Program-made: the position numbers and the translations under genes
NCBI GenBank assembly: GCA_004356015.1
Contig: SMYD01000008.1
Span: 1-51,728, forward strand
Direction of reading: 5' to 3'
Origin: Acidobacteriota bacterium
GTDB lineage: Bacteria; Acidobacteriota; Polarisedimenticolia; SMYD01
Length of the DNA: 51,728 nucleotides
Notes under the pieces: model-generated
Told to the model about the DNA's origin: nothing
What the model saw: only the letters and a program-made list of their open reading frames with translations
Database searches by the model: none
In this document: piece by piece, positions 1-51,728 of the stretch
Position numbering within the stretch: position 1 is the stretch's first letter
Layout: each line of letters starts with the position of its first letter

Positions 1-2
1 CC

Positions 3-257
3 GAACTGGAGCAGGCATGGGATCTGTGCCGTAATGCGGAGCAGGGTGGACTGGATGACAAGACCCTGCGTCTCCTCAAACTGGCCATCGCACTCGCCCG
101 GGAGGCGGAGGGTGCGACTCACTCGGCGGTCCGCAAGGCGCGGCGGGCTGGCGTGTCCCGGGAAGAAATGGAACAGGTGGTGGCCGTGGCGGCCAGCACC
201 ATTGGTTTCCCGGCCGCCGTCAAGGCCCTTCAGTGGGTGACCGAGGTCGGGGACTGA
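3..257 (+). CDS. Carboxymuconolactone decarboxylase (CMD/AhpD-like) family protein, 5' end outside window
   Basis: Frame not in the ORF track. Manual translation from nt 3 gives ELEQAWDLCRNAEQGGLDDKTLRLLKLAIALAREAEGATHSAVRKARRAGVSREEMEQVVAVAASTIGFPAAVKALQWVTEVGD*. The LD.KT..L..LA.A / H...A...G.S.EE / T.GFP pattern is typical of CMD; there is no CxxC. Confidence 0.8.
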   Translation, partial: ELEQAWDLCRNAEQGGLDDKTLRLLKLAIALAREAEGATHSAVRKARRAGVSREEMEQVVAVAASTIGFPAAVKALQWVTEVGD

Positions 258-333
258 CCCGCTGGAGCATGGTGACTGGGGGATGTTGACCGTTGCGGTC
301 GGCGCGGGTCTGTTCGCGGCCGGGCGGAGTCGA

Positions 334-523
334 TCACGGCTTGTTGAGGAAGCGCAGGATCTCACCCATGAGTTCCTCGCCCTGTTCGGTCTCGAAGACA
401 TACTGCGCACGGGCGGAACCATCCAGAATGATCAGTTCTTTCGGTTCGGGAGCCCGTTCGTACTGGCCCCGGGGCGGCTGCGAGGGTCACAACGGCCAGA
501 AACATGCCGGCGAGACCCGGCAT
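334..523 (-). pseudogene. Remnant of a secreted alpha/beta-hydrolase-like gene (signal peptide joined out of frame to a C-terminal fragment)
   Basis: 465->334 reads QYERAPEPKELIILDGSARAQYVFETEQGEELMGEILRFLNKP*, resembling a hydrolase C-terminus. That frame has no start and is closed by a TGA at 489-487. A different frame from ATG 523 gives a signal-peptide-like MPGLAGMFLAVVTLAAAPG. Confidence 0.5.
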
Positions 524-568
524 CTTCAATCTCCGAGGGTTCAAGATGCACTCTCTGGCGCAGCGGTG

Positions 569-826
569 CTACGCAGCGGCACGGCGTTGGCCCATGCGCA
601 TCTCGGCATGGCGGAGTTCTTTGCGGAAGCCGCCACCGGTGCCCCGGCTCGATTTCAGCAGGCCGGCCCGGACCAGCGACGGGAGAATCTTGGCAACAAA
701 GTCCAGGGGGATCTTTTGCATACGGGCGATATCCCGGCGCATGGCCGGCCGCCCATCGGGCAGGGAGGCGATATGAATCATGGCCCGGATGGCGTAGTCG
801 GAACCTCGAGTGAGCTTGAGTCCCAT
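569..826 (-). CDS. Rrf2-family transcriptional regulator, truncated (winged-helix only; possibly a pseudogene)
   Basis: LTRGSDYAIRAMIHIA...IA..QKIP..FVAKIL..LVRAGLL.SSRGTGGGF is the Rrf2 N-terminal signature. The protein ends at 85 aa without the usual C-terminal half. Confidence 0.75.
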   Translation of the reverse strand: MGLKLTRGSDYAIRAMIHIASLPDGRPAMRRDIARMQKIPLDFVAKILPSLVRAGLLKSSRGTGGGFRKELRHAEMRMGQRRAAA

Positions 827-876
827 GAGTTGAAAAGGATCATAGCGCCTCCGAGGGGCGGCAATGTTCCTCTGAT

Positions 877-3501
877 TCAGAACTCGACCGGTTCGAGGCC
901 GGGCAGGTAAAGGCTGTTGAAGAGAAGCTTGAACGTTCTCGTGGTCTGGGCGCGGTGCTGGACGCGGAAGCCCAGGAGGACCACGCGCCCGGCGCCGGCT
1001 CTCAGGTCCACCACTGCGGCCCGCCGGGCCAGCAGTTTGGCCCCGGACAGGTATCCGCTGATCAGGATGTCTCGCCGGTCATCGGGGTAGGCAGCCACCA
1101 CGCGGCGCGCGAAGCGGGCATCGGGCGGATAGGTGCGAAACGCCGGCGAGGAGGCGAAATAAGCGGCCTCCTGCGGCTGCAGTCCCCAGGCCAGAAGATG
1201 ATCGGTATTGACTTCGATGCGCAGCATGGCACCCGGGCAGCGGAAGTGGGCGTCATCGACATCCTCGAGGACATTGGTGACGGGCAGCTCCAGGAGTTCG
1301 ATGAGGTAGTCGGCCGATGAATCCAGGGCGACCACCGTGCCGCCTTTCTCCAGGATCCAGTTGCGCAATTTCTCACCGCCTTCATCTCCCAGGCCGCCGG
1401 CATAGTCGGGTGGCAGCGGTGCAGTGCGGCGGCGGCGCGCAGGATCTGAAGGGCGGCCATCCCGCAGAATATCCTTCTCGATGTCCGGCAGGAGAATCAG
1501 GTCCACCTGATCGGCATACGATCCATCGCGCATGTCGGCGTTGCTCAGGTTGCGATAGGGGAACCCGTATTCCTCCAGAAGCCAGCGGGTCCAGCCCTCG
1601 TCCATGCTGGCCACCCATGGCTTGTAGAGGCCTATGGAGACCGGCTTGAGCCGCAGAGCCGCCCCGCCGGGGGCAGTGTCCAGGGAGCGTGCGGGGACAT
1701 GCAGTTCATCGACCAGAGCCTGTAACCGGCCGGCGGCGGGGCCGGCGGACGGCACATAGACATCTCCCGGAGCACCGTTTTCTTGCCTGTCGCGCAACCA
1801 GTAGACCGGATGCCCGGCTGCTAGAAGCCGGTTCATGAACGGGTAAATGGAATCGGCGGCATGGGAGATCCTGAGTCCGGCGGCACCGGTGTGCAGTTGG
1901 GCGCCGGGCCAGTCCGGTTCATCGAGGGATGTCGTCGCCACGGTCACCGGGGCGCCGGCGGGGTCGACCTTGACGCCCATGGAGAGAGGCAGCGACCAGG
2001 AGGTCACGTCATAAGGAGGAAGAATGGCACTGTCACGGCCGGCCCGGACTTCCGGATAGCGCTGGGGTTGCAGCATGGTGAGGAGGAAGGCGCGGTACGG
2101 CTGAGCCGCCGGAATGATGGTGGTGCCGGCGGGGTAGGACCGGTTTTCCACGGTGAAGTCCTTGCGCGCCCGCTGAATCTCGATGCCATGGCGCAGCAAC
2201 AATTCCACCAGGCGTGCGCTTGCCACCGGGTCGTGCTGGTCGGGGGGGATGAGGAAGGCGAACGGCGCCTCCTGGAGGCCCTTCTGCACCTGGCGGCGCC
2301 CCAGTTCATAGAAGTTTGTCAGCAGGCTCTCATGAAATCGGGAGCAACCTTCCAGCAAAGCCATGGTGGCGGTGAGTTCGTAGTCCACGATGTCCCGCAG
2401 GCGCCACCAGCCGCCACTCCATGGCGAGGGATAATTGGAACGCCGGCCGTAGTCGGGAAATCCCTTGCGGTTTCCCTCCAGTTCACCCTTCTCGATGTAG
2501 ACCGGAGAGGCGATGCGGACGCTGGCGACTTCGCTGAGCAGGCCGGTGACATTTTTCCACCAGGCGGTGTTGCGCGTGCCCCCTGGCCAGTAGCTGTCGA
2601 AGATCATGTCGTGTCCCACGCCGGTGCGGCCGTCTTCTTCCAGGCGCATGGACATGATGGTGCCCAGCAGATCCGCCTGGCGAAAGATCAGGGAGTCGAT
2701 CTCCGGGGCCAGGGGGTTGGTCTGGGGGGGCACGAACATGCGTGGTCCGGTCCGGCCCATCTGGTGTTCATCCAGAAAGACCTGTGGAAACCACCGGTGG
2801 TAGAGAACCTGGTTGACCACCCGGGTCTCGGCCTGGGTGAGCATGTAGAAGTCCCGATTGTTGTCGTGACCGACGTAAGGGTGGTAGAGCCAGGGCAGGG
2901 GGCCGCCTTCGTACTCAGTGCCGCGGTAACGCTCATACCACCGGAGCACAATCTCCTGGCCATCGGGATTGATGGAGGGCATGATCAGAAGAATCACATC
3001 GTCGAGCCAGCCCTCGATCTTCGCGTCATCGGTGGTGGCCAGGTTGTGGACCAGTTCCATGAACATCTGGGTCGAACCGACCTCGGTCGCGTGAATGGTG
3101 CCGGTGATCAACACCAGCACTTTTCCCTGGCGGACCAGAGCGGCGGCCTTTTCCGGGTCGAGATCGGCCGGATGGGCCAGACGGCGGGCGATCTCCCGGT
3201 AACGGTCCAGATGGCGAATGTTGTCGGCTGACGAGACAGCCACCACCACCATTTCCCGGCCCTGGCTGGACAGGCCGGCCGTCTCCACGCTGACCCGGGG
3301 CGAGGTGGCTGCAACTTGGCGCAGGTAGGCGACCACGGTGTCATAGGGTGCCAGGTGGCCATCGCTGCCCACCGCGAACCCCAGGACCTCAGCAGGCGCG
3401 GGAGGCACAGCCTTCCCGGCGGCCGGCACTGGGGAAGGAAAAAGTGCCAGCAGCATGATCAGGGCAGGAAGAGGACTGAGCAGCCGCATCGGTGCAGGCA
3501 C
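877..3501 (-). CDS. Secreted M14-family zinc carboxypeptidase with C-terminal class-I glutamine-amidotransferase-like domain
   Basis: Signal peptide; HATE (HxxE), NPDG, NNRD and DEH zinc/substrate motifs; C-terminal SMDEGWTRWLLE...GGTVVA domain. Confidence 0.9.
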   Translation of the reverse strand: MPAPMRLLSPLPALIMLLALFPSPVPAAGKAVPPAPAEVLGFAVGSDGHLAPYDTVVAYLRQVAATSPRVSVETAGLSSQGREMVVVAVSSADNIRHLDRYREIARRLAHPADLDPEKAAALVRQGKVLVLITGTIHATEVGSTQMFMELVHNLATTDDAKIEGWLDDVILLIMPSINPDGQEIVLRWYERYRGTEYEGGPLPWLYHPYVGHDNNRDFYMLTQAETRVVNQVLYHRWFPQVFLDEHQMGRTGPRMFVPPQTNPLAPEIDSLIFRQADLLGTIMSMRLEEDGRTGVGHDMIFDSYWPGGTRNTAWWKNVTGLLSEVASVRIASPVYIEKGELEGNRKGFPDYGRRSNYPSPWSGGWWRLRDIVDYELTATMALLEGCSRFHESLLTNFYELGRRQVQKGLQEAPFAFLIPPDQHDPVASARLVELLLRHGIEIQRARKDFTVENRSYPAGTTIIPAAQPYRAFLLTMLQPQRYPEVRAGRDSAILPPYDVTSWSLPLSMGVKVDPAGAPVTVATTSLDEPDWPGAQLHTGAAGLRISHAADSIYPFMNRLLAAGHPVYWLRDRQENGAPGDVYVPSAGPAAGRLQALVDELHVPARSLDTAPGGAALRLKPVSIGLYKPWVASMDEGWTRWLLEEYGFPYRNLSNADMRDGSYADQVDLILLPDIEKDILRDGRPSDPARRRRTAPLPPDYAGGLGDEGGEKLRNWILEKGGTVVALDSSADYLIELLELPVTNVLEDVDDAHFRCPGAMLRIEVNTDHLLAWGLQPQEAAYFASSPAFRTYPPDARFARRVVAAYPDDRRDILISGYLSGAKLLARRAAVVDLRAGAGRVVLLGFRVQHRAQTTRTFKLLFNSLYLPGLEPVEF

Positions 3502-3644
3502 TCTAGCCCGGTGTGCGGGGTCTGTCCAAGAGCGGGGCCGGGGACAGGCCGGGGTCTATACTGTCCTGGCCGGGAGTGCCCATGGGCCAATGGGCCCCGC
3601 TGCTGGCCCCGGCCTCTGATTTGCATTACGTTCATTTGACTGCC

Positions 3645-6600
3645 ATGCGTCTCCCTGCCAGGTTCCTGCTGCTGGCCCTGCTTCCCATGGGGCCGGCCAT
3701 CTTCGCTGCGGCTCCTGCGGGGCCGCCGGTGAACGGCATGGGAGTTGTCCTTCCTGCCGACTGGCTGACCACCCCGCTGCAGGCGGACGAAGTGCCGCCC
3801 CTGCCCTGGTCCGGCCGCCCGGCCGGCGTGCCTCTTTACGTCCGTGTGACCATCACCAGCGCGGCTCTGGATCAGCCGGACGTCAGTGCCCGTCGGCTGG
3901 GGACTCTCCGGGATCAGGATCTGGTACCGGTGCTGCTGCTGGACTCACCCGGCGCCGGCCGGCCCATGAGCACAGCCCTGGGCTTTGATCTCGACGGGTG
4001 GTTGACCCGGGTGGATCGCCTCCTCCAGGTCATGGACCATGAACCGGTCCTGGTGCAGGTCATGGAGCGTCCCCTGCAGCACATGACGGCACCCCTCTAT
4101 GCCTTTGTGCTGAAGCGCATGGCGGTGATGGTGCGCGCCGTGGCCCCTGGCTCACACATTGCCAGCGGCACTCTTGCGGATGTCAGCGAGGCGCGGGAAC
4201 TGGCCGTGTGGGGGGTGGAACCGTACCTGGATGCTGTGGTCATGGACAGGGCGGCTGCAGGTGCCATGGATCTGGCAGGGGTTCGCATGGCCCTGCCGGC
4301 GACGGAGATATGGCTGTCCGGTGCCGGTGCCGGCGGAGGCTCCTATCTGCGGGAGGCGGGCCTGGCGTTCAGCCGCGCGGTTTCCCTGGTCTTTGCCGCG
4401 CCTGACAGCGGACTGTCACCGGAGATGCTGGCTGCCTGGCAGCGGTTGCTGGGGCCGGAAACCATCGTGGTCCCGCCGGCATTCCGTCGGGTGGAGGTTC
4501 GTGCCGGGGAGCAGGTCCTGCCGCCTGAAGATTTTCTCGAACTGGAAGAGCCCGATGGCAGGCGCTATCTGGTGGCTTTCGCGGCCCCCGCCGGCCTGCC
4601 TCTGGAGATGACCATCCATGGACCACGGGTCAGCGTGGCGTGGATTCTGGATCCCGTCACCGGTACGGAAACCATGGGCGCCGCCGCCGACTGGCTCGTG
4701 GCCGGCGGTGACCCGAGCAGCCACGCGGTGAGCCAGGTGACCCTCCATGTGCCGGGGTTGCCTTTGGTCGTGCGCCTGGGGCGGGTGGGTGGTGCGGCGC
4801 CGCGGCTGGCCGAGTTGGAGAAAGTCGTGGCGGGCCGGAGCCTGACGGTGGAGGAGATCCTGGCTCGCCACCGGGAGGTCCAGGCAGGCCAGGATCGGCG
4901 CCTGCATACCACTGAAGCCGACGTGCGTATCGATTTCCATTTCAGTGTCGCCAATCTCAGCCAGAGGTTCGATGTCGCCACTCTCAACCGCTATTTCCAT
5001 GACAGCACCCGCACGGTGTACGAGGAGCGCGCCCTCTATCTCAACGGCGCCCTGTGGCGCGGCAAGCGCCCTCCGGACCTGCCGTTTGTCCTTCCCGAGC
5101 GTGTGACCGAGGTGCCACTGGACCTGAATCTCGACCTCCGTTACGTCTACGAGCTGGAGAAGACCGCAGATCTGGACGGCCGGCAGGTCTACGTGGTCTC
5201 CTTCGCCCCGGTAGAAGGCAGTGAGGCCCCCTATCGCGGGCGCGTCTGGATCGACACCCAATCGTTTGTCAAGCGCCGTCAGGAGGTGGTGGAACTGCAC
5301 CCCAAGCTCCCGGTCATCAGCAATCGCCTCCTGCAGGAGTTCACGCCGGTGACCCAGGGCGGGCGAACCTGGTGGCTGGTGACGCGCCTGACCGGGCAGA
5401 TGATCTTCACGGCTCTCGGGCGCAACGTGGTCCTGGAACGAGAGCTGATCTACAGCGACTACCAGATCAACCTGCCTGCCTTCGAGGATCGCCTGGATGA
5501 GTCGTACGCCTCCGACCGGCCCCTGTTGGAAGAAACGGAGGACGGATTCCAGCGCCTGGGGGTGGTCGCCGATGGCCGGGGCGGTTTCACGCGGCAGGTC
5601 TCGGATCAGGGTCGCACCGGTGTCAGTCGCCTCGTGGTGGGGGTCTGGTCCATCGGGGACGATCTCGGCCTGAAGGTGCCGTTTGCGGGTGTGAACTATT
5701 TCAACTTCGACTGGCGGGGAACGGGCAACCAGGTGGATGTGATCTGGGCCGGCCCTTTTCTCAATGTGTTCTGGTCGGATCCCAGCTTTGGCGGGGGCAA
5801 GGCCATCCTGGCACTGCAAGGGCGCATCAACCCGCTTTATTCAGGCAACGAGCGGCTGGATGCAGGCGATGACATCGACGGCGAGATCAAGGCGGAGCGC
5901 CTCGAAGAGAGTTCCCAGCGCTTCCAGATCATTCTGGGCCGTCCGCTGGGCGTCCATCACAAGTTCGAGTTTCAGCTGGATCTGGATCACCTCCGCTTCC
6001 GCAGCGAGGATGAGACGGCGGCGGACTTCGTCGTGCCCTCGGACACCTGGCAGGAACTCCTCACCGGGCGCTGGATCTATGCCCGTGCCGGCTGGCGGCT
6101 GGAGGGCTCGCTCCAGGGCGGTTCCCGCAACGACTGGACCTTCTGGGGCGACCCCGACGGGTCGGATTTCAGTGATGGCGATGAGCAGTTCGCGCGCTCG
6201 GCGATGGAATTCAGCAAGGCGTTCTATTCCGCCGGCCGCAACAAGTTCGGCTTCGGCCTGGCCATGTATCACGGCAACGGTCTGGACCGGTTCTCCAAGT
6301 TCGAACTGGGGCGCTCCGGTGTGGCGCGTGTGCCGGGTTACAGCCGCGACGGCATCCGTTTCCGCACCGGCGGAGTGCTGGGACTCAGCGGGGCTTTCGC
6401 CCTGGGCAGCAAGGCTCGGATGGACCTGAGCCTCACCCACGCCCGTTTCCGCGATGAGGAGGACCTGGGCCCCCATGTGGAGCATGCCACCGGGGCTAGC
6501 GTGGCACTCAACTTCTCCGGGCCGTTCAACGCGTTCATGCGGGCGCGCGTGGGCTTCGCCCTGAGCAGTTCCGTCGACGATGCCGACGGCGGCGGCTCGC

Positions 6601-6686
6601 TGCGGGTGACCTACTTCCGCACCTTCCGGCGCTGGTTCTGGCAACGCGCCTCTGAGAAGAAACACAAAAACGGCCCCGGGTCCTGA
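3645..6686 (+). CDS. Large exported/outer-membrane hypothetical protein (N-terminal alpha/beta domain, central LolA/RseB-like domain, C-terminal beta-barrel-like region)
   Basis: ATG 3645 starts a signal peptide (MRLPARFLLLALLP...). The central YVVSFAP...YRGRVWIDTQSF resembles LolA/RseB-fold proteins. The C-terminal third is alternating amphipathic beta-strands. Confidence 0.7.
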   Translation: MRLPARFLLLALLPMGPAIFAAAPAGPPVNGMGVVLPADWLTTPLQADEVPPLPWSGRPAGVPLYVRVTITSAALDQPDVSARRLGTLRDQDLVPVLLLDSPGAGRPMSTALGFDLDGWLTRVDRLLQVMDHEPVLVQVMERPLQHMTAPLYAFVLKRMAVMVRAVAPGSHIASGTLADVSEARELAVWGVEPYLDAVVMDRAAAGAMDLAGVRMALPATEIWLSGAGAGGGSYLREAGLAFSRAVSLVFAAPDSGLSPEMLAAWQRLLGPETIVVPPAFRRVEVRAGEQVLPPEDFLELEEPDGRRYLVAFAAPAGLPLEMTIHGPRVSVAWILDPVTGTETMGAAADWLVAGGDPSSHAVSQVTLHVPGLPLVVRLGRVGGAAPRLAELEKVVAGRSLTVEEILARHREVQAGQDRRLHTTEADVRIDFHFSVANLSQRFDVATLNRYFHDSTRTVYEERALYLNGALWRGKRPPDLPFVLPERVTEVPLDLNLDLRYVYELEKTADLDGRQVYVVSFAPVEGSEAPYRGRVWIDTQSFVKRRQEVVELHPKLPVISNRLLQEFTPVTQGGRTWWLVTRLTGQMIFTALGRNVVLERELIYSDYQINLPAFEDRLDESYASDRPLLEETEDGFQRLGVVADGRGGFTRQVSDQGRTGVSRLVVGVWSIGDDLGLKVPFAGVNYFNFDWRGTGNQVDVIWAGPFLNVFWSDPSFGGGKAILALQGRINPLYSGNERLDAGDDIDGEIKAERLEESSQRFQIILGRPLGVHHKFEFQLDLDHLRFRSEDETAADFVVPSDTWQELLTGRWIYARAGWRLEGSLQGGSRNDWTFWGDPDGSDFSDGDEQFARSAMEFSKAFYSAGRNKFGFGLAMYHGNGLDRFSKFELGRSGVARVPGYSRDGIRFRTGGVLGLSGAFALGSKARMDLSLTHARFRDEEDLGPHVEHATGASVALNFSGPFNAFMRARVGFALSSSVDDADGGGSLRVTYFRTFRRWFWQRASEKKHKNGPGS

Positions 6687-6702
6687 AGGGACACCGGGGC
6701 CG
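6657..6702 (-). terminator. Rho-independent terminator of groESL
   Basis: Minus strand CGGCCCCGGtGTCC-cttca-GGACCCGGGGCCG followed by TTTTTGTGTTTCTT, about 30 nt after the groEL stop. Confidence 0.85.
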
Positions 6703-6729
6703 CATCTTGAAAAAGGTGCAGGCTGGGAC

Positions 6730-8720
<1,991 letters not shown>

Positions 8721-8773
8721 CGTGAACCTCCTAAGTTGTTCTGGTTAATGGGTTTGTAGGGGTCGGAAACCCG

Positions 8774-8800
8774 TTAGCACTCACCTTTAACGAGTGCTAG
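8774..8800. promoter_or_regulatory. CIRCE element (HrcA operator)
   Basis: TTAGCACTC-acctttaac-GAGTGCTAG is one mismatch from TTAGCACTC-N9-GAGTGCTAA, upstream of groES. Confidence 0.95.
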
Positions 8801-8827
8801 CATAACATTGGGTTCTGAACCTGTCAA
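8799..8827 (-). promoter_or_regulatory. Sigma70-type promoter of groESL
   Basis: Minus strand TTGACA (8827-8822), 17-nt spacer, TGn-extended TATGCT (8804-8799), overlapping the edge of CIRCE. Confidence 0.85.
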
Positions 8828-8940
8828 CTTTTTCTGTCGCGGAATTCTACTTTTTTTCCCGCCCGGGGGCGGGCCTCTCGGAAGGAACGGAATGCGCGGT
8901 GACCTTGCCGCGGTTTTCATAGTTGGCGGTGTCGCGCCTG

Positions 8941-8968
8941 TTGTCGCCGCCGGCGCGAGACGTATATT
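8941..8968 (+). promoter_or_regulatory. Candidate sigma70-type promoter of the AAA+ operon
   Basis: TTGTCG-16 nt-TATATT, followed by a GAGGAG RBS (8977-8982) and an in-frame TTG at 8990. Confidence 0.4.
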
Positions 8969-8989
8969 CCTGTGCAGAGGAGCATTCCA

Positions 8990-10891
8990 TTGGCCGAGAA
9001 TGAAGTCAGCCGAGTCGAGTCGGTTTCACGGGAGGATCTGGAATCCCGGCTGCGGGAGATTGCCCGGCGCCATCATCCCGAGGAGATCCTGGATCGCCTG
9101 GAACTGACCCACCTGGTGCAGGTTCTGACCAATGATGCTCTCCTGGTGGGTGACCTCTACACCCGCACCGCTCTGGGGCAGATCCTGGATCGGGAGCTTC
9201 CATCGCTGCCGGTGGCGTTGCGTGCCCTGGCCCAACGGGCCGATCGCAAGGGTCCGGAGGACACCAGCCTCCTGATGGAAGTTCGCCGTCTGCCCGAAGA
9301 CCTCAAGGCCGTGGGCGATAAATGCCTGCTGGACGTGGGACTGGTCGGCCAGCGCGAGTTTCGGGGCATTTCCCTCATCGACCTTGGACGGCGCTCCTAC
9401 GAAGTCGCTTCCCGCATCATGGAACGCCTGGCCGCCGACCCCACCCTCAGCCGGTTCTTCAAGGAAAACCAGCTTGCGGCGCTGCCCATCGAGGAGGAAG
9501 TCCTGTTCCTGCAGCAGTGTTCGCGGCGTTTTGCCCTTTATGCCGATCTTCTCCACTGGCTGCGTGCCGATAACCCGGAAAGCCGTGAGGAGAGGGCTCT
9601 GGCTGGAACTCAGCCGGCGACGCTCTCGCCCGGTCCCGGGGCGGGGGCCATTGCGGCCATCACCGCTGTCCCCATGATCGAAGAAGCCGTGGTCGAGGGG
9701 GAGGATGGCAGTCCTGATCCCTCTCCTTCCGCGAGGCCCCAGCCGGCCGGTGATCGGGTGCAGCTTCCCCGGGAGGAATTGCTGGCGGCCTACGAGCGCA
9801 TCCTGCTCTTCTCGGCCCTGGATATACCGGCCCTGGGTGAGCGGCTGGGCGAGACCGTGGTGGGCCAGAGCGGTGCCATCCAGGCGCTCTGCGATGAGTT
9901 CACCCTCTATGCCACCGGGACCCACAACTTGAACAGGCCCCCGTCCTATCTCTTCGTGGGGCCCACCGGGGTGGGCAAGAACTACCTGGTGGAGACGCTC
10001 CTGGAAATCCTGGAGCAGGGCTGGGGCCTGGAGATTCCCCTGCTCATCCTGGAGGGACCCAATTACACCTACCCGGCAGACATCAACGAGTTGCGCGGGG
10101 CCACCCGGGGTTTCATCCGCAGCGACGAGGACGGGGTGCTGACCGAGTTCCACAAGAAGTCTGCGACCTCGCCCCTGTCCGTCATCCTCATCGACGAGGT
10201 GGAGAAAGCCCACCCTCAGCTCAGGCGCTTCTTCCTCTCCATCATGGATCGAGGCACAGTGACCGATAACCGGGGCAAGGTGCTCAGCTTTGCCAATTCC
10301 ATGCTGGTGTTCACCTCCAATATCGGTTATTCGGATCTGAGGCGTCAGGCAGCACCCATCGGCTATGGAGATCAGGCATCCAAGGACCGACGGGACGCCC
10401 AGGACGTGCGCCGGTCCCTGCGCCGTGCCCTGTCCCCTGAGTTCATCAACCGGTTGCGCCCCATCCATTTCGATCACCTGGGGCCTGAATCTCTCGAACG
10501 GATATTCGACCTCGAACTGGAACGGATTGCCCGCCGCTTCCGGGATATCCACGACCTGGAGGTCGAGGTGACTCCTGCGGCGCGGACCGAACTCCTGCGC
10601 CGGGGCACCAGCCATGACCATGGCGCCAGGCATCTGCGGGCGCGGATGGAAACGCTCATCAACGTGGAGATCAGCCGCCGGATCAAATCCGATGAGCGGC
10701 GCCGGGGCTCTGGGCATAATCGCACCCTGAAGTACCTGCGCGCGCTGAAGACAGGGGAGCGGCCGTTTGATCTGGATGAAGTCCGCGCCCGGGTCATGAA
10801 GGTCGCGCGGGCACGGGTCTCGTACCATCGCTTCCGGGTGGACCTGAAGGACGACAACTTCGTGTACGAGGGCGTCAAGGAGCCGTCGTGA
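8990..10891 (+). CDS. Single-AAA-domain ClpA/B/C-D2-like ATPase with uncharacterised N-terminal helical domain
   Basis: Walker A GPTGVGKN, pore-loop position GATRGFI, Walker B ILIDEVEKAHP, sensor-1 TSN, PEFINRL, sensor-2 GARHLR. The start is placed at TTG 8990 from the RBS; the ORF track uses GTG 8972. Confidence 0.9.
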   Translation: MAENEVSRVESVSREDLESRLREIARRHHPEEILDRLELTHLVQVLTNDALLVGDLYTRTALGQILDRELPSLPVALRALAQRADRKGPEDTSLLMEVRRLPEDLKAVGDKCLLDVGLVGQREFRGISLIDLGRRSYEVASRIMERLAADPTLSRFFKENQLAALPIEEEVLFLQQCSRRFALYADLLHWLRADNPESREERALAGTQPATLSPGPGAGAIAAITAVPMIEEAVVEGEDGSPDPSPSARPQPAGDRVQLPREELLAAYERILLFSALDIPALGERLGETVVGQSGAIQALCDEFTLYATGTHNLNRPPSYLFVGPTGVGKNYLVETLLEILEQGWGLEIPLLILEGPNYTYPADINELRGATRGFIRSDEDGVLTEFHKKSATSPLSVILIDEVEKAHPQLRRFFLSIMDRGTVTDNRGKVLSFANSMLVFTSNIGYSDLRRQAAPIGYGDQASKDRRDAQDVRRSLRRALSPEFINRLRPIHFDHLGPESLERIFDLELERIARRFRDIHDLEVEVTPAARTELLRRGTSHDHGARHLRARMETLINVEISRRIKSDERRRGSGHNRTLKYLRALKTGERPFDLDEVRARVMKVARARVSYHRFRVDLKDDNFVYEGVKEPS

Positions 10892-11586
10892 GCCTGCTTG
10901 CCACGACCCAGGGTCTGCTTGAACGAACCTACGCCACTGTGTCGGGAGTAGGTGACCTGGGGCGGTTTGTCATCGGGGATATGGGTTATCGCCGTCTCCT
11001 GCGCGACCACGATCCCATCCAGGTGGTGAATACCGGCGTCCAGGCGCATGTCTCCCATGCCGGCACGGGCGACACTCCACGTGTCCTGGTCCGGCAGTGG
11101 CACCAGGGCGCGGCCCTGTCCATTTATTTCCCCGATGCCCTCATTGCCCGCCTCGAATCACGTCCGCCCACGGCCGTTCTTGATGATGGCAACGTGGACG
11201 ACTTCGCCGATTTCGTGGAGGAGATTGACCACTTCCTGGTGCTCTACGACGGCATCTGCCGGGGTCGTGAAATGCACCTGCTGGCCCTGGAAACCCGTGC
11301 CAACATCAGCAAGGCCCTGGTGGTCTCCCATTTCCTGGGGAGGTTGTCCGGGCGCCGCCGGCTGGGTCCCGATCAGCGTCAGTGGGTGCGCTACCACCTC
11401 TTCAGCAAGAAGCGGTTCAACGACCCCGACCCCGTGGTGCGTCGCCGCTACAGAGATGCCCGGCGCTTCGCCCTGCGCCTTCTGGAGCGTCTGGAGGGGC
11501 TGTCCGCACGCCAGCGCATCCGGGAGTTGCGGCGCTGGAACAGTCTGCCCGCGCAGGAAAAGATGCGGGAACTGGCCGCGAACTGA
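10888..11586 (+). CDS. Hypothetical protein coupled to the AAA+ ATPase (EEIDH motif)
   Basis: GTGA start/stop overlap with the ATPase; 232 aa with typical codon usage. Confidence 0.8.
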   Translation: MSLLATTQGLLERTYATVSGVGDLGRFVIGDMGYRRLLRDHDPIQVVNTGVQAHVSHAGTGDTPRVLVRQWHQGAALSIYFPDALIARLESRPPTAVLDDGNVDDFADFVEEIDHFLVLYDGICRGREMHLLALETRANISKALVVSHFLGRLSGRRRLGPDQRQWVRYHLFSKKRFNDPDPVVRRRYRDARRFALRLLERLEGLSARQRIRELRRWNSLPAQEKMRELAAN

Positions 11587-11616
11587 CGCCCGGCGAGGGT
11601 TCTCTCCCGGCTTCCC

Positions 11617-13206
11617 TCAGCGGGGGAGAGCTGCAGCGGCGCCACCGGCCGGGTGATCCGCCAGCATGGCCAGCTCGCGAGCCTGGGGAAACAGGGTCAG
11701 GGCTTTTTGCACCTGGGCGTCATACTCGTTGCGGACGCGGTTGCTCCAGACCAGCCCGTAACGGGCCGAGAGGACTTCCGAGCGCACGAACATACTGATG
11801 TTGCGCCGGTCCACCTGAAGCTCCGACTCCTCGAAGGGAATCTCTTCATCCAGGAGGAGCTGGCGGAATTCCTCGAGCACCTGGTCGGTCATCTGGAAAT
11901 CTTCGGGGACCTCGGGGTGTCGTGAAAGGTAGGCCACCGCGAAGCGGAAGAAGGCCGAGGTACGGTACATGCGGGTGATGAAGGTGGACGGCTCCTCCAG
12001 CTTGACTTCGGTATCCGGGGCGATACCCCCACCGCCATAGACGGTGCGGCCACCATCCGTGAAGCGGCGTGTGCTCTGGTCGAATGAAGGTTCGTAATTC
12101 TCGTCGGTCCGGTAGGCGACGTAATCTTCCAGGTCGTCATAATCGCGCTGGATCAGACGCCCTGAAGGGGTGTAGTACTTGGCCGTGGTGAGGGCCAGGG
12201 CGTTGCTGTGGGAGAGGGGGTACACGGATTGGACCAGTCCCTTGCCCCAGGTGGTCTCACCGACGATGAGGCCCCTGTCGTGATCCTGGATGGCGCCGGC
12301 GACGATCTCGGAGGCAGAGGCCGAACCGCGGTTCACCAGCACCACCAAGGGCAGGTCCGGGTAGGAGGCATCTTCGTTGGCGTAATAGTCCTTGTTGGAC
12401 CCCTTGATGCGTCCCCTTGTATAGACCAGTTTCTTGCCACGCTCCAGGAAGGTGCCCGAGACGCTCACGGCCTGATCCAGAAGGCCGCCGGGATTGCCTC
12501 GCAGATCCAGGATCAGCCGCTTCATTCCCTGGCGATCCAGTTTTTCCAGAGCGGCGTGCAGTTCCTTGCTGGTGGTCTGGGTGAAGTTGCGAATCTTGAT
12601 ATAGCCGGTATCCGGTTCAATCATGTAAGGACTGACCACACTGTCGGTGGGGATGGTGTCCCGGGTCACCTCGAACTCGAGTTGCTCTGTAAAACCGGGC
12701 CGGGTCACGGTGATATTGACCGAGGTGCCCTTGGGGCCACGCAGGAGATCGACGGCTTCCGATGAAGTCATGCCATCGGTCGTGGTGCCGTTGATGCGTG
12801 CGATGATGTCGCCGGCGCGAATGCCCAGCCGCGCGGCCGGAGTCCCGTCGATGGGACTGATCACGGTCAGAGGCCGGTCACGCCCCAGTTTTTGAATGAC
12901 GATTCCGAGACCGGTGAATGAGCCGCGCTGTTCTTCCCGCATGGAGCGGAACGCCTTGAGGTTGAGATAATGGGAGTGGGGGTCAAGGGTGCGCAGCATG
13001 CCGTTGATAGCCCCCTCCACCAGTTGATCCGGTTTGGTCTCTTCATAGTAATTGTCCTGGACCACCTGCAGGATGGTGGCGAATGAGCGGACAAACGTCT
13101 CATTTTCCCATGTATCGGCTTGAACCCGGCTGGACAGAGCCACACCGGCCAGCGAGCCGGCAACCAGAAGAACGGCTGCCACGGAAGGAAGAGATTTGAG
13201 CCGCAT
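11617..13206 (-). CDS. S41 carboxyl-terminal processing protease (CtpA/Prc-like)
   Basis: Signal/TM segment, LDPHS, PDZ domain, DLRGNPGGLL, SASASEIVAGA, GKGLVQ; ATG 13206 with GGAGG RBS. Confidence 0.95.
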   Translation of the reverse strand: MRLKSLPSVAAVLLVAGSLAGVALSSRVQADTWENETFVRSFATILQVVQDNYYEETKPDQLVEGAINGMLRTLDPHSHYLNLKAFRSMREEQRGSFTGLGIVIQKLGRDRPLTVISPIDGTPAARLGIRAGDIIARINGTTTDGMTSSEAVDLLRGPKGTSVNITVTRPGFTEQLEFEVTRDTIPTDSVVSPYMIEPDTGYIKIRNFTQTTSKELHAALEKLDRQGMKRLILDLRGNPGGLLDQAVSVSGTFLERGKKLVYTRGRIKGSNKDYYANEDASYPDLPLVVLVNRGSASASEIVAGAIQDHDRGLIVGETTWGKGLVQSVYPLSHSNALALTTAKYYTPSGRLIQRDYDDLEDYVAYRTDENYEPSFDQSTRRFTDGGRTVYGGGGIAPDTEVKLEEPSTFITRMYRTSAFFRFAVAYLSRHPEVPEDFQMTDQVLEEFRQLLLDEEIPFEESELQVDRRNISMFVRSEVLSARYGLVWSNRVRNEYDAQVQKALTLFPQARELAMLADHPAGGAAAALPR

Positions 13207-13397
13207 GCACCCTCCATACCGATGGACAAGAGATGAAACAATCGATTTCGTCTCAAATATACCGTGGGTCCTCACGCGAGTAAAGGTCGAATCCTCTACC
13301 ATTACAGTAATTTACATGGGCAGGGCGTTCCTTGACCTCGCTGCCGGGGCTGGCCTACCCTAACCTCAGGGTTCTCGGCATCCCCATGGAGGAAAGC

Positions 13398-13751
13398 TTG
13401 TTCGGCCCCATCGGCGGCCCGGAAATGGTCGTCATCCTCATTGTCGCCCTTCTGATCTTCGGTCCGCGCCGGTTGCCGGATCTTGCCCGCAGCCTGGGCA
13501 AGGGACTCTCCGAGTTGCGGCGGACTTCCATGGATCTGCGTCGCACTCTGGAGCGGGAGATCCACCAGGAGGAGAGGGACAGGAAGCCGCCCGTCCTGCC
13601 CTCGGCAGAGTCGGTGGCCTCCCGGCCCGACGGCAGCGTGCCCCGTGAGGACCGGGCCGCCCCCCCGGAGCAGCCCGATCCGCCCGCCTCCGCTCCCGGC
13701 GACCAGGAGGGAGCGGCAGAGGACGAAGACTCCCCGCGCGAAGACCACTAG
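13398..13751 (+). CDS. Twin-arginine translocase TatA/TatB subunit
   Basis: FGPIGGPEMVVILIVALLIFGPRRLPDLARSLGKG; TTG start after GGAGG; upstream of tatC. Confidence 0.92.
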   Translation: MFGPIGGPEMVVILIVALLIFGPRRLPDLARSLGKGLSELRRTSMDLRRTLEREIHQEERDRKPPVLPSAESVASRPDGSVPREDRAAPPEQPDPPASAPGDQEGAAEDEDSPREDH

Positions 13752-13783
13752 CCCCCAGCCCTTCAGGAGAGACTTCCCGGCTC

Positions 13784-14581
13784 ATGGCCGCCTCCCGTCC
13801 CGATCCCAACAAAATGAACTTCCTGGAGCATCTTGATGAGCTCCGGAGACGCCTGTTCATCATGGTGGTGTCTGTGGCCGTTGGCTTTGGCGGCGGCTGG
13901 CTGGTGCATAACGAGGTTCTGCGCATCCTCATGGCCCCGGTGCAGGCCAATCTTCCGGAAGGTCTGAAACCTGTCTTCACCACCCTGACCGAACCGTTCA
14001 TGCTGGCCATGAAGGTGTCGTTCTTCGTGGGCCTCATCGCGGTCCTGCCGGTCCTGGTCCTGCAAATCTGGTTGTTCATCTCGCCGGGATTGTTCCCCAA
14101 CGAGCGGCGCTACGCCGTGCCGTTCATTTTTTTCGGGTCGGGGTTTTTCTTCCTCGGCTGCTGGTTCGGATACGCGGTGGTCTTTCCCTATGCCGCTCGC
14201 TTCCTCATCGGCTTCGCCGGCGACCAGTTCGCTCCCATGCTGACCATCTCACGCATCTTCGGGTTCGAGATGCGCCTGATTCTCTCCATGGGCGCGGTCT
14301 TCCAGATGCCGGTCTTCATCTTCCTTCTGGCACGCCTCGGTCTCGTGTCCGCCGGCTTCCTCTGGCGCAACATCAAGTACGCCGTTCTCATCATCTGCAT
14401 CCTGGCGGCGATTCTCACCCCGACACCCGATGCCGTCACCATGGCGCTTGTGGCCGGTCCCATGCTGGGGCTGTACGTGCTGGGGATTCTGGTGGCACTG
14501 GTCTTTGGACGCCGCTCCAAGCCGACCGAGGATGCGGAGAACTCCGATGATGATGAGGGGGAGGAGGATGGTTCCTCATGA
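13784..14581 (+). CDS. tatC: Twin-arginine translocase TatC
   Basis: FLEHLDELRRRL, QIWLFISPGL, FQMP, AAILTPTPD. Confidence 0.97.
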   Translation: MAASRPDPNKMNFLEHLDELRRRLFIMVVSVAVGFGGGWLVHNEVLRILMAPVQANLPEGLKPVFTTLTEPFMLAMKVSFFVGLIAVLPVLVLQIWLFISPGLFPNERRYAVPFIFFGSGFFFLGCWFGYAVVFPYAARFLIGFAGDQFAPMLTISRIFGFEMRLILSMGAVFQMPVFIFLLARLGLVSAGFLWRNIKYAVLIICILAAILTPTPDAVTMALVAGPMLGLYVLGILVALVFGRRSKPTEDAENSDDDEGEEDGSS

Positions 14582-15378
14582 CCCATAGCCGGCCCGGATC
14601 CGGGCGGCAGCCGGGAGATCTCCCGGTGAGCGCCATCCTGACCACAAAAAATGAAGAAGAGAATGTCGTTCCCTGCCTGGCCACGGTGCAGTGGGCGGCG
14701 GAAGTGATCGTGGTGGACTCGGGCAGTACCGATGCCACCCTCATGCGGGCGGCGCCCCTGGCTGACAGGGTTCTGCAGCATGAATACGTTTCTGCCGCCC
14801 GCCAGAAGAACTGGATCATTCCTCAGGCCCGTTACCCGTGGGTCCTCATCATCGATGCCGATGAGCGGGTCACGCCCGAGCTCGAGGCCGATATCCGGAG
14901 GGTCATGACCGAAGGCCCTGAGCATCGCGGCTACTGGATCTACCGGCGCAACACTTTCTTCGGGCGGGAAATCCGTCATGGGGGCTGGCAGAGGGACCGG
15001 GTGATCCGGCTCTTTGCCCGGGATCACGGCCGATATCCGGATCTCAGGGTGCATGCCGAGTTGGAAGTGGACGGCAGCGTGGGCGTCCTGAAGGGCCGCT
15101 TTCTGCATCACACCATCCGGTCTCTGCTGGGCTACTGGGCGAAGATGGAGCGCTACTCCGCATGGTGGGCGGAGGGAAAAGCCGCGGCCGGGCAGAGGGC
15201 TTCCACCTGGACCGTTTTCTTTCACACCTTCAGCCGGTTCGGCAAGATGTACATCATCCGGGGCGGTTTTCTGGACGGCCGTCATGGCCTCCTGGTGGCG
15301 ATCCTGGCCAGCTTCTCGGTGTTCCAGAAGTACGCCAACCTCTGGGAACTGAGCCGCTCCAAAGTGGACCCTGAGTGA
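14578..15378 (+). CDS. GT2 glycosyltransferase (LPS core beta-1,4-glucosyltransferase/WaaE-like)
   Basis: TKNEE, VVDSGSTDAT, IDADER, GGFLDGRHG. Confidence 0.9.
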   Translation: MTHSRPGSGRQPGDLPVSAILTTKNEEENVVPCLATVQWAAEVIVVDSGSTDATLMRAAPLADRVLQHEYVSAARQKNWIIPQARYPWVLIIDADERVTPELEADIRRVMTEGPEHRGYWIYRRNTFFGREIRHGGWQRDRVIRLFARDHGRYPDLRVHAELEVDGSVGVLKGRFLHHTIRSLLGYWAKMERYSAWWAEGKAAAGQRASTWTVFFHTFSRFGKMYIIRGGFLDGRHGLLVAILASFSVFQKYANLWELSRSKVDPE

Positions 15379-15379
15379 C

Positions 15380-17386
15380 ATGTCGCCCGGTGACGCCCTG
15401 CGAGTTCTGCATCTGGATGACGGCCGCGGCTGGCGAGGTGGCCAGCAGCAGGTGTCCTTCCTGCTCCGCGAGCAGGCCCGCGCCGGCCACCTGCCAGTGC
15501 TGGTCTGCCCCCCCGGGCAACCGCTGGGGCGCTGGGCCCGGGAGTCCGGGATCGAGGTCCATGAGGGTCCGCTGGCCGGTGGGTTGAGTCCGGGTGCCAT
15601 CATCGCGGTGCGGCGAGCTGTGGCCAGGATACGGCCGCACATCGTGCACGCCCACACTTCCGGTGCCCATTCCCTGGCCCTGCTGGCAGTTCGGGGGAGG
15701 GGGCGGCCTCTGCGCGTGGTGACCCGCCGCCTGGCCCGTGTACCCGGAAGGTCGCCTGTGGCACGCTGGAAATACGGTGAGGCCGTGGATCTCTTCATCG
15801 CCGTCTCACGGGCCGTGCGCCGCGACCTGGTGGCCGGAGGGGTGCGACCTCAGAGGATCGTGGTGGCGTTCTCGGCCATCGATCCTGCACGGTTCACGGA
15901 TCCGCCATCCCGCCAGATCGCGCTGGCCGCCCTGGGGCTGCCGCCTGAAGCGCGTGTGATCGGCACTCTGGGCAGCCTGGTCCGACAGAAGAGCCAATGC
16001 GATCTGGTGTCGGCCTTCGGCCTGCTGGCGCCGGGGCACCCGCGCCTGCACCTGGTGATCCTGGGTGAGGGCCCCCTGCGCGCGGATCTGGAAGCGCAGG
16101 TGATCCGGCTGGGTCTCAGGGGCCGGGTCCACCTGCCCGGATTCCGGGACGATGCTGGTGATCTGCTGCCCCACTGGGATCTGGCCGCTCTGCCCTCGCT
16201 GTACGAGGGGATGCCCAACGCCGTGCTGGATGCCCTGGCTGCCGGCGTGCCGGTGGTGGCCACGCCGGCCGGTGGCGCGGCCGAGGTCCTCATGCCCCGG
16301 GCCGGCCGCATGGTCCCGTTCCACGCGCCGGCGCGCCTTGCAGGCGCCATGGACTGGATTCTGGAACATCCCGGGGCTGGTCGGGAGATGGCCCGGGAGG
16401 GGAGGCGGAGGGTGCTGGCGAGGCATGTTCCTGAAGTCATGGCCGCCTCGGTGGAAGAGGGATACCGGCGGGCGCTGGCCCGGCGTCTGCGGGGTGGCGG
16501 CCGCCATGGTGCAAGCGTGCAGGTCGGCCGGGTGCGCGTATGGGGGCGGGACAGCGCCGTGCGCGCCGATCTGGTGCGGCGGGCCGCCGGCCATGAGGGC
16601 CTACCGGCGGCGGGCCTGTCTCCCGGCGGCCACGGAAGCGGCGGCCGGGCGCCGGTCTTGCGCACCTCTCTGGGCGGGTGCCGTGTGGTGCTCAAGATGC
16701 ACCGCCGAGGCGGGCTGCCTGGAACGTTGAGCCGCTTTCTGCCCGGCGACGCCGCCGGTCTCTTTGCCGGCCCCGGCAAGGCGCGTCGCGCGGAGGAGGT
16801 TGCCACAGGATTCCGGGCCCGGGGCGGTGTGGCGCCCGAACCGGTGGGCTGGCTGGCGGTTCGCCGCGGCCTCATGTGCCGGGTCTATGCCGCCGCTGTG
16901 GAGCTGGTCGACGCCGGCACCCTGGACCAGGTGCTGGCGGAAAGTTCCGTGCGCCGACGAGCGCAGTTGCTGTGCGCCCTGGGGAAGGCGCTGGCGCGTT
17001 GGCACCACGCCGGCCTGGTGCATCGTGATCTCAACGCCGGGAATCTGCTGCTGGTCGCTCCGGGGGGACGCACGCCCCGGGCCGAGGACTTTGCCGTGAT
17101 CGATCTGGAGAGCGCGCGCCTTCGCCGGCGCCTGTCCCGGCGGGCGAGGGCGGCGGCCCTGGCCCGCCTGGAGCGCTCCCTCCTCAAGGTGATGGGGAAG
17201 GCGGCCCCTGGATGGCGGGAAGGGCTGCGGGTGCTGGGCGCCTACGGGATGGAGTGGGCTCTGCTGGAGGCAAGGCCGCCCCATGAAGCCGCATCTCTTG
17301 TGCGAGGACTGCTGAAGCCGCTGGCCCGCCATCGCCGCCTGCACAGGTGTCACGGCCTTCTGACCTCTAATCCGAAGAGGGGTTGA
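15380..17386 (+). CDS. GT4 glycosyltransferase fused to a Kdo/LPS kinase-like domain
   Basis: N-terminal WRGGQQQ, HAH, PSLYEGMPNAVLDA; C-terminal LKMHRRGG, HRDLNAGNLL, IDLE. Confidence 0.85.
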   Translation: MSPGDALRVLHLDDGRGWRGGQQQVSFLLREQARAGHLPVLVCPPGQPLGRWARESGIEVHEGPLAGGLSPGAIIAVRRAVARIRPHIVHAHTSGAHSLALLAVRGRGRPLRVVTRRLARVPGRSPVARWKYGEAVDLFIAVSRAVRRDLVAGGVRPQRIVVAFSAIDPARFTDPPSRQIALAALGLPPEARVIGTLGSLVRQKSQCDLVSAFGLLAPGHPRLHLVILGEGPLRADLEAQVIRLGLRGRVHLPGFRDDAGDLLPHWDLAALPSLYEGMPNAVLDALAAGVPVVATPAGGAAEVLMPRAGRMVPFHAPARLAGAMDWILEHPGAGREMAREGRRRVLARHVPEVMAASVEEGYRRALARRLRGGGRHGASVQVGRVRVWGRDSAVRADLVRRAAGHEGLPAAGLSPGGHGSGGRAPVLRTSLGGCRVVLKMHRRGGLPGTLSRFLPGDAAGLFAGPGKARRAEEVATGFRARGGVAPEPVGWLAVRRGLMCRVYAAAVELVDAGTLDQVLAESSVRRRAQLLCALGKALARWHHAGLVHRDLNAGNLLLVAPGGRTPRAEDFAVIDLESARLRRRLSRRARAAALARLERSLLKVMGKAAPGWREGLRVLGAYGMEWALLEARPPHEAASLVRGLLKPLARHRRLHRCHGLLTSNPKRG

Positions 17387-18443
17387 CCCCGGCGAGAATC
17401 TCGCGCGCGGCCGCGATCACCGCCTCCGGCTTGATGGCAGCCATGAGGGATGGATCCCGTCCTCCGGCCAGACGCTGGGCTGTGGTGACTGCGACCTGGC
17501 GGTGACCCGGTCCCCAGGGGGCGTTGACCACAGGGTCGGTGGCGCCATAGAGGGCCACCACCGGCGTGCCCACCAGCCAGGCCAGGTGCATGGGGCCCGA
17601 ATCGTTGCCGATGAAGAGGTCGGCGGTACGCAACAGCTCGGCCAGGAGGAGCAGGGAGGTCGCCGGGAGCAGGTGCACTCCACCTCCGGCGTGCCCTGCC
17701 ACCTCCCGGGCCAGTCCCTCCTCGCCGGGCCCCCAGGCGATCTGGACCGTGGCGCCACCTGCGGCCAGGCTGGCGGCCGCGGCGGCGAACATGCGGGGTG
17801 GCCATCGCTTGTAGCCCTGCCGGTTGCTGGCACCTGGAGATATCAGGATGCGAACGCGGCCAGGCTTGGCGGCCCAGAGAGATTCGGCCAGCGCGGCTGC
17901 GCCGGCCTGCCGGGGCAGCTCCGCCGCCGCCAGGGAGGGGTCGGCTGCCAGCGGCGCCAGCAGCGACAGAGCTTTTTCGACCCGCGACTGGCGGGCCGGG
18001 ACCGGTGTCACATGATGGGTGGCGGCCCCGGGGATGTATTCGCGGGCGACACCGCGGGCGAAGCCGATGCGCAGGGGGGCGCCCGAAAGGCGCATGAGGA
18101 GTGCCGACTTGTACGTTCCCTGGGCATCAAGAACCACCTGGGGTCGCCAGCGCCGGATCGTCGCCAGGGTGGTGCGCAGCCGGCTGCCCGCCCTGAGGAG
18201 GTGCCCCGATTTCAGGCTGCGGGTCAGATCCTGGCGCGGAAATTCCAGCACTTCGTCCACCAGGGGCTGGACCTCCACCACCGGTCTTTGACCCGGTTCG
18301 CAGAGCCAGCCGAGGCGGGCAGCTGGAAAACGCGCCCGCAGGGGCGGGAGCAGCGGCAGGGTCCTGATGACGTCACCCAGAGCCGAAAGGCGGATGATGA
18401 GGATGCTGGCGGGGGAGAAGCCGGAATGCGCGGGATCGGCCAC
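17367..18443 (-). CDS. GT9 LPS heptosyltransferase family protein
   Basis: ILIIRLSALGDVI, DAQG..KS, KRWP, GNDSGPMHLA. Confidence 0.93.
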   Translation of the reverse strand: MADPAHSGFSPASILIIRLSALGDVIRTLPLLPPLRARFPAARLGWLCEPGQRPVVEVQPLVDEVLEFPRQDLTRSLKSGHLLRAGSRLRTTLATIRRWRPQVVLDAQGTYKSALLMRLSGAPLRIGFARGVAREYIPGAATHHVTPVPARQSRVEKALSLLAPLAADPSLAAAELPRQAGAAALAESLWAAKPGRVRILISPGASNRQGYKRWPPRMFAAAAASLAAGGATVQIAWGPGEEGLAREVAGHAGGGVHLLPATSLLLLAELLRTADLFIGNDSGPMHLAWLVGTPVVALYGATDPVVNAPWGPGHRQVAVTTAQRLAGGRDPSLMAAIKPEAVIAAAREILAGVNPSSD

Positions 18444-18480
18444 GCCTGGATGCTACCAGAGGATCGAGCAGCGGGCGGCG

Positions 18481-18510
18481 TTGACATGTGAGGGGGGGGC
18501 AACGTAGGAT
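18481..18510 (+). promoter_or_regulatory. Candidate sigma70 promoter with a G8 tract in the spacer
   Basis: TTGACA (18481-18486), 18-nt spacer containing G8 (18492-18499), TAGGAT (18505-18510). Confidence 0.6.
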
Positions 18511-18543
18511 TGCGCCGCTTATTCTCAGGCAATGGAGGGATGT

Positions 18544-18720
18544 GTGGGCATCGATCCGAAGCTCCTGGAGATCCTGGCCTGCCCGGTCTGTAAGACGCCG
18601 GTCAAGCTCGAAGAGAACGGTGAGGCTCTTTTCTGCACTCAGTGCCGTCGCCTCTATCCGATTCGCGATGATATCCCGGTCATGCTGGTGGAAGAAGCTC
18701 GTATCAAAGAAGATAAGTAA
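18544..18720 (+). CDS. Trm112/YcaR (UPF0434) family small zinc-binding protein
   Basis: IDPKLLEILACPVCK...C..C...YPIRDDIPVML; GTG after GGAGGGA. Confidence 0.93.
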   Translation: MGIDPKLLEILACPVCKTPVKLEENGEALFCTQCRRLYPIRDDIPVMLVEEARIKEDK

Positions 18721-18853
18721 CCACCCTACCCTGCGGGGAGGGCGCAGCAGATCCGGCCTTGAATCGCGGTCCGTGGTTGTCACGACGGGATCCGGTCGGT
18801 AGAATGATGGCTTCCCGGTGACAATTCCGCTCGGCAAGGACGGAGGCTGGAGC

Positions 18854-20698
18854 ATGAAAAAGAGTGCGGTCGCAACTCTGGTCCTGGTGACCTGCCTGAT
18901 GGGTGCCTCCTCGACCCACGGAGAACAGCGGGCCCACTCGTGGGAAGTCAGTCCCTTCGTGGGGGGTCTCTCCGGCTCCAGTCTTCTCGGCGACTCCTCC
19001 GAGCCCATGGGCGGTCTTCGTGTTGGCTATAACCTGAACCGCTGGTGGCAGATCGAGTTGGGCTATAGCGACTTAGCCGACATGAATGTGAGCAATGTCG
19101 TCGGGAGCGTTCTCCAGCCCGCCACCCCTGTGAGCGGGGACCCGTTCTGGATCGTCGATCCCATCGAGGGATTGGTCGATAGTGACGGGGAGTTCCTGGA
19201 ACTGAACATGCTGCTCAGCACCAGGCCGGTGAAGAAACGGTTGACTTTCTACGGCACCGCCGGCCTGGGGCGGAGCCGCTTCCAGGGAAGTCTCACCCAG
19301 GAACAGATTCTTTCCGCGTTCCCCAGGGGACCCAGTCCGACCCCGGACACCTTTGATTTCAACGAGAACGGGTTGACCTCCGATCTGGTCGACGAGTTTT
19401 CCTGCGAGACCTGTGACCTGCGCTTCGATGATCCCCTGGATCCGGCCATCGACCCCGCTTGCAGCGACCCTTCACAACTGGAATGCTACGCCGTGCCCGA
19501 CGCTGTACCTGCGCGCTCTTTCATTGCCAGTGGTGAGGACCTGGATGAAATTCGTTTCACCCAGTGGAACGTCGGGGCGGGGATGCGCGTGCAGATGACG
19601 GATTCCATGTCCTTGCGCGTGGACCTGCGCAACTACCTGGCGGGAGACTACACCGCGCAAGTCCTGTCAGCGGGTCTCTCGTTCCGGTTCGGCGGTGAAA
19701 GTCCCATCGATGACGACGGTGATGGCATTCCCAGCTTCCGGGACAACTGCCCGGATACCCCTGCCGGTGCCACGGTGGACGGCCATGGCTGTCCTGCCGA
19801 TGGGGATGGTGACGAGATCCTGGACGGGTTGGACGACTGTCCCACCACGCCGGAAGGCTGGCCGGTGGATGACAACGGCTGTCCCACCGATGGCGATGGC
19901 GATGGTGTGCCCGATGGTCGGGATACATGTGACAACACACCCCTGGGTGCGGTGGTGGACTACGAGGGATGTCCCGTGGACTCCGATGGCGACCAGGTTC
20001 CTGATGGTCTCGACGACTGCATGGCGACACCCGAGGGCGCTCTGGTGGACGCTCAGGGCTGTGCTCTGGATGAAGACGGTGATGGCGTTCCCGATGGACT
20101 GGACACCTGCGAGGGCACACCGGCGGGCCTGCCTGTGGATGCCGATGGCTGTCCCATCGACTCGGACGGCGACGGCCTCAAGGATGATGTGGATGCCTGC
20201 CCGGCGTTTGCCGGTCCGGGGGGCGTCGATGAGGAAGGCTGCCCACGCTTCCGCATGGATAAGACAGCCCGTATCTCCATGCCCGGTGTGACCTTTGCCT
20301 TCGGCTCGTCGGTCCTTACCGACGCCGGCAAGGAAGAACTGGGAGCCCTTGTGGCGGCGCTCAACTTCTATGACGACCTGATCTTCGAAATCGAAGGTCA
20401 CACCGACGATGTGGGTTCCGAGAGGGATAACTTCCTGATCTCCATGGATCGTGCCCGCTCGGTGCGGCGCTTCCTGGCGGATGCCGGCATCAACCCCGAC
20501 CGCATGAGTATCCGCGGCTACGGGGAGATTCGGCCCATCGCCGATAACACCACGAAGGAAGGACGTGCCTTGAACCGTCGCATCGAGGTCTTTGTCACCG
20601 GGGTTCTGGAGGTTCCCGAGGAAGAACCCGGAGAGCAGGTCGAGGATGAGGCGGACTCCGAGGCCGGCGATGAGGTCGAGGGAGAAACGGGCGAGTAG
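18854..20698 (+). CDS. OmpA-family outer-membrane protein (beta-barrel, thrombospondin type-3 repeats, peptidoglycan-binding domain)
   Basis: Signal peptide; barrel strands; DxDGDG...CP repeats; IEGHTD, RA.SV, GYGE..P, NRRIE. Confidence 0.93.
   Translation: MKKSAVATLVLVTCLMGASSTHGEQRAHSWEVSPFVGGLSGSSLLGDSSEPMGGLRVGYNLNRWWQIELGYSDLADMNVSNVVGSVLQPATPVSGDPFWIVDPIEGLVDSDGEFLELNMLLSTRPVKKRLTFYGTAGLGRSRFQGSLTQEQILSAFPRGPSPTPDTFDFNENGLTSDLVDEFSCETCDLRFDDPLDPAIDPACSDPSQLECYAVPDAVPARSFIASGEDLDEIRFTQWNVGAGMRVQMTDSMSLRVDLRNYLAGDYTAQVLSAGLSFRFGGESPIDDDGDGIPSFRDNCPDTPAGATVDGHGCPADGDGDEILDGLDDCPTTPEGWPVDDNGCPTDGDGDGVPDGRDTCDNTPLGAVVDYEGCPVDSDGDQVPDGLDDCMATPEGALVDAQGCALDEDGDGVPDGLDTCEGTPAGLPVDADGCPIDSDGDGLKDDVDACPAFAGPGGVDEEGCPRFRMDKTARISMPGVTFAFGSSVLTDAGKEELGALVAALNFYDDLIFEIEGHTDDVGSERDNFLISMDRARSVRRFLADAGINPDRMSIRGYGEIRPIADNTTKEGRALNRRIEVFVTGVLEVPEEEPGEQVEDEADSEAGDEVEGETGE
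19706..20245 (+). repeat. Six tandem 90-bp (30-aa) thrombospondin type-3-like repeats
   Basis: Unit xDxDGDGxxDxxDxCxxTPxGxxVDxxGCP repeated six times in frame (540 bp). Confidence 0.92.
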
Positions 20699-20728
20699 CC
20701 CCCGGCCGGGATCAGCTTTCGCCCGTGT

Positions 20729-21136
20729 CTACACCCCGTAGGGAGGGGGGTCGTCACTGCTGGAGGATGAGCCGGCGGAAGGAACAGCCGGACGGGTGGC
20801 GGGTGTGCCACGTCCGCCGCGGAACGGGCCCCGGTGCACCGGCACCTCTTCAGCCGCCGGTGGTGGCGCGGGCATGGGGAGTTCATCGCGCAGAAGATCC
20901 CGTTCCCGCTGCAGACGCCGGTTGGCGATACGCAGGCGAATGCCATCTGCCAGGGAGAGGACGCCCATGAACAGGGCCCCCACGGCCAGTGCCGTCAGCA
21001 CCAGGTAGATCTGCGGCATACCGCGCAGGTCGGTCCAGGGCAGGGCCACATCCACCCGCTCATCCACGTTGAGAATGGCATAGGTGCCCAGGGATGCCAC
21101 CAGGACCACCATCAGGAACAGAGCCGTGATACGCAT
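20729..21136 (-). CDS. LapA-domain (LPS assembly protein A-like) membrane protein
   Basis: TM-N..V-TM topology, then a basic coiled segment (RLRIANRRLQRE); last gene of the kds operon. Confidence 0.65.
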   Translation of the reverse strand: MRITALFLMVVLVASLGTYAILNVDERVDVALPWTDLRGMPQIYLVLTALAVGALFMGVLSLADGIRLRIANRRLQRERDLLRDELPMPAPPPAAEEVPVHRGPFRGGRGTPATRPAVPSAGSSSSSDDPPPYGV

Positions 21137-21183
21137 CGCTATCTCCTTGTCCTCACCCCGGAAGGGTAGCGAACAAATCGCTG

Positions 21184-21726
21184 TCAGGCCAGAAGCGGTG
21201 CGACCAGCTCATCCCAGCGGCCCTGGGCGTGCAGCAGGTATTCCACCAGTTCCCGCACGGCACCGGCACCACCGGGCCGGCTGCTGACCCAGATGGCCGC
21301 CCGGCGGGCTTCCTGGTGGGCATCGGCCACGGCCGCCCCCAGGCCCACGCGGCGCAGGATCGGCACATCAACAAGATCGTCACCCATGTAGGCGACCTGG
21401 TCCGCATCCATGCCGCGGCGCCGGCACCAGGCTTCAAACACCGGTAGCTTGGGGAAGGCACCCGAAAGAACATCCGGGATGTCCAGTTCTCGCGCCCGCC
21501 GTTCCACAACCGAGGAGCGGCGGCCCGTCAGGAGGGCCACCTGCCAGCCGGCTTCCCGGGCAAGCCTGAGCCCTAACCCGTCATGGCAGTGGAAGGACTT
21601 GGCCTCCTGGTCGGGTCCTTGCGGCAGGTAGAGCAGTCTGCCGTCGGTGAGGACGCCGTCCACGTCCAGGACCAGAGCGCGCACCTGGCGCGCGCGATCC
21701 AGGATCGCCTGCTCGCTGAGAGACAT
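21184..21726 (-). CDS. kdsC: Kdo-8-phosphate phosphatase
   Basis: LDVDGVLTDG, YMGDDLVD, GGAGAVRE. Confidence 0.95.
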   Translation of the reverse strand: MSLSEQAILDRARQVRALVLDVDGVLTDGRLLYLPQGPDQEAKSFHCHDGLGLRLAREAGWQVALLTGRRSSVVERRARELDIPDVLSGAFPKLPVFEAWCRRRGMDADQVAYMGDDLVDVPILRRVGLGAAVADAHQEARRAAIWVSSRPGGAGAVRELVEYLLHAQGRWDELVAPLLA

Positions 21727-22717
21727 CAGACCATGCCCATGCGCCAGAGGTCATGGAGATGGACCACGCCCACGGGGCGCTGGTCCTTCCCGGCCACCAC
21801 AAGGCTGGTGATCTTGTGGCTTTCCATGAGGCGGAGGGCTTGGGAGGCCAGGGCGTCGGGTGCGATGGTGCGCGGGCTGGCGCTCATGACACCAGCCGCC
21901 CGGAAGGCGAGAAGGTCACGGGCCGAGCCCTCGGCCAGATCGTTCGCCAGCAGCCGGCGAAGATCCCCGTCGGTGATGACACCGGCCAGGCGGCCGTCCG
22001 GCCCGGTGACCACGGCCATGCCCAGCCGGCCGGCGCTCATGATCCCGATGACCTCTCCCAGGGGTGTCTCCGGGGTCACCAGAGGGACTGCGGCGCCTTG
22101 ATGCATCATGTCCCGCACCCGGCGCAGGCGCGCGCCCAGGCGTCCGCCCGGATGAAGGGCGGCGAAATCTTCGTCACGAAACCCTTTTCGCTTCAGCAGG
22201 GCCATGGCCAGGGCGTCGCCCATCACCAGAGCCGCCGTGGTGCTGGCGGTGGGCGCCAGCCCCATGGGACAGGCTTCGGCGGAGACGCCCACGTCGAGCA
22301 CCACATCGGCGTACCTCGCCAGGGTGGAGTCTTTTTTGCCGGTGAGGGCGATGAGGCTGACATCCAGCCTCTTGATGGTCTCCAGCAATCGGCCGATCTC
22401 CTCCGTCTCGCCGGAATGGCTGAGAGCAATGACCAGGTCATGAGTCGTGACAATGCCGAGATCTCCGTGGACCGCCTCGGCCGGGTGGAGAAACTGGGCA
22501 GGTGTGCCGGTGGACGAGAAGGTGGCGGCCAGCTTGCGGGCGATGATCCCGGATTTGCCCATGCCGGTGGTGATCACCCGGCCCCGACAGCCGGACAGGA
22601 GTTCCACCGCCTGGATGAACTGTTCATCCAGGCGCTCCAGCAGCCCCAGGATGGCATCGGCTTCCACCTGCAGGACGCGGCGGGCTTCCTCCAGATCCGG
22701 GTGCTGGTCCTTTGGGG

Positions 22718-22721
<4 letters not shown>
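21726..22721 (-). CDS. kdsD: Arabinose-5-phosphate isomerase (KpsF/GutQ, SIS plus CBS domains)
   Basis: GMGKSG, HPAEAVHGDLG, APTASTT, HPGG.LG, CBS pair. Confidence 0.96.
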
Positions 22722-25440
<2,719 letters not shown>

Positions 25441-25467
25441 TCATCCTAATGGAGCAGGGTCCTACCG

Positions 25468-26211
25468 TCAAGGAGTATCGGCGCGCAAAAGCGCGGCCAC
25501 CCGGGCCAGATCCTGCGGTGTGTCAATGCCGGGAAAGGCCCGCCGGATGAGGATGACACGCAGGCGGCGCCCATGCTCCAGGAGGCGGAGTTGTTCCAGG
25601 CCCTCCGCGCACTCCAGAGTGCCTGGAGGCCATTTGCTGAACTCCTCCAGGAGCTCCCGGCGGAAGGCATAAAGGCCTATATGGTGTAGAAAGTTGGCTT
25701 CGGCCTCCTGGTTCCGGTGGAACGGGACAGGGGAGCGGGAGAAATAGAGTGCGTCGCCGTTGGCCGCGGTCACGACCTTCACCAGGTGGGGGTCATGGAC
25801 ATCGTCATCCCTGGCAAGAGGTGCCGCCAGAGTCGTGGCCTCCACGTCGTTGTCCGCCAGCAGGGGAGCCACGGCGGCGTCCATGGCTTCCGGATCCAGG
25901 AGGGGCTCATCACCCTGGATATTCACCACGATCCGGCAAGAGGTGGCCAGGGCCACCTCGGCGACCCGATCGGTTCCTGAAGGATGGTCCGCTGCTGTCA
26001 TCATCGCCTCGCCGCCGAAGCCGATCACGGCGGCGAGGATCCTCTCATCGTCGGTGGCCACCACCACCCGGCCAATGCTGCGGGCTGCTGTGGCGTGGCG
26101 CCAGACATGTTCCACCAGCGGCAGGCCCGAAAGATCGGCCAGGGCCTTGCCGGGGAAGCGGGTTGAGCCCCAGCGGACGGGAATCACGGCAAGGACATCC
26201 TGTCGGGTCAC
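25468..26211 (-). CDS. kdsB: CMP-Kdo synthetase
   Basis: IPVRWGSTRFPGK, SGTDR, NIQGDEP, ALYFSRSP, LEQLR. Confidence 0.96.
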   Translation of the reverse strand: MTRQDVLAVIPVRWGSTRFPGKALADLSGLPLVEHVWRHATAARSIGRVVVATDDERILAAVIGFGGEAMMTAADHPSGTDRVAEVALATSCRIVVNIQGDEPLLDPEAMDAAVAPLLADNDVEATTLAAPLARDDDVHDPHLVKVVTAANGDALYFSRSPVPFHRNQEAEANFLHHIGLYAFRRELLEEFSKWPPGTLECAEGLEQLRLLEHGRRLRVILIRRAFPGIDTPQDLARVAALLRADTP

Positions 26212-26311
26212 ATGGCCTCCGGCGGCGTCGGGAGCAGGGGCGCCGTGGCGGCATCGTAGGCAACGGCGGCAGCGGAATCAAGGCGAGCGACGGGAGGGCT
26301 ATAGTGGGGCC

Positions 26312-27355
26312 ATGTTCCGCTGGACCCGAGCTGGAGTCGAGGACCGCTGGCACAACCCGGATCGCCCCGGCGGGTATGAGTGGTGGGGTTTCGAGGCTCT
26401 GGATGTTGATCGCCGCCTGGCTTTTTCACTGCGCATCGCTGCCGGTGATCCCATGGATCCGGAATACGCGGTCGGCATGGCCCGGACGCCGGGCAGTCGG
26501 GGCGCTCTGGCGCGGGACCACATTCTGGTGCGGGCGGTTCTGTACCGGGATGGCCGCAGGGTCATGGCCCGCTCGTTCCGGCCCGACCCCGACACGTTCC
26601 GGGCCAGTTCCACCTCCGGTGCGGTCCAGGCAAAGGGCATCCGTGTGACGGTGGAAGAGACAGCCGGAGGCCGCACTTACCGGGTGGAGCTGGAGCCCGG
26701 CACGGTTCTTGAGTTCGCCGGGCCGCCAGGCCGTCCGCCTGCGTCCGGGACGCCGGACGGGCCTGTCTGGGATCTGGCCTGGTTGAACCTCGCGGTGAGC
26801 GGGCGGATCCGTCTGGGCCACGGCCACGCCGCCGAGACCGCCACATTCTCAGGGCGGGGTGTTCACGACCACGGTTATGGCCCGGTCTCGCCCCTGAGCA
26901 AGGTCCGGTCATGGGCCTGGGGCTGGGGGCATGCCTGGGAATACGGCATCGCCTGGCGCCAGGTGCACCTGGTCTCCGGTGAGGTGGACACCCTGCTGCT
27001 GCTGGACAAGGAGGGCGAGCCGTTTCTTGCGGAGGCGGCCCGCTCCCGTCCCTTCCGCAGGCGTTATTCGCTGCTGGGCATCCCCTACCGTCGGCAGTGG
27101 CGACTGGACACGCCCTCCGGTGTCGGTCTGGCCGTGGAACGCCAGGCGACCCTGGGATCCAGCCCGGTGGGCATGCGCCTGCTCACCAACCTGCGCCTGA
27201 TGGTACCCCGCCCCGAGACACGCATGCGCCTGGTGGACGGGATCGGTATGTCCTCGGTGGCCCGGCCGCAGCGCGCCCGGCTGCGCTCTCTGCGCTGGCT
27301 GGTGCGTGCCCGGGAGAGCTGGACGACCCGATCGGCGGGCGGCCAGTTTTCCTAG
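26312..27355 (+). CDS. CrtC (carotenoid 1,2-hydratase)/tocopherol-cyclase-like beta-fold protein
   Basis: PGGYEWWGFE, GRGVHDHGYG and W.WGWGH resemble CrtC-like motifs. ATG 26312; the upstream part of ORF 25760.. is antisense to kdsB. Confidence 0.6.
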   Translation: MFRWTRAGVEDRWHNPDRPGGYEWWGFEALDVDRRLAFSLRIAAGDPMDPEYAVGMARTPGSRGALARDHILVRAVLYRDGRRVMARSFRPDPDTFRASSTSGAVQAKGIRVTVEETAGGRTYRVELEPGTVLEFAGPPGRPPASGTPDGPVWDLAWLNLAVSGRIRLGHGHAAETATFSGRGVHDHGYGPVSPLSKVRSWAWGWGHAWEYGIAWRQVHLVSGEVDTLLLLDKEGEPFLAEAARSRPFRRRYSLLGIPYRRQWRLDTPSGVGLAVERQATLGSSPVGMRLLTNLRLMVPRPETRMRLVDGIGMSSVARPQRARLRSLRWLVRARESWTTRSAGGQFS

Positions 27356-28161
27356 TACTGGATGAGGGTGCCCTCCAGGCGTGCCCGCCTCAGGGCCAGG
27401 TGAAAGATGGCCAATCCCAGGGGCAGGAAGATTGCGGCGAAGATGGTCAGATACTGGAGGTGGGGCCAGATCGCCGGAAGATCGGCGCTCTTCACGATCA
27501 ACTGCCGGAACCCTTCCACGGCGTGGGTGATGGGCAGCAGATGCGCCAGCATCTGCGCGCCCTCCGGTAGGATGGAGATGGGGAAGAAGACCCCTCCCAG
27601 CAGGGTCGAGCCGGAGGCCAGCAACCAGGTCACCGGGTCGCCCCTCTTGAAATAAATCACCATGCCCGCTGACAGGATGCCGATGCTGGCGAAGGAGGCC
27701 ATGACGACCACGAGCAGCAGGGCCGCCGGCAGCAGCGCCGGCAGATGAAAGGCGGCACCGAACATGCGGCCCATGAACAGCCAGGCCAGGATCCAGAGGG
27801 TCGAGGAGACAAGTTCATAGGCCGAGGACATGAGCACCAGGACTGACGTGCGGTTGGGCGTGACCAGCATGGCCTCGAGAGTGCCGGCCACCTGCTCCTG
27901 GCGCACCTTGCTCGCGAAGGTCGAGTTGAGGCGGGAGAGGTAGCGCAGGAAAGCGATGCCCACCACCGAATAGGAGAAGTAGTCCATCCCTCCCAGGCTC
28001 TCGGCCAGTTGCGGGAAGCGGGCGAAGAAGCTGCCGAGGAAGTACCAGACCGTGAGGCTGGCCAGGACACCCACTATCTGCATGATGAAATTGGTGCGGT
28101 AGGAGACTTCCTGGAGGAAGTCCCGCACCAGGAAGGCCCAGAGGCGCGATCCGCTCTTCAC
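27352..28161 (-). CDS. ABC-2 type exporter permease
   Basis: About six TM segments, EQVAGTLE, GVFFPISILP, LPITHAVEGFR. Confidence 0.92.
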   Translation of the reverse strand: MKSGSRLWAFLVRDFLQEVSYRTNFIMQIVGVLASLTVWYFLGSFFARFPQLAESLGGMDYFSYSVVGIAFLRYLSRLNSTFASKVRQEQVAGTLEAMLVTPNRTSVLVLMSSAYELVSSTLWILAWLFMGRMFGAAFHLPALLPAALLLVVVMASFASIGILSAGMVIYFKRGDPVTWLLASGSTLLGGVFFPISILPEGAQMLAHLLPITHAVEGFRQLIVKSADLPAIWPHLQYLTIFAAIFLPLGLAIFHLALRRARLEGTLIQY

Positions 28162-29201
28162 GGCGTGCTCCCTTCCGAGAACAGCCGGTCGAAGATATCC
28201 TCCAGCGACGGTTCCTGGCGGGTGAATTCCAGGACCCGGGCGCCGGAGGTGGCGAGGCGCGCCATGAGGGCCGACAGGGCGCCATCGCTGTCCTGGTCCA
28301 ACTCCACCAGGAGGCGCACCCGGTGGCTGTCTGCGGTGTCCCGGGGGGCGCCGTTCTCCTCGCCGTCGGCGTTGTCGCTTACCAGCCGGCCCACGCCCTC
28401 CAGATTCACCTGCCGGTCCAGGTCGATGCGATAGGTGCGATGGGCGGCGAAGAGAGCGCGGAACTCATCCAGGCGGCCGACACGCCGCACCTGCCCACGG
28501 TTGAGGATGGCCATGCGATGGCAGAGCCCGGCGGCCTCATGGAGGTTATGGGTGGCCATCAGGATGGTCTTCCCACCCTCTCCGGCGAGCTTGTCGCGGA
28601 TGAATTCGCGGATATGCCGCGCCGTCACCGGGTCGAGGCTGCGAGTGGGCTCGTCCAGAAAGAGAATGGGGGGGTCGTGCAGGAGGGCGCGGGCGATGGC
28701 CAGGCGCTGTTTCATGCCCGACGAGAAGGCCGAGAACGGCTCGTTGCCCTTGGCCTGAAGCTCCACCCGGCGCAGGAGGCTGTCCACGCGCTCCGAGATG
28801 ATGGCGGCCGGCACATGAAAGAGGCGGGCGAAGAAGATCAGGTTCTGCCGCCCGCTGAGGCGCCAGTAGAAGGAGCGTTCATCGGAGGTGACGTACCCGA
28901 TGGCACGGCGCACCCCCATCTCATCCTGCATGATGTCGCAGCCGTTGACCCGGGCCTCGCCTGCGTCGGGGAGTACAAGGCTCGACAGGATCTTGAGGAG
29001 AGTGGTCTTGCCGGCGCCGTTGGGACCCAGGAGGCCGAAGATCTCACCCTGCCGGACTTCCAGGTCCACTCCCTGGAGGGCGACGATCTTTCGACCCTTG
29101 GTGAAAGGATGGCGAATCAACTCCGAGATCTTGCGCCGGCTGCTGAACGACTTGCACAGTCCGCGGGTGAACACCGCCGGGTCATGAGGAGATCTGGGCA
29201 T
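28158..29201 (-). CDS. ABC exporter ATP-binding protein
   Basis: GPNGAGKTT, FSSGMKQR, LFLDEPT, H-loop ATH. Confidence 0.95.
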   Translation of the reverse strand: MPRSPHDPAVFTRGLCKSFSSRRKISELIRHPFTKGRKIVALQGVDLEVRQGEIFGLLGPNGAGKTTLLKILSSLVLPDAGEARVNGCDIMQDEMGVRRAIGYVTSDERSFYWRLSGRQNLIFFARLFHVPAAIISERVDSLLRRVELQAKGNEPFSAFSSGMKQRLAIARALLHDPPILFLDEPTRSLDPVTARHIREFIRDKLAGEGGKTILMATHNLHEAAGLCHRMAILNRGQVRRVGRLDEFRALFAAHRTYRIDLDRQVNLEGVGRLVSDNADGEENGAPRDTADSHRVRLLVELDQDSDGALSALMARLATSGARVLEFTRQEPSLEDIFDRLFSEGSTP

Positions 29202-29233
29202 GGGGAAGCGAGGGTGCGCCGGTTCCGCGTGCT

Positions 29234-29659
29234 TCAGGGTTGGCTGTCGCCGGCAAGGGCGAGGCGCAGGATGTCCACCAGGGCAGAGACCCATGCCGCC
29301 GGGAGAGGGGCTTCGGGATCTGCAGCATCACTGTGCACGCGCAGGCCCGCCGCGACGAACATGGTCGCTGCCCGGACGGCACTGAGCGGGGCGGAGAAGT
29401 CCACCTCGCCCTCCAGGGCCAGGCCGGAAGATCGCAGGAAAGTGAGGGCCTCGGCAGGCGGGACGGTGGCGGGAAGATCGGGGTTCAACGCGTGGGCCAG
29501 GTCGCTGAGAAAAGTGCCCACGGTGACCACCTTTCGGGCGGCCCGGGCCGCTTCAGGAGCCTCGGAGTCGGCCGGATCCTGGCCCGCCGGCACAGGCGGG
29601 GCCAGAACAGCCAGCAGCGGGATGAGCAGCAGTATTTTTGTTGCCTGCGTGATGATCAC
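29234..29659 (-). CDS. Hypothetical secreted protein
   Basis: Signal peptide (KILLLIPLLAVLA), 141 aa, co-oriented upstream of the ABC pair. Confidence 0.6.
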   Translation of the reverse strand: MIITQATKILLLIPLLAVLAPPVPAGQDPADSEAPEAARAARKVVTVGTFLSDLAHALNPDLPATVPPAEALTFLRSSGLALEGEVDFSAPLSAVRAATMFVAAGLRVHSDAADPEAPLPAAWVSALVDILRLALAGDSQP

Positions 29660-29699
29660 ACGGCCAGTCTAGCTGAAAACCCCCCTTGGAGGTGGTACC

Positions 29700-30956
<1,257 letters not shown>

Positions 30957-30979
30957 AGCCCGGTACGCGGGAGAAACCC

Positions 30980-31540
30980 ATGCCGCGCATTACCAGGGTG
31001 TACACGCGTACCGGCGATGATGGCAGCACGGCCCTTGGGGATGGGGCCAGGGTGGCCAAAGACGCGGTACGGGTGAGAGCGTTCGGAACGGTGGATGAAT
31101 TGAATTCCATGGTCGGCGTGGTGCGGGCCGCCGGCCTGCACGAGGATCTTGCTCAGCCCATGGCCACAGTGCAGAACGAACTGTTTCACCTGGGGGCCGA
31201 GTTGTGCAGGCCTCCGGCGGCAGGTGCGCCCAAGGGTCCCTGCATCGAGGAGCGTCACGTGCAGGAGCTGGAGAAACTCATGGACCGGCTCATGGTGGAT
31301 CTGCCGCCCCTGGAAAACTTTGTCCTTCCCACCGGCACCCCGGCAGCCGCCCATCTGCACATGGCCCGCGCCATCTGTCGCCGGGCGGAGCGCCGGGTGC
31401 TGACCTTGTCTCGCGAGGAGTCCGTCGGCCCTCACGCCTTGATCTATCTGAATCGCCTGTCGGACGCTCTGTTCGTCATGGCCCGGTATGAAAACCTCAG
31501 GCACCATGTTCCGGATACCCTCTGGGACAGCCGCGCCTGA
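30980..31540 (+). CDS. ATP:cob(I)alamin adenosyltransferase, PduO type
   Basis: VYTRTGDDGST, GTVDELNS, RAICRRAER, YLNRLSD. Confidence 0.95.
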   Translation: MPRITRVYTRTGDDGSTALGDGARVAKDAVRVRAFGTVDELNSMVGVVRAAGLHEDLAQPMATVQNELFHLGAELCRPPAAGAPKGPCIEERHVQELEKLMDRLMVDLPPLENFVLPTGTPAAAHLHMARAICRRAERRVLTLSREESVGPHALIYLNRLSDALFVMARYENLRHHVPDTLWDSRA

Positions 31541-31556
31541 GCAGGAGACTGATCCG

Positions 31557-31961
31557 ATGACCGATACCGTGCAAGTCGGCGCCCAGGTCGAGGCCCAATG
31601 CGGCCGTTGCCACGACGCCACCAACCACATCATTCTGACCATGGATAAGGGCAAGGCCAAGCGCGCCCGCTGCACGGCGTGCGAAGCTGAGCATCTGTAT
31701 CGCAAGCCCAGGGGCAAGGAAGATAAACCGCCGCGCAGGGCAGGGTCGCGAAAGGATGATCCGGAGACGGCCTACAAGAAGGTGCTCGAGGAGACGCCGC
31801 CCGGCGAGGCGGTGAAGTACTCGGTGAAGGCCCATTTCAAGGCAGGCCAGCGGGTCGCGCACAAGAGCTTCGGCGAGGGCGTCGTCCTGCGCATCATGCG
31901 GCCTCAGGTGGCGGAGGTCATCTTCCTGGATGCCACGCGCCTGCTGGCCATGGACCGCTGA
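31557..31961 (+). CDS. Hypothetical zinc-ribbon protein
   Basis: CGRC...H...CTAC...H, then a C-terminal H..FG.G.V SH3/Tudor-like segment; ATG after AGGAG. Confidence 0.8.
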   Translation: MTDTVQVGAQVEAQCGRCHDATNHIILTMDKGKAKRARCTACEAEHLYRKPRGKEDKPPRRAGSRKDDPETAYKKVLEETPPGEAVKYSVKAHFKAGQRVAHKSFGEGVVLRIMRPQVAEVIFLDATRLLAMDR

Positions 31962-31970
31962 CAGGCCAGG

Positions 31971-32240
31971 CTACTCGGGGCAAGTCACCCGGGTGGGTAT
32001 GCTCCGGCCACAGGCCAGAGAGCCGGCCCGCCCCGAAGCCAGTGCCGCACAGGCGACATCGGTCGCCGCGAGGATGGCCTCATCCCGGGTCGGGCCCGCT
32101 GCCGATGCGCAGTTGGTCCTGCCGTCGTAGGTGATGCAGGCCTCGCATTCGACCCGCGGCGTGTTGAAACTGGACCAGATGATGGCACCCATGAGAAGGA
32201 GCATGCCCACTAGGGCCAGAATGCCGGTTCGCCGCATCAC
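31971..32240 (-). CDS. Small membrane-anchored six-cysteine protein
   Basis: N-terminal TM helix, then CEAC...C...C...C...C in about 60 aa. Confidence 0.75.
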   Translation of the reverse strand: MMRRTGILALVGMLLLMGAIIWSSFNTPRVECEACITYDGRTNCASAAGPTRDEAILAATDVACAALASGRAGSLACGRSIPTRVTCPE

Positions 32241-32271
32241 GTTCTCCCATCCCCGCCGAGGGGGTTCGTAG

Positions 32272-33318
32272 TCATGAAATCGCCGCGTTGAAGAGGCGGC
32301 CAAGGCCGTAGGTGGCGACTCCGGCGGCCAGTCCAATGAGCATCATACGCAGCGCACTGAACCAGAAAGCCCGTCCGGTGAACAGGCTCATGCAGCCACC
32401 CAGTACCAGGAGGGCCACGGCGGTGAGCAACAGGCTGGAGCCCAGGGCTCCCGGGCCGGCGCCAACCACGTAAGGTACCAGGGGGACCAGGGCGCCGCCG
32501 GCGAACGAGAAGAACGACGCCACGGCGGCGGCCACAGGTGAGGCCAGGGTATCGGGGTCCAGGCCAAGTTCTTCCCGGGCAAGGGTCTTCAGGCCCTGGA
32601 CCGGGTCTTCCACCAGGCGGCGGGAGAGGGTGCGGGCGGTTTCTTCATCCAGTCCCCGCGCCTGGTAGATCAGGGTCAACTCCCTGATCTCCTCCTCGGG
32701 CATGGCCTCCAGTTCCATTTTTTCCAATTCGATCTGATGCTCGAGCATTTCCCGCTGCGTGCGGACCGAGACATACTCACCGGCGGCCATGGAAAAGCCG
32801 CCCGCAAGCAACCCGGCGGCCCCGGCCATGAGGACCATGCGCGGCTCAGCTGTGGCCCCGGCCACCCCGAGAATGAGGGAGGCGTTGGATACGAGGCCGT
32901 CATTGGCTCCGAAGACGGCGGCCCGCAGGGAACCCCCGCCGCGGCTGTCCCGGTGCCAGGATTCATGGGTGCCGGCAGCCGGTGTGGCCGCCTCGGCGGC
33001 GACCAGGTCCGGGGAGTCCCGATAGATGGACAGGCCGCGCACCTTCATGGCGGCCAGCACGGGCAGTATCTGGCGGCCCCCCAGCCGGTACACCAGCCAG
33101 GACACCAGGCGGGCGCGCAGTCCGGGATGAAACGGCGGCGCCGCCACCTGGATGCCTGCAAGAGCCCGTTCCCACAGGTTGGCCTGGCGGTCGCTCTCAA
33201 CCCCCAGGTCGGCGAACAGTTTGCCCACCGTACCTTCTTCTGTGGCCGCCAGAGCGCGGTACAGGTATTCGGCTTCACGCTCGTCGTGAAGGCTGGACAC
33301 CAGCATCTCTTTCTTCAT
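32272..33318 (-). CDS. VIT1/CCC1 metal (Fe/Mn) transporter with ferritin/rubrerythrin-like N-terminal region
   Basis: LRAAVFGANDGLVSN, SMAAGEYVSV, REELG; N-terminal DE......Y..LA..E. Confidence 0.92.
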   Translation of the reverse strand: MKKEMLVSSLHDEREAEYLYRALAATEEGTVGKLFADLGVESDRQANLWERALAGIQVAAPPFHPGLRARLVSWLVYRLGGRQILPVLAAMKVRGLSIYRDSPDLVAAEAATPAAGTHESWHRDSRGGGSLRAAVFGANDGLVSNASLILGVAGATAEPRMVLMAGAAGLLAGGFSMAAGEYVSVRTQREMLEHQIELEKMELEAMPEEEIRELTLIYQARGLDEETARTLSRRLVEDPVQGLKTLAREELGLDPDTLASPVAAAVASFFSFAGGALVPLVPYVVGAGPGALGSSLLLTAVALLVLGGCMSLFTGRAFWFSALRMMLIGLAAGVATYGLGRLFNAAIS

Positions 33319-33932
33319 GACTCTTCCTCGTGGGAGGCCGGAGCCTCAGGCGAGGCGGAACCCTCCGCAGGATGCTGGAGAGCGGTCCGAGCCGAACGCA
33401 GTTCGTCGGCGGCCCGGCCCCAGAGAAAGCGGATGGCCGCCACGAGGAGAATGACGGCCCAGCCCACGGCGGCGCCGGGCGCGGTGGCCCTCCAGGGTGA
33501 CCACCATGGCCACGAATCGGACGCGCGCAGTGCCAGATGAAGCCCCAGGTGGAAGGCGACGAAGACAAGCACGGCGGACAGGGTCACCGTCGCCATGAGC
33601 GCGGCGAAGCTGGAAAACGGACGGGTCATGCGTCCCGAGGCGCGCCAGGCGAAGAAGAGCGCGAGCAGCGCCGGGGTCATGGCCAGAAAGCTCGTCTGCA
33701 GGTTTCCGGCATCTGCAGTGTGCCACAGGAGAGCGACCACGGCGGGAGCGCCGCGCACCCCTGGCACGAACGCGGCGCCCACGGTCACCAGCAGCAGCAA
33801 TCCGATGGCTTCCCAGCGCCGAAACAGGGGTCGAGCCACGCCGCGGCGGCGCCCCTGTCTGTAGCGCTCCACTTCCGGGGATGAAAACCGAAAGCCTGGC
33901 GTCCGGCTACCTGTATCGGGACTTGGCGCCAT
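33315..33932 (-). CDS. Hypothetical membrane protein (about 4 TM)
   Basis: Hydrophobic helices; ATGA overlap with the VIT1 gene; follows mdh. Confidence 0.65.
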   Translation of the reverse strand: MAPSPDTGSRTPGFRFSSPEVERYRQGRRRGVARPLFRRWEAIGLLLLVTVGAAFVPGVRGAPAVVALLWHTADAGNLQTSFLAMTPALLALFFAWRASGRMTRPFSSFAALMATVTLSAVLVFVAFHLGLHLALRASDSWPWWSPWRATAPGAAVGWAVILLVAAIRFLWGRAADELRSARTALQHPAEGSASPEAPASHEEES

Positions 33933-33957
33933 GAGGGGGCAACGGCCGCTGCCGCCG

Positions 33958-34899
33958 TCAGGCCGGCGTCAAACTCGAGACCAGTTCGCGGACATGCTGG
34001 ACCGACTTGTCGAACGCCGCCCGCTCCTCGTCATTGAGGTCGATGATATGGATGGTTTCCACGCCACCGGCTCCCAGAGTCACGGGCACGCCCACATACA
34101 GGCCCTGAACTCCATACTCACCTTCAAGATAGGCGGCGCAGGGTGTCACCCACTTGCGATCCAGCAGGATCGATTCAGCCATGCGCACGGCGCACGCGGC
34201 CGGCGAGTAGAAGGCGCTGCCGGTCTTGAGGAGCTTGACGATTTCACCGCCGGCGACCCGTGTGCGGTTGGCGATGGCCTCGATGCGCTCCGCCGTGAGC
34301 AGGCTCTGCAGCGGGATGCCGGCCACGGAGCAGAAGCGGGGCAGAGGCACCATGGTGTCACCATGTCCGCCCATGACTGAGGCACTGACGTTGTCCACGG
34401 AGACGCCCAGTTCTTCGGCGACAAAATGACGGAACCTGGAGGTGTCCAGGGCACCGGCCATGCCCACCACCCGTTGTTTGGGGAAGCCGGTGACCCTTTT
34501 GCAGAGGGTCACCATGGCGTCCAGCGGGTTGCTGATGACGATGATGAACGCGGCAGGGGCCACTTCTTTGATGTGGTTCGCCACATCGGTCATGATCCTG
34601 GAATTGGTGGCAATGAGATCGTCACGGCTCATGCCGGGCTTGCGGGCAATTCCCGCCGTCACGATGAAGAGATCCGCGTCACGGCAATCGTCCCAGCTAT
34701 TGGTGCCGGTGACGGTGCCGTCGAGGTGGGCGGTGGGGCGCATCTCCATGAGGTCGAGGGCTTTGCCCTGGGGCATGCCATCGACAACATCGAACAGGAT
34801 GACGTCTCCGAGATCTTTTTCGAGAATGATGTGAGCCATGGTGCCGCCAATGTTGCCGGCACCGATCAAGGCGATTTTTCTGCGCGCCGAGGTTGCCAT
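33958..34899 (-). CDS. mdh: Malate dehydrogenase (LDH-like type)
   Basis: GAGNIGG, ARKPGMSRDDL, NPLD, GGHGD, SAFYSPA. Confidence 0.97.
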   Translation of the reverse strand: MATSARRKIALIGAGNIGGTMAHIILEKDLGDVILFDVVDGMPQGKALDLMEMRPTAHLDGTVTGTNSWDDCRDADLFIVTAGIARKPGMSRDDLIATNSRIMTDVANHIKEVAPAAFIIVISNPLDAMVTLCKRVTGFPKQRVVGMAGALDTSRFRHFVAEELGVSVDNVSASVMGGHGDTMVPLPRFCSVAGIPLQSLLTAERIEAIANRTRVAGGEIVKLLKTGSAFYSPAACAVRMAESILLDRKWVTPCAAYLEGEYGVQGLYVGVPVTLGAGGVETIHIIDLNDEERAAFDKSVQHVRELVSSLTPA

Positions 34900-35033
34900 T
34901 TTCCTACCCTCCCAGGGTGTGGAAACGATGCTACCACACGCTTGCAGGGGCCGGAGAGGGGGTCGACGGGCATCTCTCGCCGTCACCGCGCCGGCAGATG
35001 GTGCGCTACCATGAAGCGCGGAAAGGGGCGTGC

Positions 35034-36398
35034 GTGATCACCAGAAGGAGCGACCGGAGAGGGACGTGCCTGACCATCAGCGGCGTTGTTTTTCTTCTCA
35101 CCATGGCGGCCTGTGCCGGCGCACCTGAGCCGCCGCCACGGTCACATCCCAACATTCTGCTCGTCTCTCTGGACACGCTGCGGGCCGACCATCTGGGCGC
35201 CTACGGGTATCCCCGGCCCACCAGCCCGTACCTGGACAGCCTGGCAGCCTCAGGCGTGCGCTTTGCCGACGTCATGACGCCGTCCACCACGACCCGACTG
35301 GCCCACCGGGCCATTCTCAAGGGGCTGCCGGCCGCCGCCGGCAGGGAACAGGGCGTTCCTCTGGCTGTCCGGTTGAGCGCCGCGGGCTACACCACCGCTG
35401 CTTTCGTGGATGGCGGTTTCATGCGCGCCCGCTTCGGCCACGCCAAGGGGTTTGACCTCTATGTGGATGATCTTGCCGAGGCGGCGCCCGCGGGCGCGCG
35501 GCCGGTGGCCGACCGCCTCGGTGGTGGCTTCGAGGTGATTCTTCCCCGGGCCCGGCAGTGGCTGGACGGTGCCGGTGATGCCCCGTGGTTTCTCTTTCTT
35601 CATACTTATGACATCCACTGCCCCTACCAACCACCCGGGGAGGATGCGCGGCCGTTCACCGGTGGTCGTGATGAGCCTCTGGATGTGGCGGGGCTCTGTG
35701 GCAAGGAAGACCTCACCGGCATGGACCTGACGGGGGATCAGCTTGCCTGGGTTCGCGATCTCTACGACGGCGGCATCCATCACACCGATCGGTTGCTGGG
35801 CGAATTCATGGGCGAGCTGGCCGCCAGGGGGATGCTTGAGAACACCATCGTGGCGGTGATTGCAGATCACGGTGAAAGCCTTGGCGAGGACGGTCTATTT
35901 GGCCACAACCTGTTACGCCGCGAGCAGATGTTTGTACCCTGGATCCTTGCAGGTCCCGGTGTGCCGGTGGGCCGGGTGGTGGACGGGCCGGTCCACCTGG
36001 AGGATCTGGTCCCGACCCTGATGGACTACGCCGGCGTGCCCGTGCAGGAGGAGACCGCGGGACAGAGCCTGCGGGCCGTGGTCGCCGGGAAGGAGACTCT
36101 CGCGGAGGACCGGCTGCGGGTCTGCGAGACCCGCGCCGCTCGCGCCCTGGTTCGTGGCCCCTGGAAGCTGATCATGGCCGGCGATGATGGCCGCGTTCTC
36201 CACTTCGGCCGGTTTGACGGGACACTGGCGCCCGAGGTGGATGAGCAGGAGAAAGAAAGCATTCGCGCCGACCTTCTGGATGGGTGGCAAGCTCTGGTGG
36301 AACGGCTTGATCTTCCCGCCACGGGGCTGGATGAGGCGGATATACCTGGCGCGGGTGCTGTCCGCCGGGAACTGCGCACACTGGGCTACGTGGACTGA
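35034..36398 (+). CDS. Sulfatase-like (alkaline-phosphatase superfamily) lipoprotein
   Basis: Lipobox-like MAAC, NILLVSLDTLRADHLG, HTYDIH.PY, ADHGE, C-terminal LRTLGYVD. Confidence 0.85.
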   Translation: MITRRSDRRGTCLTISGVVFLLTMAACAGAPEPPPRSHPNILLVSLDTLRADHLGAYGYPRPTSPYLDSLAASGVRFADVMTPSTTTRLAHRAILKGLPAAAGREQGVPLAVRLSAAGYTTAAFVDGGFMRARFGHAKGFDLYVDDLAEAAPAGARPVADRLGGGFEVILPRARQWLDGAGDAPWFLFLHTYDIHCPYQPPGEDARPFTGGRDEPLDVAGLCGKEDLTGMDLTGDQLAWVRDLYDGGIHHTDRLLGEFMGELAARGMLENTIVAVIADHGESLGEDGLFGHNLLRREQMFVPWILAGPGVPVGRVVDGPVHLEDLVPTLMDYAGVPVQEETAGQSLRAVVAGKETLAEDRLRVCETRAARALVRGPWKLIMAGDDGRVLHFGRFDGTLAPEVDEQEKESIRADLLDGWQALVERLDLPATGLDEADIPGAGAVRRELRTLGYVD

Positions 36399-37168
36399 GT
36401 CACCGGGCAGGGAGCCGGTGATTCGAACGGCCCGCCGCTCAGGTCGCAGGCTGAGACATCCAGCCGCATGGGGGTGACGCAGATGTCGCCGCTGAAGACC
36501 ACATCCACATCGCTGCCCCGGGGCCGGGGTCGATCCGTGTATCGGCCCCGATAGTGGAACACGCTGGTGCTGCCGTCATCTTCGCCCTGTTGGTAGCTCA
36601 CCCTGTGGGGTTCTGCCGCCAGGGGGGCCACCACGATGGCCGGAGTGTCGGCGTCAGCCAGCGGCTGAGGGAGATTCACGTTCCAGAAGAGCCCTGGCTT
36701 CGTCTCCCGGGCCATGATCTGGCCGATGACCTCCGCGGCCCATCTGCCGGACCGTTCCCAGTCGAGATCGGTGGCATCGCGGATGTACTGGGACAGGGCA
36801 ATGGCCGGACGCCCGAGGATGGCGGCCTCCCGGGCAGCACCCACCGTACCGCTGTAGTAGGCGTCGACACCCAGGTTGCCGCCGGCATTGATGCCCGAGA
36901 GGACCCAATCGCTCTCCTTGGCGTAATGGCAGAGCCCCAGGCGGGTGCAGTCGGCCGGTTTTCCATCCACGGCGTGGGCCGAACAGGCGCCCGGCAGGTC
37001 GTGGGGACTCACCTTGAGAGGGGTCCTGTCCGTCATGGCGTGGCTGGCGCCGCTCTGCACGCTCCGGGGCGCCACCACCACCACCTCGCCCAGGCCCGCC
37101 ACCGCGCGCAGCAGGGCGGCCAGCCCCGGCGCGCCAATCCCGTCGTCATTGGTGAGGAGAATCTTCAT
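36386..37168 (-). CDS. surE: 5'/3'-nucleotidase SurE
   Basis: ILLTNDDGIGAPG, G.PADC, SGIN.G.NLG, YSGTVGAA. Confidence 0.96.
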   Translation of the reverse strand: MKILLTNDDGIGAPGLAALLRAVAGLGEVVVVAPRSVQSGASHAMTDRTPLKVSPHDLPGACSAHAVDGKPADCTRLGLCHYAKESDWVLSGINAGGNLGVDAYYSGTVGAAREAAILGRPAIALSQYIRDATDLDWERSGRWAAEVIGQIMARETKPGLFWNVNLPQPLADADTPAIVVAPLAAEPHRVSYQQGEDDGSTSVFHYRGRYTDRPRPRGSDVDVVFSGDICVTPMRLDVSACDLSGGPFESPAPCPVTQST

Positions 37169-37467
37169 GGGCTTCAGATTCTAGCAAGATGCCGGCCGAG
37201 GCATGGAGCGGGGGAGGCCGGCCGCCAGGGCACATCCGGATGGATGAGGCCGACCCGACTTGACGGCTCCCCGGACCCTCTGGCAATCTTGTCAACGGGT
37301 GATCTTTCATGAGGGACCAGGTCCGAAAGTGCATCTGCCAACGCAAGGTTGACGGGATCTGTATATTTCAGCAGGTCGGGGTCACGCAACCCGTGCCCGT
37401 CATGGAATCGGGAAGCCGCTACCAGGATTGGTGCAGCTCCGGATTCGCAAAATAGCAGGAGGATTCA

Positions 37468-38997
37468 ATGCCGAAAGCCCGCGTCGTAGACCGTAAACCC
37501 ATGCAGGTGGAACTCGAGGCAGGGGAATACCACTGGTGTGCTTGCGGCAAGTCGAGTAACCAGCCTTTCTGCGATGGGTCGCACGCAGGAACCGGGGTCA
37601 CGCCGGTTTCCTTCAAAGTGAGCGAAAAATCCGAAAGCTGGATGTGTCTCTGCAAGCAGACCGGGAATGCTCCTTTCTGCGACGGAACGCACAAGGGGTT
37701 GCCCACAGATGCTGATGAACTGGATTATCCGCCAGAATCGCGAACCGGCATGCCCACGCCGGCCAGGACTGTTGAAGAACCGGCGGTTGAGCTGATCCAT
37801 GCTCTGGCCGTGGATGGGCTGGACAAGGTCGGGCATCACGGCGAGATGGGGGCCATGGGTGTCCCGCGCACGGAGCTTCCACTGTGGGATGACATTCAAA
37901 TTCTGACTGCTCAGCTTCATCGGCGGCCCTTGCTTGACGACACACCTGTTGCAACGGAGCTGGTCATCGGCCCCAACGCACAGAAGCCGCTGCGCCTTGA
38001 GATCCCCATCTTTGTCTCCGATATGAGCTTTGGCGCCCTTTCCGCGGAGGCCAAGACCGCCATGGCCCGTGGTGCTGAGCTGGCCGGAACCGGGATCTGT
38101 TCCGGTGAAGGTGGCATGCTGCCTGAAGAACAGGACGCCAACTCGCGTTACTTTTATGAGCTCGCTTCCGCGAAATTCGGGTATGAGGAGGCGCTCTTGA
38201 CCCGCGTGCAGGCGTTTCATTTCAAGGCGGGGCAAGCGGCGAAGACCGGCACTGGAGGCCACCTGCCGGCGGCGAAGGTCACCGAGAGAATCGCTGCTGT
38301 GCGCAATCTGCCGGTGGGCCAGTCAGCGATCTCACCATCTGCTTTCTGTGAGTTCGAGATACCGGCCGATTACAAAGTATTCGCCGATCGAGTCAGAGAA
38401 ATCACAGGTGGCATCCCCATTGGTTTCAAGATGTCCGCACAACACATCGAAAAGGACATGGACTTCGCGCTCGAGGCGGGTGCCGACTACATCATTCTCG
38501 ATGGTCGAGGAGGTGGTACGGGCGCAGCTCCACTGTTGTTTCGCAACAACATCTCCGTTCCGACCATACCGGCCCTCGCCCGGGCGCGGCGTCACCTTCG
38601 CAAGCTCAATCGTGAAGATGTGACGTTGATCATCACGGGTGGAATTCGCACGCCGTCTGACTTCATCAAGGCCATGTGCCTCGGTGCGGATGGCATCGCG
38701 GTGGCCAACAGTGCCATGCAGGCCATTGGCTGCATCGCAGCGCGCATCTGCAACACGAACAACTGTCCCGCCGGCATTGCAACCCAGAAGGAAGAGCTGA
38801 GGGCGAGACTTCAAGTCGACGTGGCGGCAGAGCGTCTTGCTCGTTTCCTGAGGGCATCGGTGGAGCTCATGCAGATCATGGCACGCGCTTGTGGGCATCG
38901 GACTCTCGGAGAGTTCAATGCAGACGACATCACATCCTGGAAGAAGCCCATGGCCGATCTTGCCGGTATCCAGTATGGCGGCGGAGCGGAAGCGTAA
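37468..38997 (+). CDS. FMN-binding glutamate-synthase-like protein with two N-terminal CDGSH [2Fe-2S] domains
   Basis: WCACGKS.NQPFCDGSH and CLCKQT.NAPFCDGTH; MSFGALS, SGEGG, DGRGGGTGAAP, C.....C....CP.GIATQ. Confidence 0.92.
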   Translation: MPKARVVDRKPMQVELEAGEYHWCACGKSSNQPFCDGSHAGTGVTPVSFKVSEKSESWMCLCKQTGNAPFCDGTHKGLPTDADELDYPPESRTGMPTPARTVEEPAVELIHALAVDGLDKVGHHGEMGAMGVPRTELPLWDDIQILTAQLHRRPLLDDTPVATELVIGPNAQKPLRLEIPIFVSDMSFGALSAEAKTAMARGAELAGTGICSGEGGMLPEEQDANSRYFYELASAKFGYEEALLTRVQAFHFKAGQAAKTGTGGHLPAAKVTERIAAVRNLPVGQSAISPSAFCEFEIPADYKVFADRVREITGGIPIGFKMSAQHIEKDMDFALEAGADYIILDGRGGGTGAAPLLFRNNISVPTIPALARARRHLRKLNREDVTLIITGGIRTPSDFIKAMCLGADGIAVANSAMQAIGCIAARICNTNNCPAGIATQKEELRARLQVDVAAERLARFLRASVELMQIMARACGHRTLGEFNADDITSWKKPMADLAGIQYGGGAEA

Positions 38998-39035
38998 CTA
39001 GTGTCGTCCCGCGTCGTAGAACAAGGCTCACGGAC

Positions 39036-40037
39036 ATGAATCCAGGGGCCATCCACCAGCGCACATGCGCCCTGCTGTTTCTGTGCATCGCACTCGGTGT
39101 GTACGCCACGGCGCTGGCGGTGGTACGTCGGCTGCCTCATCTGGAAAGTGCGGGCGCCCTGGCAGTTGGGTTGACCGTCGACATGGTTGTCATCGTTCCA
39201 CTGGCGTTTTACTTCCTGGTCGTGCGCCGGCGTGGCCTGTCCGCGGTGACGTTGGTCCCTGTCCTGGTAATCAGCGTGGTGGCGGCCTCCCGAGTTCTTC
39301 CCTCCGGCCACCAGCAGCCGTTGCGTGCCCTGGAAGCCTTGGTGGCCCTGGCGGAGGTCGTCTTGGTCGGGTGGATTTCGTGGCGGTCGGCCAGGGCATG
39401 GCGCAAGGCGCGAGGAGACGCAGCCGCGGATCCGCTGGAGAAATTCACGCGGGCGGCGTTTGATGTGACGCGAAACAGCCGGGTGGCGGGAGTGTTCGCC
39501 TCGGAAATCGCTGTCTTCTATTACTCGCTGGGGTCGTGGCGGTCTCGGCCTCACGTGCCGGTGGGCACATCCGCCTTCAGCCACCACCGGCGCAGCGGGC
39601 AAGCTGCCATGGTCTTCGCTTTCCTGCTCATCATGCTGGCGGAGGGGGCCGCAGTCCATTTCCTGCTTCTCATGTGGAGCACTTTGGCCGCATGGATCTT
39701 CACCGGCGGCACCATCTATGGCGCGCTATGGTTGTTCGCTGACTATCGTGCGACAGTATTGCGGCCCATCCTGGTCAGCAATGAGAGTGTCTTGATCCGG
39801 GCCGGGCTCCGCTGGACCATACGCATCCCTCAAGGACAGATTGCCGAGATTGGCTGCATCAAGCCAGAGGTAGGGAAAGAAATCCTCAATTGCACATTCC
39901 TGGGCACGCCCACGCTCTGGATCACGCTAGAAGAGCCGATGCTGGCCCAGGGGCCGTACGGCTTTCAGCGCCGCGTGCGGGCCATCGGGATGGCGCCCGA
40001 TGAGGCCGCAGATCTGGAGCGCATTCTTTCTACCTGA
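39036..40037 (+). CDS. Hypothetical polytopic membrane protein
   Basis: About 6-7 TM segments and a soluble C-terminal beta region; ATG 39036. Confidence 0.75.
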   Translation: MNPGAIHQRTCALLFLCIALGVYATALAVVRRLPHLESAGALAVGLTVDMVVIVPLAFYFLVVRRRGLSAVTLVPVLVISVVAASRVLPSGHQQPLRALEALVALAEVVLVGWISWRSARAWRKARGDAAADPLEKFTRAAFDVTRNSRVAGVFASEIAVFYYSLGSWRSRPHVPVGTSAFSHHRRSGQAAMVFAFLLIMLAEGAAVHFLLLMWSTLAAWIFTGGTIYGALWLFADYRATVLRPILVSNESVLIRAGLRWTIRIPQGQIAEIGCIKPEVGKEILNCTFLGTPTLWITLEEPMLAQGPYGFQRRVRAIGMAPDEAADLERILST

Positions 40038-40055
40038 AGGATTCAGGACGACGCC

Positions 40056-40988
40056 ATGAATATCCACATGGTCACCGGGGCATTCGGGTATTCCGGAAGG
40101 TACATCGCGGCACGACTCCTGAAAAGGGGTGTGGCCGTGCGCACGCTGACAAATTCCGTCGACCGGCAGAACCCGTTCGGGGGCAAGGTCCAAGCGGAGC
40201 CCTTCCATTTCGAGCACCACGGGAAGATGGTTGCTGCCCTCGCCGGAACCGAGGTCCTGTACAACACCTATTGGGTTCGCTTCAATCACGACGACTTCAC
40301 CTACAGGGCGGCGGTTGAGAACACGCTCAAGCTGTTTGCCGCGGCCAGGGAAGCCGGCGTTGGCCGGGTGGTTCATATCAGCATCACCAATCCATCGGAG
40401 GAGAGTGAACTCGAATATTTCCGCGGCAAGGCACGTTTGGAACGCCTCTTGAGCGAGTCCGGATTGTCGTACTCCATTCTCCGCCCCGCGGTTCTCTTCG
40501 GCAAAGAGGACATCCTGGTGAACAACATCGCCTGGGTTCTCAGAAGGCTGCCGGTCTTCGGCGTGTTCGGTGATGGCGAGTATCGGCTGCAGCCCATCTT
40601 CGTGGATGACCTGGCCGAATTGGCCGTGCGCGAGGGTGCCGCCAGGGGGAACCGGGTCATTGATGCCATCGGCCCGGAGACGTTCACCTTTCGTGCGCTG
40701 GTCAGAACCATTGGCGAGAGCATCGGGAAGCGGCGGCCCATCATCTCGGTGTCTCCCGGGTTCGGATACTTCGCGGCTTCCCTCATGGGCAAGATAGTGG
40801 GAGACGTATTTCTTACCCGGGAGGAAGTTTCCGGCCTCATGCAGAATCTTCTCTGCACCGACTCGGAGCCTGCCGGGGAAACGAAGCTGAGCGAGTGGGT
40901 GCGGAGCCATGCAGACGAGCTTGGTGTTCGCTATGCCAGTGAACTCGCGCGCCGCCGGAATCGAACGGAAGCCTACGAGAATCTCTGA
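40056..40988 (+). CDS. Atypical SDR / NDUFA9-like NAD(P)-binding protein
   Basis: VTGAFGYSG, Y...K, ILRP..LFG, QPIFVDDLA. Confidence 0.9.
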   Translation: MNIHMVTGAFGYSGRYIAARLLKRGVAVRTLTNSVDRQNPFGGKVQAEPFHFEHHGKMVAALAGTEVLYNTYWVRFNHDDFTYRAAVENTLKLFAAAREAGVGRVVHISITNPSEESELEYFRGKARLERLLSESGLSYSILRPAVLFGKEDILVNNIAWVLRRLPVFGVFGDGEYRLQPIFVDDLAELAVREGAARGNRVIDAIGPETFTFRALVRTIGESIGKRRPIISVSPGFGYFAASLMGKIVGDVFLTREEVSGLMQNLLCTDSEPAGETKLSEWVRSHADELGVRYASELARRRNRTEAYENL

Positions 40989-41009
40989 ACAAGAAAGGCA
41001 GCCTGGCCC

Positions 41010-41429
41010 ATGGAGTCATCTACCCTTTTCCTGCTGGCTGCGGATGCATTGCTCCTTCTGCACGTTCTTTTCGTCGTCTTTGTGGTGATGGGTCTTGCGC
41101 TTATTTTCGCCGGTCATGCTCGACGATGGTCCTGGGTCCGCAATGCCTGGTTCCGTGTCATCCATCTCCTGGCAATTGGCGTGGTCGTCGTTCAGTCCTG
41201 GTTCGGAGTGATATGTCCGCTGACGACCTTCGAGATGGCGTTGCGTTCACGGGCCGGTGGCCGCCAGTATCAGGAGTCTTTCATCGCGCACTGGCTGGAG
41301 ACGGTTCTGTACTATCAGGCGCCACCGTGGGCGTTCGCAGTTTGCTATACCGTGTTCGGGGCCATGGTCATGGGTAGCTGGTTCGGAGTGAGTCCGCGAC
41401 CGTTCACCAGAAGGCGCGAGGAGGATTAG
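41010..41429 (+). CDS. DUF2784-like membrane protein
   Basis: LAAD....H..FV.FVV.G, CPLT..E..LR, SFI.HW. Confidence 0.85.
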   Translation: MESSTLFLLAADALLLLHVLFVVFVVMGLALIFAGHARRWSWVRNAWFRVIHLLAIGVVVVQSWFGVICPLTTFEMALRSRAGGRQYQESFIAHWLETVLYYQAPPWAFAVCYTVFGAMVMGSWFGVSPRPFTRRREED

Positions 41430-41433
41430 CCGT

Positions 41434-41778
41434 TTGAACATTTTACGAGGTGTCGCGGCCATCGTGATCGGATACCTGGTCATTGCGTTTGTGAGCATGT
41501 CCCTCGGTGGAGTGGTCATGGCCAGGGGAGGCCTGGGGATTGTTGTCCTCGCGCTGGTGGCGCTGGCCATCAGCGGTGGTATGGTCGGCCTGATGACAAG
41601 ACTCATCTCCGGGCGGAATCCCCGGGCGTCCGGATTCACTCTGGCAGGGCTCGTCTCCATCGCCACCCTCGCCAATCTCGTGTTGGGGCTTGGGGCGGAA
41701 CCCGCATGGTTCAAGATCGGAACCCTTCTGGTTTCCGCGCCCGCCATCGTGTTTGTCTGCCTGCGGCAAGCGAAATAA
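41434..41778 (+). CDS. Small hypothetical membrane protein (about 4 TM)
   Basis: TTG start after GAGGAGG; very hydrophobic; PAWF motif near the C-terminus. Confidence 0.7.
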   Translation: MNILRGVAAIVIGYLVIAFVSMSLGGVVMARGGLGIVVLALVALAISGGMVGLMTRLISGRNPRASGFTLAGLVSIATLANLVLGLGAEPAWFKIGTLLVSAPAIVFVCLRQAK

Positions 41779-41823
41779 TGGATGACATGAACATGGCGCG
41801 GCCGCGCTGGTAGACTTCGGGTC

Positions 41824-44349
41824 ATGGGCACGGCCGGGAGCAGGTGGGGCAGGCTGGGACGCTTGCTGAAATGGGGGCTGGCGGGTCTTGTTCCCGTCCT
41901 GATCCTGGCGGCGGCCGGTGCCTGGTTTCGCTGGCAGGCACCTCTGCCGGTGACCACAGGGACGCTCCTCGTACAAGGGGCGGCCGAGGCCATCACCATT
42001 GTTCGAGATGATTTTGGCGTTCCCCATGTCACTTCCGGATCGGAGAGCGATGCCGCGTTCGCCACCGGCTTCCTGCATGGTCAGGATCGTCTCTTTCAGA
42101 TGGACCTGATGCGACGCAGCACCGCCGGCCGCCTCTCTGAGTTGTTCGGCCCCATGGCGGTGTCGGCTGATCGCCAGGCACGGCGACGAGGTGTGTACCT
42201 GGGTGTGGCCGAGAGCATCGCGCGCACCCCCGGCGCTCGCGATTTTCTGCAAGCGTATGCCGACGGCGTCAATGCAGCCGTGGCGGCGGCATGGGCCCTG
42301 CCCGTGGAATATCTCCTCCTGCGCGCCAGCTTCTCGCCGTGGTCGGCGGAGGATTCGATCCTGGTGATCCGGGCCATGCAGGAGAGCCTGTCCCATTCCT
42401 CCCGCGAGCTTGTGCGCTTTGCGGCGGCGGAGAAGGTGGGCATCCGGGCGGCGGCCTGGCTGCTGGACGGGCGCCTCAAAGATGATGTGGTGATTCTCGA
42501 AGACGTGGTGCCGGCAGGCGCCGTCGATGCGGATGTCGCTGCCCGTCTCACGGCCACTCTCCTGGACCGGCAAGCCGCTGACCTTGGTCTGGCGCTGGAC
42601 ATGCCGGACCTCCCCGCCGCAGAGATAAGTGCCGTGGCGCGCCCGCTGGTCCAGGAAGAGATGACGGCGCTGTGGAGCGACACGGTCTACGGTTCCAATT
42701 CCTGGGTGGTGGCAGGTGCGCGCACCGCCGGTGGTGCGCCGCTGCTGGCCAACGACACTCATCTCGCTCTGAGCATGCCGGCGCCATTCTACATGGTGGA
42801 TCTGAACTGGCCGCAGGTCCATGTGGCCGGTGCCACGGTGCCGGGATTTCCCGGCGTGATCATCGGCCGCACCGGGAAGATGGCCTGGGGGGTGACCATC
42901 CTCACCGCCGATGTGGCCGACTATGTGGTGGAGACGGTGCATCCCGAGGACCCTGGGCGCTACCTGGTTCTGGATGATGCGGCCGGTGCCGGCAGGCCCT
43001 TCCAGGAGAGGGAAGAGCTGATCCAGGTGCGCGGCGGCGAGGCGGTGACCGAGATGGTGCGCAGCACCATCCACGGGCCGGTTGTGGACGAGGAGTGGCG
43101 TCCGGGCCGGGTTCTGGTCCGGGCCACCTGGCCGGCCGGCCGAGTGGGCGCGCTCACGGCTCTGCGCGGATTTGCCCTTGCCGAGAACGGGACCGCCTTC
43201 AGGGCGGCGGCGGCTGAGCACGATCGGCCGGCGGAGAATCTTGTTTACGCCCATGTGGATGGCACCATCGGCTATGTCGCTGCGGGAAACCTGGTGCGGC
43301 GCGCCGGATACAGCGGGCTGTTGCCGGTGGCGGGCCGTGTCCATGGCCAGCTGTTCGACGGCTGGGACGATCCCCTGGACCGGCCCTGGAGCGAGAATCC
43401 GGGAAGAGGTTTCCTGGTCACCGCCAACAACCGCGTGATGCGCGGCCCGCGCGCCCATGGCTGGAACGGTGTCTGGATTCGCGCCGACCGGGCGGCCCGG
43501 GCACGAGCGCTCCTTACTTCGCGCCGGGATCATGACGCCGCTTCATTCCGTGTCATGCAGGGTGACACCTTCTCACGCCGGGCCGCCCTGATCCTTGAGC
43601 CGCTGGCAGAACTCCTCCGGCAGGGCGCCTGGGAAGCGGATCCCGGGGTCCAGAATGCGGTCGAGGCCTGGGACATCCTGGCCGCCTGGGATCATCGCTA
43701 CGATGAGGGCCCTGCCCCGGGTCTCTACGCTCTCTTTCATGAGAACCTGCTGGTGAGCCTCTTCGCGGACGAACTGGGCGACTCACTGAATCGCGCAGCC
43801 GACGCCGGCCTCATGAAGCTGCTTGCTCCTCAGAACTTCGAGGATGGCGCGCCGATGGGCTTGGTCCACGACTGGTGGGATGATACGCGCACATCCGACC
43901 GTGTGGAGACCGTGAACAGCCAGGTGAACGCAGCCCTGGCCGCGGCCTGGGAAGACATGGAGAGCCGTGTGCCGGGTGGTCCCGCAACATGGGATTGGCC
44001 TGACATGCACCGGGTGCATTTTGTTCACCCCCTCGGCCGGCTACCGCTGCTGGCGCGCTGGTTCAACGGCCCCGATTTGCCGGTGGGGGGAGCCGGCGGC
44101 GTTCTCATGGCCGCGGCGTTCAGAGCATCCCGGTCGTTCGATGTGTTCGCCATGCCGGCCATGCGCATGGTGGCCGACATGGGGGAGGGGGGCGGCCTGC
44201 GCATGGTGATCCCCCCCGGCCAGTCGGGCATACCGGCCAGCAGCCACTTCGTGGATCAGGCGCAGTTGTGGCAGGAACTGGGCGATCTGGAAATCGTCAT
44301 GCCCGCGCGTCCCGCTGTCTCGACCCTGATCCTGCAGCCGGCACCATGA
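41824..44349 (+). CDS. Penicillin acylase family (S45 Ntn-hydrolase)
   Basis: RDDFGVPH, QDRLFQMDL, nucleophile GSNSW, LLANDTHL, TANN, PGQSG. Confidence 0.94.
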   Translation: MGTAGSRWGRLGRLLKWGLAGLVPVLILAAAGAWFRWQAPLPVTTGTLLVQGAAEAITIVRDDFGVPHVTSGSESDAAFATGFLHGQDRLFQMDLMRRSTAGRLSELFGPMAVSADRQARRRGVYLGVAESIARTPGARDFLQAYADGVNAAVAAAWALPVEYLLLRASFSPWSAEDSILVIRAMQESLSHSSRELVRFAAAEKVGIRAAAWLLDGRLKDDVVILEDVVPAGAVDADVAARLTATLLDRQAADLGLALDMPDLPAAEISAVARPLVQEEMTALWSDTVYGSNSWVVAGARTAGGAPLLANDTHLALSMPAPFYMVDLNWPQVHVAGATVPGFPGVIIGRTGKMAWGVTILTADVADYVVETVHPEDPGRYLVLDDAAGAGRPFQEREELIQVRGGEAVTEMVRSTIHGPVVDEEWRPGRVLVRATWPAGRVGALTALRGFALAENGTAFRAAAAEHDRPAENLVYAHVDGTIGYVAAGNLVRRAGYSGLLPVAGRVHGQLFDGWDDPLDRPWSENPGRGFLVTANNRVMRGPRAHGWNGVWIRADRAARARALLTSRRDHDAASFRVMQGDTFSRRAALILEPLAELLRQGAWEADPGVQNAVEAWDILAAWDHRYDEGPAPGLYALFHENLLVSLFADELGDSLNRAADAGLMKLLAPQNFEDGAPMGLVHDWWDDTRTSDRVETVNSQVNAALAAAWEDMESRVPGGPATWDWPDMHRVHFVHPLGRLPLLARWFNGPDLPVGGAGGVLMAAAFRASRSFDVFAMPAMRMVADMGEGGGLRMVIPPGQSGIPASSHFVDQAQLWQELGDLEIVMPARPAVSTLILQPAP

Positions 44350-45764
44350 CCCGCGGGGTGGCCACGGTGGACCTGGATCCCATGCCCGACCCCGGCCATC
44401 TCCTGCTGGGACTGGCCGCCCTGCGCGACCTGGGCGAGAAGGTGGAACCGTTCCTTCTCGGCGGCGATGCCTCCCTGTTCGGCGAGGAAGAAGACCCGTT
44501 CCTGCTCATGGGGGCGTGGCCTGAAGACCGGCTGGAACTGGCTCGGGAGAACGGTCCGGATTTTCCCTGGGAGACCGGTGCCGGCGACCTGCTCGCCGCC
44601 GTGGAGAAGTTCGTCGGTTCTCAGGATGATGAGGACGCCGCCGCGGATGACGATCCCTGGCGCCGCCCCCTGACCGTCGGCTGGATCGGTCACGAACTGC
44701 CGGCCACGGTTCTCAGCCGCCATGCCGCCTATCTCGTCCTCTGGCCGCGGCGTGGTGTGGCGCGGGCGGTGGCCGTCGCGGCCGCGGACAGCACTTCGGC
44801 AGATTCGGCGCAGGCGCGCCTGGCGCTGCTGGTCCAGGATATTCATCAGGCCGGGGCCCGGGGCCGGCGGCTGGCGCCGGACCTGGTAGGCATGCCGGTG
44901 GCAAGCGGCGCCCATGCGCCGGTGGGAAGTGAACAGCATGGCCGGCGGGTGCAGACGGTTCTTGATGCCATTGCCGCCGGTGATGTGTATCAGGTGAACC
45001 TGGCCCACGGTCTGTCTCTCGAAGGGTTCCCCGCCGAAAACAGCAGGCGCGCGGCGGCCTTTCTCCACCTGTGGCGGGAGAACCCGGTCTCCTATCCGGC
45101 CTACGTGCAGCAGGGTGACACGACCATGCTCTCCTTCAGCCCGGAGCGCTACCTGGCGCGGAGGGGCGCCATGCTGGAGAGCAGGCCCATCAAAGGGACA
45201 CGCCCCCGGGGAGAGACCCCGGCCGCGGACGCGCGGCTCGCCCGGGATCTTGAGGTCTCCGCCAAGGATCGGGCCGAGAACATCATGATCGTGGATCTGG
45301 TGCGCAACGACCTGGGGAGGGTGGCCGAGATCGCCAGTGTCTCCGTGCCGGTTCTTTGCCGGCTGGAATCGTTCACGTCAGTTCATCATCTCGTGTCCGT
45401 CGTGCAGGCGCGCCTGCGTCCCGGCGTCGGCCTGGCTGAAATCCTGGCGGCGGTGCATCCGCCCGGCTCCATGACCGGCGCGCCCAAGATGCGTGCCGTC
45501 TCCCTGCTGGCGGCCCTGGAGGGCGAGCCCCGTGGTATTTATGCCGGCGGTCTGGCATGGTTTGCGGGACCTGCGCGCTTCCATCTGTCCATGGTGATCC
45601 GCACCATCCTGGCCGGGAGAACGGGCGCGTCTCTCCACGTGGGAGGTGGCATCGTGGCCGACTCCGATCCCGAAGACGAATATCAAGAGACACTCCACAA
45701 GGCCGATGCCCTGCTGCGCTCCCTGGCGGTGCCGCCGGGCTTCGCACGGTCCAGAGAAGTGTAA
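44346..45764 (+). CDS. pabB: Aminodeoxychorismate synthase component I
   Basis: GDVYQVNL, SPER, PIKGT (Lys diagnostic of PabB rather than TrpE), AENIMIVDLVRNDL, GSMTGAPK. Confidence 0.85.
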   Translation: MTRGVATVDLDPMPDPGHLLLGLAALRDLGEKVEPFLLGGDASLFGEEEDPFLLMGAWPEDRLELARENGPDFPWETGAGDLLAAVEKFVGSQDDEDAAADDDPWRRPLTVGWIGHELPATVLSRHAAYLVLWPRRGVARAVAVAAADSTSADSAQARLALLVQDIHQAGARGRRLAPDLVGMPVASGAHAPVGSEQHGRRVQTVLDAIAAGDVYQVNLAHGLSLEGFPAENSRRAAAFLHLWRENPVSYPAYVQQGDTTMLSFSPERYLARRGAMLESRPIKGTRPRGETPAADARLARDLEVSAKDRAENIMIVDLVRNDLGRVAEIASVSVPVLCRLESFTSVHHLVSVVQARLRPGVGLAEILAAVHPPGSMTGAPKMRAVSLLAALEGEPRGIYAGGLAWFAGPARFHLSMVIRTILAGRTGASLHVGGGIVADSDPEDEYQETLHKADALLRSLAVPPGFARSREV

Positions 45765-45851
45765 CTTCAAGAGTACACGCGACTTATGCCGATCTGCTGG
45801 CGCGCGAGTGGGGAACGGAGTAAAATTTGCCGGGTCACTCCCCTCAAGATT

Positions 45852-46769
45852 ATGCGAAGCCTTCGTGCCATCTCGATCTGTGTCGGTGCGTGCCTGCTCA
45901 TGCCGGCGCTCGCGACCGTGTTCCCGACCGGGCCCTCTCTCGCTGCGGACGCCGGCGGGGAGATGCCCTCCTTTGGCATGACCCTGGTTCAGGAAGAGGG
46001 GACTCTGATAGTGCGCGACCTTGTGCCCAACGGCCCGGCTTACCGCGCCGGCGTCCGTCTCGGAGATACCTTCCTCAGCATTGACGGCGTCCGCCTCAAG
46101 GGTGCCACATTCGAGCAGGTGCGGGCGCGCCTCACGGCCCCGCGCGCCGACGCCGTGACCCTGCAGGTCCGCCGACGGGCCGGCGGGAACCAGGAATTGC
46201 GCCTCAAGCGTCCGGCGCCCAATGCCGCCCTGACTGCCGCAGCCCTCGCGTGGCGCTCGTCCGGCGCGCTGGACGCGGGACAGCAGGGCGCCATCCCCGG
46301 TCCTCAATCGACCGGCCGCTCCGATGTGATCGACCGGGGCACCCTGCATGTGGGTGATGATCTCATCGACTTCACCCTGCCCCGCCTGGGAGGCGGCGAG
46401 GTCACCCTCAGCGAGTTCACCGGCAAACCGATCCTGTTGGATTTCTGGGCCACGTGGTGCGGTCCCTGCCGGGCGGCGGCACCGGGCCTGGCGGCGATCA
46501 CCACCAGGTTCGGGGACAAGATCCAGATCATCGGTATCAACATGGATTCGACGCCGGGGATGGCCATCCAGTATGCCCAGGGCGCCGGCCTCACCTATCC
46601 CCACGCCTTCAGCCAAGGGTGGGAGGATCCGGTCATCCGGGAGTACGGCATCCATCTCACCGGTATTCCTTTTAACATTCTGTTCGATGCCCAGGGCCGC
46701 GTTGCGGCCATGGATCTGCACGGGCAGCCTCTGGCAGATGCCCTGGAGCTCCTCCTCCACAGGGAGTGA
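45852..46769 (+). CDS. Exported PDZ plus TlpA/ResA-like thiol-disulfide oxidoreductase
   Basis: Signal peptide, PDZ (FGM...GPA.RAGV..GD....IDG), LLDFWATWCGPC, GIP. Confidence 0.88.
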   Translation: MRSLRAISICVGACLLMPALATVFPTGPSLAADAGGEMPSFGMTLVQEEGTLIVRDLVPNGPAYRAGVRLGDTFLSIDGVRLKGATFEQVRARLTAPRADAVTLQVRRRAGGNQELRLKRPAPNAALTAAALAWRSSGALDAGQQGAIPGPQSTGRSDVIDRGTLHVGDDLIDFTLPRLGGGEVTLSEFTGKPILLDFWATWCGPCRAAAPGLAAITTRFGDKIQIIGINMDSTPGMAIQYAQGAGLTYPHAFSQGWEDPVIREYGIHLTGIPFNILFDAQGRVAAMDLHGQPLADALELLLHRE

Positions 46770-46780
46770 GGCCTTCCCCT

Positions 46781-48178
46781 ATGGCGACGATTCTATTTCT
46801 GGATGACGACCTGCTGCCGCAGGTTCTCGGCGACCGCATGAGTGGGGAGAAGACGCCCTATCTCTTTGCCACGCCCAACGGAAATCTGGCCCGCTCCCTG
46901 AAACGCAAGGGACTCAAGGCCGTTTCCGGCAGCCTGCGTTCCAGCCGCCTTTATAACCGCCTCGATCTGAACGGTTCCTCCCGCATCGTCATCGATCTCG
47001 CGGACAAGGGCTCCACCTATGCCGTACTGGAGGAAATTCAGAAGCGCGTCGGGCAGGTGCCCGTGGTGGTGGCTCTCAAGGAGGGGAGCGGCCTGGATGA
47101 AGGGCAGCTTCTCGAGCAGTTTCCCGGGGTCAAGGTGGTGCGCCTCCGTGCCCTCCTGGAGGACGGCCTCAAGGTCGAGATGGAGTACGCGGCCACCCGT
47201 CGCCTCGTGCACCGCTACCAGGAAGATTTTCAGAAGGCGGAGCGCATCCTGATCCTCCTTCATGACGACCCCGATCCCGATTCCATGGCCTCGGCCCTGG
47301 CCCTGCGCACCATTTTGGGCCGCAATCGCCAGACCGCGGTCATCGGCACCTTCGCGCCGGTCACCCGCCCTGAGAATCTGCGCATGACCAGGATGCTCGA
47401 TCTGACCGTGAAGACCCTGACCCAGTCAGACATGGCGCGTTTCCAGCGCATCGCGGTCCTCGACATCCAGCCCCATTACTGGGCCGACCGCTTCCGTGAG
47501 GTCGATCTGGTCATCGATCATCACCCCCAGGCCAAGGGATACAAGGCCCGCTTCAAGGATCTGCGCCCCCGGGTCGGTGCCACGTCCACCATCATGCTGG
47601 AACACCTGCTGGCCGCCGGCGTGTCCGTATCGGAGCGCATGGCCACGGCCATGCTGTATGCCATCAAGACGGACACGCTGTTCCTGGAGCGGGGTGTGCA
47701 CCCTGCGGATCTGCGATCCTTCATGTACCTCTACCAGAGAGCCAACCTGAACGTCATGCGCAAGATCGAAGGCCAGGGCCTCACCATGGAGCGTCTCCAG
47801 TTCATTGACCGGGTGCGCCAGCAGCACATGTTCGCGGATGGATTCCTCTATGCCCATCTGGGTCCCATCCCCCGGGATGATCTGGCCCCCGCGCTGGCCG
47901 ATTTCTTCCTGCAGGTGGATGACGTGAAGTGGTGCGCGATTTCCGGCGAGGTGGGCGGGCAGGTGACCCTTTCGTTGCGCAATCTGGGCTACCAGAAGTC
48001 GGCCGGCGATGTGGTCAAGGCGGTGTTCGGCGATATCGGGAACGCGGGCGGCCACCGCAGCGCCGCCAAGGCGGTCATCCCCATGGACAAGTTCCGCAAG
48101 AAATTCGGCGTCCCGTCCCGTAACGGCAAGGTCGCCGCCGCTGTGTATGCCAAGCTCAGGGAAGCCACCGGCCTGTGA
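46781..48178 (+). CDS. DHH/DHHA1 phosphoesterase with N-terminal Rossmann-like (TrkA-N/RCK-like) domain
   Basis: HDDPDPDS, IDHH, TDT, GGH motifs; about 140-aa N-terminal extension. Confidence 0.88.
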   Translation: MATILFLDDDLLPQVLGDRMSGEKTPYLFATPNGNLARSLKRKGLKAVSGSLRSSRLYNRLDLNGSSRIVIDLADKGSTYAVLEEIQKRVGQVPVVVALKEGSGLDEGQLLEQFPGVKVVRLRALLEDGLKVEMEYAATRRLVHRYQEDFQKAERILILLHDDPDPDSMASALALRTILGRNRQTAVIGTFAPVTRPENLRMTRMLDLTVKTLTQSDMARFQRIAVLDIQPHYWADRFREVDLVIDHHPQAKGYKARFKDLRPRVGATSTIMLEHLLAAGVSVSERMATAMLYAIKTDTLFLERGVHPADLRSFMYLYQRANLNVMRKIEGQGLTMERLQFIDRVRQQHMFADGFLYAHLGPIPRDDLAPALADFFLQVDDVKWCAISGEVGGQVTLSLRNLGYQKSAGDVVKAVFGDIGNAGGHRSAAKAVIPMDKFRKKFGVPSRNGKVAAAVYAKLREATGL

Positions 48179-48594
48179 AGCAGACAGCCACCGAGTTCGT
48201 GGTGGTGACAGAGGGGCGCGGGATGGTGGAGATCACCGCTGAAGTTCTGGCCTGGGTGGCCGGCAGTGGCCTGGAGCAGGGCCTTCTCACCCTGCATGTG
48301 CGCCACACATCGGCCTCTCTGCTCATCCAGGAGAACGCGGACCCGGAAGTGCAGGCCGACATGGAGCGCTTTCTGTCGCGCCTGATCCCCGACGGCGATC
48401 CTCTCCTGCGCCACACGGCGGAAGGCCCCGACGATATGCCCGCCCATGTGCGTGCGGCCCTCACCGCCACCTCGCTCTCCCTGCCGGTGAGCGGTGGCCG
48501 ACCGGCCCTGGGCACCTGGCAGGGGATCTATCTCTACGAGCATCGCCTGGCGCCTCACCGCAGGCTCATTGCCGCCCACCTCATGGGTCAGTAG
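48175..48594 (+). CDS. YjbQ/UPF0047 family protein
   Basis: HTSASL.IQENADP.V, H..EGPDDMPAH, LGTWQGIYL.EH. Confidence 0.93.
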   Translation: MKQTATEFVVVTEGRGMVEITAEVLAWVAGSGLEQGLLTLHVRHTSASLLIQENADPEVQADMERFLSRLIPDGDPLLRHTAEGPDDMPAHVRAALTATSLSLPVSGGRPALGTWQGIYLYEHRLAPHRRLIAAHLMGQ

Positions 48595-48596
48595 AG

Positions 48597-50300
48597 GTGC
48601 CCGGAGGCGAGACGCGCCCGCTCCCGCCTGCGGTTCCGGCGCGTCACGCCGTGCCCGGATGGATGGCGGCTGTCGTGCTGGCCGCAACGGCCGTCTTTTC
48701 CTGGCTCCCGGCTCTGATCGATCAGGCCCGGGACGTGGATGTCCTGCTTTACGCCGCGGCAGCGGCGCGATCCAATGCCGCCGGAACTCTGCCCTACATC
48801 GCGGCCTGGATTGAAAAAGGACCCCTGGCCATGGGCCTCTTCCAGATCCTGTTCGCCCTGTTCGGCGCCTTCAACCTGGCCGCTCTGGCTCTGGCCTGGC
48901 TGGTTCTCGCCCTGGGCACCATGTGGATGGTGGCATGTCTTGCCCGCAGGTTGGGAGGCGGCGCCTGGTGGGCGGCGGCCTTCTTTGCCGCTGCTCTCCC
49001 GGCCGTGGGAGGCTCTCTCAACACCGAAGTCCCGGCGGCAGCAGCCGCCATGGGAGCTCTATTGATCTGGCTGCGTGCCCGGCAGCAGAGAGGCGGCGGC
49101 TTCCGGCTTGCTGTCGTCGCCGGGCTGCTGGCGGGAACTGCTTTTCTCTGCCGGCAGAATGCAGGCATCCTGGCTCCGGCCCTGGTGGCGGCGGATCTCA
49201 TCAGCACCGGCGGTGTGCACCTGCCGTGGCGGCTGCGCCTGGGCCGGCCTCTTGCCCTCCTGGTGGGATTTGTGGCGCTGCCGCTGCTGACGGTGTTGGT
49301 CTATGCGGCCCTGGGAGAACTCGAGTCATTTCTCTTTTGCTTTCATGGCTACAACGTGAATTTCTACATGGCCGCCACGCGCGTGACCACAGAGAGGCTG
49401 CTGCTGGCTCCCTGGACGGCGGTTACCAATTTCCTCGTGCCGGTGGCCACGGTGGCCACCCTGGGGCTGGCCGGCATGGTGGCGGTGTTATGGGGCCCGC
49501 TCCGCTTCCGGCGTGCCGACCCTGGGCAGGGTGTGGCCAGGCTGGCCGTCCTCTTGCTGGCACTGTCCCTCTTCGCCAGTCTGTTTGCCGGGCTGCGCTT
49601 CTTTGCCCATTACTTCGCTCTGGCCCTGCCTTTCTGGGCAGCCCTGGGCGGCTGGTTCACGGGCACGAAGATCCGTCACGCGCGGCCGCTCCATGCCCTG
49701 GCCGTAACTCTCCTGGTGATGACGGCGCTGGGACTGGAGGTCGGCCGGCGCCCCTGGTTGGATACGCTGAGGCGCACCAGGGAATGGGTGGTCTCGGGCC
49801 GGATCCTGGACGCGGCGGATCCCCTGGCCTGGCCGCGCAGGGACGGCCTCGCGACCGCTGCGGCTCGCTATATCCGGGCGAACAGTTCTCCTGATGACCG
49901 TGTGTTTGTCTGGGGCATGCGCCCCCATGTGCAGGTTTACGCCCGCCGCCTTCCCGCCACCCGCTTCGTCACCAGTACTTTTCTGACCGGCGTGGTGCCG
50001 TGGGAGCGGCTTGAACCGGCGGATGGCACGGCCGACTGGATCGTGCCCGGGTCCTGGGATCTCTTCATGGCCGACATGGAACAGGAGCGGCCCCTGTTTG
50101 TTGTGGACGCCAGCTACGACCATATGTTTGCCAACGGTGCCCACAGTCCAGAGCACTACCCGCTGCTGAGGGATTTGCTGGCGCGCCAGTATGAGCAGGT
50201 GAAATCGTTCGGTGAGATCGATCGGATGATCCTGTGGCGCCGCAAGAGCGAAGAATCATCCGGGACGTTCACCAGCGGGTATCGAGAAACCATTCCATGA
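48597..50300 (+). CDS. GT-C fold (ArnT/PMT-like) membrane glycosyltransferase
   Basis: Loop D...Y...LPY...WIEKGP after the first TM, NTE, many TM helices, HYF, C-terminal periplasmic domain. Confidence 0.75.
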   Translation: MPGGETRPLPPAVPARHAVPGWMAAVVLAATAVFSWLPALIDQARDVDVLLYAAAAARSNAAGTLPYIAAWIEKGPLAMGLFQILFALFGAFNLAALALAWLVLALGTMWMVACLARRLGGGAWWAAAFFAAALPAVGGSLNTEVPAAAAAMGALLIWLRARQQRGGGFRLAVVAGLLAGTAFLCRQNAGILAPALVAADLISTGGVHLPWRLRLGRPLALLVGFVALPLLTVLVYAALGELESFLFCFHGYNVNFYMAATRVTTERLLLAPWTAVTNFLVPVATVATLGLAGMVAVLWGPLRFRRADPGQGVARLAVLLLALSLFASLFAGLRFFAHYFALALPFWAALGGWFTGTKIRHARPLHALAVTLLVMTALGLEVGRRPWLDTLRRTREWVVSGRILDAADPLAWPRRDGLATAAARYIRANSSPDDRVFVWGMRPHVQVYARRLPATRFVTSTFLTGVVPWERLEPADGTADWIVPGSWDLFMADMEQERPLFVVDASYDHMFANGAHSPEHYPLLRDLLARQYEQVKSFGEIDRMILWRRKSEESSGTFTSGYRETIP

Positions 50301-50941
50301 GCGCCGTCTGGCCCAGATGCCAGAGAGCGGTGAGGGAAAAGAGCCAGAGGCCGGCGCGCGCCGGCCGCTTCCCGTGTCAGGGCCATGGCGAAGAGGGCGC
50401 CGGCAGCCATGAGGGGCACGGCGAAGATCATGTCCATGGAGGTGGCTCCATAGAGGGCCACGGCCGGTGTCATCACCCAGAGGATGGCCGCGGCGCGGGC
50501 GCCACGCTCCGGGAGAAAACAGCGTGCCCAGGCGAGCATGGGCAGGAGGCCGAGAGTGGACAGCAGGACGACCGCCAGGGACACCGGGCCGGCCCGTCCT
50601 CCCGTCGCCCGATCCAGGATCCAGAGGAGGATGCGAGCCCCAGGCCCAGTGCCAGCACCGGGAGCAGCCACCAGGCGCCATCGCCCCGCCGCCACAGGGC
50701 CCAACAGGGGAAAAAGGAAATCGCGGCGCAGAAGGCCCATGGCAGGGGCCAGAAGCGGCAGAACCTTCAAGGCGAAGAGGAGCGCCAGAAAACCCATGGC
50801 TCGGGCCGACTGATCCGCCGCCACCGCGGCATAGGCCGGTTCTCCCGGCCGGTGCAGGCGGCGGGCCCGGTGCAGGCCGCGGGCGAGAACCCAGGCGGTG
50901 AGGGCCAGGCCGAGGCTCAGCAGGATGAGGTTGGCATCCAT
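50156..50941 (-). CDS. Membrane protein resembling a truncated GT-C glycosyltransferase (possible pseudogene)
   Basis: TM helices with P....YGATSMD.IF. The final residues are non-hydrophobic and run 145 nt antisense into the neighbouring gene. Confidence 0.45.
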   Translation of the reverse strand: MDANLILLSLGLALTAWVLARGLHRARRLHRPGEPAYAAVAADQSARAMGFLALLFALKVLPLLAPAMGLLRRDFLFPLLGPVAAGRWRLVAAPGAGTGPGARILLWILDRATGGRAGPVSLAVVLLSTLGLLPMLAWARCFLPERGARAAAILWVMTPAVALYGATSMDMIFAVPLMAAGALFAMALTREAAGARRPLALFPHRSLASGPDGAHGMVSRYPLVNVPDDSSLLRRHRIIRSISPNDFTCSYWRASKSLSSG

Positions 50942-50959
50942 CAGGTCGGCCGAGCGCGA

Positions 50960-51727
50960 TCAGTCCAGGTAACCCAGGCTGCGCAGGCGCTGGCGAATCT
51001 CGGGTGACATTTCCAGGGAAGGGCTGCCGGTGCCGGCAGCGGCACCAGCCGGCAGCCGCTGCTCCAGACTGGCGGCCAGCCTGGACCATGGCTCCTCATC
51101 CGTCATCCCCGCATGGAAAAGGTTGTGTTGCTCCAGCGGATCCGCCTCCAGGTCGAAGGCCATGTGATGTCCATCGGAAGACCGGATCCATTTGTGATCT
51201 TCGCTGCGGATGCCGTCTAGAGAGCGATCCCAGGGCGAAGGGTCGAGACCCAGGCGCGAACGGACCCGATCCAGAACAGGGTCCGGGCGCGCGTACTGAA
51301 AGTAGACCCGGCCGGCGGGAGGGGCCTGTGCGCCGGCTTCATCAGTGCCGGGAAGGACGCCGGCCAGTTGCAGGATCCGGCGCGGGATCGAGGCCAGGGA
51401 GACCAGGCCGTTCTCGGTCGAGCCGGCGGGGACGCCCGCTGGATAGCGGATCAGAAGAGGGACATGAACCAGCGTGTCATAGAGGCCCAGCTGGTGATCC
51501 AGGGGGGCGTGATCGTTCAGGTTCTCGCCATGATCGGAGGTCACGACGATGATGGTGTGATCCAGCCGTTCACTTTGTCGCAGACGATCCAAGATGCGCT
51601 GTAGGATGGAATCCGCGTAGGCCACTTCAGCGGCGTAGAGAGAGCGCAGCAGCCGCGCGTCATCACTTGAAAGAGTGTCACCGCCAAGACCGGTGAGTGG
51701 ATTCTGATCCAGCGCATGAATCTGGTC
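50960..51727 (-). CDS. Sulfatase-like protein, 5' end outside window
   Basis: Frame open to the window edge; Y.AEVAYAD, TSDHGE, HVPLLIRYP, DL.ADP.E, LRSLGYLD. Confidence 0.88.
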   Translation of the reverse strand, partial: DQIHALDQNPLTGLGGDTLSSDDARLLRSLYAAEVAYADSILQRILDRLRQSERLDHTIIVVTSDHGENLNDHAPLDHQLGLYDTLVHVPLLIRYPAGVPAGSTENGLVSLASIPRRILQLAGVLPGTDEAGAQAPPAGRVYFQYARPDPVLDRVRSRLGLDPSPWDRSLDGIRSEDHKWIRSSDGHHMAFDLEADPLEQHNLFHAGMTDEEPWSRLAASLEQRLPAGAAAGTGSPSLEMSPEIRQRLRSLGYLD

Positions 51728-51728
51728 G

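Follow-up and report, generated by a model that had tools for sequence, protein, structure and literature searches.

Textbook accounts of bacterial AAA+ proteolysis give a closed list of machines, ClpXP, ClpAP/CP, HslUV, Lon, and FtsH, and the familiar single-ring Clp unfoldases are ClpX and HslU. ClpX has an N-terminal recognition domain that is bound by adaptors, and an I-G-F-type loop for ClpP, HslU carries an I-domain inserted in its AAA module and pairs with HslV, and FtsH is one membrane-anchored chain whose AAA module is of the classic clade and whose HExxH domain is M41. The canonical ClpP-docking loop reads [LIV]-G-[FL] and caps a helix-loop-helix that is placed after sensor 1 and before the Arg finger. 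A limited literature search for a bacterial single-ring ClpP-type or D2-only Clp protein returned only the double-ring ClpI of Actinomycetota, which the excerpted text of Jiang and Schmitz 2023 (PMC10149685) presents as a bioinformatically recognised class of Clp unfoldases with ClpB/ClpC-like architecture, a variable N-domain, and a ClpP-binding motif that is present or absent. The ATPase analysed here has one ring where ClpI, in the same excerpt (PMC10149685), has two.

The window (the whole stretch of DNA that was analysed, 51,728 nucleotides, from an acidobacterium of marine sediment) carries a conserved two-gene operon for a one-ring Clp-type unfoldase that had not been described before, and for a small partner protein that resembles a metalloprotease. 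The ATPase gene (8990–10891, + strand, 633 aa) and the partner gene (10888–11586, + strand, 232 aa) appear in the ORF listing of the + strand as 8972–10891 and 10888–11586, and since the partner GTG lies at 10888–10890 and the ATPase TGA at 10889–10891, the two genes overlap, sharing GTGA at a junction that reads ...ccgtcGTGAgcc... The ATPase gene begins with a TTG (8990) that follows GAGGAG (8977–8982) by 7 nt and lies downstream of a promoter-like site (8941–8968), and a 633-aa form of the protein is also found in the protein database. On the other side of this start lies a divergent operon on the − strand, with groES (8433–8720, 95-aa ORF) head-to-head with the ATPase gene, and groEL (6730–8382, 550-aa ORF), which adjoins the module in related loci as well (tblastn). 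Downstream, an S41/CtpA-type PDZ protease gene (11617–13302, − strand; Peptidase_S41, PDZ, and CtpB_N-like domains by Pfam) is convergent with the operon. The GTGA overlap, the head-to-head placement with groESL, and the convergence on a CtpA gene had all been part of the original prediction, and were confirmed from ORF coordinates, strands, and sequence.

For related loci, the ATPase gene was found immediately upstream of the partner gene at 57 of 64 informative loci, as well as at the frameshifted locus L016; with L016 set aside, the distance from ATPase stop to partner start was −10 to +37 nt in intact loci. Testing 27 genomes of the class for both genes gave 23 with both, 2 with the partner only, 2 with neither, and 0 with the ATPase only. 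A match to the N-terminal domain of the ATPase (N-domain) was present in 78 of 119 class genomes, and 70 of 80 such matches were in open frames of at least 600 aa. Co-occurrence of the two genes, and existence of the fused ATPase beyond one assembly, on both of which the original prediction depended, were borne out by these counts. Dozens of species-level genomes share this layout, which is not a product of chance. At 7 loci a partner gene stands without an ATPase gene, making the ATPase an add-on, and an N-domain match was obtained in 0 of 5 such genomes.

Pfam searches with the ATPase matched only AAA_2 (112 bits, cut-off 27; core at residues 319–490, 9944–10459, + strand, 3.8e-32) and ClpB_D2-small (45.4 bits, cut-off 21.9; 10478–10699, + strand, 8.2e-12), with no Clp_N, second AAA module, or ClpX zinc finger, and with no match to the first ~285 residues. 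Among NCBIfam models, the ClpA, ClpB, and ClpV equivalogs reached 151–158 bits against cut-offs of 885–1232, over the D2 part only, and the ClpX equivalog reached 26.4 bits against a cut-off of 359, over residues 484–563 only; the HslU model was absent from the matches, and the AAA module is continuous against ClpC. The best PDB sequence match was ClpC 3j3t (E=6e-40, residues 287–565). On sequence grounds, the first gene (8990–10891) encodes a hexamer-type Clp/Hsp100 ATPase with one D2-type ring, and its descent would be from a ClpC/ClpA-like D2 ring. This agrees with the single module of the ClpA/B/C second-ring type that had been predicted, as do the lack of a D1 ring, Clp-N repeats, and the ClpX zinc-binding domain (Pfam), and the dissimilarity in sequence to ClpX and HslU.

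Motifs were compared across 120 homologues (all coordinates on the + strand). Walker A reads GPTGVGKN (9959–9982), with all eight residues kept in 120/120, so that Asn stands in place of the Thr/Ser of canonical GxxxxGK[ST] throughout. The remaining motifs, of which D402/E403, F375, R488, and G545-A-R547 are kept in 119–120 of the 120, are Walker B ILIDE (D402-E403, 10184–10198; D and E in 120/120), the pore loop G374-F375-I376 (10109–10117; F in 119/120, I in 116/120), aligned with G-Y-V of ClpC, the Arg finger R488 within PEFINR (10451–10453; E484, F485, N487, and R488 in 120/120), and sensor-2 G545-A-R547 (10622–10630; GAR in 120/120). Every motif for ATP hydrolysis and threading is retained as far as the sequence tells, GKN being the unusual one. 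Behind the ring lies a conserved C-terminal tail of ~60 aa (10700–10888; R584, R591, Y612, F624, and Y626 invariant in 30 sequences), to which nothing corresponds in the ClpB and the ClpC-like protein of this genome, and in front of it lies an Ala/Pro/Gly-rich variable linker (residues ~196–257, 9575–9760), unconserved across the 120 homologues.

Where ClpC/ClpA have their ClpP-docking loop, the ATPase carries I457-G458-Y459 (10358–10366, + strand), a tip that reads [IV]-G-[YF] in 120/120 homologues, with Y as third residue in 111 and F in 9. VGF of B. subtilis ClpC falls in the same alignment column, as does P-M-G-F of the ClpC-like protein encoded in this genome, and the ClpB of the genome shows a gap of 10 residues where the ATPase carries P-I-G-Y. 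The genome has a single clpP gene, adjoined by clpX. Docking of the ATPase onto ClpP may be proposed from the position of this loop, which reads I-G-Y and not [LIV]-G-[FL]. Compared with ClpC and ClpA, the ATPase shares the AAA_2 plus D2-small arrangement, the pore loop, Arg finger, and sensor 2, and a helix-loop-helix whose hydrophobic-Gly-aromatic tip occupies the matching column, whereas it is without D1 ring, Clp_N repeats, and M-domain, has GKN in Walker A, I-G-Y at the loop tip, and an N-domain and C-terminal tail of its own, and scores 158 bits against the ClpA model cut-off of 993. The nearest functional analogue is ClpX, which likewise combines a single AAA+ ring, an N-terminal domain, and a ClpP-type loop, but has a C4 zinc-binding domain that the ATPase lacks.

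The N-domain (residues 1–195, 8990–9574, + strand) is modelled as all-helical (AF2 pLDDT 85.5) and belongs to no known family. A Foldseek search of the PDB gave no match at E≤0.001, VIA-align gave a best Z of 6.7 with generic helical, TPR, or MIT-like three-helix matches that are too weak to name a fold, and only 45 clusters were found among 1.84 billion representatives. The original prediction had pointed to a pair of stand-alone proteins that are adjacent in other bacteria and resemble the N-domain and the partner. Such a pair exists: a free-standing ORF family of ~185–250 aa, here called U1, lies directly upstream of a distant partner homologue at 64 of 80 metagenome loci. Comparison of the N-domain with U1 by hhalign gave P=0.012, 0.0015, and 4.5e-4 as alignments grew, the best being collinear over 139 columns at a probability of only 33%, and invariant G-D..L..G, G..Y, and F columns coincide between the two. 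When the ORFs from those 80 loci were searched with an N-domain HMM, 0 matches were obtained at E≤10, and the link between N-domain and U1, drawn from profile-profile comparison and synteny, is weak by sequence. The N-domain is remotely similar to free-standing U1, of which it would be the fused counterpart.

Divergent groES was present at 10 of 38 informative stand-alone-pair loci, and stand-alone U1 is encoded upstream of DksA-like and Lon genes in 4 further genomes of Acidobacteriota. Since U1-partner pairs exist, some of them beside groESL, and U1 is remotely similar to the N-domain, the idea of a stand-alone pair holds. Stand-alone pairs outside the groESL-linked clade have varied neighbours (among them S9 peptidase at 3 loci and T2SSE ATPase at 2), and no recurrent AAA+ gene was seen near them. 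The fusion is a lead on two unannotated families, U1 and the zincin-like partner, which are paired in several phyla, sometimes beside groESL or Lon.

No Pfam or NCBIfam model was matched by the partner (10888–11586, + strand), whose AF2 model has a pLDDT of 88.5. In VIA-align, the best 50 rows for this model were nearly all zincin metallopeptidases or close structural kin (Z 10.5–5.8), led by tricorn factor F3 (Z 10.5, rmsd 4.0, 172 aligned; this Z falls within the range that VIA-align warns about for helical proteins), with other rows from M1, M2, M3, M4, M13, M30, and M32 enzymes. Foldseek returned nothing from the PDB at E≤0.001, sequence and profile searches gave no zincin similarity, and hhalign against 29 Peptidase_MA_2 segments from class genomes was not significant (P 0.26–0.44). 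The partner is predicted to fold like a zincin metallopeptidase. In the model, E111-E112-I-D-H115 (11218–11232, + strand) sits on a long helix (103–125) at the HExxH position, and E135 (11290–11292, + strand), 20 residues past H115 on the next helix, takes the position of the third gluzincin ligand, for which a Glu ~18–25 residues after the motif is expected. In an alignment of 85 sequences, E111, H115, E135, Y188, and R215 were conserved in 84–85, with E111 in 84/85, H115 in 85/85, E135 in 85/85, and position 112 occupied by E in 57 and G in 28.

As modelled, the partner has an invariant Glu/His/Glu triad at its predicted metal site, with Glu at the catalytic-base position in this clade. It resembles the gluzincins (M1, M3, thermolysin, Peptidase_MA_2) in predicted fold, and in having a metal-site helix followed by a helix with Glu 20 residues past the His, a spacing shared with Peptidase_MA_2 proteins of the same class, but differs from them in that its motif is EExxH and not HExxH (the first ligand position is Glu in 84/85), that sequence and profile similarity is lacking, and that the base is Gly in 28/85. 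Since the base is Gly in these 28, peptidase activity may not be the common function of the family. Database searches gave nothing beyond the AAA core, whether in PDB and Pfam (ATPase with its N-domain, partner, and U1) or in NCBIfam and PADLOC (the two window proteins), in agreement with the expectation that neither protein would fall in a characterised family. The I-G-Y loop, the GKN Walker A, and the partner's zincin-like fold had been overlooked in the original prediction. A complex prediction with full ATPase and partner returned a score of 0.00, which is evidence neither for nor against contact.

As to function, we infer an unfoldase that is coupled to ClpP or to its partner. Our tentative preference is for a cytosolic ATP-driven protein-unfolding machine of an undescribed kind, ClpP-coupled, in which N-domain and partner select the clients. 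The N-domain would bind the partner, as U1 presumably does, the resulting unit would select or process client proteins, the D2 ring would unfold them, and the unfolded chains would be handed to the genome's single ClpP via the I-G-Y loops, in a working mode like that of ClpX-ClpP with an adaptor. A Clp ring made of D2 only, equipped with a recognition domain of its own, a loop of ClpP type, and a Walker A that ends in GKN as in Torsin, would add a new architecture to the list of bacterial AAA+ proteases, and in this operon bacterial protein quality control seems to have a further, new branch.

The zincin-like fold opens another reading, which we consider unlikely, in which the operon encodes a split AAA+ metalloprotease, a two-piece FtsH without membrane anchor: an oligomeric partner would be the peptidase, and the D2 ring, docked on it by its C-terminal tail or its I-G-Y loops, would feed it unfolded chains without ClpP. 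FtsH also combines an AAA+ ring with a zincin peptidase for quality control; the operon studied here differs in encoding a Clp D2 module and in having two soluble products. Consistent with such a split enzyme, E111, H115, and E135 are invariant and E112 is kept in the clade, the ATPase is strictly dependent on the partner (0 ATPase-only among the 27 genomes), the two genes are translationally coupled, and the tail, absent from ClpB and ClpC, could be a docking element. Against it, many genomes have the partner by itself or next to a U1 that is not an ATPase, so that it evidently needs no unfoldase, there is no sign that the partner forms a ring, the catalytic Glu is missing from a third of the partner family, and the docking loop is of the known ClpP-binding type in a genome that has ClpP. 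A broader version, speculative and to be given similarly low odds, is that the U1 and zincin-like pair is an old, widespread, and uncharacterised stress-proteolysis module that captured a Clp D2 ring in Polarisedimenticolia, giving a soluble AAA+ metalloprotease of two components that would act in trans as an analogue of FtsH and may do without ClpP; if true, the fusion would reveal free-standing U1 proteins as adaptors for AAA+ unfoldases in other phyla. The U1 and zincin-like pair was repeatedly seen beside groESL or Lon.

The ring could also work without any protease, as a ClpP-independent remodeller like ClpB, Skd3, or Torsin, whose ATP-driven action would unfold, release, or activate the partner or other clients (e.g. 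recycling of a metal-dependent enzyme, or dissolving of aggregates); this too we regard as doubtful. The D2 module scores about equally with the ClpB, ClpA, and ClpV models, the operon adjoins groESL, and human Skd3/CLPB, which is among the PDB matches (its chains match residues 282–498), is a precedent for a D2-only disaggregase. Skd3 and the ATPase alike have a single D2-type module that follows an N-terminal domain of unrelated origin, but the ATPase is without the ankyrin repeats of Skd3 (Pfam). In excerpted text (PMC5628414), the Walker A of TorsinA is GxxxxGKN, and Torsin, which is not a protease partner, lacks the Arg finger and the aromatic pore loop. The ATPase shares this GKN, but has both Arg finger and pore-loop Phe, unlike Torsin as described there (PMC5628414), and differs from Skd3 and Torsin in being bacterial and cytosolic and in carrying a ClpP-type loop. 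That loop, present in 120/120 homologues and absent from the genome's own ClpB, argues against a remodeller, as do the Arg finger and aromatic pore loop with respect to Torsin-like action. Membership of the Torsins was rejected, since GKN is accompanied by the Arg finger and the pore-loop Phe. The ATPase would be a bacterial counterpart of the eukaryotic D2-only enzymes Skd3 and Torsin.

That the ATPase and the partner are functionally unrelated, their adjacency, like that of groESL and CtpA, being inherited gene order within the class, appears improbable. The 67 genome loci all belong to a single lineage within Acidobacteriota, kin are not independent, and the linkage to CtpA is loose (convergent and within 300 nt at 39 of 63 informative loci). 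However, the reading frames overlap or nearly abut class-wide, the ATPase was never seen without the partner in the 27 genomes tested, and U1-partner pairs turn up again in distant lineages, amid different neighbouring genes, as would hardly be expected if the N-domain and partner families had no functional tie. An anti-phage defence module of AAA+ ATPase and effector can be given next to no credence, since the PADLOC matches (PDC-M37B, 5.5e-21; DolB, 1.4e-12) span only the generic AAA core (residues ~271–455), with no match of any kind for the partner, and since the operon occupies a constant core-genome site beside groESL in nearly the whole class and not a variable island. Identity with PDC-M37B or with DolB of Dodola was rejected, as the AAA core alone was matched and a cognate partner was not.

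Divergent groES was found within 700 nt of the ATPase start at 48 of 49 informative loci, and because this position is fixed, a role of the operon in protein quality control is suggested. CtpA, which has a predicted signal/TM segment, is probably a syntenic neighbour only, outside the ATPase-partner system. Between groES and the ATPase gene, a CIRCE-like inverted repeat, TTAGCACTC-N9-GAGTGCTAG (8774–8802), lies proximal to groES, and of 57 related intergenic regions that were scanned with a CIRCE consensus, 53 have a single such copy at 50–165 nt from groES. In consensus scans, the repeat overlaps a sigma-70-like groES promoter (TTGACA-17-TATGCT, 8799–8827, − strand, 10/12 matches), and the ATPase operon has a promoter-like site of its own (TTGTCG-16-TATATT, 8941–8968, + strand, 9/12), ~140 nt from the repeat. 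Judged from these sites, CIRCE belongs to the putative groES promoter, and the ATPase has a separate promoter-like site. Two sequencing runs labelled 'metatranscriptomic WGA', which carry no information on expression, gave contigs over both genes, at depths like those of the DNA runs from the same samples.

The ATPase ORF was called at 8972-10891 (+) and the partner ORF at 10888-11586 (+), and the junction between them reads TCGTGAGC, in which GTGA is common to the GTG start of the partner and the TGA stop of the ATPase. Translation of the ATPase most likely begins at the TTG at 8990, because GAGGAG lies 7 nt before it, a promoter-like site is predicted upstream at 8941-8968 (consensus scan), and a 633-aa protein, as this start would give, is what the protein collection contains. 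Both groES (8433-8720, -) and groEL (6730-8382, -) lie on the strand opposite to the ATPase, and a gene for an S41 peptidase (CtpA; 11617-13302, -) with PDZ and CtpB_N-like domains (Pfam) converges on the partner, so that ORFs, junction and neighbours bear out all parts of the original prediction's layout (a coupled pair with a GTGA overlap, divergent groESL and convergent CtpA). Since CtpA carries a hydrophobic segment at its N-terminus, it is probably an exported enzyme with no tie to a cytosolic unfoldase. A CIRCE-like inverted repeat (8774-8802) overlaps the promoter-like site of groES, and the site predicted for the ATPase lies about 140 nt away from it; this layout gives no support to heat-shock co-regulation of the ATPase with groESL. 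Elsewhere in the window, a 1057-aa ORF upstream of groEL (3513-6686) had no Pfam match and appears beta-rich in its C-terminal part, tatA/B-like and tatC genes lie just past the CtpA gene (13332-14581), and G+C reaches 0.73 at 16001-18000, against 0.61-0.68 in the rest.

AAA_2 and ClpB_D2-small were the sole Pfam matches in the ATPase, and its first ~285 residues had no family match in Pfam. The ClpA, ClpV and ClpB equivalog models matched with their D2 halves only (151-158 bits, cut-offs 885-1232), the ClpX model scored 26 bits (cut-off 359), and the closest solved structures were the D2 rings of ClpC, Hsp104, ClpC1, ClpB and ClpA, and human Skd3. Across 120 aligned full-length homologues (46-100% identity), the Walker A Asn (GPTGVGKN, 9959-9982, +), Walker B (DE), the Arg of the arginine finger (PEFxNR) and sensor 2 (GAR) were each present in 120/120, and the Phe of the pore loop (G-F-I) in 119/120; judged from these motifs, the threading motor is intact. 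A Walker A motif ending in Lys-Asn is known elsewhere from eukaryotic Torsins. The non-canonical GxxxxGKN form, as described for TorsinA (PMC5628414), is common to Torsin and the ATPase, whereas the arginine finger and pore-loop aromatic are retained in the ATPase and not in Torsin. The C-terminal tail of ~60 residues is also conserved, and comparison with the genome's own ClpB-like and ClpC-like proteins revealed no counterpart.

In the homologue alignment, residues 1-195 (the N-domain) are conserved and followed by a variable linker (~196-257). An exhaustive phmmer search with the N-domain against 1.84 billion representatives returned 45 clusters in all, whose full-length members are fusion proteins of 599-673 aa. 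An AF2 model from 33 sequences was all-helical (pLDDT 85.5), Foldseek found no match to it in the PDB, and VIA-align matches (best Z 6.7) were generic helical, TPR or MIT-like.

Metagenomes were scanned using four distant partner homologues as queries, yielding 80 loci, all with a partner-family ORF. Directly upstream of the partner homologue, on the same strand, 64 of the 80 carried an ORF of ~185-250 aa belonging to one family (U1), in keeping with the pair of adjacent stand-alone proteins that the original prediction had pointed to; where upstream sequence sufficed (38 U1 loci), groES-groEL was divergent just ahead of U1 in 10. U1 had no match in Pfam or the PDB, and a plain HMM of the N-domain did not detect it among the ORFs of the 80 loci. 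The profile-profile match of N-domain and U1 became steadily stronger as the U1 alignment was built up (P = 0.012 for 6 sequences, 0.0015 for 52, 4.5e-4 for a diverse set of 24); the match to the diverse set is collinear over 139 columns (probability 33%), with matching invariant columns (E..[HY]LV..L, VGD..L...G, G..AY and F). The N-domain can be placed as the counterpart of U1, the partner's usual companion; because of the profile-profile match and the identical gene position the two are probably homologous, in which case the ATPase fusion is readable as the Rosetta-stone clue that had been proposed. The ATPase comes with two companion families without annotation, U1 and the partner. U1 also occurs apart from the partner: in four further acidobacterial genomes it lies directly upstream of, and on the same strand as, a DksA/TraR-type zinc-finger gene and lon, with a Cys-rich ORF on its other side. 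The surroundings of the U1-partner pair elsewhere are variable; three of the metagenome loci have a gene for a prolyl-oligopeptidase (S9) with PD40 repeats upstream of the pair.

Residues 457-459 of the ATPase are I-G-Y, a feature absent from the original prediction, and [IV]-G-[YF] is present in 120/120 homologues. This position aligns with VGF of B. subtilis ClpC (HMMER alignment), and in the D2 alignment the genome's own ClpC-like protein has P-M-G-F in the same column and its ClpB-like protein a 10-residue deletion. In ClpA/C/X the loop at this position docks into ClpP, and by these alignments the ATPase carries a putative loop of ClpP type. The source genome (2.73 Mb, 92% complete) has a single clpP, followed by clpX and lon, as well as two double-ring Clp genes and one HslU-like gene; with these already present, the ATPase is an additional unfoldase and no substitute for the others. 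A search of the available literature returned no described bacterial Clp that is single-ring, D2-only and equipped with a ClpP-type loop, and the nearest described protein, ClpI (PMC10149685), has two rings, whereas the ATPase has one. We tentatively favour, at somewhat below an even chance, a mechanism in which the N-domain would hold the partner, the pair would select or trim clients, and the ring would unfold them into ClpP. A remodeller independent of ClpP is unlikely.

The partner had no match in Pfam, NCBIfam or PDB sequences; it has 92 close relatives (158-253 aa) and 550 by profile. Its AF2 model was confident (pLDDT 88.5) and had no Foldseek match in the PDB. With VIA-align, which is independent of Foldseek, zincin metallopeptidases made up almost all of the best 50 matches, led by tricorn factor F3 (Z 10.5, 172 aligned at rmsd 4.0), followed by a Deinococcus M1 peptidase (Z 9.7) and oligoendopeptidase F (Z 9.6), with LTA4 hydrolase, ACE, thermolysin, M30, M13, M32 and DUF885 also matched; since VIA-align flags Z values near 10 as ambiguous when proteins are helical, the zincin-like fold is tentative. 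The conserved residues fit a zincin site: a long helix (103-125) bears E111-E112-I-D-H115, and E135 lies on the following helix, 20 residues past H115, a spacing also seen in Peptidase_MA_2 proteins from the same genomes. Among 85 family members, E111 is present in 84 and H115, E135, Y188 and R215 in all; the first ligand is Glu where zincins have His, and the catalytic-base position holds Glu in 57 and Gly in 28. On this evidence, "zincin-like, with an invariant Glu/His/Glu site" is the most fitting description of the partner, and peptidase activity in the source clade is plausible, not assured. A trans-FtsH-like protease, in which the partner would act as the peptidase, is about as improbable as the ClpP-independent remodeller.

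The neighbourhood survey that the original prediction had called for, covering one genome per species, gave 67 loci with labels nearly all Acidobacteriota or Polarisedimenticolia; the co-occurrence tallies take in the unpublished genome G157, on which no claim rests. It found the ATPase immediately upstream of the partner in 57/64 informative loci (gap -10 to +37 nt in intact loci, frameshifted L016 set aside), groES in divergent orientation no more than 700 nt from the ATPase in 48/49 informative loci, and a convergent CtpA within 300 nt in 39/63. The partner was present in 29 of 301 genomes of the phylum (25/27 in the class, 4/274 in other classes) and the N-domain in 78/119 class genomes (50/63 of high quality), with 70 of 80 N-domain matches held in open frames of at least 600 aa. 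When both genes were sought in 27 class genomes, 23 proved to carry the two together, two the partner only, two neither and none the ATPase only. The ATPase and partner genes are strictly coupled, and because ATPase-only genomes number zero while partner-only genomes and loci exist, the ATPase depends on the partner and the partner does not depend on the ATPase. Mere synteny is very unlikely, and a defence system, for which PADLOC had no match to the partner, can be set aside as least probable.

In L016, from a long-read MAG, the ATPase and groEL are split over several frames, most likely through assembly frameshifts and not as pseudogenes. In seven loci the partner comes straight after groES, at 200-340 nt, and the ATPase is absent from locus and genome; the N-domain matched in 0/5 of their genomes searched. 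All seven come from genus g6 and its kin, a single group within the class, a pattern that could reflect loss of the ATPase or a state prior to its insertion.

Follow-up and report, generated by a model that had tools for sequence, protein, structure and literature searches.

What does a docking-type loop bind when the ATPase that carries it has departed from the known Clp proteins in nearly every other respect? The window, that is, the whole 51,728-nt stretch of contig SMYD01000008.1 analysed here (Acidobacteriota bacterium, SMYD01), contains an open reading frame on the forward strand at 8972..10891 that encodes a single-ring Clp-type AAA+ ATPase. The frame is open from GTG 8972 (639 aa), from which residues are numbered throughout. 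The likely start is TTG 8990, which has GAGGAG ahead of it at 8977-8982 and gives a gene at 8990..10891 with a product of 633 aa; a database protein of that length, P0002, is 100% identical to the ATPase. The family alignment comprised the query and 120 listed family proteins (n=121, 45-100% identity). This family, from uncultured sediment Acidobacteriota, is undescribed, and no description of it turned up in the listed titles and abstracts of the literature searches.

The domain composition of the ATPase was examined against Pfam. AAA_2 matched residues 325-496 with 112 bits (cut-off 27; model positions 5-164 of 166), and ClpB_D2-small matched residues 503-576 with 45.4 bits (cut-off 21.9). 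Residues 325-496 form the sole AAA+ region, residues 1-270 having no AAA match, and the protein is thus not a two-ring (class I) Hsp100. The best fold matches of its structure model were the D2 modules of ClpA, ClpC, and ClpB. The helical N-terminal domain (8990..9571, forward strand) is specific to the family, with a conserved GDKC/LFD motif, and is present in 25 of 301 Acidobacteriota genomes; it matched no Pfam family, and the Atlas offered no named cluster for it, the best score of 0.86 being no more than a lead. It is followed by a low-complexity linker to about residue 265, with pLDDT <50 at 202-262. The end of the small domain (10709..10888, forward strand) is likewise family-specific, with two extra helices (582-593 and 601-612) preceding a last beta-hairpin. 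In the alignment, this hairpin matches the C-terminal strands of ClpB and of the ClpC-like protein encoded by the genome.

The loop in question lies in the region 10310..10372, the coding sequence for the sensor-1 strand and the P-loop tip. Here, 10313-10330 encode TSNIGY, 10358-10366 (ATCGGCTAT) encode IGY (I463-G464-Y465), and 10367-10372 encode GD, all in frame on the forward strand, so that the preliminary description had placed the tripeptide correctly to the base. A phmmer comparison of the ATPase with Bacillus subtilis ClpC (E 6.5e-40, residues 293-571 versus 507-781) aligned 'nigysdlrrqaapigygdq' with 'nvgaselkrnk-yvgfnvq', and the second IGY therefore pairs with VGF, the P-loop tripeptide of ClpC and ClpE (PMC13125188). 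The claim that the tripeptide follows sensor-1 at the position of the ClpP-docking loop was borne out by this pairing. ClpA and ClpX, like ClpC and ClpE, bear here the loop that inserts into hydrophobic pockets of ClpP. In the AlphaFold model the tripeptide is found at the tip of a loop that joins helix 453-459 to helix 468-487 and has pLDDT <50 at 460-465, and this helix-loop-helix (10328..10432, forward strand) aligns to the P-loop region of ClpC. The first IGY (10322-10330) was also considered as a docking loop and was ruled out, as it is part of the sensor-1 motif of the family, TSN[LI]GYS (TSNLGYS in 94/121 and TSNIGYS in 21/121), and is modelled between strand 443-449 and helix 453-459.

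Conservation of the tripeptide among orthologues, a check that the preliminary description had proposed, was complete. The family proteins carry IGY (109), VGF (7), VGY (3), or IGF (2), that is, [IV]G[YF] in 121/121 with no loss seen; G464 is invariant, and the tripeptide ends in Tyr in 112 proteins and in Phe in 9. Distant relatives, 23-31% identical to the ATPase, have [IVLM]GF at this position. The motif is short, and with Tyr at its third place it does not fit the published (L/I/V)-G-(F/L) consensus, as would suit a functionless chance resemblance; nonetheless, the occurrence of [IV]G[YF] in every family protein, the [IVLM]GF of distant relatives, the invariance of G464, and a position homologous to the ClpC loop make chance very improbable. 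In a tree, all 27 rows of the clade with a GKN Walker A carry the tripeptide, while the other 104 rows show about 20 label changes. The tripeptide has been lost many times in other Clp lineages and kept in 27 of 27 GKN rows, which points to a docking role.

In keeping with such a role, loops of the (L/I/V)-G-(F/L) type are reported to bind the H-pockets of ClpP (PMC8745299, PMC13125188, PMC7112951). Tyr465 of the ATPase falls outside this consensus as it is given in PMC8745299. The substitutions I268L and F270L in ClpX, although conservative, badly damage binding to ClpP according to PMC7112951, which cites Amor 2019 for this, and a Tyr in the loop would therefore not automatically be tolerated. 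Tyr does occur at the third position, as [LIV]GY, in 7 representatives having the two-ring Clp architecture. Within the genome itself, the ClpC-like protein has PMGFG at the place aligned with the ATPase tripeptide and ClpX has MGF, while ClpB has no tripeptide at the aligned place; the general statement that ClpB lacks it thus holds for the organism's own protein.

A PF00574 search of the whole assembly revealed one clpP, at C18:11575-12159 (282 bits), in a tig-clpP-clpX arrangement. Matches were confined to that contig, and the window is a different one (C174), in agreement with the earlier observation that the window has no clpP. Relatives have ClpP in 21 of 21 cases at E<=0.001, with strong matches in 20; the tally includes one unpublished genome, G020. 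The clpP gene was absent from all 70 related loci within up to 6 kb on each side. Four loci of distant relatives from archaeal bins encode MGF, IGF, VGF, and MGF at the tripeptide position, and no true ClpP was found with PF00574 in these bins, which may be incomplete: two gave no match and two a weak one, and the one weak match inspected was an S49 peptidase. Among 201 genomes of its class, the protein of the archaeal-bin locus L084 turned up in just one, the genome it came from, and the argument from the absence of ClpP therefore comes from the four bins only.

The above considerations make it a reasonable possibility, though somewhat short of an even chance, that the ATPase is a single-ring Clp/Hsp100-type unfoldase whose IGY loops dock on the genome's ClpP. 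The preliminary description had named the protein a ClpP-partnering unfoldase, and this is plausible but unproven: the homologous position, the conservation throughout the family, the flexible loop, and the presence of a ClpP in the genome speak for it, while the archaeal-bin relatives that keep the loop, the lack of clpP at all 70 related loci, a coupled zincin-like neighbor, the very weak ATPase activity described for other GKN proteins, and the existing ClpX and ClpC-like protein with MGF speak against it. What stands is that the loop resembles the ClpP-docking loop of related ATPases; the partner may be ClpP or another protein.

The residues expected of a working motor are largely in place. 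Walker B (ILIDEVE, 10184..10204) has D408 and E409 intact; N450 of sensor-1 (TSNIGY, 10313..10330), the arginine finger R494 in PEFINRL (10436..10456; invariant in the family alignment), and sensor-2 GAR (R553, 10622..10630; 121/121 family proteins) are conserved as well, all of these being encoded on the forward strand. Walker A, in contrast, reads GPTGVGKN (9959..9982, forward strand), with Asn replacing the Thr/Ser after Lys, and is GKN rather than GK[TS] in 121/121 family proteins. TorsinA is described with the same GxxxxGKN form (PMC5628414), and GKN proteins such as torsinA and DnaC are described as very weak ATPases (bioRxiv 10.1101/2022.06.23.497301). The pore-1 loop is also changed. 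It reads RGFIRS (10106..10123, forward strand; pLDDT <50 at 378-384), phmmer pairing 'gatrgfirsdedgvlte' with 'gsppgyvgydeggqlte' of ClpC such that GFIR stands opposite GYVG. Family proteins have RGFIRS (116), RGFVRS (4), or RGYIRS (1), and the distant relatives have GY[VI][GNS], so that GFIR is specific to the acidobacterial branch. The departure from GYVG reported earlier is therefore a fixed feature of the family, but the altered substrate grip proposed from it holds only in part, as GFIR keeps the aromatic-hydrophobic pair (F-I).

Examination of the surrounding DNA revealed that the ATPase gene is divergent from groES (8433-8720; Cpn10 match) and groEL (6730-8382), which lie on the reverse strand (6730..8720), and that this arrangement is found in 61 of 62 testable loci. 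The spacer between them has a CIRCE inverted repeat (8774..8800, 1 mismatch to the consensus) behind a groES promoter, TTGACA-17-TATGCT (8827-8799, reverse strand). Just ahead of the ATPase gene is a promoter-like site, TTGTCG-16-TATATT (8941..8968, forward strand), whose GTATATT box was conserved in 5 of 5 aligned relatives. We did not adopt shared heat-shock control of the ATPase with groESL, because the single CIRCE is on the groES side and a separate, conserved -10-like box precedes the ATPase gene.

This neighborhood bears on whether the ATPase needs a peptidase at all. It may instead work by itself within the heat-shock network, as a chaperone or remodelling motor like ClpB, ClpL, or Skd3, with the loop serving ring-ring stacking, another partner, or regulation, and we regard this as possible but somewhat less probable than docking on ClpP. 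The conserved divergence from groES-groEL with CIRCE in the shared spacer fits it, as do the existence of single-ring D2-type chaperones such as Skd3/CLPB, the resemblance of the Walker A to the one in torsin, whose ATPase activity is weak and regulated, and the archaeal relatives that keep the loop in bins where ClpP was not found. On the other hand, the position of CIRCE and the separate -10-like box weaken the regulatory link, and the genome's own ClpB does without the tripeptide that the GKN clade retains in every row.

Overlapping the stop codon of the ATPase gene (as GTGA) is the GTG start of a partner gene of 232 aa (10888..11586, forward strand). Neither this gene nor the GKN Walker A had been mentioned in the preliminary description. 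In 65 of 65 testable loci the partner follows directly after the ATPase in the same orientation, and a median of 30 bases separates the matched parts of the two. Short contigs identical to the two genes are present in two libraries labelled 'metatranscriptomic WGA', one contig covering 10750-11459 across the gene junction; that these libraries derive from RNA is a guess, and the contigs are no proof of transcription.

The partner has a predicted zincin-like fold. Its structure model was confident (pLDDT 89.7, pTM 0.88), and 40 of the 50 matches listed by VIA-align are zinc metallopeptidases by title. The best of these was M1 aminopeptidase F3 (Z 10.7, rmsd 4.2, 174 aligned), with thermolysin at Z 7.9, although a Z below about 8-13 may mean merely a common arrangement. 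A Foldseek search of the PDB with the model had no match at E<=0.001, the partner profile gave only chance-level rows against PDB sequences and Pfam, and in the Atlas the partner fell into unnamed clusters only. Helix 103-125 carries E111-E112-I-D114-H115 (11218..11232), an EExxH motif, and the next helix carries E135 (11290..11292), 20 residues after H115; E111, E112, D114, H115, and E135 are all invariant. A third metal ligand 20 residues on is the thermolysin spacing. From its sequence, the motif may be read as an HExxH whose first His has become Glu; the partner thus has EExxH where the gluzincin motif has a strict HExxH.

These features raise the alternative that the IGY loops dock on the 232-aa protein and not on ClpP, the pair forming a two-component ATP-dependent metalloprotease, FtsH-like but with separate chains. 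The invariable adjacency and overlap of the genes, the confident model with its metallopeptidase matches, and the invariant acidic residues and histidine all agree with this idea. The changes from F to Y in the tripeptide and from GYVG to GFIR in the pore fall in the partner-bearing branch, and the archaeal relatives were found with neither ClpP in their bins nor the partner nearby: a profile search of loci L083-L088 found nothing, hhalign comparison of the partner with the ORFs that follow the ATPase at L083 and L084 yielded probabilities of only 0.2 and 0.3, and those downstream neighbors show no relationship among themselves (no family, DUF6612, and radical SAM). We nevertheless consider it rather unlikely, given the departure from the canonical HExxH, the absence of Pfam, solved-structure, and Foldseek matches, the low range of the Z values, and the distant relatives that keep the loop without the partner, from which it follows that the loop is older than the partner. 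Slightly more doubtful is a bolder form, in which [IV]G[YF] loops would dock the motor on an assembly of the co-encoded EExxH protein, so that a two-component, ATP-dependent metalloprotease of a new class would be encoded next to groESL. In this form, the [IVLM]GF loop seen across the wider GKN family, with members from the archaeal bins where ClpP was not found among them, would be a general docking device for non-ClpP partners.

Returning to docking on ClpP as the preferred reading, the N-terminal domain of the ATPase would select the substrates, the hexamer would thread them through its pore, and six IGY loops would dock the hexamer on the genome's single ClpP, to which the unfolded chain would be handed over. 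ClpP would then have a third partner in the ATPase, in addition to ClpX and the ClpC-like protein, and the coupled 232-aa zincin-like protein might act on or with it as an adaptor or an accessory peptidase. The location of the gene next to groESL, itself under CIRCE control, suggests that the ATPase takes part in protein quality control.

The hydrophobic-Gly-aromatic loop is now taken as a signature of ClpP partners. In this family the loop is fixed and nearly all around it has changed: one ring, a new N-domain, GKN, an Arg-flanked F-I pore, and an obligatory zincin-like neighbor. Should the loop bind ClpP, these Acidobacteriota would possess, as a class, a third and specialized Clp protease that has a metallopeptidase-like accessory; should it bind the neighbor or something else, the loop would not be specific to ClpP and a new kind of ATP-dependent protease would be at hand. 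In either case, a bacterial GKN ATPase with an arginine finger could clarify the role of the Asn in the torsin Walker A.

Among known systems, the closest are the D2 modules of ClpC, ClpE, and ClpA, two-ring Hsp100 unfoldases that dock on ClpP. The ATPase likewise combines AAA_2 with D2-small, finds its best sequence match in ClpC and its best fold matches in ClpA and ClpC chains, and shares a hydrophobic-Gly-aromatic tripeptide in a helix-loop-helix after sensor-1, the PEFxNR arginine finger, and the GAR sensor-2. It differs from them in having one AAA+ ring rather than two and neither a Clp_N nor a middle domain, in Tyr for Phe/Leu, GFIR for GYVG, and GKN for GKT, and in its own N-terminal domain and extra small-domain helices. 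Its NCBIfam scores were far below the cut-offs for ClpA (158.5 versus 993 bits), ClpV (156.8 versus 885), ClpB (151.4 versus 1232), and ClpX (26.4 versus 359). ClpX also has one AAA+ ring with an IGF-type loop, but the ATPase is unrelated to it at the family level, lacks the zinc-binding N-domain, and has a D2-type module. Torsin shares the GxxxxGKN Walker A in a Clp-D2-like module and is described in the same source as having no arginine finger (PMC5628414), whereas R494, like the Walker B Glu, never varies in the ATPase family, which sets it apart from the torsins. The disaggregases ClpB and Skd3/CLPB, which work without ClpP, have a D2-type module like that of the ATPase, and in Skd3, among the PDB matches, one ring likewise follows an N-terminal domain of unrelated type; the tripeptide is missing from the genome's own ClpB, whereas every member of the ATPase family keeps it. 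FtsH is an AAA+ module fused to an M41 zincin peptidase, and the present locus likewise combines an AAA+ unfoldase with a predicted zincin-type fold; here, however, the partner has EExxH in place of HExxH and no sign of a membrane anchor, and the two parts are separate proteins, the ATPase being of the Clp type and not a classic AAA.

The ATPase is encoded on the + strand by an open reading frame (8972..10891) that translates to 639 residues, numbered here from 8972. The likely start is the TTG at 8990, with GAGGAG seven bases ahead, giving 633 residues, the length of an identical database protein. Pfam revealed one copy of AAA_2 (residues 325-496, 112 bits) followed by ClpB_D2-small (residues 503-576), and no Pfam match within residues 1-320. 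The NCBIfam ClpA, ClpV, and ClpB models aligned via their D2 parts only (residues 285-579), and all scores were far under the cut-offs (ClpA, 158.5 versus 993; ClpX, 26 versus 359). The closest solved relatives by sequence are ClpC, Hsp104, ClpB, ClpC1, and ClpA, and by fold the AlphaFold model best matches D2 chains of ClpA, ClpC, and ClpB. These domain, model, sequence, and fold matches identify the protein as a single-ring, D2-type Clp/Hsp100 ATPase. The AlphaFold model has a separate helical domain at the N-terminus and then a disordered linker (pLDDT <50 at 202-262), and alignment and model place two additional helices ahead of the small domain's last hairpin. We found no published description of the family in titles and abstracts.

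The preliminary description had reported two IGY tripeptides and an atypical pore loop, and its letters and coordinates were exact when checked against the DNA and translation: TSNIGY at 10313-10330, the second IGY at 10358-10366, and the pore loop RGFIRS at 10106-10123, all on the + strand. In a phmmer alignment with B. subtilis ClpC, the second tripeptide (I463-G464-Y465) pairs with VGF, bearing out its assignment to the ClpP-docking position, and GFIR pairs with GYVG, as had been proposed. At the place aligned with IGY, the genome's ClpC-like protein has PMGFG; the genome's ClpX has MGF, and the genome's own ClpB lacks the tripeptide upon alignment, as had been said of ClpB generally. In the AlphaFold model, the tripeptide lies within a segment of pLDDT <50 (460-465) flanked by helices 453-459 and 468-487, and the pore loop (378-384) is the sole other short low-confidence segment of the AAA+ module. 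Conservation was then scored over the query and its 120 listed matches, 121 family proteins in all (45-100% identity at 94-99% coverage). Of these, 109 have IGY as the tripeptide, 7 VGF, 3 VGY, and 2 IGF, and the pore loop is RGFIRS in 116, RGFVRS in 4, and RGYIRS in one. The tripeptide is certainly functional, and its occurrence by chance is exceedingly improbable. The first IGY belongs to the sensor-1 motif TSN[LI]GYS, reading LGY in 94 of the 121, and is not a docking loop.

More distant full-length relatives (23-31% identity) emerged from a search across 1.84 billion representatives and a further alignment; they have in common with the ATPase the N-domain motif, the small-domain insertion, and GKN, the Asn-bearing Walker A. 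Their loops read [IVLM]GF and their pore loops GY[VI][GNS]; it is therefore the acidobacterial branch that exchanged Phe for Tyr (mostly) and GYVG for GFIR. A tree of 131 D2 modules, made by a quick method and having many weak forks, groups the GKN proteins in a single clade (SH-aLRT 97) with a tripeptide in all 27 rows; outside this clade the presence of a tripeptide flips approximately 20 times. Outside the ATPase family, [LIV]GY was found in seven representatives with two-ring Clp architecture.

Full-length relatives (26-32% identity) also occur in four archaeal bins, DPANN-type and 'Methanosarcinales'-labelled, titled Nanobdellota, Methanosarcinales (twice), and Woesearchaeota. Their loops are MGF, IGF, VGF, and MGF, each with GKN, and their pore loops GY[VI]G. 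No convincing ClpP was found in these genomes (two without a match, two with weak matches; bins of 0.9-1.5 Mb that may be incomplete), and the one weak match checked was an S49 peptidase. The four loci have no conserved neighbour in common, and one copy (L083) has two in-frame stops.

With one genome per species, 80 loci were retained, 70 of them with close relatives in records nearly all titled Acidobacteriota or Polarisedimenticolia. The N-domain was detected in 25 of 301 sampled Acidobacteriota genomes, a tally counting the unpublished genome G020: 22 belong to the same class as the window, 2 to a single other family, and one is the genome containing the window. Near-identical DNA to 8400-11700 was present in marine-sediment, marine, and subsurface metagenomes from nine studies, and the source organism is therefore widespread in habitats of this kind. 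Among the public runs for this interval, no RNA run was on record. Divergent groES lies upstream in 61 of 62 testable loci, the exception (L028) being without groES. In the groES-ATPase spacer is a CIRCE element with one mismatch (8774-8800; TTAGCACTC-N9-GAGTGCTAG), directly behind a strong groES promoter, TTGACA-17-TGnTATGCT, the two together covering 8774-8827. Both elements are kept across an alignment with four close relatives. The ATPase gene is preceded by a -10-like box of its own, conserved in 5/5 relatives. Upstream of groEL (880-6683), the minus strand encodes an 874-aa protein containing an M14 carboxypeptidase domain, and there is also a 1057-aa ORF for which no Pfam family was found. 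Downstream, at 11617-14581, a minus-strand C-terminal processing peptidase (S41 with PDZ) is followed by tatA and then tatC, an order seen again in many related loci.

Directly downstream of the ATPase gene, and overlapping its stop as GTGA, is an ORF for a 232-aa protein (10888-11586); a same-strand homologue likewise comes after the ATPase gene in 65 of 65 loci where the contig permits the test. No Pfam family was found, and all 350 relatives are unnamed. The predicted model is confident (pLDDT 89.7, pTM 0.88); Foldseek returned no match with it, and in exhaustive VIA-align 40 of the 50 rows listed carry zinc-metallopeptidase titles (best row: Z 10.7, rmsd 4.2, 174 aligned). Invariant are E111-E112-x-D114-H115 on helix 103-125 and E135 on the following helix. 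The predicted fold appears zincin-like, and EExxH reads as a probable HExxH whose first His has turned to Glu. Thermolysin has a Glu 20 residues after HExxH, matching the spacing of E135.

Docking of the IGY loop on ClpP is a tentative reading, to which we give somewhat less than an even chance. In its favor, the loop matches a P-loop in placement, flexibility, and conservation, and VGF/IGF loops are described in ClpP H-pockets in published structures (PMC13125188, PMC7112951, PMC8745299). The genome has a single ClpP, in tig-clpP-clpX, and ClpP was found in 21 of 21 relatives, counting G020; the match was strong in 20, and the other genome is 80% complete. ClpP was absent from the fetched flanks of all 70 loci. 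Against docking on ClpP are the archaeal bins, with tripeptide and GKN but without convincing ClpP, as well as reports that conservative IGF changes cripple ClpX-ClpP binding (PMC7112951) and that GKN ATPases are slow (bioRxiv 10.1101/2022.06.23.497301); the loop might instead have another role in a stand-alone chaperone, which we consider rather unlikely. Also against ClpP stands the neighbouring zincin-like protein as a competing partner; docking of the loop there is less likely still.

In the Walker A motif, GPTGVGKN (9959-9982), Asn occupies the position of the Mg-binding Thr/Ser. The motif is unchanged in 121/121 family proteins, the sensor-2 GAR is present in all 121, and GKN is also kept in the distant relatives. 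Asn in Walker A is likewise reported for torsinA (PMC5628414) and DnaC (bioRxiv 10.1101/2022.06.23.497301). The ATPase family shares this departure with torsinA and DnaC, but retains an intact arginine finger and Walker B Glu.
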